From: an uncultured delta proteobacterium
GTDB taxonomy: Bacteria > Desulfobacterota > Binatia > UBA9968
Reading direction: 5' to 3'
Assembly (NCBI GenBank): GCA_963728565.1
Contig: CAVSLC010000019.1
Location: 160,001-224,000, forward strand
DNA length: 64,000 nucleotides
Part shown: in pieces, positions 1-64,000 of the stretch
Layout of the letters: every line of letters starts with the position of its first letter
How positions within the stretch are numbered: the stretch's first letter is position 1
Notes under the pieces: generated by a model
Told to the model about the DNA's origin: nothing
Seen by the model: only the letters and a program-made list of their open reading frames with translations
Database searches by the model: none
Translations under genes and position numbers: made by a program

Positions 1-75
1 GTGCGAACTCCAACTCAGTGCGGCATAGCTAACGATGCGACAAAAAATCAAACCTTCTTATCGGGACCTGAGCGG

Positions 76-311
76 TCACTTTCTCAGCTCCGCGGCTTTC
101 GCCGCCATATACGGTTCCTTACTCGCCAAGATAATTTCCGTGAGGTAGTTGACGTAGTTGATCTCCGCCCAGCGCCGGGTCGGTTTACACCGCGCTCAAC
201 GATCCGTTATCGACCCGCAATCTTCTGTATTCATTCAGCGGCAATTTCATATAGTGGCACAAAATCACCCGGATAACTTCGCCAGGCGAAAAGAAATCGG
301 CCGCCCGGCAC
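76..311 (-). pseudogene. Decayed duplicate of the 3' third of the histidine-phosphatase gene at 1898-2548
   Basis: Minus strand reads VPGGRFLFA/GEVIRVILCHYMKLPLNEYRRLRVDNGSLSAV*TD/RWAEINYVNYLTEIILASKEPYMAAKAAELRK*, nearly the same as the C-terminus of the 1898-2548 protein, but with an in-frame stop and two frameshifts. Confidence 0.9.
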
Positions 312-430
312 TGTTCGTCGTTTTGAACAAGTCAGACATCGTGGCGGGCGGCCGAGGCTTTTTTACTTGTCATCTCGGCAGTCAGATCCGATCCTGATAT
401 TCGATTCGGCCCTGGGGAATCAGTTACGAG

Positions 431-988
431 CTACTTGCCGGAGTTGTTGATCTTAGCGAACTCCTCAACGAAGGATTTCGCTTTGAAGCTGTCGTTGATC
501 TTAGGTTTATCGCCCTTGTAGATGATATTCAGTTCTCCCAGATATTCCTGCAGCGGTAGCGGTTTGATGGCAAATGCCATGGCAGGTTCGTCGCTGGTGA
601 TATGATGCTGATGCCACACGCCTTGACCGACATAGAGAGTATCGCCTGGTTTCCAATCGATCCGCTCGCCATCCAGAATGCTATACCCGGTGCCACGAAG
701 GATAATAATAATCGCTTCGTTGTGTTTGTGCGTAACCGAGTTGGAATGAGGCGGATAGATGTGACAGTCGACCTCGATGATGCGGTTGTCGAAGCCCAGC
801 TCCTGGGTGCAAAGGCTGCCAAACCAAACGCCGTTGGTTGGTTCCCATTCCATTTTGACGTCTTCCGCCTTGAGCGCCTTGCGCCCGGCTTTGCGTTTGG
901 CTGCATCTGCCTTGCGGCGATCCATCCGCGCCTTGAAAAGCGAACACTCGCCCTGCTCCCATAGTTCCTTATTTTCGGTATCTGCCAT
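431..988 (-). CDS. Cupin domain protein
   Basis: Cupin metal motifs HKHNEA and WHQH; GGAGG RBS upstream. Confidence 0.85.
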   Translation of the reverse strand: MADTENKELWEQGECSLFKARMDRRKADAAKRKAGRKALKAEDVKMEWEPTNGVWFGSLCTQELGFDNRIIEVDCHIYPPHSNSVTHKHNEAIIIILRGTGYSILDGERIDWKPGDTLYVGQGVWHQHHITSDEPAMAFAIKPLPLQEYLGELNIIYKGDKPKINDSFKAKSFVEEFAKINNSGK

Positions 989-1093
989 TTGTAAATGCCT
1001 CCTTGAATATTGTCGATCCTGATTCTTGCACTATAGCAACGTCCAGCACTGAGATCTCGCTTGGCGGAATAACGATTGCCCATCCTTACGTCG

Positions 1094-1510
1094 TCATTCA
1101 ACGGGGAGAATCGTAATTCGAAGCTCCGATCGAAGCAATTCAAAGTCCGAATGATTGGCAGTAACAACGGTTGCTCCATAGCGCCGTGCGGTGAGTGCAA
1201 TTAAAGCGTCGTTCTGAAAATCCCGACGCTTGTGTATGTCCCAATTCTGCTTATCGCCGAGTTTTCTGATAAGCCTCCCTGCCTCCCACCAGTCAGCTAC
1301 CGAAGGCTCCCAGCGCACCGTGGCCAGTTCAAATAGGGCGAGCACGAGTCGCTCGGGCTCACTCCCACGAGCACCGCGCCGAAGCTCGGACAACACCACT
1401 GCTGAATGGCGAATAATGTAGGCTCGCCTGAGACTCTCCATAGTTTCCTGATACAACCCGCGCTCCCAATGATCGATGTAGATACTGGTGTCCAGAATCG
1501 CTACAGCCAT
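1094..1510 (-). CDS. vapC: PIN-domain toxin (VapC family)
   Basis: ILDTSIYI start, VLSEL and NDALIALTA...VTANHSDF acidic PIN motifs; 138 aa; follows a small upstream ORF. Confidence 0.9.
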   Translation of the reverse strand: MAVAILDTSIYIDHWERGLYQETMESLRRAYIIRHSAVVLSELRRGARGSEPERLVLALFELATVRWEPSVADWWEAGRLIRKLGDKQNWDIHKRRDFQNDALIALTARRYGATVVTANHSDFELLRSELRITILPVE

Positions 1511-1511
1511 G

Positions 1512-1715
1512 TCAGGACTTTTCCACGCTGCCCGGTCTGAGAGAACGGCGCGTTTTTATCATAAACTCCCAAAACTCCTCCATTTCTGCGACGCGCTCAA
1601 CGGACAATCGAATGACTTCCGCCTCCGTCTTTACCCCAAGGGCTTTTTTGGCGCGCTTAAGCGCGCGTTCATCGACAAAATAAGATTTGCGTTTTAGTTT
1701 CGCTCTCGGTGCCAT
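1512..1715 (-). CDS. vapB: Antitoxin of type II TA pair (VapB-like)
   Basis: 67-aa basic protein (VDERALKRAKKALGVKTEAEVI) ending 1 nt before the vapC ATG; GGAGG RBS. Confidence 0.8.
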   Translation of the reverse strand: MAPRAKLKRKSYFVDERALKRAKKALGVKTEAEVIRLSVERVAEMEEFWEFMIKTRRSLRPGSVEKS

Positions 1716-1749
1716 TTGACCTCCAGATTATTTCAGGTGGTGTGCATAC

Positions 1750-1778
1750 ATCATAGAAGAGATAGGCATATCCATCAA
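1750..1778 (-). promoter_or_regulatory. Putative sigma70 promoter of vapBC
   Basis: Minus strand TTGATG-N17-TATGAT just upstream of vapB. Confidence 0.55.
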
Positions 1779-1897
1779 GCCGCTGGTTGGCTCACCACGG
1801 TGTTTGAGCAGTTGCGTTGGTTCGCAGAGGTGCCCCAAAGTTCTTGTTTTTGGTGAAGAAGGAAGAATTAGCCGAGGCTTGACCGAATCATCGGCGA

Positions 1898-2548
1898 TTA
1901 CTTTCTCAATGCCGTGGCTTTCGCTGCCATATAGGGTTCTTTACTCGCCAAGATGATTTCGTGGAGATAATTGACATATTTGATTTCCGCCCACCGTCCG
2001 TTTGTTTGCAGAGCGCTCAACGATCCGTTGTCGACCCGTAGTCTTCTATATTCATTGAGCGGCAATTTCATGTAGTGGCAAAGAATCGCCCGGATGACGT
2101 CGCCATGGGAAACGAAAAGAAATCGGCCGTCCGGGACTTTGTGCGCGGCTTCGTCGATCACCTTCAAGCCGCGCCTCTGCACGTCGGAGATGGTTTCTCC
2201 CCCCAGCAGGAGAGTCTTTGCCGGCGACTTGATGAAGCGGCGATAAAGCTCGTCATCGATCAGATCTTCGAAATACCGGCCCGCCCATTCGCCGTAGGCG
2301 ATCTCGTTCAATCCTTCGCTCTTGCAAATTGGTAACTTCGTTTCCGCCGCGACGACTTTGGCGGTTTGCACCGCCCGCCGTAGCGGACTGCTGTAGATGC
2401 CATCGAGCTCCAGCGTTGCAACCAGCGGCGCAATCTTTTGTATCTGTTGGACTCCATCGGCACCGAGTGGCACCTGGGTGCGCCCCATGACTCGTCCTAA
2501 CTTGTTCCAGGCAGTTTCACCGTGACGCAGTAAAAAGACAGTTACCAT
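1898..2548 (-). CDS. Histidine phosphatase (phosphoglycerate mutase superfamily)
   Basis: LLRHGETAWN, SSPLRRAVQTA and VSHGDVIR motifs. Confidence 0.92.
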   Translation of the reverse strand: MVTVFLLRHGETAWNKLGRVMGRTQVPLGADGVQQIQKIAPLVATLELDGIYSSPLRRAVQTAKVVAAETKLPICKSEGLNEIAYGEWAGRYFEDLIDDELYRRFIKSPAKTLLLGGETISDVQRRGLKVIDEAAHKVPDGRFLFVSHGDVIRAILCHYMKLPLNEYRRLRVDNGSLSALQTNGRWAEIKYVNYLHEIILASKEPYMAAKATALRK

Positions 2549-2562
2549 TTACACGAAGCTCC

Positions 2563-2592
2563 AAAAAAAAGGGCCGGCTTCGCGCCGGCCCT
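2563..2592 (-). terminator. Rho-independent terminator after moeB
   Basis: Minus strand AGGGCCGGC-GCGAA-GCCGGCCCT hairpin followed by a T run. Confidence 0.85.
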
Positions 2593-2621
2593 GCATGTAC
2601 CGATTGATTTAAGACCTAGAC

Positions 2622-3791
2622 TCAGTGTCGCAAACTGCAGAACTCTTCGTAATCGATCAATTCCTTGATCGTCGGGTTATCGCCGCACATCGGGCACTTC
2701 GGATCGCGGCGCAACTTCAAGGTATTGATTTCCATCGTCAAGGTGTTGAAGCACAGCAGCCGGCCGATCAAGCTGTCGCCTTTGTCGAGAATGAGCTTGA
2801 TGGCTTCCAACGCTTCAATGACGCCGATCAATCCCGGCAGGACGCCCAATACCCCGGCTTCCGCGCAACTCGGCGCCATCTCGGCCGGTGGCGGTTCCGG
2901 GTACAAGCAGCGATAGCAGGGGCCTTTGCCCGGATAAAAAACCGTTGCCTGCCCTTCGAACTGAAAAATGCTGCCATGAACGTTTGGCTTGCCCATCAAA
3001 ACGCAAGCATCGTTGACCAGATATCGGGTGGGGAAATTATCGCAACCGTCGACGACGAAATCGTAATCTTTAAGGATCTCCATGATGTTTTCGGAGGTGA
3101 GCTTTGCCTGATAGGGGATCACCTTCACGTCGGGATTGAGACCTTCCAGAGTTTTTTTCGCCGACTCGACCTTGGGTGTGCCGACCCGATCGTTTGCATG
3201 GAGTATCTGGCGCTGCAAATTGGAAATATCGACGACGTCGTTGTCGATGATACCCAAAGTGCCGACTCCGGCGGCTGCCAGATAATACGCCGCCGGTGAA
3301 CCTAGACCGCCGGCGCCGACCATTAGAATTTTTGCTCCGAGGAGTTTGGCTTGCCCTTCCTCACCGACTTCCGGCAGCAGGAAATGCCGGCTGTAGCGAA
3401 CCAGTTGCTCGGGCGTGTATTGAAAATCTTGCACCCATTTGTAACCGGCGTTCTTCCAGGCGGCGTATCCTCCGGACATCGACGTAACGTTTTGATAACC
3501 CATCTCTTTTAAAATTTTGCCTGCCAGAAGCGATCGGGTTCCGCCGGCGCAGTACGCAATGATCGGCGTGTTCTTTTCCGGCACTGCGGTTTCAACTTTA
3601 ATCTCGAGGAAACCGCGTGGCAGTGAAAGCGCTCCCTCGAGATGCCCCTCACGCCATTCATCTTTTTCTCGAACATCGAGCAGAACGTGGCCTTTGCCGT
3701 TGTTGGTCAAAAGGTCGTTTACCTGTTGCGCCGTGACCTCCGGAATTTCCTTGCGCGCGTCGGCCATAATCTCTTGGAACGTCTTGGCCAT
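2622..3791 (-). CDS. moeB: Rhodanese-ThiF/MoeB adenylyltransferase fusion (MoeZ/MoeB-like)
   Basis: N-terminal rhodanese (LLDVRE, YCAGGTRS), then RYSRH, GAGGLGS, SNLQRQ and two CxxC zinc motifs. Confidence 0.92.
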   Translation of the reverse strand: MAKTFQEIMADARKEIPEVTAQQVNDLLTNNGKGHVLLDVREKDEWREGHLEGALSLPRGFLEIKVETAVPEKNTPIIAYCAGGTRSLLAGKILKEMGYQNVTSMSGGYAAWKNAGYKWVQDFQYTPEQLVRYSRHFLLPEVGEEGQAKLLGAKILMVGAGGLGSPAAYYLAAAGVGTLGIIDNDVVDISNLQRQILHANDRVGTPKVESAKKTLEGLNPDVKVIPYQAKLTSENIMEILKDYDFVVDGCDNFPTRYLVNDACVLMGKPNVHGSIFQFEGQATVFYPGKGPCYRCLYPEPPPAEMAPSCAEAGVLGVLPGLIGVIEALEAIKLILDKGDSLIGRLLCFNTLTMEINTLKLRRDPKCPMCGDNPTIKELIDYEEFCSLRH

Positions 3792-3820
3792 GATTCCTCC
3801 TTCTTGGACCTAGAAGGTCT

Positions 3821-3849
3821 AAGTTAAGCCTCGCCAAAAACAATGTCAA
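3821..3849 (-). promoter_or_regulatory. Putative sigma70 promoter of moeB
   Basis: Minus strand TTGACA-N17-TAACTT, followed by an AGGAGG RBS. Confidence 0.6.
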
Positions 3850-3910
3850 GGAAGGGAAGACACAACTGAACCGCCCATCACAAACTATAACTGTTCAAAG
3901 CCGCCAGTGT

Positions 3911-4804
3911 TCATCTTGTCCTCGGATCGAGCAGATCGCGCAATGCATTACCGACCGTGTTGAACGCCAGTATGGTCAGAACAATGGCGGCGGCGGGGAA
4001 AAAAATAATGTGCGGGTACGCGCGCATCGCGCGCCAGCCGTCCTGCGCCAGCGTTCCCCAGCTGGTGCCCCAGCCGCTGTACGGATCGTTGATTCCCAAG
4101 CCGATAAAGCTAAGCGTCGATTCGGCCAGAATCGCCGCCGGGATGCTGAAGGTCAAGGTGACCAGGATCGGACCGAGAATGTTGGGCAGAATGTGGCGCA
4201 TCAATATCCTGCGCCGGGGCGCGCCCATGGCGCGCGCGCCCTCAACGTAGACAAATTCCTTGGCCTGCAAAACTTGCCCCCGGGTGATGCGCGCGAAGCG
4301 CACCCAGGTTACCAAACCCAAGGCAACCAAGAGGCCGCCGATGCTCTTGCCGAACAGCAGCGACAATAGAATAAAGATCAACAGGTCGGGCAATCCATAG
4401 AAGATGTCGACAAGCCGCATCATGAAGTCGTCGATGTGGCCGCCTTTGAATCCCGAGACCAGTCCATAGGTTGTGCCGATGATTAAGGCGATCAACGCGG
4501 TTCCGATTCCCACGGTCATCGACACTCTCGCACCATATAAGACGCGGGTTAACAGGTCGCGACCGAGCGCGTCCGTGCCCATCGGATGAGTCCATGACGG
4601 TCCCGCGAGAAGATTGTCTTCTCGCAGCTCGCCTGAACCGTACGGCGAGATCCAGGGCACGGCAAATCCGCTAAGCAAAACGATCATGATAAAAACAGCG
4701 CTGGCGCCGGCCAACGCATCAAAGCGGCGGAAGTTGCGAATCTGGGTGGTTGCTGTCGTCATGCGCCGCTCATTGGCTGCGGATTCGCGGATCGACAATT
4801 CCAT
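3911..4804 (-). CDS. oppC: Oligopeptide ABC transporter permease (true start perhaps 4762)
   Basis: HPMGTDALGRD, GARVS, EGARAMGA (EAA loop), HILPN. Confidence 0.9.
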   Translation of the reverse strand: MELSIRESAANERRMTTATTQIRNFRRFDALAGASAVFIMIVLLSGFAVPWISPYGSGELREDNLLAGPSWTHPMGTDALGRDLLTRVLYGARVSMTVGIGTALIALIIGTTYGLVSGFKGGHIDDFMMRLVDIFYGLPDLLIFILLSLLFGKSIGGLLVALGLVTWVRFARITRGQVLQAKEFVYVEGARAMGAPRRRILMRHILPNILGPILVTLTFSIPAAILAESTLSFIGLGINDPYSGWGTSWGTLAQDGWRAMRAYPHIIFFPAAAIVLTILAFNTVGNALRDLLDPRTR

Positions 4805-5687
4805 AAAGCAGGTCGACGATAAGATTCGCGCTGACCAGGAGAGCCGTATAGATAAGCGTCACACCCATGATCAACGGATAATCCCGATCGGTCACCGCGG
4901 TGATGAAGAAACGCCCCATGCCGGGAATCGCAAAGACGTATTCGACCACGAAAGACCCGGTGAGGAGCGTCGCGGTCAGCGGTCCCATGACCGTGAGCAT
5001 GGGAATCAGCGACTGACTAAGGGCGTGCTTGAACAGCACACCGGCTTCGGTGATGCCCTTGGCGCGGGCGGTACGGATAAAATCTTCGCCCAAGGTTTCG
5101 ATCAATGACGAACGCAGCAGCGCCGAGAGATACGCAGCCGGCGCGGCGCCCAACGTAATAGTCGGTAGGACCGCGCTGCTGAGAGCGTCCCAACGAGCTG
5201 CGTGAAACCAATTGAGCTGGAGAGCCAGCGCCCATATCAATACTGCGCCGAGAATAAAATGAGGCACGGATATTCCGATGGATGCCGAGATCATCAACCA
5301 TCGATCAATCCATGAGCCGCGGCAATAGGCGGCGAACAGGCCGACGGGAATCGAGACTGCAAGCGCGAAGCCGATCGCGAGCGCTCCCAGGAGCGCCGAG
5401 GTCGGCAAGGTATCGCGGACAATATCATTGACGCCCCGATCCAAATACTTATACGAAGGTCCGAGGTCGCCGCGGAGGACGCCGGCGAGATAGCGGAGAT
5501 ACTGCTTGAAGAAAGATTCGTCGAGATGATACTTGGCTTCGAGATTGGCAACGACTTGCGGCGGAAGTTTGCGCTCGCGGTCAAAAGGCCCGCCCGGGGT
5601 CAAGCGCAAAAGCACGAATGTCAAGCTGGCGACGACCCAGAGAACGGCAACGCCGTGGCAAATTCGTTTCAGCAGAAACGGCGCCAT
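4770..5687 (-). CDS. oppB: Oligopeptide ABC transporter permease
   Basis: PGGPF, GDLGPS, TARAKG, RDYPLIMG, DPRIR motifs. Confidence 0.92.
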   Translation of the reverse strand: MAPFLLKRICHGVAVLWVVASLTFVLLRLTPGGPFDRERKLPPQVVANLEAKYHLDESFFKQYLRYLAGVLRGDLGPSYKYLDRGVNDIVRDTLPTSALLGALAIGFALAVSIPVGLFAAYCRGSWIDRWLMISASIGISVPHFILGAVLIWALALQLNWFHAARWDALSSAVLPTITLGAAPAAYLSALLRSSLIETLGEDFIRTARAKGITEAGVLFKHALSQSLIPMLTVMGPLTATLLTGSFVVEYVFAIPGMGRFFITAVTDRDYPLIMGVTLIYTALLVSANLIVDLLYGIVDPRIRSQ

Positions 5688-7212
5688 GAATATTCGATCA
5701 GTTCGGTTACCGAAAGACCGCCCGTCTTAGGCGTAAAGATTACCGCGGGCGCGGCCGCTCTTTTTTCAAGCGCCAAGGTCATTCCTTTGGTTTGGACATA
5801 GATCTGACTGCATTCGCGCCGGGTAAGTTGTTGCAGCAGCATCAGCAGAGGCGTTCTTGCGCTGATGTACTCTTTCGGAGCGCCGGCATCGCGCAGCGCA
5901 TCGACATCGTCTTTGCCGACGACATAATACATCAGCAACTGGTCGTCGTTGACAGAGGAGCCGCCAAATTTGTCTCGAACCTCTTCGAGGGTCGGTTGCG
6001 GCGGCACCCAAGCGGCAAACTCTTTGGCGCGCGGACCGCTTAGCAACTTGTCTTTGATATTGGGATCGACTTCGGATGCTGCTTCTTCGCCCCATAAGCC
6101 GGTTGCATATTGAATCACTTGATCGGTGACTTGGCCGTATCGTTCTCCCTTGATCACGTTGATGGCAGCCTGGCTGCCGACGAACTGCGAAAAAGGCGTG
6201 ACCATGATCGGATAACCGAGATCGGCGCGGACTTGCACCGCCTCCTCGAGGATCTTCGGCAGTAAATGGATCAATCCCAAATTGCGCAGCTGATGATGAA
6301 AGTTAGAGATCATGCCGCCGGGGACCTGGTGGACATACTGGGCATAGTCGTATTCCACGGGCGCGCCGAGAGGCAACTCTTCCTGCTTGGCGAAAACCGT
6401 GAGATCACGGGCTACCGATCCGAGCTCTTGCTCGTCGATGACCGGTGAGTAACCCAAAGCCCGGGCATTCTGGGCGACGTTGAAAATCGATGGATTCGAA
6501 GAAGCGTTGGCCAGGGGCGGAACCGATGTGTCTATTACCTGGACGCCCAGTTTCACCGCTTCCAGCGCGCACAGCGGACCTAAGCCGGTGGTGCAGTGAA
6601 CATGGAGCTCGATAGGAAAACCGGGCGCTTGTTCTTGAATCACTTTGATCAGGGCAGCCGTGCGCTCGGGAGTCAGCAGTCCGCCGGGATCTTTTAAGCA
6701 GATGTAGTCCGGTTTGAGCGCCGGCGGCTTCGCCTGCCTTACGCCGGTAGTAATCCATCGGTGTGTTTGGGCGAAACTGAAAAGATTAGATTCAGCACCG
6801 TGCCGAGGCCGTTGCGCTTGGCCCGGCTGACGGATTTACGCCAACCCGCGGGATCGTTGGCGGGATCGGAGATTCGTAGCTGCTTGATGCCATTGGCGAC
6901 CAGGCGCTCAAACCAGAGCTCGACAACCGAATCCGGGGTCAACTCGAATGCGCTGATGCGTTCGGCGCCGATTGCGCGCAGCGGAGTTTTCCTGATTTTA
7001 TCGGCAACCAGGCGAATGCGCTCAAAGGGATCTTCCTTGAGCTCGCGCACGCATTTTTTGATGTGACTGGAAGCGATCAGCTCGATGGCTTGAAAGCCGG
7101 CATTGTCGATGCGTTCCGCTACCGCCAACATCATGCCAGTGCGCATATTCTCCGCCCACAGGCTGGCTTGCCCATCGCGCAGGGTTGTATCGACGAATCT
7201 TACTTCACTCAT
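5669..7212 (-). CDS. Pyruvate carboxylase subunit B / oxaloacetate decarboxylase alpha-type carboxyltransferase without biotin domain; frameshifts near 6755 and 6722
   Basis: DTTLRDGQ, LKDPGG, LHVHCTTG, HQVPGGMISN and YPIMVTPFSQFVG motifs spread over three frames. Confidence 0.85.
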
Positions 7213-7225
7213 GTTCTATCCTTGG

Positions 7226-7351
7226 CAGGCTGTTGAAAAAGGCTCACCTGCGTCGTTGCGCTTGCTCGACTCGCTTCAACGTACTGCAAGCGTACGTTCC
7301 GCTCGTCGATTTATCGCGCGCCTCGCATCTGAGACCTTTTTGAACAGCCTG
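7226..7351. repeat. MITE-like palindromic element, copy 1
   Basis: 17-bp terminal inverted repeats caggctgttgaaaaagg / cctttttgaacagcctg (1 mismatch); intergenic. Confidence 0.75.
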
Positions 7352-7409
7352 TAATTTCAGCTTGGATGATACGGTGCCGCAAAAGAGTTATTCCCATCTT
7401 TTAAAATCG

Positions 7410-7487
7410 CGTCATTCCCGAATGCTTTAGCGGGAGTCCACGCCGGACCGGAACTGGACCCAGCGATTAAACTAGTCGGCAGTGACG
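7410..7487. repeat. REP-like doublet, copy 1
   Basis: cgtcattcccgaatgctttagcgggagtcca ... actggacc...gtgacg; a related copy lies in inverted orientation at 56253-56328. Confidence 0.75.
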
Positions 7488-7552
7488 TCCTGAAGTAAAT
7501 TCTATCATTATACTCTAATAACTCTGCAGCTTTCACGTATAATTCATTGCAT

Positions 7553-8913
7553 TCAAGCCGGTGAGTATTCCTCCAGCTTCTTTTCGAGCCAGCGGGTATT
7601 CACATGACCGCTCTGATAGTCCTGGTCATCGATGACGGTTTGCAGAAACGGAATTCCGGTGTCGATGCCGGCGACATGGAAGGAAGCCAGGGCTTGCCGC
7701 GTTTTGTTGATTGCCTCGATCGCGATTGGCGCCATGGACGATCAGCTTGGCCAATAACGAATCATAATAGGGCGGCACGAAGTAACCGGAGTAGCAGTGG
7801 CTGTCGACGCGAACGCCCGCGCCATCTGGAGCCTGCCAGTTGGAGATCCGACCGGGGCAGGGGCGGAAACCGTGTTGCGGCGATTCGGCGTTGATGCGGC
7901 ATTCGATAGCATGGCCGGTGAAAGTGATATCCGACTGCTCCAACGACAGCGGTTGGCCGCCGGCGATCAAGTAGTTGTTGCGCGACCAGATCGACGCCGG
8001 TAATCATTTCAGTGACCGGATGCTCGACCTGAATTCTGGTATTCATCTCGAGAAAGAAAAATTCCTGCGTTTCGTTATCGTAAATGAATTCGATGGTGCC
8101 GGCGTTGCGATAGCCGATGCTGCGAGCCAAAGTCGCCGCGGCATCACAAATCTTTGCCCGCACGTCGGCGGCGAGGGCATAGGCGGGCGCCTCTTCGATA
8201 ATTTTTTGATGACGGCGCTGCAGCGAGCAGTCACGTTCGCCCAGGTGAACGACCTTGCCGAAATGATCGCCCAATATCTGAACTTCGATATGCCGCGCAT
8301 CGCCGACGTAGCGTTCCATGTAAAGCGTGTTGTTGCCAAATGCCGCTTGCGCCTCTGCGGCTGCCGTTTTGAAGGTCATTTCCATTTCCGCGGCGTTCGA
8401 GACCAGCTTGATGCCCCGGCCTCCGCCGCCGGCCGATGCTTTGAGCAAGATGGGATAGCCGACGTTCTCGGCCAGCTGAGCAGCTTCCTCTGGAGTCCTG
8501 GCGTGGTCGGATCCCGGCACCGTAGGAACACCGGAGGAGCCGGCGATTTGCCTGGCTTGAAGCTTGTCGCCCATGACGGTGATGTTTTCGACACTGGGCC
8601 CGACAAATGTCAGTTTGTTATCGGCGCAAGCTTGCGCGAGCTCGGCTCGCTCGGAGAGAAAGCCGTAGCCTGGATGAAGCGCGTCGCAACCGGTAGCCTG
8701 GGCGGCGGCGACCAAGGTTGCCGTTCTCAAATAGCTGTCGGTCGACCGCGGCGGGCCGATGCATACCGATCGGCTGGCTAATTTTGCCGCGAGACTTTCG
8801 CGATCCGCTTCGGAAACGGCGGCAACGGTTTCGATCCCCAAAGACTGGCAGGCCTTGATAATACGGACGGCGATTTCGCCGCGATTGGCAACGAGAACTC
8901 GGTTAACGCTCAT
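7553..8913 (-). CDS. accC: Biotin carboxylase; frameshifts near 7970 and 7735
   Basis: [59 protein letters not shown]. Confidence 0.92.
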
Positions 8914-9420
8914 GGTTTAACGAGAAAGAGCGTCTGACCGTATTCGACGAATTGACCATTTTGAGCGACAGCTTCAACGATGGTTCCTTTGACGCCGGCG
9001 CGAACGCTATTGAAAACCTTCATCACTTCGATGAGTCCGACGGTTGTGTCTTCGGTGACATTGGCGCCGACGTGAGTGAACGGCGGGGCGCCGGGCTCCG
9101 GGGCTACATAAAACGTCCCGAGAAGCGGGGCCGTGACCGTGAGCAGTCCTTCGGCGGCGGCGCGGGCTTCCACGCTGGCGGGCGCGGTTGTGCGCAGGCG
9201 CAGCGGCGGCCGCTGCCGGTGCAGCTGCCGGTTTCGCGCTCACAGGCGCGGGTGGCGCGGTGGTCGCCGTAGCGACCTGCTGCGGCGAGGAGTTGAGCGG
9301 GATCGGCTCCCCTTTGCTAACGGTAATTTTGAGCTCGCCTACTTCAAGCTGGAAGTAATCGAATTTGGATTCATCGATCAGTTTCAATATATGCAGCACA
9401 TCATCTTCGCTGAGTTCCAT
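8910..9420 (-). CDS. accB: Biotin carboxyl carrier protein; frameshift near 9190
   Basis: AccB-like N-terminus, Ala/Pro linker, APLLGTFY and IEVMK biotinylation motif; its stop overlaps the accC start (ATGA). Confidence 0.9.
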
Positions 9421-9533
9421 ACCGTCTACCTTTCTCGTGATGTTTGTTGCACTGCGGAAGGATTCCGGAAGCGCTGGGTTCTAATGGCACCTACATGATT
9501 TTATGCGCCATGGCAACAATAGTCGCTGGCTCC

Positions 9534-9669
9534 GGTTCCAATCATTCCAGACGTTCCAGTCGCTGCGCTCGTTCGATACGTGCGACTGATGAGATACTTG
9601 CTACGCTTCGGTTTTAGACGCGTCAGCATAACGATTTGAACGATTTGAGCTGCTTGAACGTTTTGAACC
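9534..9669. repeat. Two inverted arrays of degenerate 9-mers (consensus about CGTTCMAAT)
   Basis: Left ggttccaat/cattccaga/cgttccagt/cgctgcgct/cgttcgata; right acgatttga/acgatttga/gctgcttga/acgttttga. Confidence 0.6.
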
Positions 9670-9681
9670 TCGCCGTTTTTC

Positions 9682-11314
9682 CTAATCCGCTGGCCGGACA
9701 TTTCTGAGATCGATGCGCGCCATTGAGTTGAACTCGAGGCCGGTGAAGCGGGGATTGAGCAGGGTGCTTTCGCTGGTCCAGAAAAGAGGCACGATCGGCA
9801 GATCGGTTTCAACAAGGATTTTTTGCGCCTCGTCGTAAAGTTTTACCCGTTTTTTACCATCGAGCTCCCGGGCAGCGAGATCGAGCAGTTGATCATAACG
9901 AGGATTCTTCCAGCGGGTATTGTTGTTGCCGCTGCCGGCGGTAAAGAGTTTCATGAAATTGTCCGGGTCCGGATAATCGGCACCCCAGCCCAAACGGAAA
10001 ATATGCGGCGGATCGTTTTGCAGATTTTTTAAATAAACTTTCCACTCCTGATTATCGAGCCTGACGATCACGCCGAGATTGCGCTGCCACATGCTCTGCA
10101 CCGCCTCGGCCACGAGTTTGTGATCTTCTTCCGTATTGTATGCCAACACGACTTGAGGAAATCCTTTGCCATCCGGATAGCCGGCTTCGCGCAGCAGGCG
10201 GCGCGCTTCCGGCGGATTGAAATGCACGCCGATCTTTGAGTTGTGCGCCAGCATCCCCGGCGGAATCCAAGAGGAAGCCGGTTTCTCCCCGCCCTGAAGA
10301 ATTTTCGGGAAAGTGTCGCGATCGATGGCCATCGCGAAGGCTTTCCTCACGCGCGGATCGTTAAACGGTTTTCGATGGGTCGCAAAGCCATAGTAGTAGC
10401 CGCGCAGTTGCGGCACGTGATGAAAACCGCGTTGTTTGGCGATGCGCTTTTTTTCCAATGTCGGGATGCTGCGATTGTCGATGAAATCCAACTGTCCCTG
10501 CTCATACATCGCTAGGGCAGTGGTCTTCTCGCTCACCATCAACATGGTAATTCGATCCATGACCGGCTTGCCGAGGAAATATTTGGGATTGGCGCGCAGC
10601 TGAATCTCGTTCTCATGTTTCCAAGCCGCCAGCGTGAACGGTCCGTTGGTGACGATGTGTTCCGGATCGGTCCAACGCGATGCGAATTTTTCAACGATGT
10701 CTTGCCGCTGAGGAAAAGTGACTTCGAAAGTGGTGAGCGAGAGAAAGTAGGAAGCGGAATGGCGTAATTTCACCTCAAGAGTGACGTCATCGAGCGCTCG
10801 AACGCCGACCTCTCCGGCATCGGCAAGTTTGCCCTCGTGATACTCCTGCGCATTGACGATGTCGAAAAGAATATAGGCGTATTCCGATGCGGTTTTGGGA
10901 TCGAGAAGCCTCTTCCAAGAGTACTCGAAATCCCGAGCGCGGACTTTTATGACCGTCACTCCACAAGGCATCATCACGCAGATGGAAAATGATCCGCTTG
11001 CCGCCATCGGCTATATCCCAAGACCTGGCGATCACCGGCGCCGGCTTGAGATCTCGGGTAAATTCGGTCAGCCCGACCATCAAGTTGGCGATGACATTAA
11101 ACGAAACACCATCGGTGGCTAGCGACCAATCCAGGCTCGGTGGTTCGGTGCCGAGATTAACGCGAAAATGGGTGGCGGAGGGACTCGAATCGGAGTCCGG
11201 CGCCGTCTTGCAGGAAACGAAACTCAGCAGCAGCGCCAGAGTGACGGCGGAATAGAGCAATCGTGGTTTTCTGATACCTAAAGTCAAAGGATGGCTTGCT
11301 AATGAATAATGCAA
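9682..11314 (-). CDS. oppA: Oligopeptide ABC transporter substrate-binding lipoprotein; frameshift near 10947, start uncertain
   Basis: Lipobox-like FVSC, EPPSLD, WSDG/ARDFEYSW, NGPF, GWGADYPDP family-5 motifs. Confidence 0.9.
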
Positions 11315-11364
11315 CTATTACTATCCGAAGGCGCGCAGATCTTCAAGAAAAGATGGGAGAATCT

Positions 11365-12396
11365 ATGGACGCCAAAGAGCTTCTGCAAACCCATGTCGTG
11401 GTCGAAGGACATCGGGACGTTTATGAGCAGCTCTACAGGACCTCGATCGGCGAATCGATGCCAATCCGCGATGCGATTGCGCCGCGATTGATTCGTGACG
11501 GCATCAATCTCTCCGTCTACGCTATCAGCGGCGATTCTTATTCTCATTCGCAAAATACCGGCCGCTACCTGGAGACCGCGCTCGAAAACATCGACCAGTT
11601 TCTGCAGGAAGCGCCCAAATCCGAGGGCATGATCTCGATGGTCAGAACCCGCGGCGATCTGCCGGAAAAAGTCGAGCCCGGGACGATAAAATTTTTGCTC
11701 CACTTCGAAGGCTGCATGCCTTTGCGCGGCAGCATCCAAAATCTCAGAAACTTCTATCGCCTGGGGCTGCGCTCGTTGCAGCCGGTTTGGAATTTTCGCA
11801 ACGAGCTCGGCGACGGCGTCTGGGAGAATCGAACCGGGGGAGGGCTCACGAACTTTGGCGTCGAAGTGATTAAGGAGGCCAATCGCCTGGGCATGATCGT
11901 CGATTTGTCGCACATGAATCGGGAAGGTTTTTTCCAGAGCCTCGACGTCGCCACCGCGCCGCTCATCGTCAGTCACGCCAACGCCTGCGGCATGCTCGAC
12001 AGCGTGAGAAATCTCGCCGACGATCAAATCAAAGCGATTGCCGAGCAGGGCGGCCTGGTAGGCATTCTCGCCTTGCCGGAGCGGGTCGGCCAAGGCGAAG
12101 TCGTTATCGAGGATATGCTGAGGCACATGGACTACATGATCAAACTAGTGGGCGTCGAGCATCTGGCTCTGGGCATGGATTTCGTCAAATATGACGGGCC
12201 GCGCACGCTTAAAGATCGTCATCATCCGTTGCACAAAGACCCGTTGATCAAGGGATTCGAAGAGATCGAAGATTTGCCCAATCTGATTGACGGCCTGCAG
12301 AAGCACGGTTATCACGAAAACGAAATTGCTCTGATCCTGGGCGGCAACTATCTGCGGGTGTTGAAGACGATCCTCCCGGAACAGTCCATCATCTAA
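11365..12396 (+). CDS. Membrane dipeptidase family (M19) amidohydrolase
   Basis: EGHRD, HFEG, GLTNFG, DLSH, SHANA, RNLADD, LGMDF, LGGNYLRV. Confidence 0.88.
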   Translation: MDAKELLQTHVVVEGHRDVYEQLYRTSIGESMPIRDAIAPRLIRDGINLSVYAISGDSYSHSQNTGRYLETALENIDQFLQEAPKSEGMISMVRTRGDLPEKVEPGTIKFLLHFEGCMPLRGSIQNLRNFYRLGLRSLQPVWNFRNELGDGVWENRTGGGLTNFGVEVIKEANRLGMIVDLSHMNREGFFQSLDVATAPLIVSHANACGMLDSVRNLADDQIKAIAEQGGLVGILALPERVGQGEVVIEDMLRHMDYMIKLVGVEHLALGMDFVKYDGPRTLKDRHHPLHKDPLIKGFEEIEDLPNLIDGLQKHGYHENEIALILGGNYLRVLKTILPEQSII

Positions 12397-12411
12397 TCAA
12401 CCATTGTTGGT

Positions 12412-14677
12412 ATGATAGGCGGTCAGAAGGCTTCTCGCGTCGACGGTTTCGAGAAAGTTACCGGCGAGGCGAAATATACCGGCGATCTGAATCTGCCCGG
12501 TCTGCTGGAGGCAAAAGTCCTGCGCAGCCCCTTTCCCCATGCGCGCATCGAATCGATTAATACCGAGAAGGCTGCTGCTCTTTCCGGAGTGGTGGCGATA
12601 CTGACCCGCGACGACCTCAAAGACATCAATCCCTTTTATGGTAATTGTCTGCGCGATCGCCCGCTGGTGGCGTTGGACAAAGTTCGGTTTGTCGGCGAGC
12701 CGGTGGCGGTGGTCGCTGCTGAAGATCCATTGATTGCCGAGGAAGCGCTGGCTCTGATCGACGTGCGCTATCAGGAGCTGCCGTGCCTTGGGACGGTTGA
12801 AGACGCGCTCGCCGCCGGCGCCCCGCTTGTGCACGAAAGCATCGCCGGCACCGGCGAATTCCACGACATCGCCACCGTCGGCGCGGTGATGAAGCCCAAC
12901 GTCTGTCATTTTGAATTCTTTGAAAGAGGAGATGTGACCCGCGGCTTTGCCCAAGCCGACCAGATTCTCGAGGAAGCTTTCCAGTTCCCGATGATCTATC
13001 AGTACGCCATGGAGCCGCACACTTCAGTGGCGCGGGTCACCGACGGCGGCATTACCCTGTGGAGCTCTTCGGCTCATCCGTTTCTGGTTCGCTCCGAACT
13101 GGCGCACATGTTCGGCTTGCCACATGCAAAAGTCGAGGTCATTGTGCCGTACGTCGGCGGCGCTTACGGCAGCAAATCTTATTTCAAGATCGAACCGTTG
13201 ATCGTCGCCATGGCGCGCAAGACCGCCGGTCGACCGGTGCGCCTTGCGCAAAGCGTGCCGGAGGCGATGCTGACGACGCGGCGCCACTCCGCCAATGTGC
13301 GCATCAAGACCGGCTTTAACCGCGACGGGACCCTGGTGGCGCGGGAGGCCGAAGTGGTGCTGGATACCGGCGCGTATGCCGATAACGGACCGCGCGTGGC
13401 CAAGCGCGCGATCAGCCGCATGATCGGCCCCTACAAATTGGGCGATTGCAAAGTCGAGGTCTCAGCGGTTTACACCAACACGGTTCCGGCCGGTTCGATG
13501 CGTTCCATTGGCGGGCCGCAGACGATCTGGGCCTTGGAATCGCACATGGACAGTATCGCTCATCGACTCAACTTGGACCCGCTGCAATTTCGCATGCGCA
13601 ATTTACTCAAGCGCGGCGAAGAGCTAAAAAGCGGCGCCACGCCGGTCGACGCCGATCTGCGGCAAGGAACCAAAGTCGCCGCCGATTATGTCTGCTGGAG
13701 CGAGCGACCCAGTCGAATAGGCAAGGGCCGGGGTGTTGCCGTTGGGGTTTCCGACTCCGAAGCGATGCCGGTTTCGGTGGCCCTGCTCAGGCTTCTTGCC
13801 GACGGCAGCGTTCTCTTGCTAGCCGGCACCACTGAAGTGGGTCAGGGCGCGCGCACGATCCTCAGCCAAATCGTCGCGCGGGAACTGGATGTTCCGATTC
13901 AATCCGTGATCATGCGCGGCACCGATACCTTGGCGACCCCTTTCGACCGTTCTACCGGCGCTAGCCGCTCAACCACAGTGATGGGAAGCGCAGTCCAACT
14001 CGCCGCGCGCGATTTGCGCAAGCAGTTGATCGCCGCCGCCGCCGAAGCGCTCGGCGTCAACACTAGCTCGATTACCTTGCGCAACGGCACCGCCAGTTGC
14101 GGCGATCGTTGTCTGACTTATAGCGATGTGGTCAGCAGGTATTTTGGCATGCCCGGCGGCGAACTCATCGGCCGTGGCACCATGCGCCCGGGACAGGGCC
14201 TGGGTCCGAAGTTACCCCTATTCTGGGAAACCGGCATGGGCGCCGCGGAAATTTCACTGGATATCGAAACCGGGGCGATCCGAGTCGATCGCTACATCAC
14301 AGTTGCCGACGTCGGCAAGGCTATCAATCTTGTGCAAGCCGAAGGTCAGGATGAAGGCGCCGCCATTCAGGGATTGGGGCACACGTCTGTTTGAGTCACT
14401 GTACTACGAGAACGGCCAGCCGGTGAACGCCAATCTGGTCGACTACCGCGTGCCGCGGTTCACCGATATGCCCGAGCACTTCGATTCAGCATTGATCGAA
14501 AATGAAGACGGCCCAGGGCCCTATGGCGCCAAAGGAATGGGTGAATCGGGGATCGTCTCGATAGCGCCGGCAATCGGCAACGCGATCTTCCAAGCGACCG
14601 GAGTGCGGATTCGCACTTTGCCGTTGACTCCGGAACGAATCTGGCGCGCGCTTAACGACGCAAAGCGCGGCATGTGA
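12412..14677 (+). CDS. Xanthine dehydrogenase family molybdopterin-binding large subunit; frameshift near 14390
   Basis: KVTGEAKY, RSPFPHARI, MEPH, GGAYGSK, EVGQG, GPYGAKGMGE, LPLTPE. Confidence 0.92.
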
Positions 14678-14700
14678 AGCCAAAGGATAGGCAAAACGAT

Positions 14701-15969
14701 ATGGAACAGAATCCGGCATTCGATAGGGTCAGCGCAATCATTGAGCGAGCGCGTGCCGAACTGATCGATCTTTGTTTGCAGTTGGGGAATATCCCGAGTC
14801 CCCATGGCCAGGAGCGCGATGTCGGAGAGGCAGTGCTCGATTGGTTGAAGCAGTATCAAATCCACGGCCAACTGCAGTTTATCACCCAACGAAGCGTTAA
14901 CGCGGTAGCGACTATCCTGGGCAGCGGTCGAGGACCCAGTCTTATCTTCAACGCGCACATGGATACCGGTCCGGAACTGCCGGCAGACGCAAGCGCGGAT
15001 GCCAGAAAGCTCGAGACCGCTTGGGTTGAAGGCGAGATGCTTTTTGGCAAAGGAATGATCAATGACAAGGCGCAGCTATGCGCCTTCATGATCGCCATGA
15101 GCGCGCTCAGACGCGCCGGAGTTCAGCTCAAAGGAGATTTGACCCTGACGGCGGTGGCATCCGAAACCGGCAATCCCTCGATCGATGAGTTTCAGGGCAT
15201 CGATTTTCCCGGTGAGGGATTCGGCACCAAATGGCTCGTCGACCGCGGCGCCATTGCCGATTATGCGCTGGTCGGCGAGACCTCAGGTTTCGGCATCGTT
15301 CAGGCCGAATGTGGCGCGGCGTGGTTCAAGATTCGGGTCAAAGGCAGAGAGGTCTATACCCCGCGTTATGAGCGGGGCGCATCGATTCAGGAAAATCCCA
15401 ACGCATTTGCCAAGGCTGCCCATGTAATTCAGGCCTTCGAAGAGTGGGCGATCCAGTATGAAAAGAGAGAAACCATCGAGTTTGCCGGCGGAACGATCAT
15501 ACCCAAAGCACAAATCGTCGAGGTGCGAGGCGGCGCCGGAGTGGGGCGGCCAAATGCCACCTGTGATATTTTCACCGACGTAAGAATTGCGCCTGGCCGA
15601 AATCCACTTACGGTTCAAAGGGAGCTTGTCGCTGCCATCCGGAAGGTGAATCTAGATTGTGATATTTCCTTGTTCCAGTATTCTCGCGGCCACATCGCCG
15701 AAAATGCCGAGCCTTTGATCGACGCCGTTAGATCCGCGCACCGCTATCTCTTCGGTGCTGAGCCGCCGCAACCGCCATCGGCGGAAACCAGCATGTGGCG
15801 CGACCTGAACGTTTTTAACGAAATCGGCATTCCGTCCATCTGCTATGGGCCGCCCCGGCAAAGAGAGCGCCTGAGTGGCGCCCAGAACCGCGCGATGAAG
15901 ATCGACGATCTAGTACAAGCGACCAAGGTCTACGCGCTCAGCGCGATGATTCTGTGTGGCATCGAATGA
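14701..15969 (+). CDS. M20/ArgE-DapE family metallopeptidase-like protein
   Basis: FNAHMDT, GKGMINDKA, LVGETS, GIPSICYGP; overall M20 layout. Confidence 0.8.
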   Translation: MEQNPAFDRVSAIIERARAELIDLCLQLGNIPSPHGQERDVGEAVLDWLKQYQIHGQLQFITQRSVNAVATILGSGRGPSLIFNAHMDTGPELPADASADARKLETAWVEGEMLFGKGMINDKAQLCAFMIAMSALRRAGVQLKGDLTLTAVASETGNPSIDEFQGIDFPGEGFGTKWLVDRGAIADYALVGETSGFGIVQAECGAAWFKIRVKGREVYTPRYERGASIQENPNAFAKAAHVIQAFEEWAIQYEKRETIEFAGGTIIPKAQIVEVRGGAGVGRPNATCDIFTDVRIAPGRNPLTVQRELVAAIRKVNLDCDISLFQYSRGHIAENAEPLIDAVRSAHRYLFGAEPPQPPSAETSMWRDLNVFNEIGIPSICYGPPRQRERLSGAQNRAMKIDDLVQATKVYALSAMILCGIE

Positions 15970-15994
15970 CCAAACTTTATTGCCGGAGGTGCGT

Positions 15995-16987
15995 GTGAAG
16001 CGACTCGTCTGCTTGCTCTCTTGCTGCATCATGCTCGGTTTAGCTCATCCCTATCAGGCACCGGCTGAAGCTCTCAGGGTCGGCGTCTCCGGTTTGAGCG
16101 CTGAATTCACTCCCGTTTGGGCCGCCAACGAGCGCGGCATATTCAAAAAGTATGGTTTCGAAAGCGAAGTCATCGCGATGCAGGGCGGCACTCAATTGGC
16201 GCAAGCTATTATCGGCGGCACCATTCCTATCGGTGTCATGGGTGGGGCCTACTTGACCGCTGCCGTGCGCGGTGCTGATCTGGTAATGATCGCCACCCAT
16301 ATGGACAAGTTTCCGTATTCGCTCATCGTCAAGCCGGCGATCAAAAGAACCGAAGATCTGAAAGGAACCAAGCTTGCCATCAGCCGCTTTGGCTCTGCCA
16401 GCGATGCCGGATTGCGCGTCTCACTGCAGCGACTCGGGCTCAATCCTGATAAGGATGTAACCATTTTGCAGGTGGGAGGGCAGACATCACGCTTCGCCGC
16501 GCTCAAAGCCGGCACGGTAGATGGCACAGTGGTGATTCCGCCGCTTAGCGGAGCGGCGCAGCGTCTGGGATTCAATGCAATCATCAACATGACCAAGCTG
16601 GGCATTCCATATCCGCAAGAGGGTGTGGTGGTGACCCGGCAGCTACTGGCGAGCCGTCGCGATACGGTCATGAGATTTCTCAAAGCTTATCTGGAAGGGG
16701 TCAGAGAGCTCAAGGTCGACAAAGAGTTCGCCGTTTTCGTGATCGCCAAGTATCTGCGCATGGATCCGAAAAAAGACCGTGAGGCGCTGGAGGACAGCTT
16801 CCAAGAGGTCATCATCGAACAGATGCTTAAAGTTCCGCACATCAATCTGGAAGCCACCAAAGTGGCGCTGGATTTGCTCGGAAAAGAACGACCGGCGAAT
16901 GCCTCGACCGATCCCAGAGATTATGTCGATGGAAGCCTGATGCAGGAGCTTATCAAGAGCGGCTTCATCGACAACCTCTATAGGTAA
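15995..16987 (+). CDS. ABC transporter substrate-binding protein (NMT1/SsuA/THI5-like)
   Basis: Signal peptide, GIFKKYG, DLKGTKLAISRFGS, DKDVTILQVG, SGFIDNLY. Confidence 0.88.
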   Translation: MKRLVCLLSCCIMLGLAHPYQAPAEALRVGVSGLSAEFTPVWAANERGIFKKYGFESEVIAMQGGTQLAQAIIGGTIPIGVMGGAYLTAAVRGADLVMIATHMDKFPYSLIVKPAIKRTEDLKGTKLAISRFGSASDAGLRVSLQRLGLNPDKDVTILQVGGQTSRFAALKAGTVDGTVVIPPLSGAAQRLGFNAIINMTKLGIPYPQEGVVVTRQLLASRRDTVMRFLKAYLEGVRELKVDKEFAVFVIAKYLRMDPKKDREALEDSFQEVIIEQMLKVPHINLEATKVALDLLGKERPANASTDPRDYVDGSLMQELIKSGFIDNLYR

Positions 16988-17000
16988 GCTTGCTGGAGAA

Positions 17001-18011
17001 GTGATGAAATTCTGCGTGCAATTAAACCCTCAAGTATCGATCGACAAGCCCGGCGCGCAACTGATGCCCACATTGATTGAGCAGGTCCGCATAGCTGACG
17101 CCGTAGGTTTTGACGCTTTTTCCATGGGCGATCATTACAACATCCCCGGCTTGCAGCGACTTAATCAAGTCCCTGCCTTGGCGCGGCTCTGCGCCGAAGC
17201 CAAGCGTTGCGCCGTCGGCACCGCCGTGATGCTATTGGGCTTGCGTCATCCGGTCACCGTCGCCAGCGAGTTGGCGAGTCTCGACGTCCTCAACGATGGC
17301 AAATCTTTCTTTGCTTTCGGCCTGGGCTACCGTGATGATGAACTGAATGCTTTTAATCTCACCAAGGCGCAGCGGTTTCATCGGTTCGTCGAGGGAGTTG
17401 AGATCATCAAGCGACTCTGGACCGAGAATAATGTGAATTATGACGGCACAGCATTCAAGCTCAAGAATGTCAGCGTCGATCCCAAACCGCTGCAAAAACC
17501 GCGGCCGCCGATTTGGATCGCCGCCAATTCCGATGCCGCGGTTGCTCGTGCCGCCACCATCGGTGACGGCTGGATGATCGGGCCGCATTCCGCCATCGAT
17601 GAATTGGTACATCAGGTGGAGCTCTGCCGCCAAACTTGGAGCGCTGCCGGGAAGCCAGGTTCGCCCGACATACCGATAATTCGTGAGACGTTTGTCGCTA
17701 AGACAAGAAAAGAAGCAACGGAAAAGGCGCGTCCCTGTTTGGAACAGCTCTACCGGACGATATACGTCAAATGGAAGCAGAACGAAGCCATGAGCGATTC
17801 GAGCGAATTGAGCTGGGCCTTCGATCGTCTAAGTAAGGGGCGGTTCATCCTCGGCTCGCCCGAGGAGTGCGCCGAGCAGATCAAAGAATACCAAAATCGG
17901 TTGGGAACCGATTACATCTTACCGCGCTTCGACTGGACGCCGGGATTGCCGCAGGAGGAGATTTTGAATTCAATGCGGCTGTTCGGCGAAAAGGTAATTC
18001 AAAAATTGTAG
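17001..18011 (+). CDS. LLM-class flavin-dependent oxidoreductase
   Basis: GFDAFSMGDH, HPVTVASELASLD, GLGYR, PKPLQKPRPPIW, GSPEEC. Confidence 0.9.
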   Translation: MMKFCVQLNPQVSIDKPGAQLMPTLIEQVRIADAVGFDAFSMGDHYNIPGLQRLNQVPALARLCAEAKRCAVGTAVMLLGLRHPVTVASELASLDVLNDGKSFFAFGLGYRDDELNAFNLTKAQRFHRFVEGVEIIKRLWTENNVNYDGTAFKLKNVSVDPKPLQKPRPPIWIAANSDAAVARAATIGDGWMIGPHSAIDELVHQVELCRQTWSAAGKPGSPDIPIIRETFVAKTRKEATEKARPCLEQLYRTIYVKWKQNEAMSDSSELSWAFDRLSKGRFILGSPEECAEQIKEYQNRLGTDYILPRFDWTPGLPQEEILNSMRLFGEKVIQKL

Positions 18012-18036
18012 GCAACAGGTTCCAAGGAGGAGATAT

Positions 18037-18993
18037 ATGAAACGAAGCATGCTTGCATTCGTGGCATTTGCGGCGCTGCTCTCGATGCTCAGCTTGCCGC
18101 AGCTGAGCTCGGCCAAAATCGTCGTCGGTCTGTCATCGGTCAACGTGGCATTCTTGCCGGTGTACGTGGCTCAGGAAAAAGGGTTTTTCAAAGACGCCGG
18201 GGTAGAAGTCGTGTTCGTTATGTTTAATGCCGGTTCGACTAACCTACAGGCGCTTGCCGGCGGCGACATCCAGATCATGGGCAGCGCTTTCGTCGAAACC
18301 ATCGGCGGTCGCGCTGCGGGCATGGATATCAAAAACTTTTGGGGAATTTGTAATCTTATGCCGTTCCAGCTTTATTCACAGCCCGATTTTAAATCGATGA
18401 AGGCGGCCAAAGGCAAGCGCTTCGCCATCAGTCGTTTCGGGTCTCTCACCGATTATTTGACCCGGGCGACTTTGCAGCATTTCAACCTCGATTCCAAAGA
18501 CGTGACTATCCTGCAGATCGGCAGCACGCCGGCGCGTTACGCGGCATTGACGGCCAAGGCGGTGGATGCCTCGATTGTCTGGTTCCCCGTGACCGAAATC
18601 GCCAAATCACAAGGTTACACCAAGTTGCTTGATCTCAAGGAGGTGTTTCCGGAATGGCCCTACGAGACTTTTGCCGCGCGTGAGTCTTGGCTCAAAACAG
18701 AAAAAGACCAAGTCACAAAGTTTCTCCAGGCATACCAGAAGGGTGTGAAATACACGCGCGACAACAAAATCGATTCAGTAAAGATCATGCAGAAATACGT
18801 AAAAATGGATCCTGCCTACGCTCCGGCGGGGTATGACGAATACCGCGATTCGTTCCCAATCAACGGCCAGATCGCCGAGAAGGTGATCCCCCAGGTTATC
18901 GCGGAGGAAGCCGCTACCGGTCGGATCAAGAGAAAGATCTCCCTCGATGAGCTGATCGACCGTTCCTATATCCAGGCAATTGGAGGTAAATAG
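18037..18993 (+). CDS. ABC transporter substrate-binding protein (NMT1/SsuA-like)
   Basis: Signal peptide, VAQEKGFFK, KGKRFAISRFGSLT, KDVTILQIG; AGGAGG RBS. Confidence 0.9.
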   Translation: MKRSMLAFVAFAALLSMLSLPQLSSAKIVVGLSSVNVAFLPVYVAQEKGFFKDAGVEVVFVMFNAGSTNLQALAGGDIQIMGSAFVETIGGRAAGMDIKNFWGICNLMPFQLYSQPDFKSMKAAKGKRFAISRFGSLTDYLTRATLQHFNLDSKDVTILQIGSTPARYAALTAKAVDASIVWFPVTEIAKSQGYTKLLDLKEVFPEWPYETFAARESWLKTEKDQVTKFLQAYQKGVKYTRDNKIDSVKIMQKYVKMDPAYAPAGYDEYRDSFPINGQIAEKVIPQVIAEEAATGRIKRKISLDELIDRSYIQAIGGK

Positions 18994-19292
18994 TCACTTC
19001 GACTGAGCGCATTTTCCTGGCATGCGGCAAAAGGCAAGATCGGCCCGGTGAAGCTGCTCAATCTATGATCGCCGCCGCGGAACTTAAGTTAAATGAAATT
19101 GAAGCGCCGGTTGGGAAGAGAGTCTTCCCGACCGGCCCGTTACCAGCCTCTTGTGCACGGCTTCTTGCATCATCGAGTAGTAAAAGCGAAACGGCAATCA
19201 GAAAATGCGAAATTACCCACCCTGGACGGTGGTTCAGAGGGTGAACCTGTCCCCTTTCGATAATTAACGCACCAGCTCTAAAAGGGTGACAC

Positions 19293-19961
19293 ATGATCAA
19301 AAATGACGAGGCCGGCGCCGATAAAAAATTCAGTGATCGAATGGAGCCTTTGGGACGCGTCATCGGCCGCACGCGATATGTGGTGCTGTTGGCGGTTATC
19401 GCCGTGCTCCTCGTCGCGCTCTCACTGTTTCTGCTTGGAACGATTTTGGCGATCATCGGCATATGGGAGGCATGGGCGGCTTTGCTTCAAGGCCGGATCG
19501 AAGCCACGGATTTAACCGTAGAATTTCTGGAGATCGTCAGCCTGATGCTGAAGGCGGTCTTCTTTTACTTAATCGGTGTGGGATTTTACAGCCTGTTCAT
19601 TGCACCGCTGAACATTGCAACCTCGTTAGGAGTAGAAACTCTCAACGACCTGGAAACCAAAATTATCAGCGTCGTAGTCGTGATCCTGGCGGTGAGATTT
19701 CTGGAGGAATTCATTAGCGGAAAGCAGGCATTGGAAATATTGCAGTACGGCGGCGCGCTGGCGGTGACCGTGGGCGCGCTGGTTTTTTTTCAGTTCTATA
19801 ATCACCGCGCCAAAGAAGATCAGCAGGAACACGGGACGACTGAACAGTCGAAAAAAGATTTGTTCGAACGTGACCAAGAACAGGACCAAAGCAGACCGGG
19901 CGAAAGGCAGACGGACAAGACAGGCGAGGCAGGTAGCGTTTCACTCAAGCGATCCGATTAG
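19293..19961 (+). CDS. YqhA (UPF0114)-like membrane protein
   Basis: Four hydrophobic segments, G(F)YSLFI and ETLNDLETK motifs. Confidence 0.75.
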   Translation: MIKNDEAGADKKFSDRMEPLGRVIGRTRYVVLLAVIAVLLVALSLFLLGTILAIIGIWEAWAALLQGRIEATDLTVEFLEIVSLMLKAVFFYLIGVGFYSLFIAPLNIATSLGVETLNDLETKIISVVVVILAVRFLEEFISGKQALEILQYGGALAVTVGALVFFQFYNHRAKEDQQEHGTTEQSKKDLFERDQEQDQSRPGERQTDKTGEAGSVSLKRSD

Positions 19962-20234
19962 CGCCATGCTCGGCGGGCGAGCCCCCGCGTCGTGAAAGCC
20001 GTGATTTACTGTCGAGGCGATGCGCAACCGTTGGAAGTATCTCTAACCCGATTCTAGACGCCGTTCCTGGGGATCAACCAGGTCATGACCTGCGCCGACT
20101 TCCCGGTGTTTCACCCGTCCGATTAATAAATTGGTTTAAGAAACGGTGCATGCGAGCAGAAAGCTCTCGACCAAGCTCAGTCTGCGCACAACATGACCGT
20201 ACGAGCTATAAACCCGAAACGCGAACGGCACTGC

Positions 20235-20465
20235 TCAGGGGGCGACTTTTTCGGCGGGCTTAGGTTCTTCCAGTATCACGGCATCGCTTAGAAGCCATTT
20301 ACGCAGAGCGGGATTGGGTTTAAAAGTGTTTAACCTCGCTGCGCCAGACAACAACAAGAAGAGAACGTGGTTAGTAAAAGCGATGACCAGGGCTACCACG
20401 GACATCGCGAGCAAGATGAAAATCAAGCTCAGCGCGACTGCCAGCAGGATGTTCGCGATGAGCAC
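20235..20465 (-). CDS. Hypothetical small membrane protein
   Basis: Hydrophobic 76-aa ORF with GGAGG upstream. Confidence 0.55.
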   Translation of the reverse strand: MLIANILLAVALSLIFILLAMSVVALVIAFTNHVLFLLLSGAARLNTFKPNPALRKWLLSDAVILEEPKPAEKVAP

Positions 20466-20595
20466 CTTCCGAAACCCTCCTTATCCTTTATCGATCTCGC
20501 GCACGGAACATAATCACCGCCGAGCGTTCTGTCAATAATGGCAATCCGTGCATCGGTGCCGGACGGAGACATCTGTTGAGCTTTGCGGCAAAGCC

Positions 20596-21796
20596 ATGGG
20601 GGATTTCCTGCGCTCGAACCCGCTGACAAGATTTATCCTGCTCTATGCCGCAATGTATGCCGCGTTCGGCGTGGCTTCTCCCTTCCTGCCTTCTTTCTTG
20701 AGCGCGCGAGGCTTGCCGCCCGAGCAGCTTGGTCTCGTGCTCGGCGCCGGCACCGCCGTCCGGTTGCTCACGGCGCCCCTGGCGGGCCGGATCGGTGATC
20801 TAATCCAGGCTCTCCGCGTGGTGCTTGTCGTATGCACCGCGCTGGCCGCCTCAGCGACGTTGGGCTATCTCGCGGCCCATGAAATATGGATTCTGCTTGG
20901 GGTAGGCTTGCTGCATGCCGCATCGCTAGCGCCGATTACTATTTTGGCAGACGCACTGGCGGTAGGATCTGCCACTCCGCCAGCGCATACTACGGCGCCG
21001 GGGATTCGAATATGGATGGGTCCGGGGCACCGGCTCGGCTGCCTTCATCATCGGCACCTTGCTTTCCGGGCAGGCGGTCAGCGTATTTGGTCTCGACATC
21101 ATTATCCGGCTCCAGGCCTTGCTACTCGGCATGGCAGCTTGCGCCGGGATTCTGGTGCCGGAACTGATTCACCCTCGCACAGCCGATGTCGTGCGGTCAC
21201 CGGCGGGCGGTGTTCGTGTTCTGCTCCGGATTGCGCAGTTTCGGAATCTTGTCATCGTAGCAGCGATGATCCTCGGCAGCCACGCCATGCACGATGCATT
21301 TGCCGTGATCCGCTGGAGTGCCGCTGGCATCAGCCCGGCTACCGCAAGCTTACTCTGGTCAGAGTCGGTGGCGGCAGAGGTGTTCGTGTTCTTCGTTGTT
21401 GGCCCAGGGCTGGTCAACCGGCTGACCCCCGCCGGCGCGCTGGCCACAGCCGCACTGGCTGGCATGCTGCGTTGGGCAGTGGCGGCGCAGACGACCGATG
21501 TGATTGCGCTTGGATTAGTACAGCCGCTGCACGGCATCACTTTCGCGCTGCTGCATCTCGCTTGCATGCGTCTAATTTCCCGCATCGTGCCGCAAGGTCT
21601 CGAGGGTACGGCGCAGGCGATCTACGGTACCGTCGGCATCGGCGCGGCCACGGCGTTGCTCACCTTCGTGTCCGGCGCGCTGTACGAGCGCCTGGGCGCG
21701 CAAGGCTTTTGGGTTATGGCGGCGCTGTGCGCGCTTGCGTTGCCGGTGACCTGGAAGCTCAGAGAACCAGTGCTCGGCGAAAGTCGCACTCGATAA
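20596..21796 (+). CDS. MFS transporter (HcaT/MFS_1-like); frameshift near 20995
   Basis: PFLPSFLSARG, GRIGD, ESVAAEV, QPLHGITF; multiple TM segments over two frames. Confidence 0.85.
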
Positions 21797-22067
21797 CCGC
21801 CTTAAACACTCAACATTCGCATTGTCACTGAACTTTGCGCGGCTCCGATGCCGGGTTACCTGCACTGCATCTACCTACGAAATTCCGCTGGTCGCGTTAT
21901 CGTTCTGCTCAGCCCACGTAAGCTTGAAGCCAGCGGCTTTTTGGCCGAGGCCGGAAGAAATTGATGATACAGATATCAAGTGTGGCACTGAACGTCGCGA
22001 TCGAATAAAAGCTGACATGTTCCAGGGGTACGCATTTCGTAGACTGCTAAATCGAGAAGGAGAATTT

Positions 22068-23069
22068 ATGTTGAACCTAAAGATGATCGTGACGCTATTG
22101 ATCGCTGCCGGTCATTGTCTGATAGCGCCAAGGCTCGACGCGGCCGATGCGGCGCTTAAGAAGCTCCGGATCGGCTATCCATCGCATAGCGCCAGCATGT
22201 ATCCGATCTATGTTACCAAGGAAGCTAAGCTGTTGGAAAAGCATGGGCTAGACGGTGAGTCTGATTTACGTTCAAGGGGTGCAGATGGTGCAAGTCCATG
22301 TTGCCGGGCAATTGGATGTGACGACGACATCCGGCTTGGTTACCTTGCAATCGTCGGTTTCGGGAGCGGATCTGATATTGCTGGCAAATTCTATTGACAT
22401 GCATCTAATGAAGCTCACCGCACATCCCGGCATCAACGCCCTGCAGACCTCAAGGGTAAATCTATTGCCGTGACACGCTTCGGCTCTTTGACCGACCTGA
22501 TCGTGCGCCCGCTGTTGGTGAGCTGGGGATTGGATCCGAAAAAGGACGTGACACTTTTGCAGATCGGCAGCCAGCGCGATATTGCCGCGGCGATAGCGCT
22601 CAAGAAAGTTGACGCCGGCGTGCTTTCCTTTCCCACGTCTTACTACGCCGAGAGAACCGGTCTCAAGACGCTCTACGACTTTACTGAATCAGGCAGCGAA
22701 ATACCGACGACTACTGTGGCAATCAGCCGAGAATATGGCAGAAAGAACCGGGACTCGGTACTGAGATTTTTACGAGCCTACCTCGAGGGACACAAGAAAT
22801 TACTCACCGATCGCGCCTTAAGCATACGCGCTCTCCGGCAATACGGCGGCATCGCCGATGAGGAAACTCTGGCTTACACTTACGATCTTTTCAGCACGAG
22901 AATCGTGCGCAAAATCCCGACGATCACCATGCAGAGCGTCGACAATGCGCTGAAATTACTCGCTGAGACCATGCCTAAAGCAAAAGAACGCAAAGCCAGC
23001 GAATTCATCGATTCCAGTTACATGGAAGAGCTGGAGCGCACGGGTTTCATCAAGTCCCTATGGCCGTGA
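22068..23069 (+). CDS. ABC transporter substrate-binding protein (NMT1/SsuA-like); frameshifts near 22257 and 22440
   Basis: Signal peptide and KLRIGYPS, then LIYVQG, then TRFGSLTD, KKDVTLLQIG, TGFIKSLW in successive frames. Confidence 0.85.
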
Positions 23070-23202
23070 CGGATTGGCGGTTCCGCATTCTAAGTTGATT
23101 TTTTCGCCGCCCGTCCGCCTCTGTTGTCGCGCCTCCGGGCAGAGGCACCTAACTCTTCTCCGGACAATGGAGGCTGCGCAAACATTCTTCCCTGTGCACG
23201 TT

Positions 23203-23482
23203 CTAGTTGGTTGCTGTTACGACGTTACGGTTCGCGGCCGGCGGATAGAGAAAATCATGAATTTCCTCTCCTGATGGGCCGACCAGATGAACGGTGTCAG
23301 GCGTATTGTCTGGTTCCATCGGCGGTTCGCTTGTTTTGATATTTCTATCTTTGGCTTCAACGACTGGTTTATCGGTTTTGCCCCTCGTCAGCGTATAGCT
23401 GCGGGAATTCGCTAGCAGCAGAGCTAGAAAACCCGCTGCAAACCAATAGAGTGCGGCGCATTTGGTTGTATTTTGTTTTCAT
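23203..23482 (-). CDS. Hypothetical small exported protein (needs one base removed from an A run near 23470)
   Basis: GGAGA RBS and ATG at 23482; corrected frame gives MKTNTTKCAALYWFAAGFLALLLANSRSY...VVTATN*, 92 aa. Confidence 0.4.
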
Positions 23483-24157
23483 TTTCTCCACATTCCCGAA
23501 TGCGATAGAAGTAATCCCCACGAGAGGGATTCCATTCATGCTAGAGAGCTAAGCGCAATTTCAGTACCAGGAACTCGGAACAGAGGTATCCCAATAGGGA
23601 TGCTCGAAAAGACACGACTCCATCAATAATGAATTCCCGAAGATGCGTGGGTCTAAAATTGAGTTGACGGCACTGTCTACTCAGTTCACGCAGAAATGAT
23701 GCTATTGGAACTGAAACCCGGATTCTCCAGTAGAGTTGGATACATGTGTATCGACCAAGCGGCGCGCCTGAAGGAGCGAAGGCATGGAAGCGAACAATTT
23801 CAAATGCCTTTTATGGCTCTTGTCTCAGGGCTGGGAATTTTTCTCCGGGAGTCCGCGGCCATCGGAGATTGCATCCGCTGCAGGCGGCTGGCCAATTGCC
23901 TTGGATCAGGAGGGCTTGCCGCTGGATCAAGGTGTCAGTTTGAATTGCGAAATCCAGCTGTAAGGCATGATTGGCGAGTTCAACGGATAGTTACTGCTTA
24001 GCCATCCGAGTCACTTGCTCGGGTCGTTCATACAACGCCGCGGTTGGTCCGGTAAGAGATTCCGCCGTTTTTCCCACGGGTGATCTACCAGGCCGGCTGT
24101 GCTAAGTTATTTTGTTTCTCGAGCAAGCTTTAGCTACAGGAGAACCTAGGTCGTCGA

Positions 24158-27100
24158 ATGCCTGAAAAAACCTCCGTTCGAGATACTGATGCTGGTTCTA
24201 CTGTCACTGCGGTTCAGTCCGGTTCGGCAGCGGTTCGTTTGCGCGAGGCGCGCCGTTTCCTGGACCAGTTCGAACCGGGCGCAGAGGTGCTTCTCCTCGG
24301 CGCATCCCGCGGTTCGGTCGACGATCTCGCGCGCGCGATTACGAACGAAAGAGGGGCGACATTTGGACTGCATCGACTCTCGTTCACGCAGCTCGCGGCC
24401 CGGCTGGCTGCCCTAGAACTTGCTTCTCGCGAGCGGGCTCCCACGACTGCTCTGGGGCACGAAGCGGTTGCGACCCGGGCGGCGTTCGAGGCCGGCACCG
24501 ACGACGCGTTGGAATATTTCTCGCCCGTCTCCCAGACGCCGGGTTTTCCCAAGGCGCTGGCGCGTACCTTACTCGACTTAAGACTTGCTTCTGTAGACGG
24601 CGGTGATCTGGTCCGGCTGCCACGCAGCGGAACTGATTTAGCCGCCTTGCTGGATCGAGTCGAAGACCTTCTGAACGAGGCTGGGGCCAGCGACCGGGCC
24701 GCATTGTTCGAGATCGCGACCATGGCGTTGGGCTCGCCTGTGATTGGCTGGCCGCCGATGCCGCTGCTGCTGCTCGATGTTCCGTTCCAATCTGAAATCG
24801 AAGCTCGGTTTCTCTGGGCTCTAATCCAGCAATCGCCACGCGTGATTGATTACCGTCCCGATGGGGGACGCGTCTGCCGTCACTCAACTGGAGAAACGCG
24901 GCGCCCGGCTCCAGAACATGGAGGAAGCCGGGGAGACCGATCTGACCCAGCTTGCGCGTTATCTTTTTTCCAAAGATCCACCGCCAGAGCGAGCCCGTTC
25001 CGGTGAACTGGTGTGGTTTTCCGCGCCCGGCGAAGGGCGCGAATGTGTGGAGATTGCGCGCCGTATTCTGAAAGAAGCCGATCGCGGTGTACGCTTCGAT
25101 GAAATGGCAATCGTCATCCGCCCGGCGCAGCACTACATCGGACTACTGGAGCATGCTCTCACCCGGGCCGGGATTCCCGCGTATTTCGAGCGTGGCACGC
25201 GACGTCCCGATCCCGCAGGGCGGGCCTTACTGGCGATTCTCAGTTGTGCAACCGAAAATTTCTCAGCCAAACGCTTTGCCGAGTATCTTTCGTTGGCTCA
25301 AGTGCCATCCCTGGACGATTTCGGCAAGGTTCCGGTGCGATCCGGTGATTCGACGTGGGTGGCCTCTCGCGATGACGTCTTCGGAATCCTCTCCGAAGCT
25401 GCATTCGATCAAGCCGATCATGGCGACATCGAAGACGATGAAGACTCGCTGACGGCCGGCAGCTGCAATGACGATCACGCCGTTATGGCCGGAACGCTCA
25501 GAGCGCCTTGGAAGTGGGAAAGTCTCCTCGTTGAATCGGCTGTTATCGGTGGCAGTGACCGCTGGGCGCGGCGGCTAAACGGCTTGGCTGCGGAATACGA
25601 AGTGAAAATTCGCGAGCTAACATCCGAGCAGCCAGACTCACCCCGTATTGCTCACCTGGAGCGCGAGCGGCAGAACCTTGCGCATCTGCGGAACTTTGCC
25701 CTGCCGCTCATCGAAACCATGTCTGCCTGGCCGCAACAGGCCGCGTGGGGCGATTGGATCAAGCGCCTTGAAGAGTTTGCGCCGCAGGTGTTGCGGCGCG
25801 CCGAGTTCGTGTTGCGCGTGTTAGCCGATCTGCGACCGATGGCTGCAGTGGGTCCGGTGACCCTGGCCGAGGTGCGCGCGGTGCTGGCCGATCGCCTGGC
25901 AACGCTGGAACTGGAACCGCCCCTGCATCGTTACGGCCGGGTATTCGTCTGCAGCGCCGATCAGGCGCGCGGCCGCGCCTTTCGAGTGGCGTTTGTGCCG
26001 GGATTGGCCGAGCGGCTTTTTCCCCAAAAGCTGCATGAAGATCCACTATTGCTGGATGATCTTCGACGTGAAATCGGCATCGCGCTAGCTCTGCAAGAGG
26101 ATCGCGCCGAGCATGAGCGGCTCTTGCTGCGCCTGGCCGTCGGTGCCGCGGCTGAACGCTTGTATGTCTCGTTCCCGCGCATCGAAACCGTCGACGCTCG
26201 CGCGCGGGTGCCGTCGTTTTACGCGCTCGAAGTTATGCGCGCCGTGACCGGACGCATCCCGGACCATCAGACGCTCGAATCTGAAGCTTCAGAAGAGGCC
26301 AACGCGAGCCTCGGATGGCCGGCGCCGCAGCGCCCGGAAGACGCCATTGACGATTTCGAGCATGATCTCTCGGTGCTGCGCCTATTGATGCGCAGCGAAA
26401 AGGATGTGAAAGGTCATGCCCATTACATGCTCCGCCTCAACGACTGCGTTCGGCGCTCGGCCAGCGAGCGTTGGGCGCGCGCACGGCAGCCATGGTCCTC
26501 CTATGATGGTCTCGTCCGGGTCACGGACGCCACCAAGCCGTTTCTCCAGTCGCAACGGTTGACAGCGCGCCCGTACTCCGTCTCTGCGCTGCAGAATTAC
26601 GCGTACTGTCCTTATCGATTCCTGTTATCGGCGATGTACCGCTTCGAACCACTCGAGGAGCCTGAGCCGCTCGAGCGCATGGATCCGCTCACGAAGGGGA
26701 GCTTGTTTCACGAGGTGCTGGCTGAATTCTTTCGCGCCTTACAGCAGCGGCAAATGGCAATGGCAACGACCTCGATGGATGCGGTGCTCGAACTCCTGGA
26801 CGCGACTCTCACACGGGTTGCGGCAAACTATGCAGAGCGGCTCGCGCCGGCGGTGGACCGCGTATGGCAGGACGAGATTGCAAGCATCCGCACCGATCTG
26901 CATATCTGGGCCCGCGATCTCGCTCACAACACCGGCTGGGAGCCGTGGCTATTCGAATTTGGCTTCGGCCTGCCTGATTCGCCCGAGCGTGATCCAAATA
27001 GCCGGCGTGAGCCGGTTATAATTGACGGGCGATTTATCCTGCGCGGGGCGATTGATTTGATCGAACGAAAGCCGGAGACGAATCTTCTTAGAGTAACCGA

Positions 27101-27482
27101 TCACAAGACATCGAAGAACCGGTCCGAGCGCGGTTCAATCATCGGCCAAGGACGGCAACTTCAGCCGGTGATCTATAGCCTCGCGGTTGAGGCGGCAACC
27201 GGTTTTACCGTGGAAAGCGCGCGCTTCTCATACTGCACGACTGCGGGCGGATTTACTGAACATAGTGTTGCCATCAATGAGCGGACTCGCAGGATGGGCA
27301 TCGAAGCGCTGGAGATCATCGACCGAGCCGTCGAGCTTGGCATGCTGCCGCCGGCGCCGGCCGAGAAGGCATGCGCCTATTGCGACTTCTTATCCGTATG
27401 CGGTCCGAACCAGGAGCGCCGCTCGCGCCGAAAATCGCGCAAGGAGATCGCCGATCTGATCGAGCTGAGGGGACGACAATGA
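24158..27482 (+). CDS. addB: AddB-like subunit (inactive helicase plus PD-(D/E)XK nuclease with Fe-S cysteines); frameshift near 24846
   Basis: YCPYRF plus terminal CAYCDFLSVC (four Cys), KGSLFHEVL, GAIDLIE...TDHKT, QLQPVIY; ATGA overlap with the helicase gene. Confidence 0.85.
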
Positions 27483-30400
27483 CGCTGCCGGGTCTCGCTG
27501 ATCAAGCCGATCGTGATCAGATTGCTACAGCGTTGGACGATACCCTGATCGTCGAGGCCGCCGCCGGCACCGGCAAAACCACCGAGCTGGTGCGGCGCAT
27601 TGTGCGCGTCATCGAAACAGGCCGCGCCGAAATGACCGGGATCGTCGCCGTTACTTTCACGGAAAAGGCCGCCGGCGAGCTCAAGCTGCGCCTGCGCGAA
27701 GCGCTCGAAGAGGCAAGAGGAGGATCCGCCAACGATTCCGCAGAGCGCCGCCGGCTCGACGCGGCGGTCGGCAGGCTCGAGGAAGCGCAAATCAGCACTA
27801 TTCACGGATTCTGCGCCGATCTTTTGAGAGAGCGTCCGATCGAAGCGCGGATCGATCCGTTATTTAGAGTACTCACCGAGGCCCAGGCGGCGAGCATGTA
27901 TGATGAAGGATTTCACCGCTGGATCGAGACTCAGCTCGCAAATCCATCGGAAGGTGTCAAGCGCTCGCTGCGCCGCGCGGTGTTCGGCGGTTTCGGGATT
28001 CAGACCGACGGTGGTGACGGTCCCATCGAGAGGCTGCGGCGCGCAGGCTGGGAGCTAATCCAATGGCGTGATTTCGAGGGCGACTGGCAGCGACCGAGTT
28101 TGGACCGCTTGTCTCGCATCGACGGGCTGGTTCAGCTCTTAGATGGGTTCAGCGAATTGCTCGAACCCCCCGGTGATGCCCGAGACTCACTGTACGCCGA
28201 CACTTGGGCGGCGAGGAAACTCGCAGAAGAGATCCGGCGAACCGAATCGGTGGCGCCGCGGGATTACGACCGGCTCGAAGCCGGCCTTATCGAGCTTAGC
28301 CGGAATCGTAACTTTAAGGATGCGCGAAAAGGGAGCGGTAAAAGCTATCGCACCGGAGTCCTGCGCGAGAATGTTTGCCGGGCGCTTGAAAACCTGTATC
28401 AAGCTCTGACCGAGTTCAAAGATGACGCCGATGCCGATCTTGCCGCGGCACTGCGCGACGAACTGCGTGGCTGCGTTGGCGCCTATGAAGCCGCAAAAGC
28501 CAAGGCGGGCGCCCTGGATTTTCTCGATCTCCTGCTCAAGGCGCGAGATCTCATCCGGGATACCGCGGAGGTGCGTTCCACCTTTCAATTGCGCTTCAAG
28601 CGCATCTTTGTGGATGAGTTCCAGGATACCGATCCGCTGCAGGCTGAGATCCTTTTGCTTCTGGCTGCCGATGATCCGGCTGCGACCCACTGGCGTCTAA
28701 CTCACCCGGTTTCCGGCAAGCTCTTTCTAGTCGGTGACCCGAAACAGTCGATCTATCGCTTCCGCCGCGCCGATGTCGGGATTTATCGCAGCGTGTACGA
28801 GATGCTTCAGGCGGCGGGCGCCAGAAGGGTAACGTTGCGGACCAGTTTTCGCGCACGTCCAAATATGCAGCGTGCCATCAACGCCGCCTTCGAGCCGGTG
28901 ATGACCGGCGATGGCGACGTGCTGCAGCCGGCTTATGTGCCGCTCGAGCCGTTTCGTCCGGAATCCCAGGAACAGCCGTCCATGGTCGTGCTTCCCGTGC
29001 CTGAGCCGTACGGCTATCGGAGACTTTCCAATGCCGCGATCGAGAAGTCGCTTCCGGATGCGGTTGGCGGTTTTATCGACTGGCTGATTAACGACAGCGG
29101 CTGGAAAGTCGCCGAACGGCCGACCACGGCGAAATCGTCTCTGGCGCCAACTACGGCGCGGGGTTTTCGGCCGGGCGAAACCGAGCATCTCGTGCGGATC
29201 CAGCCGCGCCATATCTGCCTGCTGTTTCGCCGCTTCACCAGCTTTGGCGAGGACATGACGCGCCCTTACGTGGAAGCTCTCGAAGCGCGCGGGATTGCCC
29301 ATCTGTTGGTCGGCGGCCGCTCGTTTCACAATCGCGCGGAGATCGAGACGTTGCGCGCCGCGCTGGCCGCCATCGAGTGGCCTGAAGATGAGTTATCGGT
29401 ATTTGCAACTTTGCGCGGTTCGCTGTTTGCGATCAGCGACGAGGAACTGCTGGAATACCGCCATCGCATCGGCCGTCTCCATCCATTTCGCATCCCGACC
29501 GAGTTTCCGGCAAATCTTGCCGTTATCGTCGAGGGTCTCAAATTGTTGCAAGCGCTCCACCGCCATCGCAATCGGGTATCAGTGGCGACAACGATTGCCT
29601 CGCTGCTCGAGGCTACACGGGCGCATGTCGGCTTTGCGCTGGAGCACGGCGGTGAACAGGTGCTTGCGAATGTTGCGCACGTCATCGACTTGGCGCGCCG
29701 CTACGAGACCGAAGGCGGCATCTCATTTCGCGGCTTCATCGAGGCGCTACGCGAGCAGGCCGAAAGCGGCGAGGCCGGGGAAGCTCCGATTCTCGAGGAA
29801 GGCAGCGACGGCGTGCGGTTGATGACGGTGCATAAAGCCAAAGGGCTGGAATTCCCGGTGGTGATCCTCGCCGACATGACTGCGAAGCTGCGCCCGTCCG
29901 TCGCTAGCCGGTATCTCGATTCCGAGCGCAACGTGTGCGCGATCAGACTCGGCGGATGCGCGCCGGCCGATTTGCTCGATCACGAAGACGAAGAATTGCT
30001 GCGCGATGAGGCCGAGGGTATCCGCGTGGCGTACGTAGCGGCAACTCGCGCGCGCGATCTTCTGGTGATTCCGGCCGTTGGCGATGAGGAGAGAGAAGGC
30101 TGGATCCAGCCGCTCAACACAGCGGTTTATCCTGCGAAGGAGGCGCGTCGTCAGCAGGTTCAAGCGCCCGGATGTGTGGAGTTCCAATCCAAAGATTCCG
30201 TATGGGTCCGGCCCGGCGGCAGCGCGGCCAGCGCGAGCACGGTGTGTCCTGGCCTGCACGTTTGTAGGGGAAGAGGCCCTTCACAGATAAGCGAGTTTTC
30301 GGTGGTCTGGTGGGATCCACGCACGCTGAAGCTTGGCGCTGAGGCGCCGCTCGGTCTTCGCCGGCCGGAGCTGATCGTAAGAGACGTCGCGCCCGCGATT

Positions 30401-31050
30401 GTCGATTCAGGTCTTGCCGCTTACAATTCTTGGCGCGAGCGACACCAGCAAGCCATTGCCGCCGGCAGTCATAGCTCGGTGGCACCGAGGACTGTCACCC
30501 AGGCGGCGAAGAGCGGCGACGAATCAGCGCCCGACTTGAAGCTCGCGGCGTGTAGAAATTGTCGAGCTGCCGCGCGCCAGCCAACCGGCCGTCGGGACGA
30601 CGTTTCGGCACCCTGGTACACGCCGTTCTTGCGAGCGTCCCGCTCGATGGCGATCTGAACATCATCCAACGTCTCGCAACCATTCACGGCCGCATCCTGG
30701 GTGCACCTCAGGACGAAGTCGATGCTGCCAGTGAGAGTGTGCGGGTTGCGCTGGCGCATCGAGTCTTCGAGCATGCGCGCCAAGCTGCTCAACAAGGCCG
30801 TTGTCGCCGTGAAGTGCCGATCGCTTGGCGCGATCCTGACGGCTTGCTCATTGAAGGTGTAATCGATCTTGCCTTTGAGCATGCCGGCGGCTGGACAGTG
30901 ATCGATTATAAGACTGACGAAGAGTTTCGTGGGGATGAACCCGCCTATCGGCGGCAAGTGGGAATGTACGCAGCCGCGATCAACGCGGCCAATGGTGCGC
31001 CAGTTGCGGCGCTTGCTAATGCGAGTGTAACAAATGCCAAGCCAATGTAG
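27479..31050 (+). CDS. addA: AddA-like UvrD helicase-nuclease; frameshift near 30545
   Basis: AAAGTGKT, TFTEKAA, STIHGFC, VDEFQDT, VGDPKQSIYRFR, MTVHKAKGLE, YVAATRARD; C-terminal FGTLVH, GVIDL, IDYKTD. Confidence 0.92.
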
Positions 31051-31160
31051 TGCAGGCAAGATTCAAATCAACTGGCTGAGATGGCGGTAGGCTGCGAGAT
31101 TGATGTAGATTTTTTTCCACGTCGCCGTCCTTGATGTTTTCCCGAGTAGCAAGCTGACTA

Positions 31161-31736
31161 CTAATGCGGTGACCGGGTCCAAGTTGTGCCATTCTGCCAT
31201 TCGATCCGGTCGCGCTTGACATCGCCTCTCAATCCGCCTTCCCAATCGAGAGCGCGAATATCGCCATCACGAACTGTTTGTATTCGGCTCGTCTGACCGC
31301 GTTCGTTTCTCGCTTGAAGACCGTCCCGCGAAGACACAATTTCGACTCGTTTGTCATGGGCGCCATTTAAATACCAGGTTCCGGTCAAATTCCGTCGATG
31401 AGACGGCGCGCGCGTCCACGTTGACCCATTCGCCCATTCGATAGTATCCCGTCTGATATGCCCGCGCAGTCCACCTTCCCAATCCAAAGCCCGGACATTG
31501 TTGCCGCGCGTTTCCAATCGACTTGTTGCGCCATGTTCGTTTCTAGCTTGAAGGCCCCGGCGCGAGGTGCGGATCTCCACAGGCTTATCGCGCTCGCCGT
31601 TTGAGTACCATTTGCCGAGAAGGTTTGCCTCACGCCTGTCGGGTCCACCTCTTTCGTACGGCTGTGCAGAAACCAGAACGGGAGCGGCGAGAAGAGCTGT
31701 GAGCAGACCGGCATAGAGTAATTTCAAGTGTCTCAT
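31161..31736 (-). CDS. Secreted protein with two tandem ~77-aa repeats
   Basis: Signal peptide (VSA-Q), AGGAGG RBS; repeats NLxGxWY...GLQARNE...RALDWEGGLRG...IEWxNGxTWTR. Confidence 0.8.
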   Translation of the reverse strand: MRHLKLLYAGLLTALLAAPVLVSAQPYERGGPDRREANLLGKWYSNGERDKPVEIRTSRRGLQARNEHGATSRLETRGNNVRALDWEGGLRGHIRRDTIEWANGSTWTRAPSHRRNLTGTWYLNGAHDKRVEIVSSRDGLQARNERGQTSRIQTVRDGDIRALDWEGGLRGDVKRDRIEWQNGTTWTRSPH

Positions 31737-32474
31737 CTAGACCTCCTTCAGAGATAAAGCCGCATACTCTGACTATTCTCTAGAAAACATTCGGCCAAGT
31801 TTGGTTCTGCACGGCGACGTCCGTCATACGGATAATGGCGGATTGGTTGGTGATCCGAACAATAGTTTTGGGGTTGAAATCGTGCTCATTTACGCTCCGC
31901 GCCGATTTGGCTTGGTAACTCCGATGAGCGGTGAGCCGGATGAATGACGGAGCGGTGGATTACGTGTGCCGTACCGAAGTCAACAGCAGTTCCACCCAGG
32001 ATAGCGAATCTGATTGTGCCATGGATCGATTCCGAGCTGATTGCCCACCGTGACATCGGAGTTACCCCACAAGCTCTAAGCGCAAGGAAAATGCCACAGT
32101 AAAATCCGGGGTACTTTGGCGGTCGTTTGATGTTGAGGAAGCGCTGCGGCGTCTACTTTTGGGTTCCTCGGGCATCGAATCAGTACGACACCGGTAAAAT
32201 CCCAACAAAATTGCCGGGCAAAGAACCTTGTAGACAACCGCTATCCAACAGCAGTAAAACTCAGAAAACTCGAGATCCGGCAACTTGGAGCCACAAGGGA
32301 CAGGCTCGCCATCGCGCCGTCCCCGGCGGGCGCCAAACCGGAGTGATTTAGTCAAGAGGCTCCGGCGGAAGTTAAAAGTTGAAAGTGTTGATGAAATGCG
32401 CATCTTTATGTCAGAGCGAAATTGTATTTCAATGATCTCTAAGGGCAAGAATGCTATGCATGCGGAGAAGACGT

Positions 32475-32894
32475 ATGGCGAAACTTACGTTTTTGCTCGG
32501 TTTGTGCGGGTCCGGTAAGACCTTTATTGCTGAACGGCTCGCTACACAGACAGGAGCGGAGCTCTTCAGTGATTTTCTGCAGGACCAGAACAAGAACTTT
32601 CCTGCGCTTGTAAAGAATCTCAGCAGCGGAGTCGACTGCATTATAGATGAGTGGAAATATTCTATTCCCAGATTCCGGGACAAGATCTTGGCGGATCTGG
32701 TAAATGTACCCAATCTCGAAGTGGAGTGGATTTGCTTCGTGAATGATCGCGCCAGCGCAGATTGGAATGTTGTTCACCGAACCAACAAAGCCGATATCGA
32801 GGGACATCTCAGGATCAACGAGTTTCTTTCCGATGTATACCAGTACCCTGCGCAGGCGCAGATCTTGAAAATTACGCGCATCGATGCCGGGTGA
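32475..32894 (+). CDS. Small P-loop NTPase/kinase-like protein
   Basis: N-terminal Walker A GLCGSGKT, CIIDE Walker B-like; GGAG RBS. Confidence 0.75.
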   Translation: MAKLTFLLGLCGSGKTFIAERLATQTGAELFSDFLQDQNKNFPALVKNLSSGVDCIIDEWKYSIPRFRDKILADLVNVPNLEVEWICFVNDRASADWNVVHRTNKADIEGHLRINEFLSDVYQYPAQAQILKITRIDAG

Positions 32895-33002
32895 ACAGTT
32901 CATCCCGTTGTGTCTGCTTGGATTTGGGGTCTTGTATGTTCTGTTTCGTGCAAGCGATAAGCGCATATGATCAAGCCGAGCGAATGAGTCAGGAGGTATA
33001 CC

Positions 33003-33242
33003 ATGGACGAACTAACTGCATTAGCCATCTTGGCGAATACCCTTGAAACTTGCCTGAATACGGATCTGGGCGCGTCTGAAGTCTTTGCCGCTCTTAGTTT
33101 TCTCGCGGCGCGTGTTCCGGTAAAGTGGCCTTTCGTGGAATTTCGTCAAGGCTTGGACAGCGGTGATGAAATCGTTCGTCGTCAAATTCTCAACTCTGCG
33201 TTAGCCGCGATCAAGTTACTCCTCAGGGCTCGGCAACGATAA
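33003..33242 (+). CDS. Hypothetical protein
   Basis: 79-aa ORF with strong AGGAGGT RBS. Confidence 0.65.
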   Translation: MDELTALAILANTLETCLNTDLGASEVFAALSFLAARVPVKWPFVEFRQGLDSGDEIVRRQILNSALAAIKLLLRARQR

Positions 33243-33324
33243 AGCAGTGCTACGCCTCATCCTCGGGTCGTTGCTCGAGCGTTGTCGAGAGCATTTTCGG
33301 GTACAAAGTCTCGGAGAATAACTA

Positions 33325-33489
33325 ATGGAAAATTGCAAATGCACAGCGCGGGGACACGGTCACCCTGACAATCAATGCCATAATATCGCCGACACCGCCG
33401 ACGGCTACTGTCAAACATGCTCCGAAAAAATCGGTAAGGCGACACAGGAATCGGAACGGTCCGGGCCCAAGTCACCGATGGGGCAGTAG
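33325..33489 (+). CDS. Cys/His-rich 54-aa small protein (not in ORF track)
   Basis: GGAG RBS; MENCKCTARGHGHPDNQCHNIADTADGYCQTCSEKIGKATQESERSGPKSPMGQ*. Confidence 0.6.
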   Translation: MENCKCTARGHGHPDNQCHNIADTADGYCQTCSEKIGKATQESERSGPKSPMGQ

Positions 33490-33832
33490 TCTTGCCGGCG
33501 TGGCGGAGCGTTGCCCGCAGAGCATCTGCCGCGGTTGAGGTAAATATCAATTTCTGTTTGTAAGGTAGCGCTACAGCATACAGGATCGATAAAAGAAACT
33601 GCCTGCCGGCTGGCCGCTGATGAACATGCGCGATGAGATGCAGCGTTATCGAATCCAGCGTTTAGCGATATCCAACTAGCGTTGCAAGTTTCTTTATTCC
33701 GTTTTGCAAAACCTTCGATTGACTAATCACCCACGCCTCTGTTATTCCGGCAACAGATTCCGCGGCTGAGATTTTTCACAGCTTTGCTGGCGTATTCCTA
33801 TTCGAAACTTGAATTTGAAGGTGGTCACCCGC

Positions 33833-34843
33833 ATGTGGCGTTTTTTCACTCGAATCTTTTCGATTGTTTGTGTTTTTGCGATCCAACCTGATGCCGGCTT
33901 CAGCCAAACCCGCCCCAAAGTTGTCGTCGGCTATGCATCGATGAGTACCGTGGCAACGACGCTTTGGGTGGCGCAGGAGCGGGGGTTCTTTGCGAAAAAC
34001 GGTCTCGATGTGCAGGCGATTTTTATCCCTGGATCGCCGACCTTGATTGCCTCGCTTAATACCGGCGACGTGCACTTCGGTTATACTGGCGGAACAGCGA
34101 CCTTGGGCGCCGCGGTGGGCGGCCTCGATATCAAAATGATCGCCGCCTTTGCCAATCACGTTCAAACCGATCTCGTAGTGCGGCCGGAGATCAAAACACC
34201 CGCCGATTTGCGGGGCAAGCGGATCGGCGTCACCAGCATCGGCGGCACCGGCTGGATGTCGGCGATGCTCGGACTCGAACAGATCGGTTTGAACCCTGAC
34301 CGCGATAAAATCTTGCTTGCCGCTTTCGGCGATCAGCGGGTGATCACCCAGGCGCTTGAGACGGGCACGATTCAGGGCGCGTCCCTGGCCGGCGTTTTCG
34401 GCCAACGTTTGAAACGCGCCGGCTATCATTTCATGGGCGACCTGGAAAAAATTCCGCTGGTCGGCACCAGCATTGTGGTCAAATCGGACTATCTGGCGAA
34501 GCAGCAGTCGATTGCGCGTAATACTCTAAAAGCGATGATCGAGAGCCATGCTTTTGTTCACAATCCCGCGAACAAGGCCGCGGTTATCGAAATCACCTCG
34601 AAAAAGCTGGGCATCACCGATCCGGTTGCGGCTAACGACGGCTATGAAGATTACCTGCGGCGCACCGATCGGAAAGCCTCTATCTCCATCGAAGGCGTGA
34701 AAAATATTCAGCGCTTCATGAAGTTACGCAATCCCAAGATCGCAGATGTCAATCTCGAGCGTTTGATCGACGAAAGTCTTTTACGCGAGCTCGAGAAAAG
34801 CGGCTTGATGGAGCAGTCGTCCCGGGGGGAAACGGTTCGCTGA
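33833..34843 (+). CDS. ABC transporter substrate-binding protein (NMT1/SsuA-like)
   Basis: Signal peptide, WVAQERGFFAKNGL, DLRGKRIGVTSIGG, LRELEKSG. Confidence 0.88.
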   Translation: MWRFFTRIFSIVCVFAIQPDAGFSQTRPKVVVGYASMSTVATTLWVAQERGFFAKNGLDVQAIFIPGSPTLIASLNTGDVHFGYTGGTATLGAAVGGLDIKMIAAFANHVQTDLVVRPEIKTPADLRGKRIGVTSIGGTGWMSAMLGLEQIGLNPDRDKILLAAFGDQRVITQALETGTIQGASLAGVFGQRLKRAGYHFMGDLEKIPLVGTSIVVKSDYLAKQQSIARNTLKAMIESHAFVHNPANKAAVIEITSKKLGITDPVAANDGYEDYLRRTDRKASISIEGVKNIQRFMKLRNPKIADVNLERLIDESLLRELEKSGLMEQSSRGETVR

Positions 34844-34887
34844 CAAATAATTAATTCCACTTAGATTCGCAAAAGGAGGAAGCAATT

Positions 34888-35980
34888 ATGGCGATTGATG
34901 GAATGAAAGTGATCGATCTCGACAGCCACCTGGTGGGTGACTTGGAGAGTTGGGATCAAACAGTCGAAGCAAAATACAAAGAGTTCTTGCCGCGTAAACT
35001 GCCGACCAAAGACAACGAAAGGCGCAAGACTCTCGTCGGCAATCAGATCATGATCGGCTCCGAGCTCGGCCGCCAGAAGGCGGAGAAAAAAGAGTGGGTC
35101 ACCCCGAATGATCTGACGGCGCACGGGCGGGTTCGCAACATGGATCTTGACGGCATCGATGTCGCCGTACTTTCGCCCAATTCGCCGGCGCTCGATATTC
35201 TGTGGTTTGTCGATGATCCGGAGTTGGCGGCCGCTTATGCCCGGGCGCAGAATAATTACATGAACTACTACGCTTCGCAGCAACCGGGGCGGCTGATGTG
35301 GGCCGGCGTGATTCCTCTTCAGGATCCTAAGGAGGCAATCAAGGAACTGCACCGGTCGCGCGAAATGGGCAGCAAAGCGCTCAATGTAAAAGCCACTCCG
35401 ATTCCCGGCAAGGAGTGGTGGGATCCGCACTTCGATCCGATCTTCGACGAGCTGGAAAAAACCAACACGCCGATTATTTTCCATGATACCAAGACCGGTT
35501 CCATGGGCCACGAGCGCTTCGCTGACAATTTTTTCTTCTCGCACATGGTCGGTCGCACCATTGAAAGCATGGTCTGTTTAATGATCTATCTTTGCGGCGG
35601 CGTGATGGAAAAACACCCGGATCTGAAAATCATTTGCCTCGAAACCGGCGCGTCGCAGATGCCATGGTGGTTATCGCGGATGGATGAGCATTGGGAGAAG
35701 CTGCCGCACTTGGTTCCTTGGCAGAAGCGCAAGCCCAGTGATATTTTTAATGAGAGTGTCTATGTCGGTTGCGAGCCATTCGAAGACGGGTTGTTTGAAT
35801 GGGCGGTTGAATATCTCGGCGGCGATCGGCTTGTGCTTGGCAACCGATTCTCCTCATTGGGATTCGTCACAGCCGGGGCAGGTGACCGGTCCGGTGGCAA
35901 AGAGCACCAAGATTTCCCAAGATAACAAGCGCAAGGTCTTGGGCGAAAACGCCATCAATTTATTGGGGCTCGGCCTTTGA
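34888..35980 (+). CDS. Amidohydrolase_2 family protein; frameshift near 35840
   Basis: IDLDSH, MDLDGIDVAVL, FDPIF...IFH, LETGA, (L)ATDSPHWD, VLGENA; AGGAGG RBS. Confidence 0.88.
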
Positions 35981-36074
35981 CGAGCCGTCTTATCACATAA
36001 TCGGCGCGACTTACCGGCGCGATGAGGCGCAGAAGCTAAAGCGGTGAAGCGCATCCGTAAAGAAAGGAGACTGC

Positions 36075-37088
36075 ATGACTAGGTGGCTAATCGCTGTTGT
36101 CGTGATCTTTGGTTTCCTGGGTGCTCCAGGCCAATTTTATGCCGCAGCGGCAGGCAAGCAGGTGGTTATCGCTCATGCGGCGATGAACGCGCGAGTCGCG
36201 CCTCTCTGGGTTGCCCGCGAGCGCGGCTTTTTTGCCAAGTACGGCGTCGAAGCGGATACCATCTTCGTACGCGGCGCGCCGACTCTGGTGGCAGCCATGC
36301 AGTCGAACGAGATTGACGTCGGCTACACCGGAGGCACGGCTGTGGTGGGGGCGGTCGCCAATGGCGCCGATCTGAAGGTTCTTTCAGCGTTCACCAATCG
36401 CATCACTTACGATTTGATGGTGAAGCCCGGGATCAAACGACCGGAGGATTTACGCGGTAAGATATTCGGCATTCAAAGTATCGGCGGCACCGTTTGGATG
36501 GGAGCCATTCTGGCCTTGGAGCACTTAAAATTGGACGCCGAGCGTGACAAGATCAATATCATCGCTGTCGGCGATCAGAATGTACTGGCGCAAGCGCTGG
36601 AAACAGGCACTATCGACGCGACGGTGTTGGACGGTGTGCAAAGCCGTCGTCTGAACGCTCTGGGTTTTCCGACGCTCGCCGATTTAAATAAAGCGAATCT
36701 GCCGATCCTAAGCTCCGGCTTCGTCATGCGAGAGCCCAATTTGCAGAAAAACCCACAGCTGGCGGAAAATCTGATGAAGGCGGTCATCGAAGGGGCTGCG
36801 TTTTCGCTATCGATGTCGCAGAAACCCAGCACACTAAAAATTTTGCAAAAGTATCTTCGAATCACTGAAAAGGACGCCGAAGAAGGCTATCGAGATCTGG
36901 TTTCGGGCACGGACAAGAAACCCTATGCTGCACCGGCGGGTGTCACCAATGTCGTTCGATTGATGAAACGAAGTAATCCAAAGGTTGAAAAAGTGAAACC
37001 GGAACAACTGATCGATGACCGGATTTTGAAAAAACTCGATCAGAGCGGTTTTATCGACGAGGTGCTGGCCAAATACGGAGTGAAATGA
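36075..37088 (+). CDS. ABC transporter substrate-binding protein (NMT1/SsuA-like)
   Basis: Signal peptide, WVARERGFFAKYG, DLRGKIFGIQSIGG; clear paralogue of 33833-34843. Confidence 0.9.
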   Translation: MTRWLIAVVVIFGFLGAPGQFYAAAAGKQVVIAHAAMNARVAPLWVARERGFFAKYGVEADTIFVRGAPTLVAAMQSNEIDVGYTGGTAVVGAVANGADLKVLSAFTNRITYDLMVKPGIKRPEDLRGKIFGIQSIGGTVWMGAILALEHLKLDAERDKINIIAVGDQNVLAQALETGTIDATVLDGVQSRRLNALGFPTLADLNKANLPILSSGFVMREPNLQKNPQLAENLMKAVIEGAAFSLSMSQKPSTLKILQKYLRITEKDAEEGYRDLVSGTDKKPYAAPAGVTNVVRLMKRSNPKVEKVKPEQLIDDRILKKLDQSGFIDEVLAKYGVK

Positions 37089-37090
37089 TT

Positions 37091-37235
37091 GAGCAGGTGG
37101 AAATTTCCCATCTGCTTCGTTGCGCTTGCTTCGCCTTGGAATCGTGCCCGTGGGACGTATTCGATTCGTTCGGAATCTCGTCACGTTCGGCGAAGTCAGG
37201 CTCGCGCCTCGCATCTGGAATGTTTTGACTTGCTC
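37091..37235. repeat. MITE-like palindromic element, related copy 2
   Basis: Imperfect terminal inverted repeats gagcaggtggaaa / ttttgacttgctc; shares tcgttgcgcttgct and cgcgcctcgcatctg with 7226-7351. Confidence 0.65.
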
Positions 37236-37269
37236 GTGAATGCAGATAGAACAAAGGAGTAGTAAAACA

Positions 37270-38405
37270 ATGTATATCGACGGTGATACTCATTACTGGC
37301 CATTGCGATTTATCGATAAGAGTTTCGCATCCGGGAAAAGGGCATGTCGAAATTACCGATGATACCGGCGACTATCTTCGTTACGGGCATGCAGTGCCGG
37401 GCAAAGTCGCAACTTATTATCGCGACGGCAAAAAGATTCATTCGTTCAAAGAGGGTCGCTGGAGCATCCCGCTGCGCGCTGAGTTCATGAAAAAGGACGG
37501 TTTTGATATCCAGGTTTTGATTCCCGATAATCGGCCATTGATCTACGAGTGCGATGCCGAGCTCGGTCGGCAGTTGGCGCGAGCGTATAACGATACCGTT
37601 GCCGAAGATATTCAAGGCGACGACCGGTTCATCGGCGTTGCCTGGATTTATTTGCCGGACATCAAGGAGTCCGTTAAAGAGCTGCGTCGCGCGGTGAAAG
37701 ATCTCGGGCTTAAGGCGGTAAAGCTCAACGGCGGCTGGGGCGACGGTGATCTCGACAATGAGGTCTTATGGCCGCTTTACGAAGAGATCGCCGATCTCGA
37801 CATACCGATACTACTTCATCCGGCAGCCCGGGTATTCGAGTTGCAGCATAGCCATCCCTGGCTTGTCGGCAGCGAGCGGTTTCAGGGGTATCAACACTTT
37901 CCCACTGCGTTGGGATTTTCATTGACCTACATGGTTAGCGCTTCACGTTTGATATTTGGCGGAGTACTGGATCGCTTTCCGACGCTTGAAGTTTGCTTTT
38001 TTTGAAGGGGGCATCGGCTGGGTGCCGTGGTTGATGCACACACTAAACGCCCATACTCCAAACGAAGCGGGCGTCTCGGTCGCCGTGCAACAGTTCTTCG
38101 AAGGCAAACAGGCGATCAAGAAACTACCGAGCGAGTACTTCAACCAATTTTACATCGCGGCGGTATCTTGGGAATCCTACTTAGCCGAGACGATCAAAGG
38201 TTGGCCTAATCATAACATTATCATCGGCAGCGATTTTGATCATGGCGATGCCGTCGCCACTTGGCCGAAAACGGTTGAAGTGATCAAGGGAATGAAAGAG
38301 TTATCGGAGCAGGACAAGGAACGAGTTCTCGGTGGCAATGCGATGCGCTTATTTGGCATGAATGGCAATGGCGCGCGGCGACAAGCGGCTCAGGCTCGTA
38401 ACTAG
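37270..38405 (+). CDS. Amidohydrolase_2 family protein (ACMSD-like fold); frameshifts near 37320 and 37990
   Basis: AGGAG RBS, MYIDGDTHYW start, ARAYND, LWPLYE...LLHP, GVLDRFPTL/KFAFFEGGIGW, GSDFDH, LGGNA. Confidence 0.85.
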
Positions 38406-38582
38406 ATTCGGTTTTTGTCACCGAGGCTTTTGGAGATCAATTATCCTGGCTCATCCGGTCGTCTGTTAGACGACTTTTCAACTGCTGACATATCGAATTG
38501 CGGTTCTATGGCTCGGTGATCCTAACGCCTTGACGAGCACTGTTCGTGAGCTCGCGGAGACACTCGCTCTAAAGCGCCTGAA

Positions 38583-38630
38583 TTGACAATGAAGAGGGCA
38601 TTGGATAATGATTTTGCATAAAATATTTCA
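38583..38630 (+). promoter_or_regulatory. Putative promoter/operator upstream of the UbiD gene
   Basis: TTGACA followed by GATAAT at a short 15-nt spacer, then the near-palindrome ATTTTGCATAAAAT. Confidence 0.35.
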
Positions 38631-38652
38631 TACATTCGTGTAGGAGGAGTCG

Positions 38653-40098
38653 ATGGCGAAGGATCTTAGGACGTTTATTGCAGATTGCCAGCGTGAGTTA
38701 CCTGGCGAGGTGATTCACATCAAAAAAGAAGTAAATCCAGCAAACTATGATGTCACGGCGATCATCAAGCATCTCGGCGCGCAAAAGAAATTTCCGATTA
38801 TCATTTTTGACAATCCGCTGAATCTCAACGGCAAAGTTGGTCCGATAAAGCTTACGATGAACTGTGAGATTTCTCAGGGAAAGACCCAGATCGCTTTAGG
38901 CATGCCCAAGACTGCGAGCCGGCCGCAGATGGCTGAAAAATGTCTGGAGATGGAAGAACATCGAATTCCTCCCAGCATCGTCGACAAAAAACAGGCTCCG
39001 GTAAAAGAAAACATCATGGTGGGTAAGGACGTTGATCTTTATCAGATTCCGATTATGAGACACCACGAGATGGACGGCGGGCCTTATATTGTTCTGTCGA
39101 CGATCACCAAAGACCGGAAGTCAGGAATTTATAACTGTTCGTATCACCGCATGGAGGTCAAATCCAAGAATTCCACCGCTCTGTATGCGTCGCCGCGCCA
39201 TTTGTGGAAAATCTACAAGGATTACGAGGAGAACAACATGGAGATGCCGGTGGCGACGGTGCTTGGCCATCATCCGGCGTATCACATGGGCGCATGCTAC
39301 AGCGGGCCGTTCGAAGTGAGCGAGTATGATGTTATCGGCGGCTATCTCGGCGAACCCTTGCGGCTGGTTGCTTCGGAAACCTTCGGCGAGGATTTGCTCA
39401 TTCCAGCCGATGCCGAAATCGTAATCGAAGGCGTATTGAAGCCGGGCAAGCGGGTCGTCGAAGGTCCGTTCGGCGAAGCGCCCGGCTATCTAGGCCCGCA
39501 GCGTTATACTACTTGCGTGGACTATGAAGTCCGCGCCATCAATTATCGTAACGGCGCGATGTACCAGTCGGTCATCACACCGGAAGGCGATAAGCCGTGG
39601 ATGGATTTGCCGCGCGAGGGCGCTTATCTGCGTCGTTGCCGCGAAGCCGTTCCCGGTGTAACCGCGGTCTGTAAGCAGGGCCGGCACGCGCACTACAATG
39701 TGTTCATTTCCATGAATAAAATGTCGGAGGGCGATCCGGGTCGCGCCGCCGCCGCTGCTCTGACGTTCGACCATACCAAAAACGTGTTCGTGTTCGACGA
39801 CGATATCGACGTTTTCAACCCTACGGATATTCTTTGGGCTTTTGCCACCCGTGTACAGCCGCACAAGCAGATAAGCATCCTGCAGCCATTGTTCCGCGGC
39901 AATTTCCTGGATCCTTCCTTGTTGGACGAGATCAAAACCTCAGGCATGATCGTCGATGCGACCAAGCCGCTGGACCGGCCGTTCTCGCCGGTATCGAAAT
40001 GTCCCGACGAAGCCATGGCCCGCATCAAGCTGGAGGAATACGTGCCCGGAGAAGTCTTGCAGCATATCCCGATGGATCGGACGACTTACTGGGCATAA
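38653..40098 (+). CDS. UbiD-family prFMN-dependent (de)carboxylase
   Basis: DLRTFI, DGGPY, YNCSYHRM, PADAEIVIEG, EGPFGE catalytic motif, DDDIDVF, WAFATRVQP, IVDATKP. Confidence 0.93.
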   Translation: MAKDLRTFIADCQRELPGEVIHIKKEVNPANYDVTAIIKHLGAQKKFPIIIFDNPLNLNGKVGPIKLTMNCEISQGKTQIALGMPKTASRPQMAEKCLEMEEHRIPPSIVDKKQAPVKENIMVGKDVDLYQIPIMRHHEMDGGPYIVLSTITKDRKSGIYNCSYHRMEVKSKNSTALYASPRHLWKIYKDYEENNMEMPVATVLGHHPAYHMGACYSGPFEVSEYDVIGGYLGEPLRLVASETFGEDLLIPADAEIVIEGVLKPGKRVVEGPFGEAPGYLGPQRYTTCVDYEVRAINYRNGAMYQSVITPEGDKPWMDLPREGAYLRRCREAVPGVTAVCKQGRHAHYNVFISMNKMSEGDPGRAAAAALTFDHTKNVFVFDDDIDVFNPTDILWAFATRVQPHKQISILQPLFRGNFLDPSLLDEIKTSGMIVDATKPLDRPFSPVSKCPDEAMARIKLEEYVPGEVLQHIPMDRTTYWA

Positions 40099-40140
40099 TC
40101 GAGTATCTAAGAAAATTATCCAGCTTTTTGAGGAGGAATC

Positions 40141-40287
40141 ATGGGCCAGGCGGTTGAAGTGACTTGTCCGACGTGTAAGAAAACCTTTGTTGTCAATCCG
40201 CACATGCTGGGATCCGGTATGAACTTCCATTGTCCGTACTGCGATCTGTATTTTCCGGAAAAAGATAGTCCAAAAATCCGCAAGTGA
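40141..40287 (+). CDS. 48-aa zinc-ribbon protein (not in ORF track)
   Basis: GAGGAGG RBS; MGQAVEVTCPTCKKTFVVNPHMLGSGMNFHCPYCDLYFPEKDSPKIRK* with two CxxC. Confidence 0.85.
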   Translation: MGQAVEVTCPTCKKTFVVNPHMLGSGMNFHCPYCDLYFPEKDSPKIRK

Positions 40288-40337
40288 TATTGGGGCTACG
40301 GTGTATCAACACCGTGGCTCGCTGTTTAATTCCGATC

Positions 40338-42677
40338 ATGAACTACACGCGAACCTTTACTATCGCCGGTACGGACGCGCACCGAGTCGACGGTATCGAG
40401 AAGGTGACGGGCAAGGCCGTCTATACCGGAGACATTCAGCTTCCGGGGATGGGTTACGCCAAGATACTTCGCAGCCCGGTGGCGCATGCTCGCTTGCTCA
40501 AGGTCGATGCCGCTAAGGCGAAAGAACTGCCAGGGGTGATCGCCACGCTGACTCGCGACGATATTAAAGAATTTAATTACAAATACGGCGCAACCTACAA
40601 AGATCAGTCGATCGTCGCTGTGGACAAGGTCAGATACGTCGGCGATCCGGTTGCCGCGGTCATGGCCGAGGATCCGTCGATTGCCGAAGCCGCTTTGGAT
40701 CTTATCGAAGTAGAGTACGAAGAGCTGCCCAAGGTAACCGACATCGAGGAAGCGACAGCGCCGGGGGCTATTCAGGTGCATGAAGGCGATGTGGCGCGCG
40801 CGGAACTGCGCGGCTCGACGTATGGAGCGCCACCGAGATTCAACGGCACCAACATTTGCTACTACCTTGGCTTCGGCAGGGGCGATGTCGATAAAGCCTT
40901 CGCTCAGGCCGATCACGTTTTCGAAGACACCTTTCGCTTTCAAAAGGTACAACATTACTCTCTGGAAGCGCACATCAATATCGCCAGCTACGACGGCGAA
41001 AAGCTGACAGTGTGGGCTTCGTGCCAGGATCCCTTCACCTTGCGCGATCATTTGTCGGGAATCTTTCGTCTGCCGCTTAGCCGTATCCGCGTCATCGTTC
41101 CGTACGTCGGCGGCGGATATGGCGGCAAATTGTATGTCAAAGCCGAGCCTATTGCCGCGGCCTTGACCTGGAAGACTCGGCGGCCGGTAAAGCTCGCGCT
41201 CTCGGTGAATGAAAGTTTTAAAACCGTAACGCGACATCCGGCGCGCGTCACTGTCAAAACTGCGGTAAGCAAAGAGGGTCTACTGGTCGCGAGAGAGTGC
41301 CAGATTTATATGGACACCGGCGCTTATGCCGATGCCGGGCCGCGGGTTACTCAAAAGGCCGGTTATCGTTCACTCGGTCCTTATAAAATTCCCCACGCCA
41401 AAGTCGAAGCTCATGGAGTTTACACCAACACCGTTCCGGCAGGCGCTTTCCGCGGTTTTGGCGCGTTGCAGGTTACTTGGGCGTATGAATCACAAATGGA
41501 TATGATGGCCGACCGGCTGGGTATCGATCCCCTCGAGTTTCGCTTGAAGAATCTGCTCAAGAAGGGCGATCTCTATACTGCCGGCGACACGCCGGTGGAT
41601 TGCGATCTGGAGGAAGGACTGCGCAAAGTCGCCGAAACCATCAAGTGGCAGGAGCGCGACACCCAACCCAATCGAGCCAAAGGCCTCAGCTGCTGCATCA
41701 AGGATGGGGGCGGCACTTATAAAGTCGCCGGCGCGACCGTTAAGATGTCGTCCGACGGCAGCGTCGTGCTGTTAACCGGCACCGTTGAAGTCGGACAGGG
41801 CCCGCGCACCGCCTTGAGCCAGGTGGTCGCGGAGGAGCTCGGCCTCAGCCTCGACCAGATTACGGTTGCCCAACTCGATACCGATGTGACTCCTTACGAC
41901 ATCTCCACCAGTGCGAGTAGCTCGATGGTGGTGATGGGCCTGGCGGTGCAGCGCGCCGCGCAGGATGCCAAACGCCAACTTTTTCAATGCGCCGGCAAAG
42001 TTCTCAAACAGAAACCTGAGGATCTGTTTATTCAGAACGGCGAGATCCACTCGCAAAACGGTCAAAGCATTAGCTATAGCAAGGTGATCGTCGATTTCTT
42101 CGGCAGCAAAGCCGGAGAGATCATCGCCAAAGGGTTGTATAAAGACAAACGAAGCAAAAAGGCGGTCTTGGGGTCCACGGCGACGTTTTGGGAAGTAGGC
42201 TGGGGCGGCGTTGATCTCGAGGTAGATCCCGAAACCGGCGTCGTTCGCCTGCTCAACTATGTTTCCGTTTGCGACACAGGCAAGGCGATCAACCCCGATC
42301 AGTGCATCGGCCAGGACGAAGGCGCCGTAATGTTCGGCATTGGCCACTCGTTGATGGAAGAGATGGTTTACGAAGATGGTCAGTTGTTGAATGGTAATCT
42401 GGTGGATTATCGGGTGCCGACCTTCCGCGATCTGCCCGATGGTTTGCATACTATCCTGCTTGAGAATGGCAACGGGCCCGGACCGTTCGGATCAAAGGGC
42501 ATTGGCGAGGGCGGCTTGCTGCCGGTGGCGTCGGCGATTGCCAATGCGGTTTCGCGCGCGGTGGGCGTGAGAATTCAGGATTTGCCGTTAACGCCGCCAA
42601 AGGTCTGGCGCGCTTTGCGAGCTAAAGCGGAAGAACAAACGAAGGATCAAGCCGAAGCTAGATTGAAAACCGGGTGA
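40338..42677 (+). CDS. Xanthine dehydrogenase family molybdopterin-binding large subunit
   Basis: KVTGKAVY, RSPVAHAR, GGGYGGK, AGAFRGFG, EVGQG, GPFGSKGIGE, LPLTP. Confidence 0.93.
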   Translation: MNYTRTFTIAGTDAHRVDGIEKVTGKAVYTGDIQLPGMGYAKILRSPVAHARLLKVDAAKAKELPGVIATLTRDDIKEFNYKYGATYKDQSIVAVDKVRYVGDPVAAVMAEDPSIAEAALDLIEVEYEELPKVTDIEEATAPGAIQVHEGDVARAELRGSTYGAPPRFNGTNICYYLGFGRGDVDKAFAQADHVFEDTFRFQKVQHYSLEAHINIASYDGEKLTVWASCQDPFTLRDHLSGIFRLPLSRIRVIVPYVGGGYGGKLYVKAEPIAAALTWKTRRPVKLALSVNESFKTVTRHPARVTVKTAVSKEGLLVARECQIYMDTGAYADAGPRVTQKAGYRSLGPYKIPHAKVEAHGVYTNTVPAGAFRGFGALQVTWAYESQMDMMADRLGIDPLEFRLKNLLKKGDLYTAGDTPVDCDLEEGLRKVAETIKWQERDTQPNRAKGLSCCIKDGGGTYKVAGATVKMSSDGSVVLLTGTVEVGQGPRTALSQVVAEELGLSLDQITVAQLDTDVTPYDISTSASSSMVVMGLAVQRAAQDAKRQLFQCAGKVLKQKPEDLFIQNGEIHSQNGQSISYSKVIVDFFGSKAGEIIAKGLYKDKRSKKAVLGSTATFWEVGWGGVDLEVDPETGVVRLLNYVSVCDTGKAINPDQCIGQDEGAVMFGIGHSLMEEMVYEDGQLLNGNLVDYRVPTFRDLPDGLHTILLENGNGPGPFGSKGIGEGGLLPVASAIANAVSRAVGVRIQDLPLTPPKVWRALRAKAEEQTKDQAEARLKTG

Positions 42678-42746
42678 GTTTCAGAGCCTACCCAGCGTTT
42701 ATCGAATACCAGGCGATCTTTCTTGCAGGTTAGGTTCATCTGAGAA

Positions 42747-43250
42747 CTACAGCTCGAGAACAGCACCGCAGCTTTTACAGGTCGCCAGATTTTTATCGCT
42801 GCGCATCGCCTCGCTCGCTTTTGTCACCGCATCTGAAGGATCCTCGAAGCGCAGCTCGGTCTCATAGAGACTCTTCTGGCATTCTTCGCAAACCCATATA
42901 AAAAGATCCCTTTCGTCGTGAGTGCGCTTCCTTTCAACCACAAACGTCCAGGAACCTTCGCGCCGCCTCGGCGAGTGGGGCACTCTCGCGGGCATAAGAA
43001 AAAGATCGCCGGTGTTGAGTACCGCGAGTTCCGGCTTGCCGTCGCATAAGTAGTGAAGATTGAGTTCGCCTTGGAGTTGATAGAAGATTTCATCACCGGG
43101 GTTGATGTGAAAATCTTTGCGCCGGTTGGGACCGCGGGTAACGAAGGCGATGAAATCCGAATCATTCCAGATCACCCGGCGTTGTCCCCAGTTGTTGCGG
43201 TTTTCGTCGATCCATCGCTGTAAGTTGAAGCCTTTCAGATGGGGGAACAT
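42747..43250 (-). CDS. nbaC: 3-hydroxyanthranilate 3,4-dioxygenase
   Basis: GPNRRKDFHINPGDEIFYQ, VPHSPRR, VVERKR and rubredoxin-like CEEC/CKSC. Confidence 0.88.
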   Translation of the reverse strand: MFPHLKGFNLQRWIDENRNNWGQRRVIWNDSDFIAFVTRGPNRRKDFHINPGDEIFYQLQGELNLHYLCDGKPELAVLNTGDLFLMPARVPHSPRRREGSWTFVVERKRTHDERDLFIWVCEECQKSLYETELRFEDPSDAVTKASEAMRSDKNLATCKSCGAVLEL

Positions 43251-43310
43251 ACAACCTCCTTGGCCGCAGTCGAATATAGAATCGAGGCCAGCCAGGAATC
43301 AAGAGCGACC

Positions 43311-43805
43311 ATGGCAGCACGAAAACAGCGGCGGATCGCGCTGAAGCAAGGGCGCATCGGCTTAATTTCCGACACCCACGGGTTGGTTCGACCGGAAGCT
43401 CTCGCGGCACTAAACGGCGTCGAGCTCATCGTGCATGCTGGGGATATAGGGAAGCCTGAAGTGTTGGATTGCTTGCAGGCCATTGCACCCTTAGCAGCCA
43501 TCAAAGGCAACAACGATCTCGCACCATGGTCGCGGCACATTCCCGAAGCGCTCGATCTGCTCCTTAACCACACAGGCGTACGGGTGATTCATAATGTTCA
43601 TGATCTAGAAAACAAGTTGCCGCCCGCGGGTGTTCAGGTCGTGATCAGCGGCCATTCTCATAAACCGTCAGTCGTGAGACGAGACAATGTGCTTTTTGTA
43701 AACCCCGGAAGCGCCGGCCCGCGACGTTTCAAACTGCCGGTGACCGTAGGGCTGTTACTATTGCAAAACGCTGACGTGCACGCAGAAATTATTCACTTGT
43801 TCTGA
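43311..43805 (+). CDS. Metallophosphoesterase (YfcE/MJ0936 family)
   Basis: ISDTHG, HAGDIG, GNND, GHSH, NPGSAG. Confidence 0.9.
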   Translation: MAARKQRRIALKQGRIGLISDTHGLVRPEALAALNGVELIVHAGDIGKPEVLDCLQAIAPLAAIKGNNDLAPWSRHIPEALDLLLNHTGVRVIHNVHDLENKLPPAGVQVVISGHSHKPSVVRRDNVLFVNPGSAGPRRFKLPVTVGLLLLQNADVHAEIIHLF

Positions 43806-43856
43806 GCTTGGACTGTTGAACATGAAGCCATTTCTCTTGCGACCGTATTTTCATCG

Positions 43857-43886
43857 TTGACTTTGGCTCTCCGTCAGGCGATAAAT
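43857..43886 (+). promoter_or_regulatory. Putative promoter of the pyr operon
   Basis: TTGACT followed 17 nt later by GATAAAT, just upstream of the attenuator. Confidence 0.45.
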
Positions 43887-43891
43887 AGCAA

Positions 43892-44004
43892 ATCCTTTTA
43901 AACCGGTCCTGTGAGATCGGTAAGGGAGCCATGCGGATAGTTACACCCCCAAGATTTTCCGGATTCTTCGGGCCTCCTCAACGCGGTTGAGGGGGTCTTT
44001 TTTT
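43892..44004 (+). promoter_or_regulatory. PyrR-binding attenuator (binding loop, antiterminator, terminator)
   Basis: CCTTTTAAACCGGTCCTGTGAGATCGGTAAGG resembles the PyrR binding-loop consensus (UUUAA...GUCCNGNGAG); ACCCCCAA is partly complementary to TTGAGGGGGT of the terminator GGCCTCCTCAAC-GCG-GTTGAGGGGGTC-T7. Confidence 0.85.
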
Positions 44005-44008
44005 ATCT

Positions 44009-44557
44009 ATGGCCAGTGAAAAACAAATCGTCCTGACCAAGCAGGAGTTGGCCAAAGCGATTACCCGCATGGCTCATGAGATGCTTGAGAAAGCCGACAG
44101 CTTTGATGAGTTGACGCTCATCGGCATACGTTCCCGCGGCGTGCATATCGCTCGGCGTTTGGCCCGTAAGATCGAAGAGCTTACCGAGCACGCACCGCCA
44201 CTAGGTGTCCTCGATGTGACGCTTTTTCGTGATGATAAGACGCAAACACAAGCTTCCGCTGCGGCAACCGCGGGTGAAATCTCGGTCACGCTGGAAAACA
44301 GGATCGCCGTCTTAGTCGACGATGTTATTTTTCGTGGGCGGACGATCCGCGCGGCCCTGGAAGCGGTCGAGCGTCTCGGCCATGCCAAACGGATCATCCT
44401 GGCGGTTCTGATCGATCGCGGCGCGCGGGAGTTGCCAATCCGGGCCGATATCGTCGGCAAGAATATCGAAGCTTCGGATTCGCAACGAGTGAACGTCTTG
44501 CTGGAAGAATCCGATGGCATCGATCAAGTGATTGTGACGCCCTGGAATCCAGCTTGA
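44009..44557 (+). CDS. pyrR: Pyrimidine attenuation regulator / UPRTase PyrR
   Basis: TRMAHEM, GIRSRG, DVTLFRDD, LVDDVIFRGRTIRAAL, DRGARELPIRAD. Confidence 0.93.
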   Translation: MASEKQIVLTKQELAKAITRMAHEMLEKADSFDELTLIGIRSRGVHIARRLARKIEELTEHAPPLGVLDVTLFRDDKTQTQASAAATAGEISVTLENRIAVLVDDVIFRGRTIRAALEAVERLGHAKRIILAVLIDRGARELPIRADIVGKNIEASDSQRVNVLLEESDGIDQVIVTPWNPA

Positions 44558-44567
44558 GGAATCGAAC

Positions 44568-46490
44568 GTGACCACGGCTAACCTAGTTTCCATCGCGGAT
44601 CTCACCAATGACGAGATCGAAGAGATTTTCGATTTAGCAGACGCATCCGACAGGTTGCGCAGTAAAAAGGTCGGCCATGGCAAGATCATGGCCACTTTGT
44701 TCTACGAACCGAGTACTCGCACTCGTTTATCGTTCGAATCCTCAATGCAGCGGCTCGGCGGCACTGTGATCAGCTGTTCGGATATGCAGGCCTCGTCGGC
44801 TGCCAAGGGGGAGAGTGTCGCCGACACCGCCAAAGTAGTCTCGAGTTATGCCGACGTTCTCGTGGTTCGGCATTACTGGGACGGCGCAGTCCAGGCTGTG
44901 GCTGAGCACGCCGACGTTCAGGTGATCAATGCCGGGGACGGCGGCCATGAACATCCGAGTCAGACGCTTTGCGATCTCTATACGCTGCGCAAAGAGAAGG
45001 GCGAGCTCAAGGGTCTCAACGTGGTTATTTGCGGCGACTTAAAAAACGGTCGAACAATTCATTCTCTGGTGTATGCATTGGCCAGGTTCGGCGCCAATAT
45101 TGTGACTCTGGCAGCCAACGGGATGGAGCTGCCCCACTACGTTCTGGAGCGATTGGAGCGCGAGTTTCAGTATACCTTAGCGCCGGTTGCCGGCGACGAT
45201 CTGAGCGCCGTGGTTACCGAGACCGATGCTTTTTATCTCACTCCCAAGCAGCCGCATCAGCTGGCTTTGTTTACCGCGCTGGACAGCACGATTCAGACTC
45301 GGATTACGAGTCTGGTATCGGGATTGCGCTATGACGCTTTTTACATGACGAGAAAGCAAAAAGAGCGCATGACAAACTCTGCGGCGGCGGGTGACTATCC
45401 CACCATCGGATCTAAGTTTCTCAAAGAGCAGCGCTTCAAAGATACAGTGGTGATGCATCCCTTGCCGCGGGTCGACGAGCTTTCGCCGGAGCTTGACAAG
45501 GATCGGCGCGGCATCTATTTCAAGCAAGCCGCGTATGGGGTGCCTATTCGTATGGCGCTGCTACATTTTCTGTTTGAGAAAAGGCGCCGAGCAGGGATCG
45601 GCAAGATGGCAAAAAGCTCGGTGCTATTCGAAAGCCCGCACCCGATCGGCCCGCATTGCCCTAATCTCAAGTGCATTACTGTCAACGAGCCGGGTTCGAC
45701 GCGGCTTCGGTTTGAGCTTCAATCCGAAGGCCCCGCCGGCGCGTTGATTTTGCGATGCCTTTACTGCGACCACCGCTTCAAAGTGCAGCTCGTCGGTCAA
45801 GTGACCTCAAAGAAGTATTGCGCCTACGATATCGCGCTTGCGGATAACATTGCGCGTTGGCTTAAGGACGGTGAACTGGCAATCTTTGATTCCATCAAGC
45901 AAGCTGAAGAGCTTGGCTATGGACCTTACGAGAGCGGTCCGCGCCGTGCCATTATGGGTCAAGCTGAAGTAGATTCTGCAATACAGCAGATAAGTGCCCA
46001 GATTTTAGGCGATTACGCCAATCCGGACCGCTTGCTGATTGTCGGCGTCAAAACCAACGGATCGATGATCGCCCAACGAATCGCCGCCAATCTAGAAAGA
46101 GCACAAAAGCGAAAATTTGAACTGGCCGAGCTTGAAACCTATGGAGCGGGCGAAGACCTTCGCCGCGTGTTTCCCGCGGATCCCGAGTTAGGACCGATCC
46201 AATTGCGCGATCGATCCATCATTCTGGTTGATGACGTCATTCATACCGGACGAACGGTGAAGACCGCCTTGAGCATCATTTTTAGATCGGGGCGGCCCCA
46301 ATCGGTGCGTCTGGCGGTTTTGATTGACCGCGGGCATCGGCAGATTCCGGTCAAACCTAATTACGTCGGTAAACATATACCCACCGCAGACCACGAGCGC
46401 GTGCGTGTTCATTTGCGAGAACTGGAGCCCGATGGGCAAGATAAGGTGCTGGTTTATTCCATCATCAACCCAGGCGAGAACCGCCGCTGA
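44568..46490 (+). CDS. pyrB: Aspartate carbamoyltransferase fused to a PyrI-type zinc domain and a C-terminal PyrR/PRTase domain
   Basis: FYEPSTRTRLSF, HPSQTLCD, MHPLPR, YFKQAAYG; then CPNLKCIT...LRCLYCD; then LVDDVIHTGRT and DRGHRQIP in one 640-aa frame. Confidence 0.92.
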   Translation: MTTANLVSIADLTNDEIEEIFDLADASDRLRSKKVGHGKIMATLFYEPSTRTRLSFESSMQRLGGTVISCSDMQASSAAKGESVADTAKVVSSYADVLVVRHYWDGAVQAVAEHADVQVINAGDGGHEHPSQTLCDLYTLRKEKGELKGLNVVICGDLKNGRTIHSLVYALARFGANIVTLAANGMELPHYVLERLEREFQYTLAPVAGDDLSAVVTETDAFYLTPKQPHQLALFTALDSTIQTRITSLVSGLRYDAFYMTRKQKERMTNSAAAGDYPTIGSKFLKEQRFKDTVVMHPLPRVDELSPELDKDRRGIYFKQAAYGVPIRMALLHFLFEKRRRAGIGKMAKSSVLFESPHPIGPHCPNLKCITVNEPGSTRLRFELQSEGPAGALILRCLYCDHRFKVQLVGQVTSKKYCAYDIALADNIARWLKDGELAIFDSIKQAEELGYGPYESGPRRAIMGQAEVDSAIQQISAQILGDYANPDRLLIVGVKTNGSMIAQRIAANLERAQKRKFELAELETYGAGEDLRRVFPADPELGPIQLRDRSIILVDDVIHTGRTVKTALSIIFRSGRPQSVRLAVLIDRGHRQIPVKPNYVGKHIPTADHERVRVHLRELEPDGQDKVLVYSIINPGENRR

Positions 46491-46592
46491 TTATAAATTG
46501 CGCGATTTTCTATTATGCTTACCTTTCAATTTTTGTTTTGATTTCTCATTCTTTTACACGAGGTTTTTCAGCAGACGCGGGAACGGGAATCC

Positions 46593-47765
46593 ATGTTAAG
46601 AAAAGCAATATTGGCGCTGGCCGACGGCCGAGCTTTCGACGGCTTGTCTTTTGGAGCCGAAGGTGAAGTCGCGGGTGAAGTGGTGTTTAACACCAGTATG
46701 ACCGGGTATCAGGAGATTCTCACCGACCCCTCATACGAAGGCCAGCTCGTGGCCATGACTTATCCGCAGATCGGCAACGTCGGCATCAACCCGGAGGACG
46801 TAGAATCCCACAAGCCTTTTGTCAAAGGTTTCATCGTCAAAGAGTATACGGCGATGCCGAGCAATTGGCGCGCGACACAGCCGTTGCATGTTTATATGCA
46901 GCAGCACGGCATCGTCGGAATCCAAGGGATCGATACACGTTCTCTGGTCCGTCATCTGCGCGATTGTGGCGCGCAGGTGGGCGTGATCACAACTAGTTCC
47001 CAGAATACTGACGAGGCGATTGCAAAAGCCAAGGCTGCTCCAGGACTCGAGGGCCGTGATCTAGTGCGCAACGTGAGCTGTGCGAGTGCCTATGAATGGC
47101 ATCAGGGTTTGTGGCGACTGGGCGAAGGATATCGCAATCCGCCGGACGAGCCGCGGCGAAAAAAAAATGCCACGGATCGGGGACGCTCTGCTGTCCCTGT
47201 GCGTTCCGTCGTGGCTTACGATTTCGGCATCAAGTACAACATCTTGCGAAATCTCGCCGAGAGCGGTTGCCGGGTGAGAGTCGTTCCCGCCCATACTTCC
47301 GCAGAAGATGTTCTGGCCTTAAACCCCGACGGCATATTTCTATCCAATGGACCGGGCGATCCGGACGCGGTGTCTTATGCCAAAGACAACATCCGCAAGT
47401 TGATCGGCAGGAAACCAATCTTTGGTATCTGCCTCGGCCATCAAATTTTGGGTTTGGCCCTGGGTGGCAAGACTTATAAACTCAAATTCGGTCACCATGG
47501 CGGTAATCAGCCGGTGATGGACTTAACCACGCGTAAAGTAGAGATCACATCGCAGAACCACGGCTTCGCCGTGGATGCCGATTCTTTAAAAGGTTCGGTC
47601 CAAGTTACCCATCTCAATCTTAACGACAACACGGTGGAGGGGCTGGTGCATCGAGATTTGCCGATCTTCTCGGTGCAATATCATCCCGAGTCGTCACCCG
47701 GGCCGCACGATGCCAGCTACCTTTTCAAACGCTTCATCGAATTAATGGACCAGCACCAGGGTTAA
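46593..47765 (+). CDS. carA: Carbamoyl-phosphate synthase small subunit
   Basis: [33 protein letters not shown]. Confidence 0.97.
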
Positions 47766-47773
47766 CATTTTCG

Positions 47774-50700
47774 ATGCCGAAACGCACCGACATCAAGTCG
47801 ATCCTGCTGATAAGTTCAGGTCCGATTATAATCGGCCAAGCTTGCGAGTTCGATTATTCCGGCACACAGGCGCTCAAGGCGCTTAAAGAAGAGGGCTATC
47901 GGGTCATTCTCGTCAACTCCAATCCGGCAACCATCATGACCGATCCGGAGTTCGCGCATCGGACCTACATCGAGCCTATTACCGCTGATATTGTCGAGAA
48001 GGTGATTGCCAAGGAGCGGCCGGACGCGCTTCTGCCCACGTTGGGCGGACAAACGGCGCTCAATTTGGCCATCGATCTGGCGGAGAAGGGGGTCTTGGCG
48101 CGTTACGGCGTCGAGATGATCGGCGCCAAATTGGAATCAATCAAGAAGGCCGAAGACCGCGATCTGTTCAAGGAAGCGATGAAACGAGCCGGTTTGGATC
48201 TGCCGCGCAGCGGCTACGCGCGCAGCATGCGCGATGCCATGCGCATTCAGAAGCGGCTCGATTTTCCAGTCATCATCCGCGCCTCGCGCACGCTCGGCGG
48301 CAGCGGCGGCAGTTTTGCCTTTGGCCCGGAGGAGTTCCAAGAGGTGGTGCAAGCGGGCTTGAGCATCTCACCGGTTCACGAAGTGTTGATCGAAGAGTCG
48401 ATCATCGGCTGGAAAGAGTTCGAGCTCGAGGTCATGCGTGATCACAAGGACAACGTGGTGATCATCTGCTCCATCGAAAACTTCGACCCTATGGGCGTGC
48501 ACACAGGGGACTCGATCACAGTCGCGCCGGCGCAGACCCTGACCGACAAAGAATATCAGATCATGCGCGATGCCTCGTTGCGCGTGATTCGAGAAATCGG
48601 CGTCGAAACCGGCGGTTCCAATATTCAATTCGCGGTCAATCCGAAGGATGGCCGCATGGTGGTTATCGAGATGAACCCCCGGGTATCGCGAAGCTCGGCA
48701 TTGGCGAGCAAAGCAACCGGTTTCCCCATCGCCAAAATTGCCGCGAAGCTGGCAATCGGCTACACGTTGGATGAGATCCGCAACGACATCACCCGGGAAA
48801 CGCCGGCTTGCTTCGAACCGACTATCGACTATGTCGTGGTCAAAGTTCCACGCTTCACCTTCGAAAAGTTTCCCCAAGCCAAAGATTTGCTGACGCCGCA
48901 GATGAAGTCCGTGGGCGAAGCCATGGCCATTGGCCGCACCTTTAAGGAGGCGCTGCAAAAATCCATGCGTTCTCTCGAGATCGGTTCGTTTGGCTTTGAG
49001 CCTCGGGTAGACCTATCGCTTGATCGACGTGATCATGCCTTGAACACGGTTCGTGAGAAACTGAAAAATCCCAATTCACAACGGCTATGGTACTTGGCCG
49101 ATGCGTTCCGGCTCGACATGCCCGCCGAAGAGATCTATGAGCTGTCCCGTTTCGATCCATGGTTCGTCGAAAAGGTGCGCGAGATCGTCGCTACCGAGAG
49201 CGAGATCGCGGCGCATCGCGGCAAGTTGAATGAAGTCAGTAGCGAGGCGATGCGGGATTGGAAACAGATGGGCTTTGCCGACGTGCGCCTTGCCGATCTA
49301 ACGGGAACGACTGAAGCCGAGGTGCGCCGTCTACGAAAGTCTCAGGGCATCGAAGCTGTATTTTGTTCGGTGGATACTTGCGGCGCCGAATTCAAAGCGT
49401 TTACCCCTTACCTCTATTCGACTTACGAAGGCGAAGATGAGTCGAAGCCGACGCATCGCAGGAAAGTCATGATTCTCGGCGGCGGGCCCAATCGGATCGG
49501 CCAGGGTATCGAGTTTGATTACTGCTGCGTGCATGCCGCCTTTGCTCTCAAAGAAGACGGTTACGAGACTATCATGGTCAATTGCAACCCGGAGACTGTC
49601 AGCACGGACTATGACACGTCGGACAAGCTATACTTCGAGCCCCTGACCTTGGAAGAGGTTCTGAATATTGTCGATCGGGAAAATCCCGACGGTGTCATCG
49701 TTCAATTCGGCGGGCAAACGCCGCTTAAACTGGCATTGCCGCTAGAACGCGCCGGAGTAAAAATAATCGGCACCTCGCCGGACAGCATCGACCTCGCCGA
49801 AGACCGCGAGCGCTTTTCCGCGCTGCTCAAAAGACTCGGCATTAGACAACCCGATAACGGCATCGCGCGCTCCTATGAAGAGGCCTTTAACATCGCCGGG
49901 CGCTTGGGATATCCGGTGCTGGTTCGACCCTCGTACGTGCTCGGCGGGCGGGCAATGGAGATCGTTTATGATGCGGAATCGTTGCGGCGCTACATGACCT
50001 ACGCCGTGTCGGCATCGCCGGAGCACCCGGTTCTGGTAGATAAATTTCTCGATGATGCCATCGAAGTCGATGTCGATGCTTTGGCGGACGGGGATGAGGT
50101 CATCATCGGCGGGATCATGGAACACATCGAGCGGGCCGGCGTGCACTCTGGCGACAGCGCGTGTAGTTTGCCGCCGAAGTCGATCGGTGCAGAGGTCCAA
50201 GACACAATCCGGCAACATAGCATCCTCCTGGCCAAAGCTCTCAACGTCCGCGGCCTGATGAATGTTCAGTTCGCGGTCCAAGACAATAATGTGTTCGTGC
50301 TCGAGGTCAATCCGCGGGCCTCCCGTACGGTTCCTTTCGTCAGCAAAGCCACCGGCGTGCCTTTGGCAAAGATCGCCGCTCGAGTCATGGTCGGCCGCAA
50401 GCTACGCGAACTTGGCCTCACCAATGAGGTAGTGCCAAAGCACATTTCGGTTAAGGAGGCCGTCTTTCCCTTCAACAAATTTCCCGGAGTCGATACTTTG
50501 CTCGGCCCGGAGATGAAATCCACCGGAGAAGTGATGGGGATCGATGCCAATTTCGGAGTTGCGTTCGCGAAAGCGCAACTAGGCGGCGGTATGCGGTTGC
50601 CGCGTAAAGGGCGGGTGTTTATCAGCGTGCGTGACGAAGACAAAAAAATCGCCGCGGCCATTGCGCAGAGACTGCAGCACAGCGGATTTCGGATTATCGC

Positions 50701-51013
50701 AACACGGGGCACCGCGGCTTTTTTCACAGAGCGCGGCATCGCCACCGAGATCGTCAACAAAGTTCAGGACGGCAGCCCGCATATCGGTGATAAGATCAGA
50801 ACAGGGAAGATTGCCATGGTGGTCAATACGCCGGCTGATGCGAATTCCCAGGCCGATTCCTATGATCTCCGGCGTGGCGCGCTGGATTTTAATATTCCTT
50901 ACTTTACGACCATGGCTGGCGCGCAGGCCGCTGCCGAGGCTATCGAGTATCTGCGCAACAACGACTTCGAAGTTCAAGCGTTACAGGATTATCTCACTCA
51001 TCCGCTACCGTAA
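47774..51013 (+). CDS. carB: Carbamoyl-phosphate synthase large subunit
   Basis: [47 protein letters not shown]; 1079 aa. Confidence 0.98.
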
Positions 51014-51020
51014 CGCCTTC

Positions 51021-53228
51021 ATGAATCTGCCGCGCCGCCGCGCTATAAAATCGCCGCCAGCAACGAAGGGCAGCGTTTCATCGACGCAAGCCGCCGCCCG
51101 CAATCTTCAAACGCCCCTGCGCTATCTCAAAGGTATCGGTCCCAAGCGCGCCGAGCAGTTGGCCGCCTTCGGGCTGCAAACAGTTGAAGATCTTTTGTAC
51201 CATCTGCCGTTTCGGTACGAGGACCGGCGCCATGTTAAGAACATAGACCAAGGCATCGTCGGCCAAGAGGAAACTTTTATCGGCGCGCTGGCGGCAGTTC
51301 AAAAAAAATACAACCCGCGCCGACGCTCACAGATTTTGACTGGTCGATTAACTGACCAGAGCGGCGCCATCGGTCTGGTCTGGTATCGCGCGCCTTCGTA
51401 CCTGGTCAATGCTTTGACTCCCGGACAACGTTTGGCCGTTCATGGCAGGGTAGAAGCGGGAGTGGGCGGGTTGAGACAGCTTGTCCATCCAGAATTCGAC
51501 ATACTCGAGGGCGACGATTCTTGGAAGGAGCCAAAGATTCTTCCGGTGTACGAACATCCCGCAACAGTCCCGCTTTCGTTGATGCGCAAGTGGGTTAGCC
51601 AAGCGCTTATCGCCTATGGAGGCAAGTTAGGGAGTCATCTGCCGCTGTCAACCATGCAGCGCCAAAAGTTGATCGATCCAACCGACGCGCTGGTTCAGCT
51701 CCATCAGCCGCCGGCGCAGGCAAGCGTGGCGGCACTCAATAGCTTTTCCTCACCGGCGCATCGCTCGATCATCTTCGATGAACTCTTTTACCTTCAACTG
51801 GGCCTGGCAATCAGGAAGAGAAAGAATCTTGGCAGCCGCGGCGTTCTTGTCAAACGTGGCGGCGGCCAGTTGACGCAAAAAATGGCGGCGCTCTTGCCCT
51901 TTAAGCTGACCGGCGCGCAGCAGCGAGTCTTAGCGGAGATCACCGACAATATGGAATCTGCCCAGATGATGCAGCGTTTGGTTCAAGGCGACGTCGGCGC
52001 CGGCAAGACTATGATTGCCTGGTTCAGTTCGTTGCGCGTCATTGAAAACGGATTCCAAGCCGTATGGATGGCCCCTACCGAGCTTTTAGCCGAACAACAT
52101 TATCGCAGTATCCAACCCTACGTCGAGAAACTTGCAATAAAAGCGAGGCTGGTGACCGGTTCGTTAACGGCCAAAGAACGCAACGCTGCCATCGATGAGA
52201 TCTCCAAGGGCGGTATTCAGTTGGTCATCGGTACCCACGCGCTGATTCAGGAAGGCGTGCAGGTGCCGCGCATGGCCCTGGGTGTCATCGACGAACAGCA
52301 TCGTTTCGGGGTGGTTCAGCGCCTGGCCCTGCAACGCATTACCGGCCGCGCCGATACTGCGATTTCCCTCACAGGACAGCCGCACATGCTGCTGATGAGC
52401 GCGACGCCGATTCCCCGCAGTCTCGCGATGGTGCTCTACGGCGATATGGATATCTCGGTGATCGACGAAATGCCGCCTGGACGACTGCCGGTAAAAACCA
52501 AGGTGTTTACCGAGTCACAAAGAAAAACGGTTTACTTACGGGTTCTGGATGAATTGCGCCTGGGCCATCAAGTTTTCGTTGTTTACCCGCTGGTGGAAGC
52601 CTCGGAACAACTTCAGCATGTTCGCGACGCCACACAGATGGCCGAGAAAATGCGCCAGTCGGTGTTCAAAGATTTTGGCGTTGGCCTGGTACATGGTCGC
52701 ATGGCTAGCGCCGAGCGAGACCAGATGATGCGCGCGTTTCGCGACGGAAGCATCCGGGTCTTGGTATCGACCACCGTGATCGAAGTGGGCATCGATATTC
52801 CCAACGCCACGGTGATGGTGATTGAGCACGCTGAGCGGTTCGGCTTGTCGCAATTGCACCAACTCCGCGGCCGCGTCGGCCGCGGCAGCGCGGCCGCCTA
52901 CTGTCTCCTGGTCAACCGTACGCCGAGAAATCCGGTTGCGCAGCAACGACTGCGTGTGATGGAGCGCGAGTCGGACGGTTTTCGCATCGCCGAAGCCGAT
53001 TTGGCGCTGCGCGGGCCGGGCGAATTCTTGGGCACACGACAGTCCGGTCTGAGCGATTTTCGTCTTGCCAATCTGGCCCGCGATAGCCGATTGTTGGTCG
53101 ACGCACGAGCCGAAGCGCAGGCTTGGCTGCAAAGTGATCCGGAGCTCAAAAGCCGCGAGTCGCAAGAGATGCGCCGGATTCTGCTCCAGCGTTGGGGTCA
53201 ACGTTTACAGTTGGGCGCCGTCGGTTAG
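51021..53228 (+). CDS. recG: ATP-dependent DNA helicase RecG
   Basis: LKGIGPKR, QGDVGAGKT, DEQHRFG, MSATPIPR, QLHQLRGRVGRG. Confidence 0.97.
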   Translation: MNLPRRRAIKSPPATKGSVSSTQAAARNLQTPLRYLKGIGPKRAEQLAAFGLQTVEDLLYHLPFRYEDRRHVKNIDQGIVGQEETFIGALAAVQKKYNPRRRSQILTGRLTDQSGAIGLVWYRAPSYLVNALTPGQRLAVHGRVEAGVGGLRQLVHPEFDILEGDDSWKEPKILPVYEHPATVPLSLMRKWVSQALIAYGGKLGSHLPLSTMQRQKLIDPTDALVQLHQPPAQASVAALNSFSSPAHRSIIFDELFYLQLGLAIRKRKNLGSRGVLVKRGGGQLTQKMAALLPFKLTGAQQRVLAEITDNMESAQMMQRLVQGDVGAGKTMIAWFSSLRVIENGFQAVWMAPTELLAEQHYRSIQPYVEKLAIKARLVTGSLTAKERNAAIDEISKGGIQLVIGTHALIQEGVQVPRMALGVIDEQHRFGVVQRLALQRITGRADTAISLTGQPHMLLMSATPIPRSLAMVLYGDMDISVIDEMPPGRLPVKTKVFTESQRKTVYLRVLDELRLGHQVFVVYPLVEASEQLQHVRDATQMAEKMRQSVFKDFGVGLVHGRMASAERDQMMRAFRDGSIRVLVSTTVIEVGIDIPNATVMVIEHAERFGLSQLHQLRGRVGRGSAAAYCLLVNRTPRNPVAQQRLRVMERESDGFRIAEADLALRGPGEFLGTRQSGLSDFRLANLARDSRLLVDARAEAQAWLQSDPELKSRESQEMRRILLQRWGQRLQLGAVG

Positions 53229-53550
53229 CAAAGCAGATAGACGATCAAGACGCGAGCCTTCAGGTATACTTGGAGACAATCCGAGCGCCAAGCCAGCTCA
53301 AAGCAGGTCATTGAAGCTGTTCGTTCCGATGCTTTCACCGCTCCAGCTGGCGCCTTGATCGCGCAATGGCGGATCTTGTTCAGGGAGCAATGATCACGAT
53401 TTCAACTGCCGGCGAAACGGTCAGATCGTCGAAACTGCGTGTCTTTTGCGCTGCTTCATGTCAGAATTGGCGCGGTCTAAAGTTGCGCCAGAATGGCCGA
53501 TAGCCTATAAAAGCAACGAAAGGTTTTTACCAGAAACGAGGTAGCGTCGA

Positions 53551-54729
53551 GTGGAATTTCAGCGCATCAAGCGGCTGCCGCCGTATGTGTTTAGCATCAT
53601 CGATGGCATGAAGATGCAGGCGCGTCACCGCGGCGAAGACATTGTTGACTTCGGTATGGGTAACCCCGATCTGCCGACGCCGCCCCATGTGGTGGCAAAG
53701 CTTATCGAAGCGGCAAGCAAACCGCAGAACCATCGGTATTCGGTGTCGCGCGGCATCTACAAACTGCGCGTGGCAATCTCAGATTGGTATCAGCGGCGCT
53801 ACCAAGTCGATATTGATCCAGATGCCGAAGCCATCGTCACCATCGGCGCCAAAGAAGGATTGTCTCATCTAGCTTGGGCCACCATCGATCCCGGCGACGT
53901 GGTGTTGTGCCCCAGCCCGACTTATCCGATTCACCAGTACGCGGTGGTTCTGGCCGGAGGGGATCTTCGTTGCATTCCGCTGATTACCAGTGAAGACTTT
54001 TTCGGCCATCTCGAAGAAGCCATCAAGCAGACCTGGCCCAAGCCGAAAATGTTGATCATCAGTTTCCCCCATAATCCGACCACTGAAGTCGTCGAGCTGG
54101 GCTTTTTTGAGCGCATCGTCCAGTTTGCCAAAGAGTACGACCTAATCGTTGTACACGATTTGGCGTACGCCGATCTCACATTTGACGGCTATCGGGCGCC
54201 GAGTTTTCTGCAGGTACCCGGAGCGAAGGAGGTTGGGGTAGAGTTCTTCTCGCTTTCCAAAAGCTACAACATGCCAGGTTGGCGCGTCGGCTTCGCCGTC
54301 GGCAACAAAGATGTCATTCATGCGCTGGCACGGATCAAAAGCTATCTCGACTACGGGATCTTCCAGCCGGTGCAAATCGCGGCCATACAGGCGTTAAACG
54401 GACCGCAGGATTGTGTCGAGGAAATACGCTTAATGTATCAAAGACGGCGTGACTGCTTGATCGATGGTCTGGTCCGCGCCGGTTGGCCGATCAGAAAACC
54501 GAAGGGCACGATGTTCGTGTGGGCCGAAATTCCCCAAGCCGCGAAAAAAATGGGTTCCATCGAATTTGCCAAATTTATCCTGCAAGAAGCCAAAGTGGCG
54601 GTATCCCCCGGCATCGGATTCGGACAGTATGGCGACGATCACGTCCGGTTCGCCTTGATCGAGAACGAGCATCGAACTAAGCAGGCGGTTCGCAACATCA
54701 AGCGCGCTCTCGGCAGGTTGCTGGATTAG
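53551..54729 (+). CDS. alaC: Class I/II PLP aminotransferase (AlaC/YfdZ-like)
   Basis: [41 protein letters not shown]. Confidence 0.85.
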
Positions 54730-54779
54730 CGCGCCGCTAAAACGGCTCAGGCGGAACTCCAAATAGCTTTCATACTTCG

Positions 54780-56168
54780 ATGACTGCACGGCGTAAAATA
54801 GGCGTCGGTTTGTTGGGTGCCGGTGTCGTCGGCGAAGCCATTCAGGACGCTCTTCTCGGCGGATCCCAGGGTAGAGTCGGCGATGATTTGGAACTCGAAG
54901 TCCGCAAGATCTACACTCGCAATCCCAACAGCAAAAAGTGGTTCAAGCTTCGTCCCGAGCTCTTCAGCTCGCAAGCAATCGAGGTGATTGACGATCCTAC
55001 AGTGGAAATCGTCATAGAAACGCTGGGATTTCAGGAGCCCGGTGATCTCGCGATTTTCCGTGATTACATCCTGCGAGCTTTCGAAAAGGGCAAATCGGTG
55101 GTGACCTCCGATAAGGCGGTACTGGCGCGCTATGGCGCGGAAATCTGGGCAGCGGCGCAGCGGAGCGGACGGCACTTGCGTTTCGAGGCCTGCGTTGGCG
55201 GGGGCATTCCGGTCATTCGATCGCTCACTGAAAGCTTCGCCATCGAAGAACCCGAAGCGGTCTTTGGCATTGTCAACGGCACCTGCAATTACATCCTGTC
55301 GCAAATGGAGAAGACCGCCAAACCCTATGCCGAAGCGCTCAAGGAGGCGCAGCAGAAAGGCTATGCTGAAACCAATCCGACGGCGGACGTAAGCGGCAGC
55401 GACGCCGAAGCCAAGTTAATGTTATTGAGCGCAGTGGTCTTCGGACTTCAACTGCAGCCGGGTACCACGTGGCGCAAGGGTATAGAAGATATTCATGCGG
55501 TCGATTTTCGCTACGCCGGACGTACCGGGTCGAGCACGATCAAACATCTGGCAGTGGCAAAGCGAATCGGCTCGTCGGTTCAGGTGTTTGTCTCCCCGGT
55601 TTTGATGCCGCACGGCAATCTCCTCGCCGATATCGATGGCGCAACTAACGCAATCTGCTTTAGTGGCAAAAAAAGCGGCGGCATACGTCGGGATCGCGAT
55701 TGCGACTATGTGCTGGTCGGTCCGGGCGCAGGCGGTGGTCCGACGGCTGTCGCCGTACTTGGCGACGTCTGTGAACTGGCGCGAGCCCAACCGGCGTGGT
55801 TTACCGGCTTGCCGAGCCTGGTGCAGTCGGGAAGACTTGCGCTGCAGCCGCAAGACGATATCGATGGCTCTTTCTATGTTCGTTTTATCGTCAAGGATCG
55901 CCCTGGCATCGTTGGCGACATCGGTCAAACGTTTGGCGCTCTCGGAGTAAATATCGCAGAGATCTGGCAGCTCAGACACAGCGATGACGAGCGGCAAGGC
56001 TTGGCCCGCAGTTATAATCTAAAAGAAAACTTCAAGGAACTTTTGCCTTTCGTGATAACTCTCGAGCGAGCGACCTTGCGTCAAGTCCGTGCCGCTCTGG
56101 ATTCGGTGCGCGCTCGAGATTATATCGTAGTTGATCCTGTTTGGTTTCCGATCTGGGCCGCGAGGTGA
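54780..56168 (+). CDS. hom: Homoserine dehydrogenase with C-terminal ACT domain
   Basis: GAGVVG, FEACVGGGIP, NGTCNYIL, GYAETNP, GPGAGGGPTA, DRPGIVG. Confidence 0.93.
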   Translation: MTARRKIGVGLLGAGVVGEAIQDALLGGSQGRVGDDLELEVRKIYTRNPNSKKWFKLRPELFSSQAIEVIDDPTVEIVIETLGFQEPGDLAIFRDYILRAFEKGKSVVTSDKAVLARYGAEIWAAAQRSGRHLRFEACVGGGIPVIRSLTESFAIEEPEAVFGIVNGTCNYILSQMEKTAKPYAEALKEAQQKGYAETNPTADVSGSDAEAKLMLLSAVVFGLQLQPGTTWRKGIEDIHAVDFRYAGRTGSSTIKHLAVAKRIGSSVQVFVSPVLMPHGNLLADIDGATNAICFSGKKSGGIRRDRDCDYVLVGPGAGGGPTAVAVLGDVCELARAQPAWFTGLPSLVQSGRLALQPQDDIDGSFYVRFIVKDRPGIVGDIGQTFGALGVNIAEIWQLRHSDDERQGLARSYNLKENFKELLPFVITLERATLRQVRAALDSVRARDYIVVDPVWFPIWAAR

Positions 56169-56252
56169 GATTGTCCAGGTTGTGCCGAGGTGAAGAAATT
56201 AAACATCCGCAGTAAGTTGCGGGGAATCAAACGCAGCGATGAGAGTTTTCTT

Positions 56253-56328
56253 CGTCACCGCCCAATGTTTCAATCGGGGCCCAGTCAGAGTTTGCCTGGA
56301 TTCCCGCTAAAAGCATGCGGGAATGACG
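56253..56328. repeat. REP-like doublet, copy 2 (inverted relative to copy 1)
   Basis: tggattcccgctaaaagcatgcgggaatgacg is nearly the reverse complement of 7410-7440; partner arm cgtcaccgcc...ggcccagt. Confidence 0.75.
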
Positions 56329-56388
56329 GCGTAAGGATTCACTCTTGCGCGAGAATTAACGGCAGCGCTCAAAGCGGAATCAGCACAA

Positions 56389-57609
56389 ATGAAATTCATC
56401 ATTCTTCAGGGTGACGGCATGGCGGACTATCCGCTCGACGTTCTTGGCGGCAAGACTCCTCTCGAAGCTGCCAGGACGCCGAACATGGATTGGCTCGCGG
56501 CGCGCGGCGTGTTTGGCTTGGCTCACGTGATTCCGAAAGGCTTCCCGCCCGGCAGCGACGTCGGCAATATGAGTATCATGGGCTACGATCCCGCGCTGTA
56601 TCACACCGGGCGTTCGCCTTTGGAAGCTGCCAGCATGGGAGTTGCGCTTGGACCCAGGGATATCGCGTTCCGCTGTAATCTGGTTACTTTGACCGGCTCC
56701 GGCAGTGATATCGTGATGCAGGACTTTACCGCCGGTCATATCACCACTGAAGAAGCTCGAACGATTATAGCCGACCTGGCAGGCGCGCTCGGTGGTGATG
56801 GTATCGAGTTCTTTGCCGGCGTCAGCTACCGGCACCTGATGGTTTGGCGCGACGGCAAGGAAAAGATGCGAACAACCCCGCCGCACGATATCACCGATCA
56901 AAAAATTTGCGGCTTCATGCCCGCCGGCGATGGCGCTGATCGATTGCTCAAGCTCATGGAAGCTTCGCAGGCGGTTCTCGCCGATCACCCAGTCAATCAA
57001 ACGCGCCAGACTCAAGGTCAACGAAGCGCCACCAGCATTTGGTTGTGGGGGCAGGGCCGGGCGCCGGCGCTGCCCCCTTTGACGAAGCGCTTCGGCATCA
57101 AAGGCGGCGTTATCTCCGCGGTAGACATTATTCACGGTCTTGGCGTTTACGCCGGCCTCCAACGGATCGATGTGCCGGGCATCACCGGGTTTTTGGATAC
57201 TAATTATCGTGGCAAAGGTGAGTACGGCGTCAAATCGCTCGAGAACAACGATTTCGTTTTTATCCACGTCGAAGCCACCGACGAGGCCGGCCATATGGGT
57301 GATGTCGAGAAAAAAATCCAGGCGCTCGAGGATTTCGATGAAAAGGTTGTCGGCACCGTGCTCAAAGGAATGGCCCACAGAAAGGATTGGCGTGTTCTAT
57401 TGATGCCCGACCATCCAACTGCGATCGCGCTCAAGACCCACGTTTCTGATCCAGTGCCCTTCGTGCTTTATTCTCCGCAAGAGCCTCGCAATAACGGCGC
57501 TGTCGGGTACAATGAGAGGGACGCTGCGAAAACCGGCGTGGTCGCCAAGCAAGCCTTCAAGCTCATGGAGGCGTTAATCGAGGGGAGGCAAACGTGGACC
57601 GAAATTTAG
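56389..57609 (+). CDS. apgM: Cofactor-independent phosphoglycerate mutase family (ApgM / proposed homoserine kinase subfamily)
   Basis: GDGMAD, KTPLEAA, PGSDVG, GRSPLEA, HVEATDEAGH, PDHPT. Confidence 0.9.
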   Translation: MKFIILQGDGMADYPLDVLGGKTPLEAARTPNMDWLAARGVFGLAHVIPKGFPPGSDVGNMSIMGYDPALYHTGRSPLEAASMGVALGPRDIAFRCNLVTLTGSGSDIVMQDFTAGHITTEEARTIIADLAGALGGDGIEFFAGVSYRHLMVWRDGKEKMRTTPPHDITDQKICGFMPAGDGADRLLKLMEASQAVLADHPVNQTRQTQGQRSATSIWLWGQGRAPALPPLTKRFGIKGGVISAVDIIHGLGVYAGLQRIDVPGITGFLDTNYRGKGEYGVKSLENNDFVFIHVEATDEAGHMGDVEKKIQALEDFDEKVVGTVLKGMAHRKDWRVLLMPDHPTAIALKTHVSDPVPFVLYSPQEPRNNGAVGYNERDAAKTGVVAKQAFKLMEALIEGRQTWTEI

Positions 57610-58544
57610 CTTTGGAAGCGATCCGAGTTACCGAAGCGGCCGCCTTGAGTTGTGCTCGTTTAACCGGACGTGGAGATGAAAAAGCCGCAGATCAGGCGGC
57701 GGTGGACGCGATGCGCAGGGCGTTTGATGCGCTGCCTATCGATGGCACGGTGGTCATCGGCGAAGGTGAACGCGACGAAGCACCGATGCTCTATATCGGC
57801 GAGAAGGTCGGTTCCGGTGGTCCGAAAGTCGACATCGCCCTGGACCCGCTGGAAGGCACGACGATTTGCGCCACCGGGGCGCCCAATGCTTTGGCGGTTA
57901 TCGCCATGGCCGACGGCGGCAACCTGCTGCACTGCCCGGACACCTACATGGAGAAGATTGCCGTCGGACCAGTCGGTAAAGGTGTCGTCGATTTGAACAA
58001 AACGCCGACTCAGAATCTTCAGGCTCTGGCGGAGGCTAAACGCTGCAACATCGAGGACCTCACGGTTATCATTTTATCCCGCCCCAGACATGAAGCGATC
58101 ATCAAAGAAGTGCGCCAGGCGGGAGCGCGGATTCGCCTCATCGGTGATGGCGATGTCTCTGCAGCGATTGCGACGACCAAGCCGGAGACCGGCATCGATC
58201 TCTTGCTTGGCATTGGCGGCGCGCCGGAAGGCGTGCTCGCCGCGGCGGCGTTGCGCTGTGTCGGCGGCGAATTCCAAGGTCGCCTGGCGCCGCGCAACAA
58301 TGAAGAAATCGAGCGCGCAAAAAAAATGGGCGTTGGCGACATCAAGAAGAAGTTTTCGATCGAGGAATTGGCCGCGGGCGACGTGATGTTCGCGGCCACC
58401 GGGGTCACCGATGGCGATTATCTCGATGGCGTCCATTTCTTCCCCGGCGGCGCGACGACGCAATCGGTGGTGATGCGTTCGAAGACTCGCACGATTCGCA
58501 TTATCAACGCCACCCACTATTTCGATCATAAGCCGAATTACTAA
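57594..58544 (+). CDS. glpX: Class II fructose-1,6-bisphosphatase
   Basis: RVTEAAA, IGEGERDEAPML, DPLEGT, DGDV, GGAPEGV. Confidence 0.96.
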   Translation: MDRNLALEAIRVTEAAALSCARLTGRGDEKAADQAAVDAMRRAFDALPIDGTVVIGEGERDEAPMLYIGEKVGSGGPKVDIALDPLEGTTICATGAPNALAVIAMADGGNLLHCPDTYMEKIAVGPVGKGVVDLNKTPTQNLQALAEAKRCNIEDLTVIILSRPRHEAIIKEVRQAGARIRLIGDGDVSAAIATTKPETGIDLLLGIGGAPEGVLAAAALRCVGGEFQGRLAPRNNEEIERAKKMGVGDIKKKFSIEELAAGDVMFAATGVTDGDYLDGVHFFPGGATTQSVVMRSKTRTIRIINATHYFDHKPNY

Positions 58545-58688
58545 AATCCCGCGCAGAAGAACAATTGGCCTCGTTGGCGCAATCGCCTCGGTTCGACGTA
58601 CTGAGCAGTACGCTCTCGCTCCTCGATATTTTCGAAATATCTGAGCACCCTGCAGAGTCAGTGAAGTGATCGGTGATCGATTTCTACT

Positions 58689-58985
58689 GTGGCAAAACGG
58701 AAAACAAGGAAAATAAGAAAGAGAAGCGCGGTTAAAACCCTTCTCCTTTTCGTGCTTGGGCCCCTGATTATCTGGGCGCTAGCTTTCCTTGGTTGGCTAT
58801 ATTGGAACGAGATTGCAAAGGGTTTGGCACCGGGAGAAGATCATCCTGCGCCTGCCGCCAAGACCGTGCGCAGCTTAGACAAAGATGAAAGCCGTGGTCG
58901 CTCGAATGATACGCGCGCAAAGGAAAAGATTTCGGACGCGGACCGGAAGAAGTTGGACGAGATTATTCGAAAAGAAAATCGCTGA
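58689..58985 (+). CDS. Hypothetical single-pass membrane protein
   Basis: Basic N-terminus, one TM segment, C-terminal EKISDADRKKLDEII. Confidence 0.65.
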   Translation: MAKRKTRKIRKRSAVKTLLLFVLGPLIIWALAFLGWLYWNEIAKGLAPGEDHPAPAAKTVRSLDKDESRGRSNDTRAKEKISDADRKKLDEIIRKENR

Positions 58986-59206
58986 GGCATACGCGGTCTT
59001 CTAGGCAGCGATCGCGCTTACGATCGCGGTTTGCCTGGCCGAATCGTTTGAGCGCCATTGGTCGCATGACCCGATCGCGCAGGATCAGCAAGATCCCTAA
59101 CGTTCAAAGCTGGGGTCTCAGACATTCATTGCTCTTTCCAAACTTTGCAATCGAGTTGACGGTGGCCTATTGCCGTAGATGAGGCCCAGGGCCGGACAGG
59201 TATCGA

Positions 59207-60949
59207 GTGAAGATTCAAGTTCTTTCGAAAGAAATGGCGAGCCGTATCGCGGCGGGAGAAGTGGTCGAGCGGCCGGCGTCGGTCGTTAAAGAGCTGCTGG
59301 AGAATTCCATCGACGCACGAGCCACCGAGATTACCGTCTCGATCGAGAAGAGCGGAACCTCCTTGATCCGGGTAACCGATGATGGCGAGGGCATCGCGCC
59401 CGAAGATCTGCCGCTTGCGCTTGAGCGCCATGCAACCAGCAAACTACGCAACGACGAGGATCTTTTTCGGATTTCGACATTGGGTTTTCGCGGCGAGGCG
59501 TTGCCGAGCATCGCTTCGGTATCTCGGTTTGAGATCACCTCCAGACCGGCGGGTTATGATTCCGCCTGCCGATTGCGCGTCGACGGCGAAAGCAAGATCT
59601 CGGCCCAGATGGCTGCCGCTGCAACGGGTACTAGGATCGAGCTGAAAGACCTGTTTTACAATGTTCCGGCCCGGCGAAAGTTTTTGAAATCTCTTCCTAC
59701 AGAGTTTAGCCACATTTGCGATATCGTTAACCGGCTGGCGCTCGCCTACCCCGACATTCATTTCCGTCTCGAACATAACGGAAAGACTCTAATCGATTTT
59801 GTCGCAGTGCGTGAGTTGCGCGAACGCTTGTACCAAGTGTTCGGAAGGGAAGTCGTCGACTCCTTACGCCCATTCGAGTACAGGCAGGGCGTCCTCTCTG
59901 TCAGCGGTTACCTGAGCTCGGCTCCAACGGCGTTTCCGAACTCGCGTCATCTGATGACGTTTGTGAATCACCGTTATGTTCGCGATAAGATCCTCACGCA
60001 CGCGGTTCTGCACGGCTACGAGACTCTCTTGATGAAGGGCCAATACCCCGCGGTGGTGCTGCTGTTGGATATTCCCTTTGACGAAGTGGACGTCAACGTG
60101 CACCCGGCCAAGTACGAAGTGAGATTTCGCCGTCAGTCCGACGTGCATGAAGCCGTTGCCCGCGCGATACGGGAGGCTCTCAGAGCGGAGGCTCAACAGC
60201 CATCCGGGCGCAGCTTTGCGCCGTGGCCGCAATATTCTCCTGCGGATATGGAAGCCGTGTTGCCGTACGCGAGTTCCGTTTCTACTTTCGCGGAATCGTT
60301 TGTTTCAGAATCGAGCCGGGACATTTTTGTTCTTCCAAACCAGTCAAGTCAAATGCGCCCAGGATTTTTTTCGTCGCTCAATGTCCTCGGCCAAATTCTC
60401 GGCTGTTATTTGGTTTGTTCATCTGATCAGGGTTTGGCGCTGATCGACCAGCACGCCGCGCACGAAAGGGTCGCCTTCGAACGGCTACGAAAGCAGATGC
60501 GCGCCAATGCAGTGGAACGACAAACACTGTTGCTTCATCAGACGGTCGAGTTATCGGCCGGTGAAATGATTCTGCTAGAAAAACAGCTCGATGTCTTGGA
60601 GCGCTATGGCTTTACGCTCGAGCCCTTTGGGCCCAACTCGTATGCGATCATCGCGGTTCCGGCTCTATTGGCGGAAGGGGACTACCGGCCGGTGGTGCTC
60701 CAGATGGTGGCGGAATTGGCAGAGATAGACAAATCCGAGAAGCTGGGGCAGCACTTGGAGGAGCGCTTGGCAACTATCGCCTGCCACAGCGTTATTCGGG
60801 CCAATCGCCAATTGGAAATTCACGAGATGCGCGCGCTGTTGCGGGATCTCGACGACACCGACTTCGCGACCCAATGCCCGCACGGCCGGCCGGTCCTGCT
60901 CGAGTTCAGCCGTGAAGAGCTGGAGCGAATGTTTAAACGGGTTTTATAG
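59207..60949 (+). CDS. mutL: DNA mismatch repair protein MutL
   Basis: IAAGEVVERP, GFRGEAL, DVNVHPAK, endonuclease DQHAAHER, ACH, CPHGRP. Confidence 0.97.
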   Translation: MKIQVLSKEMASRIAAGEVVERPASVVKELLENSIDARATEITVSIEKSGTSLIRVTDDGEGIAPEDLPLALERHATSKLRNDEDLFRISTLGFRGEALPSIASVSRFEITSRPAGYDSACRLRVDGESKISAQMAAAATGTRIELKDLFYNVPARRKFLKSLPTEFSHICDIVNRLALAYPDIHFRLEHNGKTLIDFVAVRELRERLYQVFGREVVDSLRPFEYRQGVLSVSGYLSSAPTAFPNSRHLMTFVNHRYVRDKILTHAVLHGYETLLMKGQYPAVVLLLDIPFDEVDVNVHPAKYEVRFRRQSDVHEAVARAIREALRAEAQQPSGRSFAPWPQYSPADMEAVLPYASSVSTFAESFVSESSRDIFVLPNQSSQMRPGFFSSLNVLGQILGCYLVCSSDQGLALIDQHAAHERVAFERLRKQMRANAVERQTLLLHQTVELSAGEMILLEKQLDVLERYGFTLEPFGPNSYAIIAVPALLAEGDYRPVVLQMVAELAEIDKSEKLGQHLEERLATIACHSVIRANRQLEIHEMRALLRDLDDTDFATQCPHGRPVLLEFSREELERMFKRVL

Positions 60950-61001
60950 CTGGCCGCGCGATTCTTTGGTCTGCCGTCGCCGCAATCGTTACTTGGCTGC
61001 A

Positions 61002-61919
61002 GTGAAACCCAAACTCGTCATTGTTCTTGGTCCCACAGCCGTCGGCAAAAGCGATACAGTGTTGGATCTGGCATTGCAATTTGGCGCGGAGATTATCAGC
61101 GCTGATTCGCAGCAGGTCTACCGCCACATGGACATCGGCACGGCAAAGCCATCCAGCGAGCAAAGAGAAAAGGTTGCCCACCATCTAATCGATATCGTCG
61201 ATCCCGACGAGGAGTTCAACGCTGCCATGTTTCGCAATCGAGCCTCTGAGGTCGCATACCAGCTGGCCAATCGCGACAAGAGGATCATTGTTTGCGGCGG
61301 CACCGGACTCTACATCAAAGCTCTTACCAAAGGATTATTCGAGGGACCCGGAAGGGATCCGCAGATCAGACAAGCGCTTGAACGGGAGATTGAGAAGCAT
61401 GGAACCGGAGCGCTTTATCATCGGCTCGAGCAGGTCGATCCAGAGTCGGCTAGGCGAATTCACCCCAATGACCGGCAGCGAATCACCCGGGCGCTGGAAG
61501 TTTACGATGCGACCGGGCGAAAAATCACTGAGTGGCAGAGCGAGCATAGGTTTAATGATTTGCTGTTCGACGTGCTTAAAATCGGTTTGGATCGGCAGCG
61601 TAGTGAACTCTATGGTCGGATCGACCGGCGCTGCGAGCTCATGATCACAGCCGGTCTGCTCGATGAAGTCAAGAATCTCGTTGCCATGGGCTATGGCTTG
61701 GATTTGAAACCCATGCAAAGTGTCGGTTATCGCCACCTTGGGCTGTTTCTCCGGGATCGCATGTCTCTAGACAACGCGGTGCATCTGATGAAGCGAGACA
61801 CGCGGCGGTTAGCCAAGCGGCAGCTCACCTGGTTTCATAGCGACCGCGAAATACGCTGGTTTGATCCGGAGGGTCAGCTCGGTGCCATTGAAGACGCGAT
61901 GAGGAGTTTTTTTGACTGA
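61002..61919 (+). CDS. miaA: tRNA dimethylallyltransferase
   Basis: GPTAVGKS, SADSQQVY, DIGTAKP, GGTGLY, AKRQLTWF. Confidence 0.96.
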   Translation: MKPKLVIVLGPTAVGKSDTVLDLALQFGAEIISADSQQVYRHMDIGTAKPSSEQREKVAHHLIDIVDPDEEFNAAMFRNRASEVAYQLANRDKRIIVCGGTGLYIKALTKGLFEGPGRDPQIRQALEREIEKHGTGALYHRLEQVDPESARRIHPNDRQRITRALEVYDATGRKITEWQSEHRFNDLLFDVLKIGLDRQRSELYGRIDRRCELMITAGLLDEVKNLVAMGYGLDLKPMQSVGYRHLGLFLRDRMSLDNAVHLMKRDTRRLAKRQLTWFHSDREIRWFDPEGQLGAIEDAMRSFFD

Positions 61920-61963
61920 TCTTTTTACTCAGTCGAGAACATTTTCAGTTTGGAGGAGGGATT

Positions 61964-63382
61964 GTGAGAATATCCGGATGCCGCACCCTGTTGCTGATGT
62001 TTCGAATGACTCTGCTGGTTGTGTTTTTGAGCGGCGACGGCTTGACAGCAGAAAAATCTTTGCCCGCCAATGCGTTTGAACAGGAAGCGGTGTCGCTACT
62101 GAGCCGCTATATCCAAATAGACACCACCAATCCACCGGGAAACGAGACCAAGGCCGCGCGATTTTTTAAAGAGATCTTCGACAGGGAAGGGATCGAAGCG
62201 CGGATCATCGAGTCTGCTCCCGGACGCGGCAACATTTACGCCAGACTGCGGGGCAGCGGCGCGAAGAAAGCCGTAATTCTGCTGAATCACATGGATGTGG
62301 TACCGGCGGATGCCAATCTGTGGAAAGAAGCGCCGTTCAGCGGTTCCGTCAAGGACGGATATATTTGGGGCCGCGGCGCTCTCGATATGAAGGGCCCCGC
62401 TATCGCCGAGCTGATGACGCTCTTGGCGTTCAAGCGCAACAATGTAGCCCTGCGAGGGGACCTGATTTTTCTCGGCACTGCAGATGAAGAGGCGGGCGGC
62501 GCGCTAGGAGCCGGGTTTTTACTCGAAAAACATCCGGACTTGTTTGCAAATGTCGGCGTGGTTTTAAACGAAGGTGGCGGAGTACGCTTGGGCAAAGATG
62601 GCAAGGTGCAGAGTTACAGCGTCAGCATCGCGGAAAAGACCCCGCTCTGGTTGCGGCTGATTGCGAACGGCGCACCGGGCCATGGCTCGACGCCAGGAAG
62701 AGACGCCGCGGTCGATAAGTTGGTGCTTGCCCTGGGACGGCTTCTGGCTCATCAAACGCCGATTAAAGTTGTCCCGGAGGTGCAGAAGTTCTTCGCCGAC
62801 ACCGCTGCTGGAGAACCCGAGAGCCGCCGCCAGCAATACCAAGACCTGCGAACCGCGCTCAAAGATCCGGCCTTTGCCGCGGATTTCACCACTAACCCGC
62901 GTAACAATGCGAACGTGAGAAACACGATTGCGGTTACGGGCCTGAGGGCATCGGACAAGGTCAATGTTATTCCGGCGCAGGCCTCCGCCGATATCGATGC
63001 TCGACTGCTGCCGGGCGAAAATCCTCAATCGTTTATCGCCGAAGTGCGGCGGGTAATCGGCGATGAGAGTATAAAGATCGAAGTGCTTTTATCTTTCCCC
63101 GCGGCCGCCTCCCCGGCCGATCCGGAAGCGATGAGGGCAATACAGGCATTGGCAAAAGCGCGCGATAACGATGCTCCCGTGGTGGCGCCGCTGGTGCGCG
63201 GCTTTACCGACTGCCACTTCTTTCGCGCTAAAGGGATTTCCTGTTTGGGCTTTATGCCGCTCCGCAATATCCCTTCAGAAGAAGGCCTGGTGCATGGCGT
63301 CAACGAAAGAATCTCTCTGGATAGCCTGCGCTCAGGCATGCAATCGCTGTACGAACTGGTGCACAAGCTCACCGCCGAGTAG
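61964..63382 (+). CDS. M20/M25/M40 family metallopeptidase, probably exported
   Basis: DTTNPPGNE, HMDVV, GRGALDMKG, ADEE, NEGG, HGS, HGVNER. Confidence 0.9.
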   Translation: MRISGCRTLLLMFRMTLLVVFLSGDGLTAEKSLPANAFEQEAVSLLSRYIQIDTTNPPGNETKAARFFKEIFDREGIEARIIESAPGRGNIYARLRGSGAKKAVILLNHMDVVPADANLWKEAPFSGSVKDGYIWGRGALDMKGPAIAELMTLLAFKRNNVALRGDLIFLGTADEEAGGALGAGFLLEKHPDLFANVGVVLNEGGGVRLGKDGKVQSYSVSIAEKTPLWLRLIANGAPGHGSTPGRDAAVDKLVLALGRLLAHQTPIKVVPEVQKFFADTAAGEPESRRQQYQDLRTALKDPAFAADFTTNPRNNANVRNTIAVTGLRASDKVNVIPAQASADIDARLLPGENPQSFIAEVRRVIGDESIKIEVLLSFPAAASPADPEAMRAIQALAKARDNDAPVVAPLVRGFTDCHFFRAKGISCLGFMPLRNIPSEEGLVHGVNERISLDSLRSGMQSLYELVHKLTAE

Positions 63383-63809
63383 GCCGCTCAAACCCACGGG
63401 GAGTTGGGTTCAATGTGCCGAGGATCTCATGCGCGACAGGCTGCAAGACTAAAAGCTATCTCATTTTGGAACGTCCGTCAGGATTCCAAGTAAATTATAG
63501 CCACCCGAGGACACATTTTTAAATTTCCGGCGACCAGCCGACGTGGAGCGTCAATGTCGCAGTTGCCCCAGCGCCTGGCGAAAACCTTTTCAGGATTGTG
63601 GCATGAGCGGCCGGATATTTGTGCCGGAATTCTTCCAGCAGCGGACTTTAAGCATTCCGGTGGCATTCGCAAGGGTTCGATGATGTAGCGATAAACAAAG
63701 AACTGACGAGTCAGAGATTCATAAGCTATAATGCTTCTGGATCAGTATCGACCAAGTTAGCAGTCCGACTATGACGACGATGCAATGTTCGTAACAAGGA
63801 CCCTCGCCA

Positions 63810-64000
63810 ATGACCCTCCCGCTCGGTTTAATCTTCATGTTTCTATTGACGCTTTCTTTAATTGCGCGGCCCGAGGCGTGGGCCGCCTCCAGGTTGCAAA
63901 CGTCCCCGGAACCGACAGTAGTTGAGATTTTTATAGCGCCCGACGAGTCATCCCTCGTGATCGAGTCGCTTGGAGATGGACAGTCGTTGTCGCCGATGGC
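63810..64000 (+). CDS. 5' fragment of a probable exported protein, running off the window
   Basis: AAGGA RBS, MTLPLGLIFMFLLTLSLIARPEAWA signal-like sequence, open to window end. Confidence 0.5.
   Translation, partial: MTLPLGLIFMFLLTLSLIARPEAWAASRLQTSPEPTVVEIFIAPDESSLVIESLGDGQSLSPM

Follow-up and report, generated by a model that had tools for sequence, protein, structure and literature searches.

A single-chain ATCase with a PyrI-type zinc domain, an Ada-N-like domain and a PyrR-descended domain in soil Binatia

The window analyzed here (the whole 64,000-nucleotide stretch of contig CAVSLC010000019.1, from an uncultured member of the Binatia) carries a gene for a single-chain ATCase that consists of a catalytic chain, a PyrI-type zinc domain, an Ada-N-like domain devoid of cysteine ligands, and a domain descended from PyrR. 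The gene is preceded by a leader RNA and a stand-alone pyrR, and is followed by carA and carB. The features of the locus, with the basis of each assignment, are as follows.

43891..44004, + strand: attenuator-like leader RNA of the PyrR-binding kind (RF00515), with a U-run and terminator stem; the stand-alone pyrR follows directly
44009..44557, + strand: stand-alone pyrR, 182 aa (NF003549, 201.2 bits; cut-off 138)
44568..46490, + strand: whole fused gene, 640 aa, one open frame, stop codon included
44580..45581, + strand: ATCase catalytic chain, aa 5-338 (Pfam, NCBIfam, invariant motifs)
45162..45332, + strand: insert specific to the family, within the aspartate domain, aa 199-255 (alignment to M. 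jannaschii)
45582..45641, + strand: variable junction between catalytic chain and zinc domain, aa 339-358 (low identity, low pLDDT)
45642..45791, + strand: PyrI-type zinc domain, aa 359-408 (PF02748, four Cys, fold comparison)
45792..45941, + strand: conserved Ada-N-like alpha/beta domain without cysteine ligands, aa 409-458 (fold comparison, invariant residues)
45942..46487, + strand: PyrR-derived PRTase-fold domain, aa 459-640 (NF003549, PyrR structures, tree)
46593..47765, + strand: carA, the next gene of the operon (ORF listing, Pfam)
47774..51013, + strand: carB (ORF listing)

The fused ORF begins with a GTG codon 11 nt past the stop of the preceding gene. An earlier note, made from the sequence alone, had described it as one uninterrupted 640-aa frame made up of a complete ATCase catalytic chain, a four-cysteine PyrI-type zinc domain and a PyrR-like PRTase domain, with the PyrI allosteric domain missing; the open frame and all three parts were confirmed, the latter at coordinates that proved right to within a few codons. 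Pfam analysis of the ORF returned the four expected domains (OTCace_N, OTCace, PyrI_C and Pribosyltran), all above cut-off, and the order along the protein is ATCase catalytic chain, PyrI-type zinc domain, Ada-N-like domain and PyrR-derived PRTase domain. Among relatives, the frame was intact (from query residue 6 or earlier to residue 630 or later) in 72 of the 80 related loci. The remaining eight comprised loci cut by contig ends, L097 (a single frame whose start was not found), and L100. The last was considered as a natural split and rejected, as its frame begins at the junction and its ATCase is broken in several frames; because its ATCase, carA, carB and pyrC are all fragmented, we attribute it to assembly frameshifts. 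Four further sequences (P0341, P0342, P0364 and P0345) run out of frame past the ATCase and were read as the same type of error. Three candidates for free zinc-PyrR proteins were likewise rejected: P0121 (327 aa) and P0127 (313 aa) both start with the last ATCase helix, and L018 stops at a contig end, and in each case we take the gene call to be truncated, and none to be a free regulatory chain. Positions 45193-45787 and 45758-45994 are spanned by contigs from an independent run of soil DNA, without a single indel inside the ORF. The domain junctions are real, and not an artefact of assembly.

The catalytic chain matched OTCace_N (aa 5-141) at 161.4 bits (Pfam cut-off 29.9), OTCace at 70.4 bits (Pfam cut-off 29.4), and the ATCase model TIGR00670 at 282.3 bits (NCBIfam cut-off 236.95). 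All of the conserved active-site motifs were invariant in the 76 aligned sequences, that is, STRTR 49-53, K80, R101-H102, H129-P130-Q132, R162, R262, Q264 and HPLPR 297-301, where we assume that the STRTR, R-H, HP.Q, R, R.Q and HPLPR motifs map to the corresponding E. coli residue numbers. Match scores were highest with the chains of M. jannaschii (241 bits) and P. abyssi (240 bits), followed by those of E. coli (approximately 200 bits) and B. subtilis (123 bits); judged by sequence, the chain is closest to the archaeal and enteric (PyrI-partnered) and eukaryotic ATCases. Its aspartate domain carries an insert of 39 aa, with query residues 199-255 aligning opposite residues 202-219 of M. jannaschii. 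The insert contains a near-repeat of a strand motif (DAFYLTPKQ, then DAFYMTRKQKER), and is poorly ordered at aa 229-244 of the predicted model (pLDDT <50); within it Y223 is invariant, and L224, P226, P229, H230, Q231, L232 and T236 are conserved at 90% or more. When the whole model was submitted to Foldseek, only ATCase catalytic chains were returned, a result uninformative on the domain arrangement.

The junction that follows (aa 339-358) is variable, with a mean pairwise identity of 0.20 and a pLDDT <50 at aa 341-350 of the predicted model. It leads into a zinc domain that is PyrI-like by both profile and fold. PyrI_C (PF02748) matched aa 363-405 at 27.6 to 31.8 bits (cut-off 23.4) and was found in 74 of 74 relatives, and the four cysteines, Cys364, Cys369, Cys397 and Cys400 (window positions 45657-45767), were invariant in all 76 aligned full-length relatives. 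Fold comparison paired the domain with residues 98-146 of 2be7_D (Z 6.3, rmsd 2.4, 49 aligned). Foldseek, given a model of the zinc domain and the segment after it, yielded no match at E<=0.001; the first 20 matches listed were all regulatory chains of ATCase, over 43-54 columns at rmsd 1.2-3.4 (E 0.045-0.72), so that PyrI ranked first, but weakly. The PyrI N-terminal allosteric domain (PF01948), in turn, was absent from the ORF by Pfam, was not found in the genome of origin (80.55% complete), and turned up in none of 201 class genomes, in a search that was positive in seven control genomes.

The segment between the zinc and PyrR parts, which the earlier note had taken for a linker, is instead a conserved fourth domain. 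Its closest match in the fold comparison was N-Ada (1u8b_A; Z 5.4, rmsd 2.1, 48 aligned), with 1eyf_A at Z 4.4 and the next unrelated structure at Z 3.8. The domain is predicted well (pLDDT 83-87), and W431, L437, F440 and A446 are invariant among the 76 aligned sequences. The Ada profile PF02805 gave weak matches in 10 of 74 relatives (best E 0.0066), the window's own copy being unmatched, and the family consensus has no conserved cysteines at the Ada motif positions, as judged from where we take Ada's cysteine ligands to lie.

The architecture is conserved in the lineage. The segment comprising the zinc domain and the former linker was found in 175 of 401 genomes of the class, distributed over five families (f1, 55 of 63; f113, 4 of 4; f8, 1 of 1; f6, 93 of 94; and f116, 19 of 19). 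The fused-ATCase family is abundant in soil Binatia, a group in which we know of no cultured members. The earlier note knew of no such architecture, and we found no published account of an ATCase joined to a zinc domain and a PyrR fold in the literature searched. A short form also exists, in which the ATCase, zinc and Ada-like core occurs without the PyrR part; it is represented by 18 proteins, 447-488 aa long, in other phyla, their source names including Planctomycetota and Chloroflexota. They are 53-58% identical to the catalytic part of the fused protein, carry the insert motif in 15 of 18 cases, and share the zinc domain and the closing Ada-like part with it, ending there without a PRTase fold; for these proteins, too, no paper was found in the literature searched. 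In one of the source genomes (G006, 84% complete), neither a PyrI N-domain nor a PyrR was found. Because this core occurs without the PyrR part, the zinc module must have a role that needs no sensor.

The C-terminal domain of the fused protein belongs to the PyrR family. It matched Pribosyltran (aa 470-609) at 72.7 bits (Pfam cut-off 26.3) and the PyrR model NF003549 (aa 459-630) at 146.8-149.2 bits (NCBIfam cut-off 138), as well as the PyrR structures 4p81 (E 4.8e-34) and 1a3c (E 9.1e-30). In a tree, the fused domains group together in a single clade (support 85), separate from the genomes' own PyrRs. Their mean pairwise identity is 0.55, as opposed to 0.20 for the junction, and the domain is therefore under constraint.

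To describe what this domain has kept and lost, we counted residues by alignment column in 76 fused domains, 60 stand-alone PyrRs, and 82 diverse PyrRs; these counts replaced a TR..H pattern as the marker of RNA binding, which was too strict, matching only 16 of the 60 stand-alone PyrRs. The phosphoribosyl-binding loop DDV..(T/S)G.T is kept in all 76 fused domains (D104, D105, V106, G110 and T112, 76/76 each), as are R50, R125 and P126, while the base-binding DRGHR hood is kept in 74 of 76. Basic residues near the hood are also retained (R140, 76/76; K/R145, 73/76; K151, 75/76). Lost are residues of the N-terminal helix that we take to form the RNA-binding face of PyrR. Helix R20, present in 60/60 stand-alone and 68/82 diverse PyrRs, remains in 8/76 fused domains; H23 (57/60 and 42/82) remains in none of the 76; and the basic residue at 28 (55/60 and 49/82) is replaced by D or E in 71/76. 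Two loop arginines have gone the same way, each remaining in 5/76 fused domains: R43, which stands before the loop Gly (54/60 and 64/82), and R74 of the YRDD loop (60/60 and 78/82). In type I PRTases, the loop Arg and YRDD-type flexible loops serve pyrophosphate binding and catalysis. A more distant fused clade has GWT in place of GRT in its loop (18/76), and the ligand site is therefore not uniform over the family.

The stand-alone PyrR encoded upstream is canonical, with R20, H23 and K28 in its N-terminal helix and an FRDD loop, and is 33% identical to the fused domain. The leader RNA before it scored 50.6 bits against a gathering score of 54 for RF00515 (E 8.7e-05), spanning the full model (1-115); at the syntenic position, two of 11 related loci scored above gathering (56-57 bits), and four of the five loci searched at E<=0.01 scored 44-51 bits. 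By the criteria of our script, pyrR lies directly upstream of the fused gene in 61 of 80 related loci. Contigs from RNA libraries cross the pyrR/pyrB boundary (44324-44713 and 44390-44752), a weak hint of one transcript; these contigs are 90-97% like the window, may contain DNA, and are no proof of expression, and in runs X3, X15 and X17 parts of the stretch were without cover.

Taking these patterns together, we lean modestly toward the view that the fused PyrR domain is a nucleotide sensor through which ATCase is regulated, and that it neither catalyzes a reaction nor binds RNA. The earlier note had likewise suggested that the PyrR fold might stand in for the missing PyrI sensor. This proposal gains indirect support from the retention of the PRPP/nucleotide loop (76/76) and hood (74/76), the loss of other PyrR residues, and the presence of a canonical pyrR and leader upstream. 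The zinc module does not serve only to relay a PyrR signal, given the PyrR-less cores. In a sensor of this kind, RNA binding and UMP synthesis would have been lost, and the fused domain would bind nucleotide or PRPP, perhaps with UMP/UTP set against GMP/GTP by analogy with PyrR, which binds UMP/UTP and has its RNA binding opposed by GMP/GTP (PMC7430163). The zinc domain would dock onto the catalytic chain in the manner seen in the holoenzyme of E. coli, and paired C-terminal modules might link two catalytic trimers, such that ligand occupancy shifts ATCase activity. Labor would then be divided between the free PyrR, acting on operon transcription, and the PyrR-like domain, acting on the enzyme.

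Alternatively, the C-terminal module may be an assembly scaffold only, with the zinc, Ada-like and PyrR-derived domains holding or stabilizing two trimers and no ligand signal passing via the PyrR fold. The inactive PyrC' of the Pseudomonas-type ATCase has a comparable scaffold role, and the 18 short-form proteins indicate that the zinc and Ada-like core does its work with no sensor attached. Proteins of the PyrR family are, moreover, oligomeric, and it is a PyrR dimer that binds RNA (PMC7430163). We nevertheless consider this explanation rather unlikely, since in a pure scaffold one would not expect the phosphoribosyl loop and the hood to persist while the RNA face and catalytic loops decay.

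It is unlikely, too, that the protein is a bifunctional enzyme in which the PyrR-derived domain is an active UPRTase, combining salvage and de novo pyrimidine synthesis. The above-cut-off match to NF003549 and the intact PRPP loop are compatible with such an activity, and no upp scored above cut-off in the genome (80.55% complete; best 29.7 bits vs. 208.35); B. subtilis PyrR is itself also a UPRTase (PMC7430163). However, the Arg before the loop Gly and the YRDD Arg, both near-invariant in PyrRs, are each lost from all but five of the 76 fused domains, and the adjacent stand-alone PyrR, which keeps both loops, could supply the activity.

We regard as quite improbable a mixed oligomer of the fused domain with the free upstream PyrR, in which the enzyme would hold or release the regulator according to nucleotide levels, or the free PyrR would serve as a detachable regulatory subunit. 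The position of pyrR directly upstream, the fold common to the two proteins, and the boundary-crossing RNA-library contigs are all in keeping with this arrangement; the synteny, however, says little, as the pyrR-pyrB order is common in bacteria lacking any fusion. If it were true, ATCase and attenuator would be part of one nucleotide-controlled complex, coupling the feedback on activity and on transcription. That the fused domain still binds the pyr leader RNA, so that the enzyme regulates its own operon, is hardly credible in spite of its descent from PyrR and the basic residues kept near its hood, as R20, H23 and the basic residue at 28 have given way, with acidic residues instead, and a canonical PyrR is already present for the RNA task.

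The putative sensor ATCase can be set beside several known systems. It resembles class B ATCase (E. coli and archaea, PyrB6-PyrI6) in its type of catalytic chain and its PyrI_C zinc domain, but differs in that (i) the PyrI N-terminal nucleotide-binding domain is missing, (ii) the zinc domain sits behind the catalytic chain on the same polypeptide, (iii) the putative sensor comes after the zinc domain, whereas in PyrI it comes before, and (iv) an Ada-like domain and the 39-aa aspartate-domain insert are added. Thermotoga-type PyrB-PyrI (NF009916, 525 positions) also unites catalytic and regulatory parts in one polypeptide, but includes the whole of PyrI with its allosteric domain, and PF01948 and PF02748 both match in the Thermotoga control genome; the fused protein scored 81.4 bits against NF009916, below the cut-off of 800. 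With the PyrR of Bacillus and relatives, which is both the pyr mRNA-binding attenuation protein and a UPRTase, the fused domain shares fold, family, phosphoribosyl loop and hood, yet it lacks the YRDD loop as well as the conserved Arg/His of the helix and the Arg before the loop Gly, is joined to an enzyme, and forms its own clade. In the transcription factors PurR of B. subtilis and GfcR of haloarchaea (NF045507), the PRTase fold has been reused for sensing a phosphoribosyl compound instead of for catalysis, as presumed here. These sensors control DNA binding, whereas the presumed output here is the activity of the fused enzyme.

ATCase is a classic model of allosteric regulation, and to our knowledge it is regulated in only a few ways: through PyrI, through a dihydroorotase partner (inactive or active), or not at all. 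If the sensor reading is correct, the soil Binatia would have exchanged the sensor module while retaining the coupling piece, that is, the zinc domain that anchors PyrI, and a regulator gene would have given rise to two copies, one that binds RNA and one joined to an enzyme. The PyrR-less short-form proteins offer a natural control.

A single open frame at 44568..46490 on the forward strand encodes a 640-aa protein, and its GTG start lies 11 nt past the stop of the upstream gene. The features of this locus, and the parts of the fused protein, are as follows.

43891..44004 (+), leader RNA
44009..44557 (+), stand-alone pyrR, 182 aa
44568..46490 (+), fused gene, 640 aa (ORF listing)
aa 5-338, catalytic chain, from invariant motifs and sequence comparison
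aa 199-255, insert, facing 18 residues of M. jannaschii ATCase
aa 339-358, junction, variable (mean pairwise identity 0.20)
aa 359-408, zinc domain, from four invariant cysteines, PF02748 and fold
aa 409-458, Ada-like domain, pLDDT 83-87 (full-length model)
aa 459-640, PyrR-derived domain, from matches to solved structures of PyrR (E 4.8e-34 to 2.5e-25)

An earlier note had described one uninterrupted ORF joining ATCase, a PyrI zinc domain and a PyrR-like PRTase; matches over the Pfam and NCBIfam cut-offs bear this out, and its boundaries for the three parts agree with ours within a few codons. The domains it predicted were all found: OTCace_N (aa 5-141, 161.4 bits), OTCace (70.4 bits), PyrI_C (aa 363-405, 27.6 bits against a cut-off of 23.4) and Pribosyltran (aa 470-609, 72.7 bits), with no PyrI N-domain reported in the Pfam and NCBIfam scans. 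The protein also scored 282.3 bits with the ATCase model TIGR00670 (cut-off 236.95), and aa 459-630 scored 146.8 bits with the PyrR equivalog NF003549 (cut-off 138). The full-length structure model had a pLDDT of 79.6 and a pTM of 0.65.

The catalytic site is intact: STRTR 49-53, K80, R101-H102, H129-P130-Q132, R162, R262/Q264 and HPLPR 297-301, motifs that correspond to active-site residues of E. coli ATCase, are invariant in 76/76 aligned sequences. The chain scored highest with the ATCases of M. jannaschii (241 bits) and P. abyssi (240), stood near those of plants, human CAD and E. coli (about 200 bits), and was distant from those of B. subtilis (123 bits) and Aquifex (107); it therefore groups with the ATCases that have PyrI as their partner in archaea and enterics. 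Within the insert, Y223 is invariant and L224, P226, P229, H230, Q231, L232 and T236 are conserved in at least 90% of sequences. This motif looks like a near-repeat of the strand that follows, and aa 229-244 are poorly ordered in the model.

The four-cysteine segment had been assigned to the PyrI-type zinc domain, and the assignment held: the cysteines are invariant, PF02748 was found in 74/74 relatives, and PyrI ranked first structurally. For the aa 346-466 model (pLDDT 75.4), the first 20 listed Foldseek rows were all ATCase regulatory chains, at weak values (E 0.045-0.72 over 43-54 columns); an independent structure search placed Moritella PyrI first (Z 6.3, rmsd 2.4, 49 aligned, residues 98-146), and M. 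jannaschii PyrI scored Z 5.3. The "linker" of the earlier note does lie between the zinc and PyrR parts, but it is no mere linker, being a folded, conserved domain in which W431, L437, F440 and A446 are invariant among aligned relatives. In fold it is similar to the Ada N-terminal domain (1u8b_A, Z 5.4, rmsd 2.1, 48 aligned; 1eyf_A, Z 4.4; next unrelated row, Z 3.8), a likeness that at these Z values is a lead rather than proof. PF02805 matched weakly in 10/74 relatives, and the family consensus has no conserved cysteines in this domain.

Several lines of evidence indicate that the fusion is real. Among 5.8 billion proteins searched, at least 120 related clusters were listed (598-672 aa, 71-96% identity); PF00156, PF00185 and PF02729 occurred together in all 120 listed, their sole name was "aspartate carbamoyltransferase catalytic subunit", and the source labels of named clusters were MAGs of Candidatus Binatia, Deltaproteobacteria or Methylomirabilota. 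Clustering at 50% left only about three fused clusters of full length (P0122, P0132, P0157), 33-51% identical in the C-terminal part, with the four parts kept in all three. Across genomes, where 80 loci were retained from 501 confirmed stretches (one genome per species), 72/80 carried an intact frame with start and stop, extending from query residue 6 or earlier to 630 or later. Contig ends explain six of the others (L034, L066, L075, L080, L082, L084); L097 has a frame without a found start, and L100 comes from a frameshift-ridden assembly in which the ATCase, carA, carB and pyrC are each fragmented. In L100 (4900-6900), L056, L072, L088 and L093, carB, carA, pyrC or the fusion is split into many overlapping frames, and these breaks look like assembly indel errors rather than pseudogenes. 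Contigs from an independent soil DNA run bridge the domain junctions (45193-45787 and 45758-45994), with indels listed only at 43865-43869, outside the fused ORF. The ATCase/zinc junction is also crossed by contigs that share 90-97% identity with the window and come from two soil RNA libraries (45357-45769 and 45170-45703); as DNA can be present in such libraries, these hint only weakly at expression.

The 130-aa zinc and linker segment, used as a query for the spread of the architecture, matched 9/401 genomes in a phylum sample and 175/401 in a class sample (128/271 of the high-quality class genomes), and the class matches listed contain no stops. Eight unpublished genomes (G728, G780, G738, G474, G759, G731, G600, G595) are in the class tally and all matched; leaving them out, the count is 167/393. 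By family within the class, matches were found in f1 (55/63), f113 (4/4), f8 (1/1), f6 (93/94) and f116 (19/19), with single weak matches in f115 and f118 and none in f112 (27 genomes), f114 (8), f2 (13), f3 (3), f4 (55), f5 (25), f117 (18) or f7 (3). Five genomes from fusion-less families yielded only a distant ATCase (32-45% identity, carbamoyl-phosphate domain only). NCBI labels of the 80 loci were mostly Candidatus Binatota/Binatia or the old "delta proteobacterium".

Searching with the catalytic part recovered 18 shorter proteins (447-488 aa, 53-58% identical), several on long contigs and two with source names (Planctomycetota, Chloroflexota), which stop after the zinc domain and Ada-like end; none of the 18 has a PRTase fold, and 15 carry the insert motif. 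One is that of G006, a genome from another class of the phylum (84% complete), where pyrC lies directly 3' and neither a PyrI N-domain nor PyrR was seen. ATCase, insert, zinc and Ada-like parts thus make up the wider unit, to which the Binatia version adds the PyrR-derived domain; that domain may have been gained in Binatia or lost elsewhere. The short family, represented by P0350-P0389 and L023:1510-1833 (-), extends to other phyla. No paper on short-form ATCases was found in the literature searched.

In the window the gene order is leader RNA, pyrR, fused gene, carA, carB. Over the full PyrR binding site model RF00515 the leader scores 50.6 bits (E 8.7e-05), a little short of the gathering threshold of 54, and its terminal stem with U-run reaches 44004, five bases 5' of pyrR. 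The syntenic leader passes gathering in 2/11 related loci and scored 44-51 bits in four of five loci searched, with none found in the fifth, L040. By our script's criteria, pyrR is directly upstream of the fusion in 61/80 loci; most others are cut by a contig end or have the upstream frame merged into a long stop-to-stop frame. In a distant clade (L085-L104) all 20 loci have pyrC after the fusion, and none of L025-L083 does. The window's genome (80.55% complete) has pyrC on another contig (340.3 bits) and the fusion as its only ATCase-like gene apart from one other carbamoyltransferase match; no upp gene over cut-off was found there. A second dihydroorotase-like gene there (G000:C4:94294-95583; 180.4 bits, the TIGR00857 cut-off being 279.05) could encode a cyclic amidohydrolase of a different kind or a PyrC-like protein without activity. 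Upstream of pyrR lies a Metallophos_2 phosphoesterase gene (43239-43805 (+), 112.1 bits), with a homologue at the same site in many close-clade loci; a 167-aa ORF at 42747-43250 (-) we take, by eye, to resemble 3-hydroxyanthranilate 3,4-dioxygenase. L029 12238-12451 (-) matched RF02675 (Yersinia sRNA 141) at E 4.6e-08, with 42.2 bits against a gathering threshold of 196, and is probably no member.

We aligned 76 fused domains with the 60 stand-alone PyrRs encoded just upstream of the fusion and 82 diverse PyrR representatives, numbering residues by the window's stand-alone PyrR. The fused domains keep R50, D104, D105, V106, G110, T112, R125 and P126 in 76/76, K151 in 75/76 and DRGHR in 74/76; in the distant clade (L085-L104, also L018-L022; 18/76 sequences), the one with pyrC after the fusion, the phosphoribosyl loop has GWT in place of GRT.

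Residues lost in the fused domains (stand-alone; diverse; fused)
R20: 60/60; 68/82; 8/76
H23: 57/60; 42/82; 0/76
Basic residue 28: 55/60; 49/82; D or E in 71/76
R43, before a conserved Gly: 54/60; 64/82; 5/76
R74 of YRDD: 60/60; 78/82; 5/76

Savacool and Switzer (2002) are reported to have placed the helix residues on the surface of B. subtilis PyrR that binds RNA. The loops that hold R43 and R74 serve pyrophosphate binding and catalysis in type I PRTases. PMC7430163, which cites Savacool and Switzer, mentions a basic concave surface. The pattern in the fused domains fits a domain that still binds a phosphoribosyl compound, without RNA binding or efficient catalysis. In a FastTree phylogeny the fused domains form one clade (support 85), not nested among their own genomes' PyrRs, with long-branch representatives as its listed, unsupported sisters; the window's two copies are 33% identical. 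The stand-alone PyrRs (44009-44557; L025-L104) keep the helix and YRDD loop and have an atypical hood: position 139 is A/D/S/E, not His (H in 66/82 diverse PyrRs), 146 is Ala, not Pro, and 154-155 are E-A/V, not P-T. The fused copy has the typical hood, so divergence of the pair is complementary.

Unlike PyrI, the fused protein lacks the N-domain and so is not a PyrI; with 81.4 bits against a cut-off of 800 for NF009916, it is not a Thermotoga-type fusion; and although its C-terminal domain belongs to the PyrR family by score, it lacks the conserved features of the helix and loops, and we therefore call it PyrR-derived. No prior characterisation was found: no title or abstract in the literature searched describes this ATCase architecture, subscription journals and InterPro pages lying outside that scope.

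We lean towards a nucleotide sensor, in which the zinc domain would dock onto the catalytic chain in the manner of the E. coli holoenzyme, paired C-terminal modules would bridge two catalytic trimers, and a uridine or guanosine nucleotide or PRPP in the PyrR-derived site would shift ATCase activity. PyrR itself is described as responding to UMP/UTP versus GMP/GTP (PMC7430163). That the C-terminal module is a scaffold only seems unlikely, the phosphoribosyl-site residues being kept. Slightly less likely is an active UPRTase, to which those same kept residues and the lack of a upp match over cut-off would be congenial and the near-absence of R43 and R74 would not. Pairing with the free PyrR encoded next door is doubtful. 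Binding of RNA by the fused domain is very improbable; a canonical PyrR with its own leader RNA exists separately from the fused copy.

E. coli ATCase follows a pyrimidine-versus-purine logic through CTP/UTP and ATP. If the nucleotide-sensor reading is true, the fused enzyme would follow that same logic.
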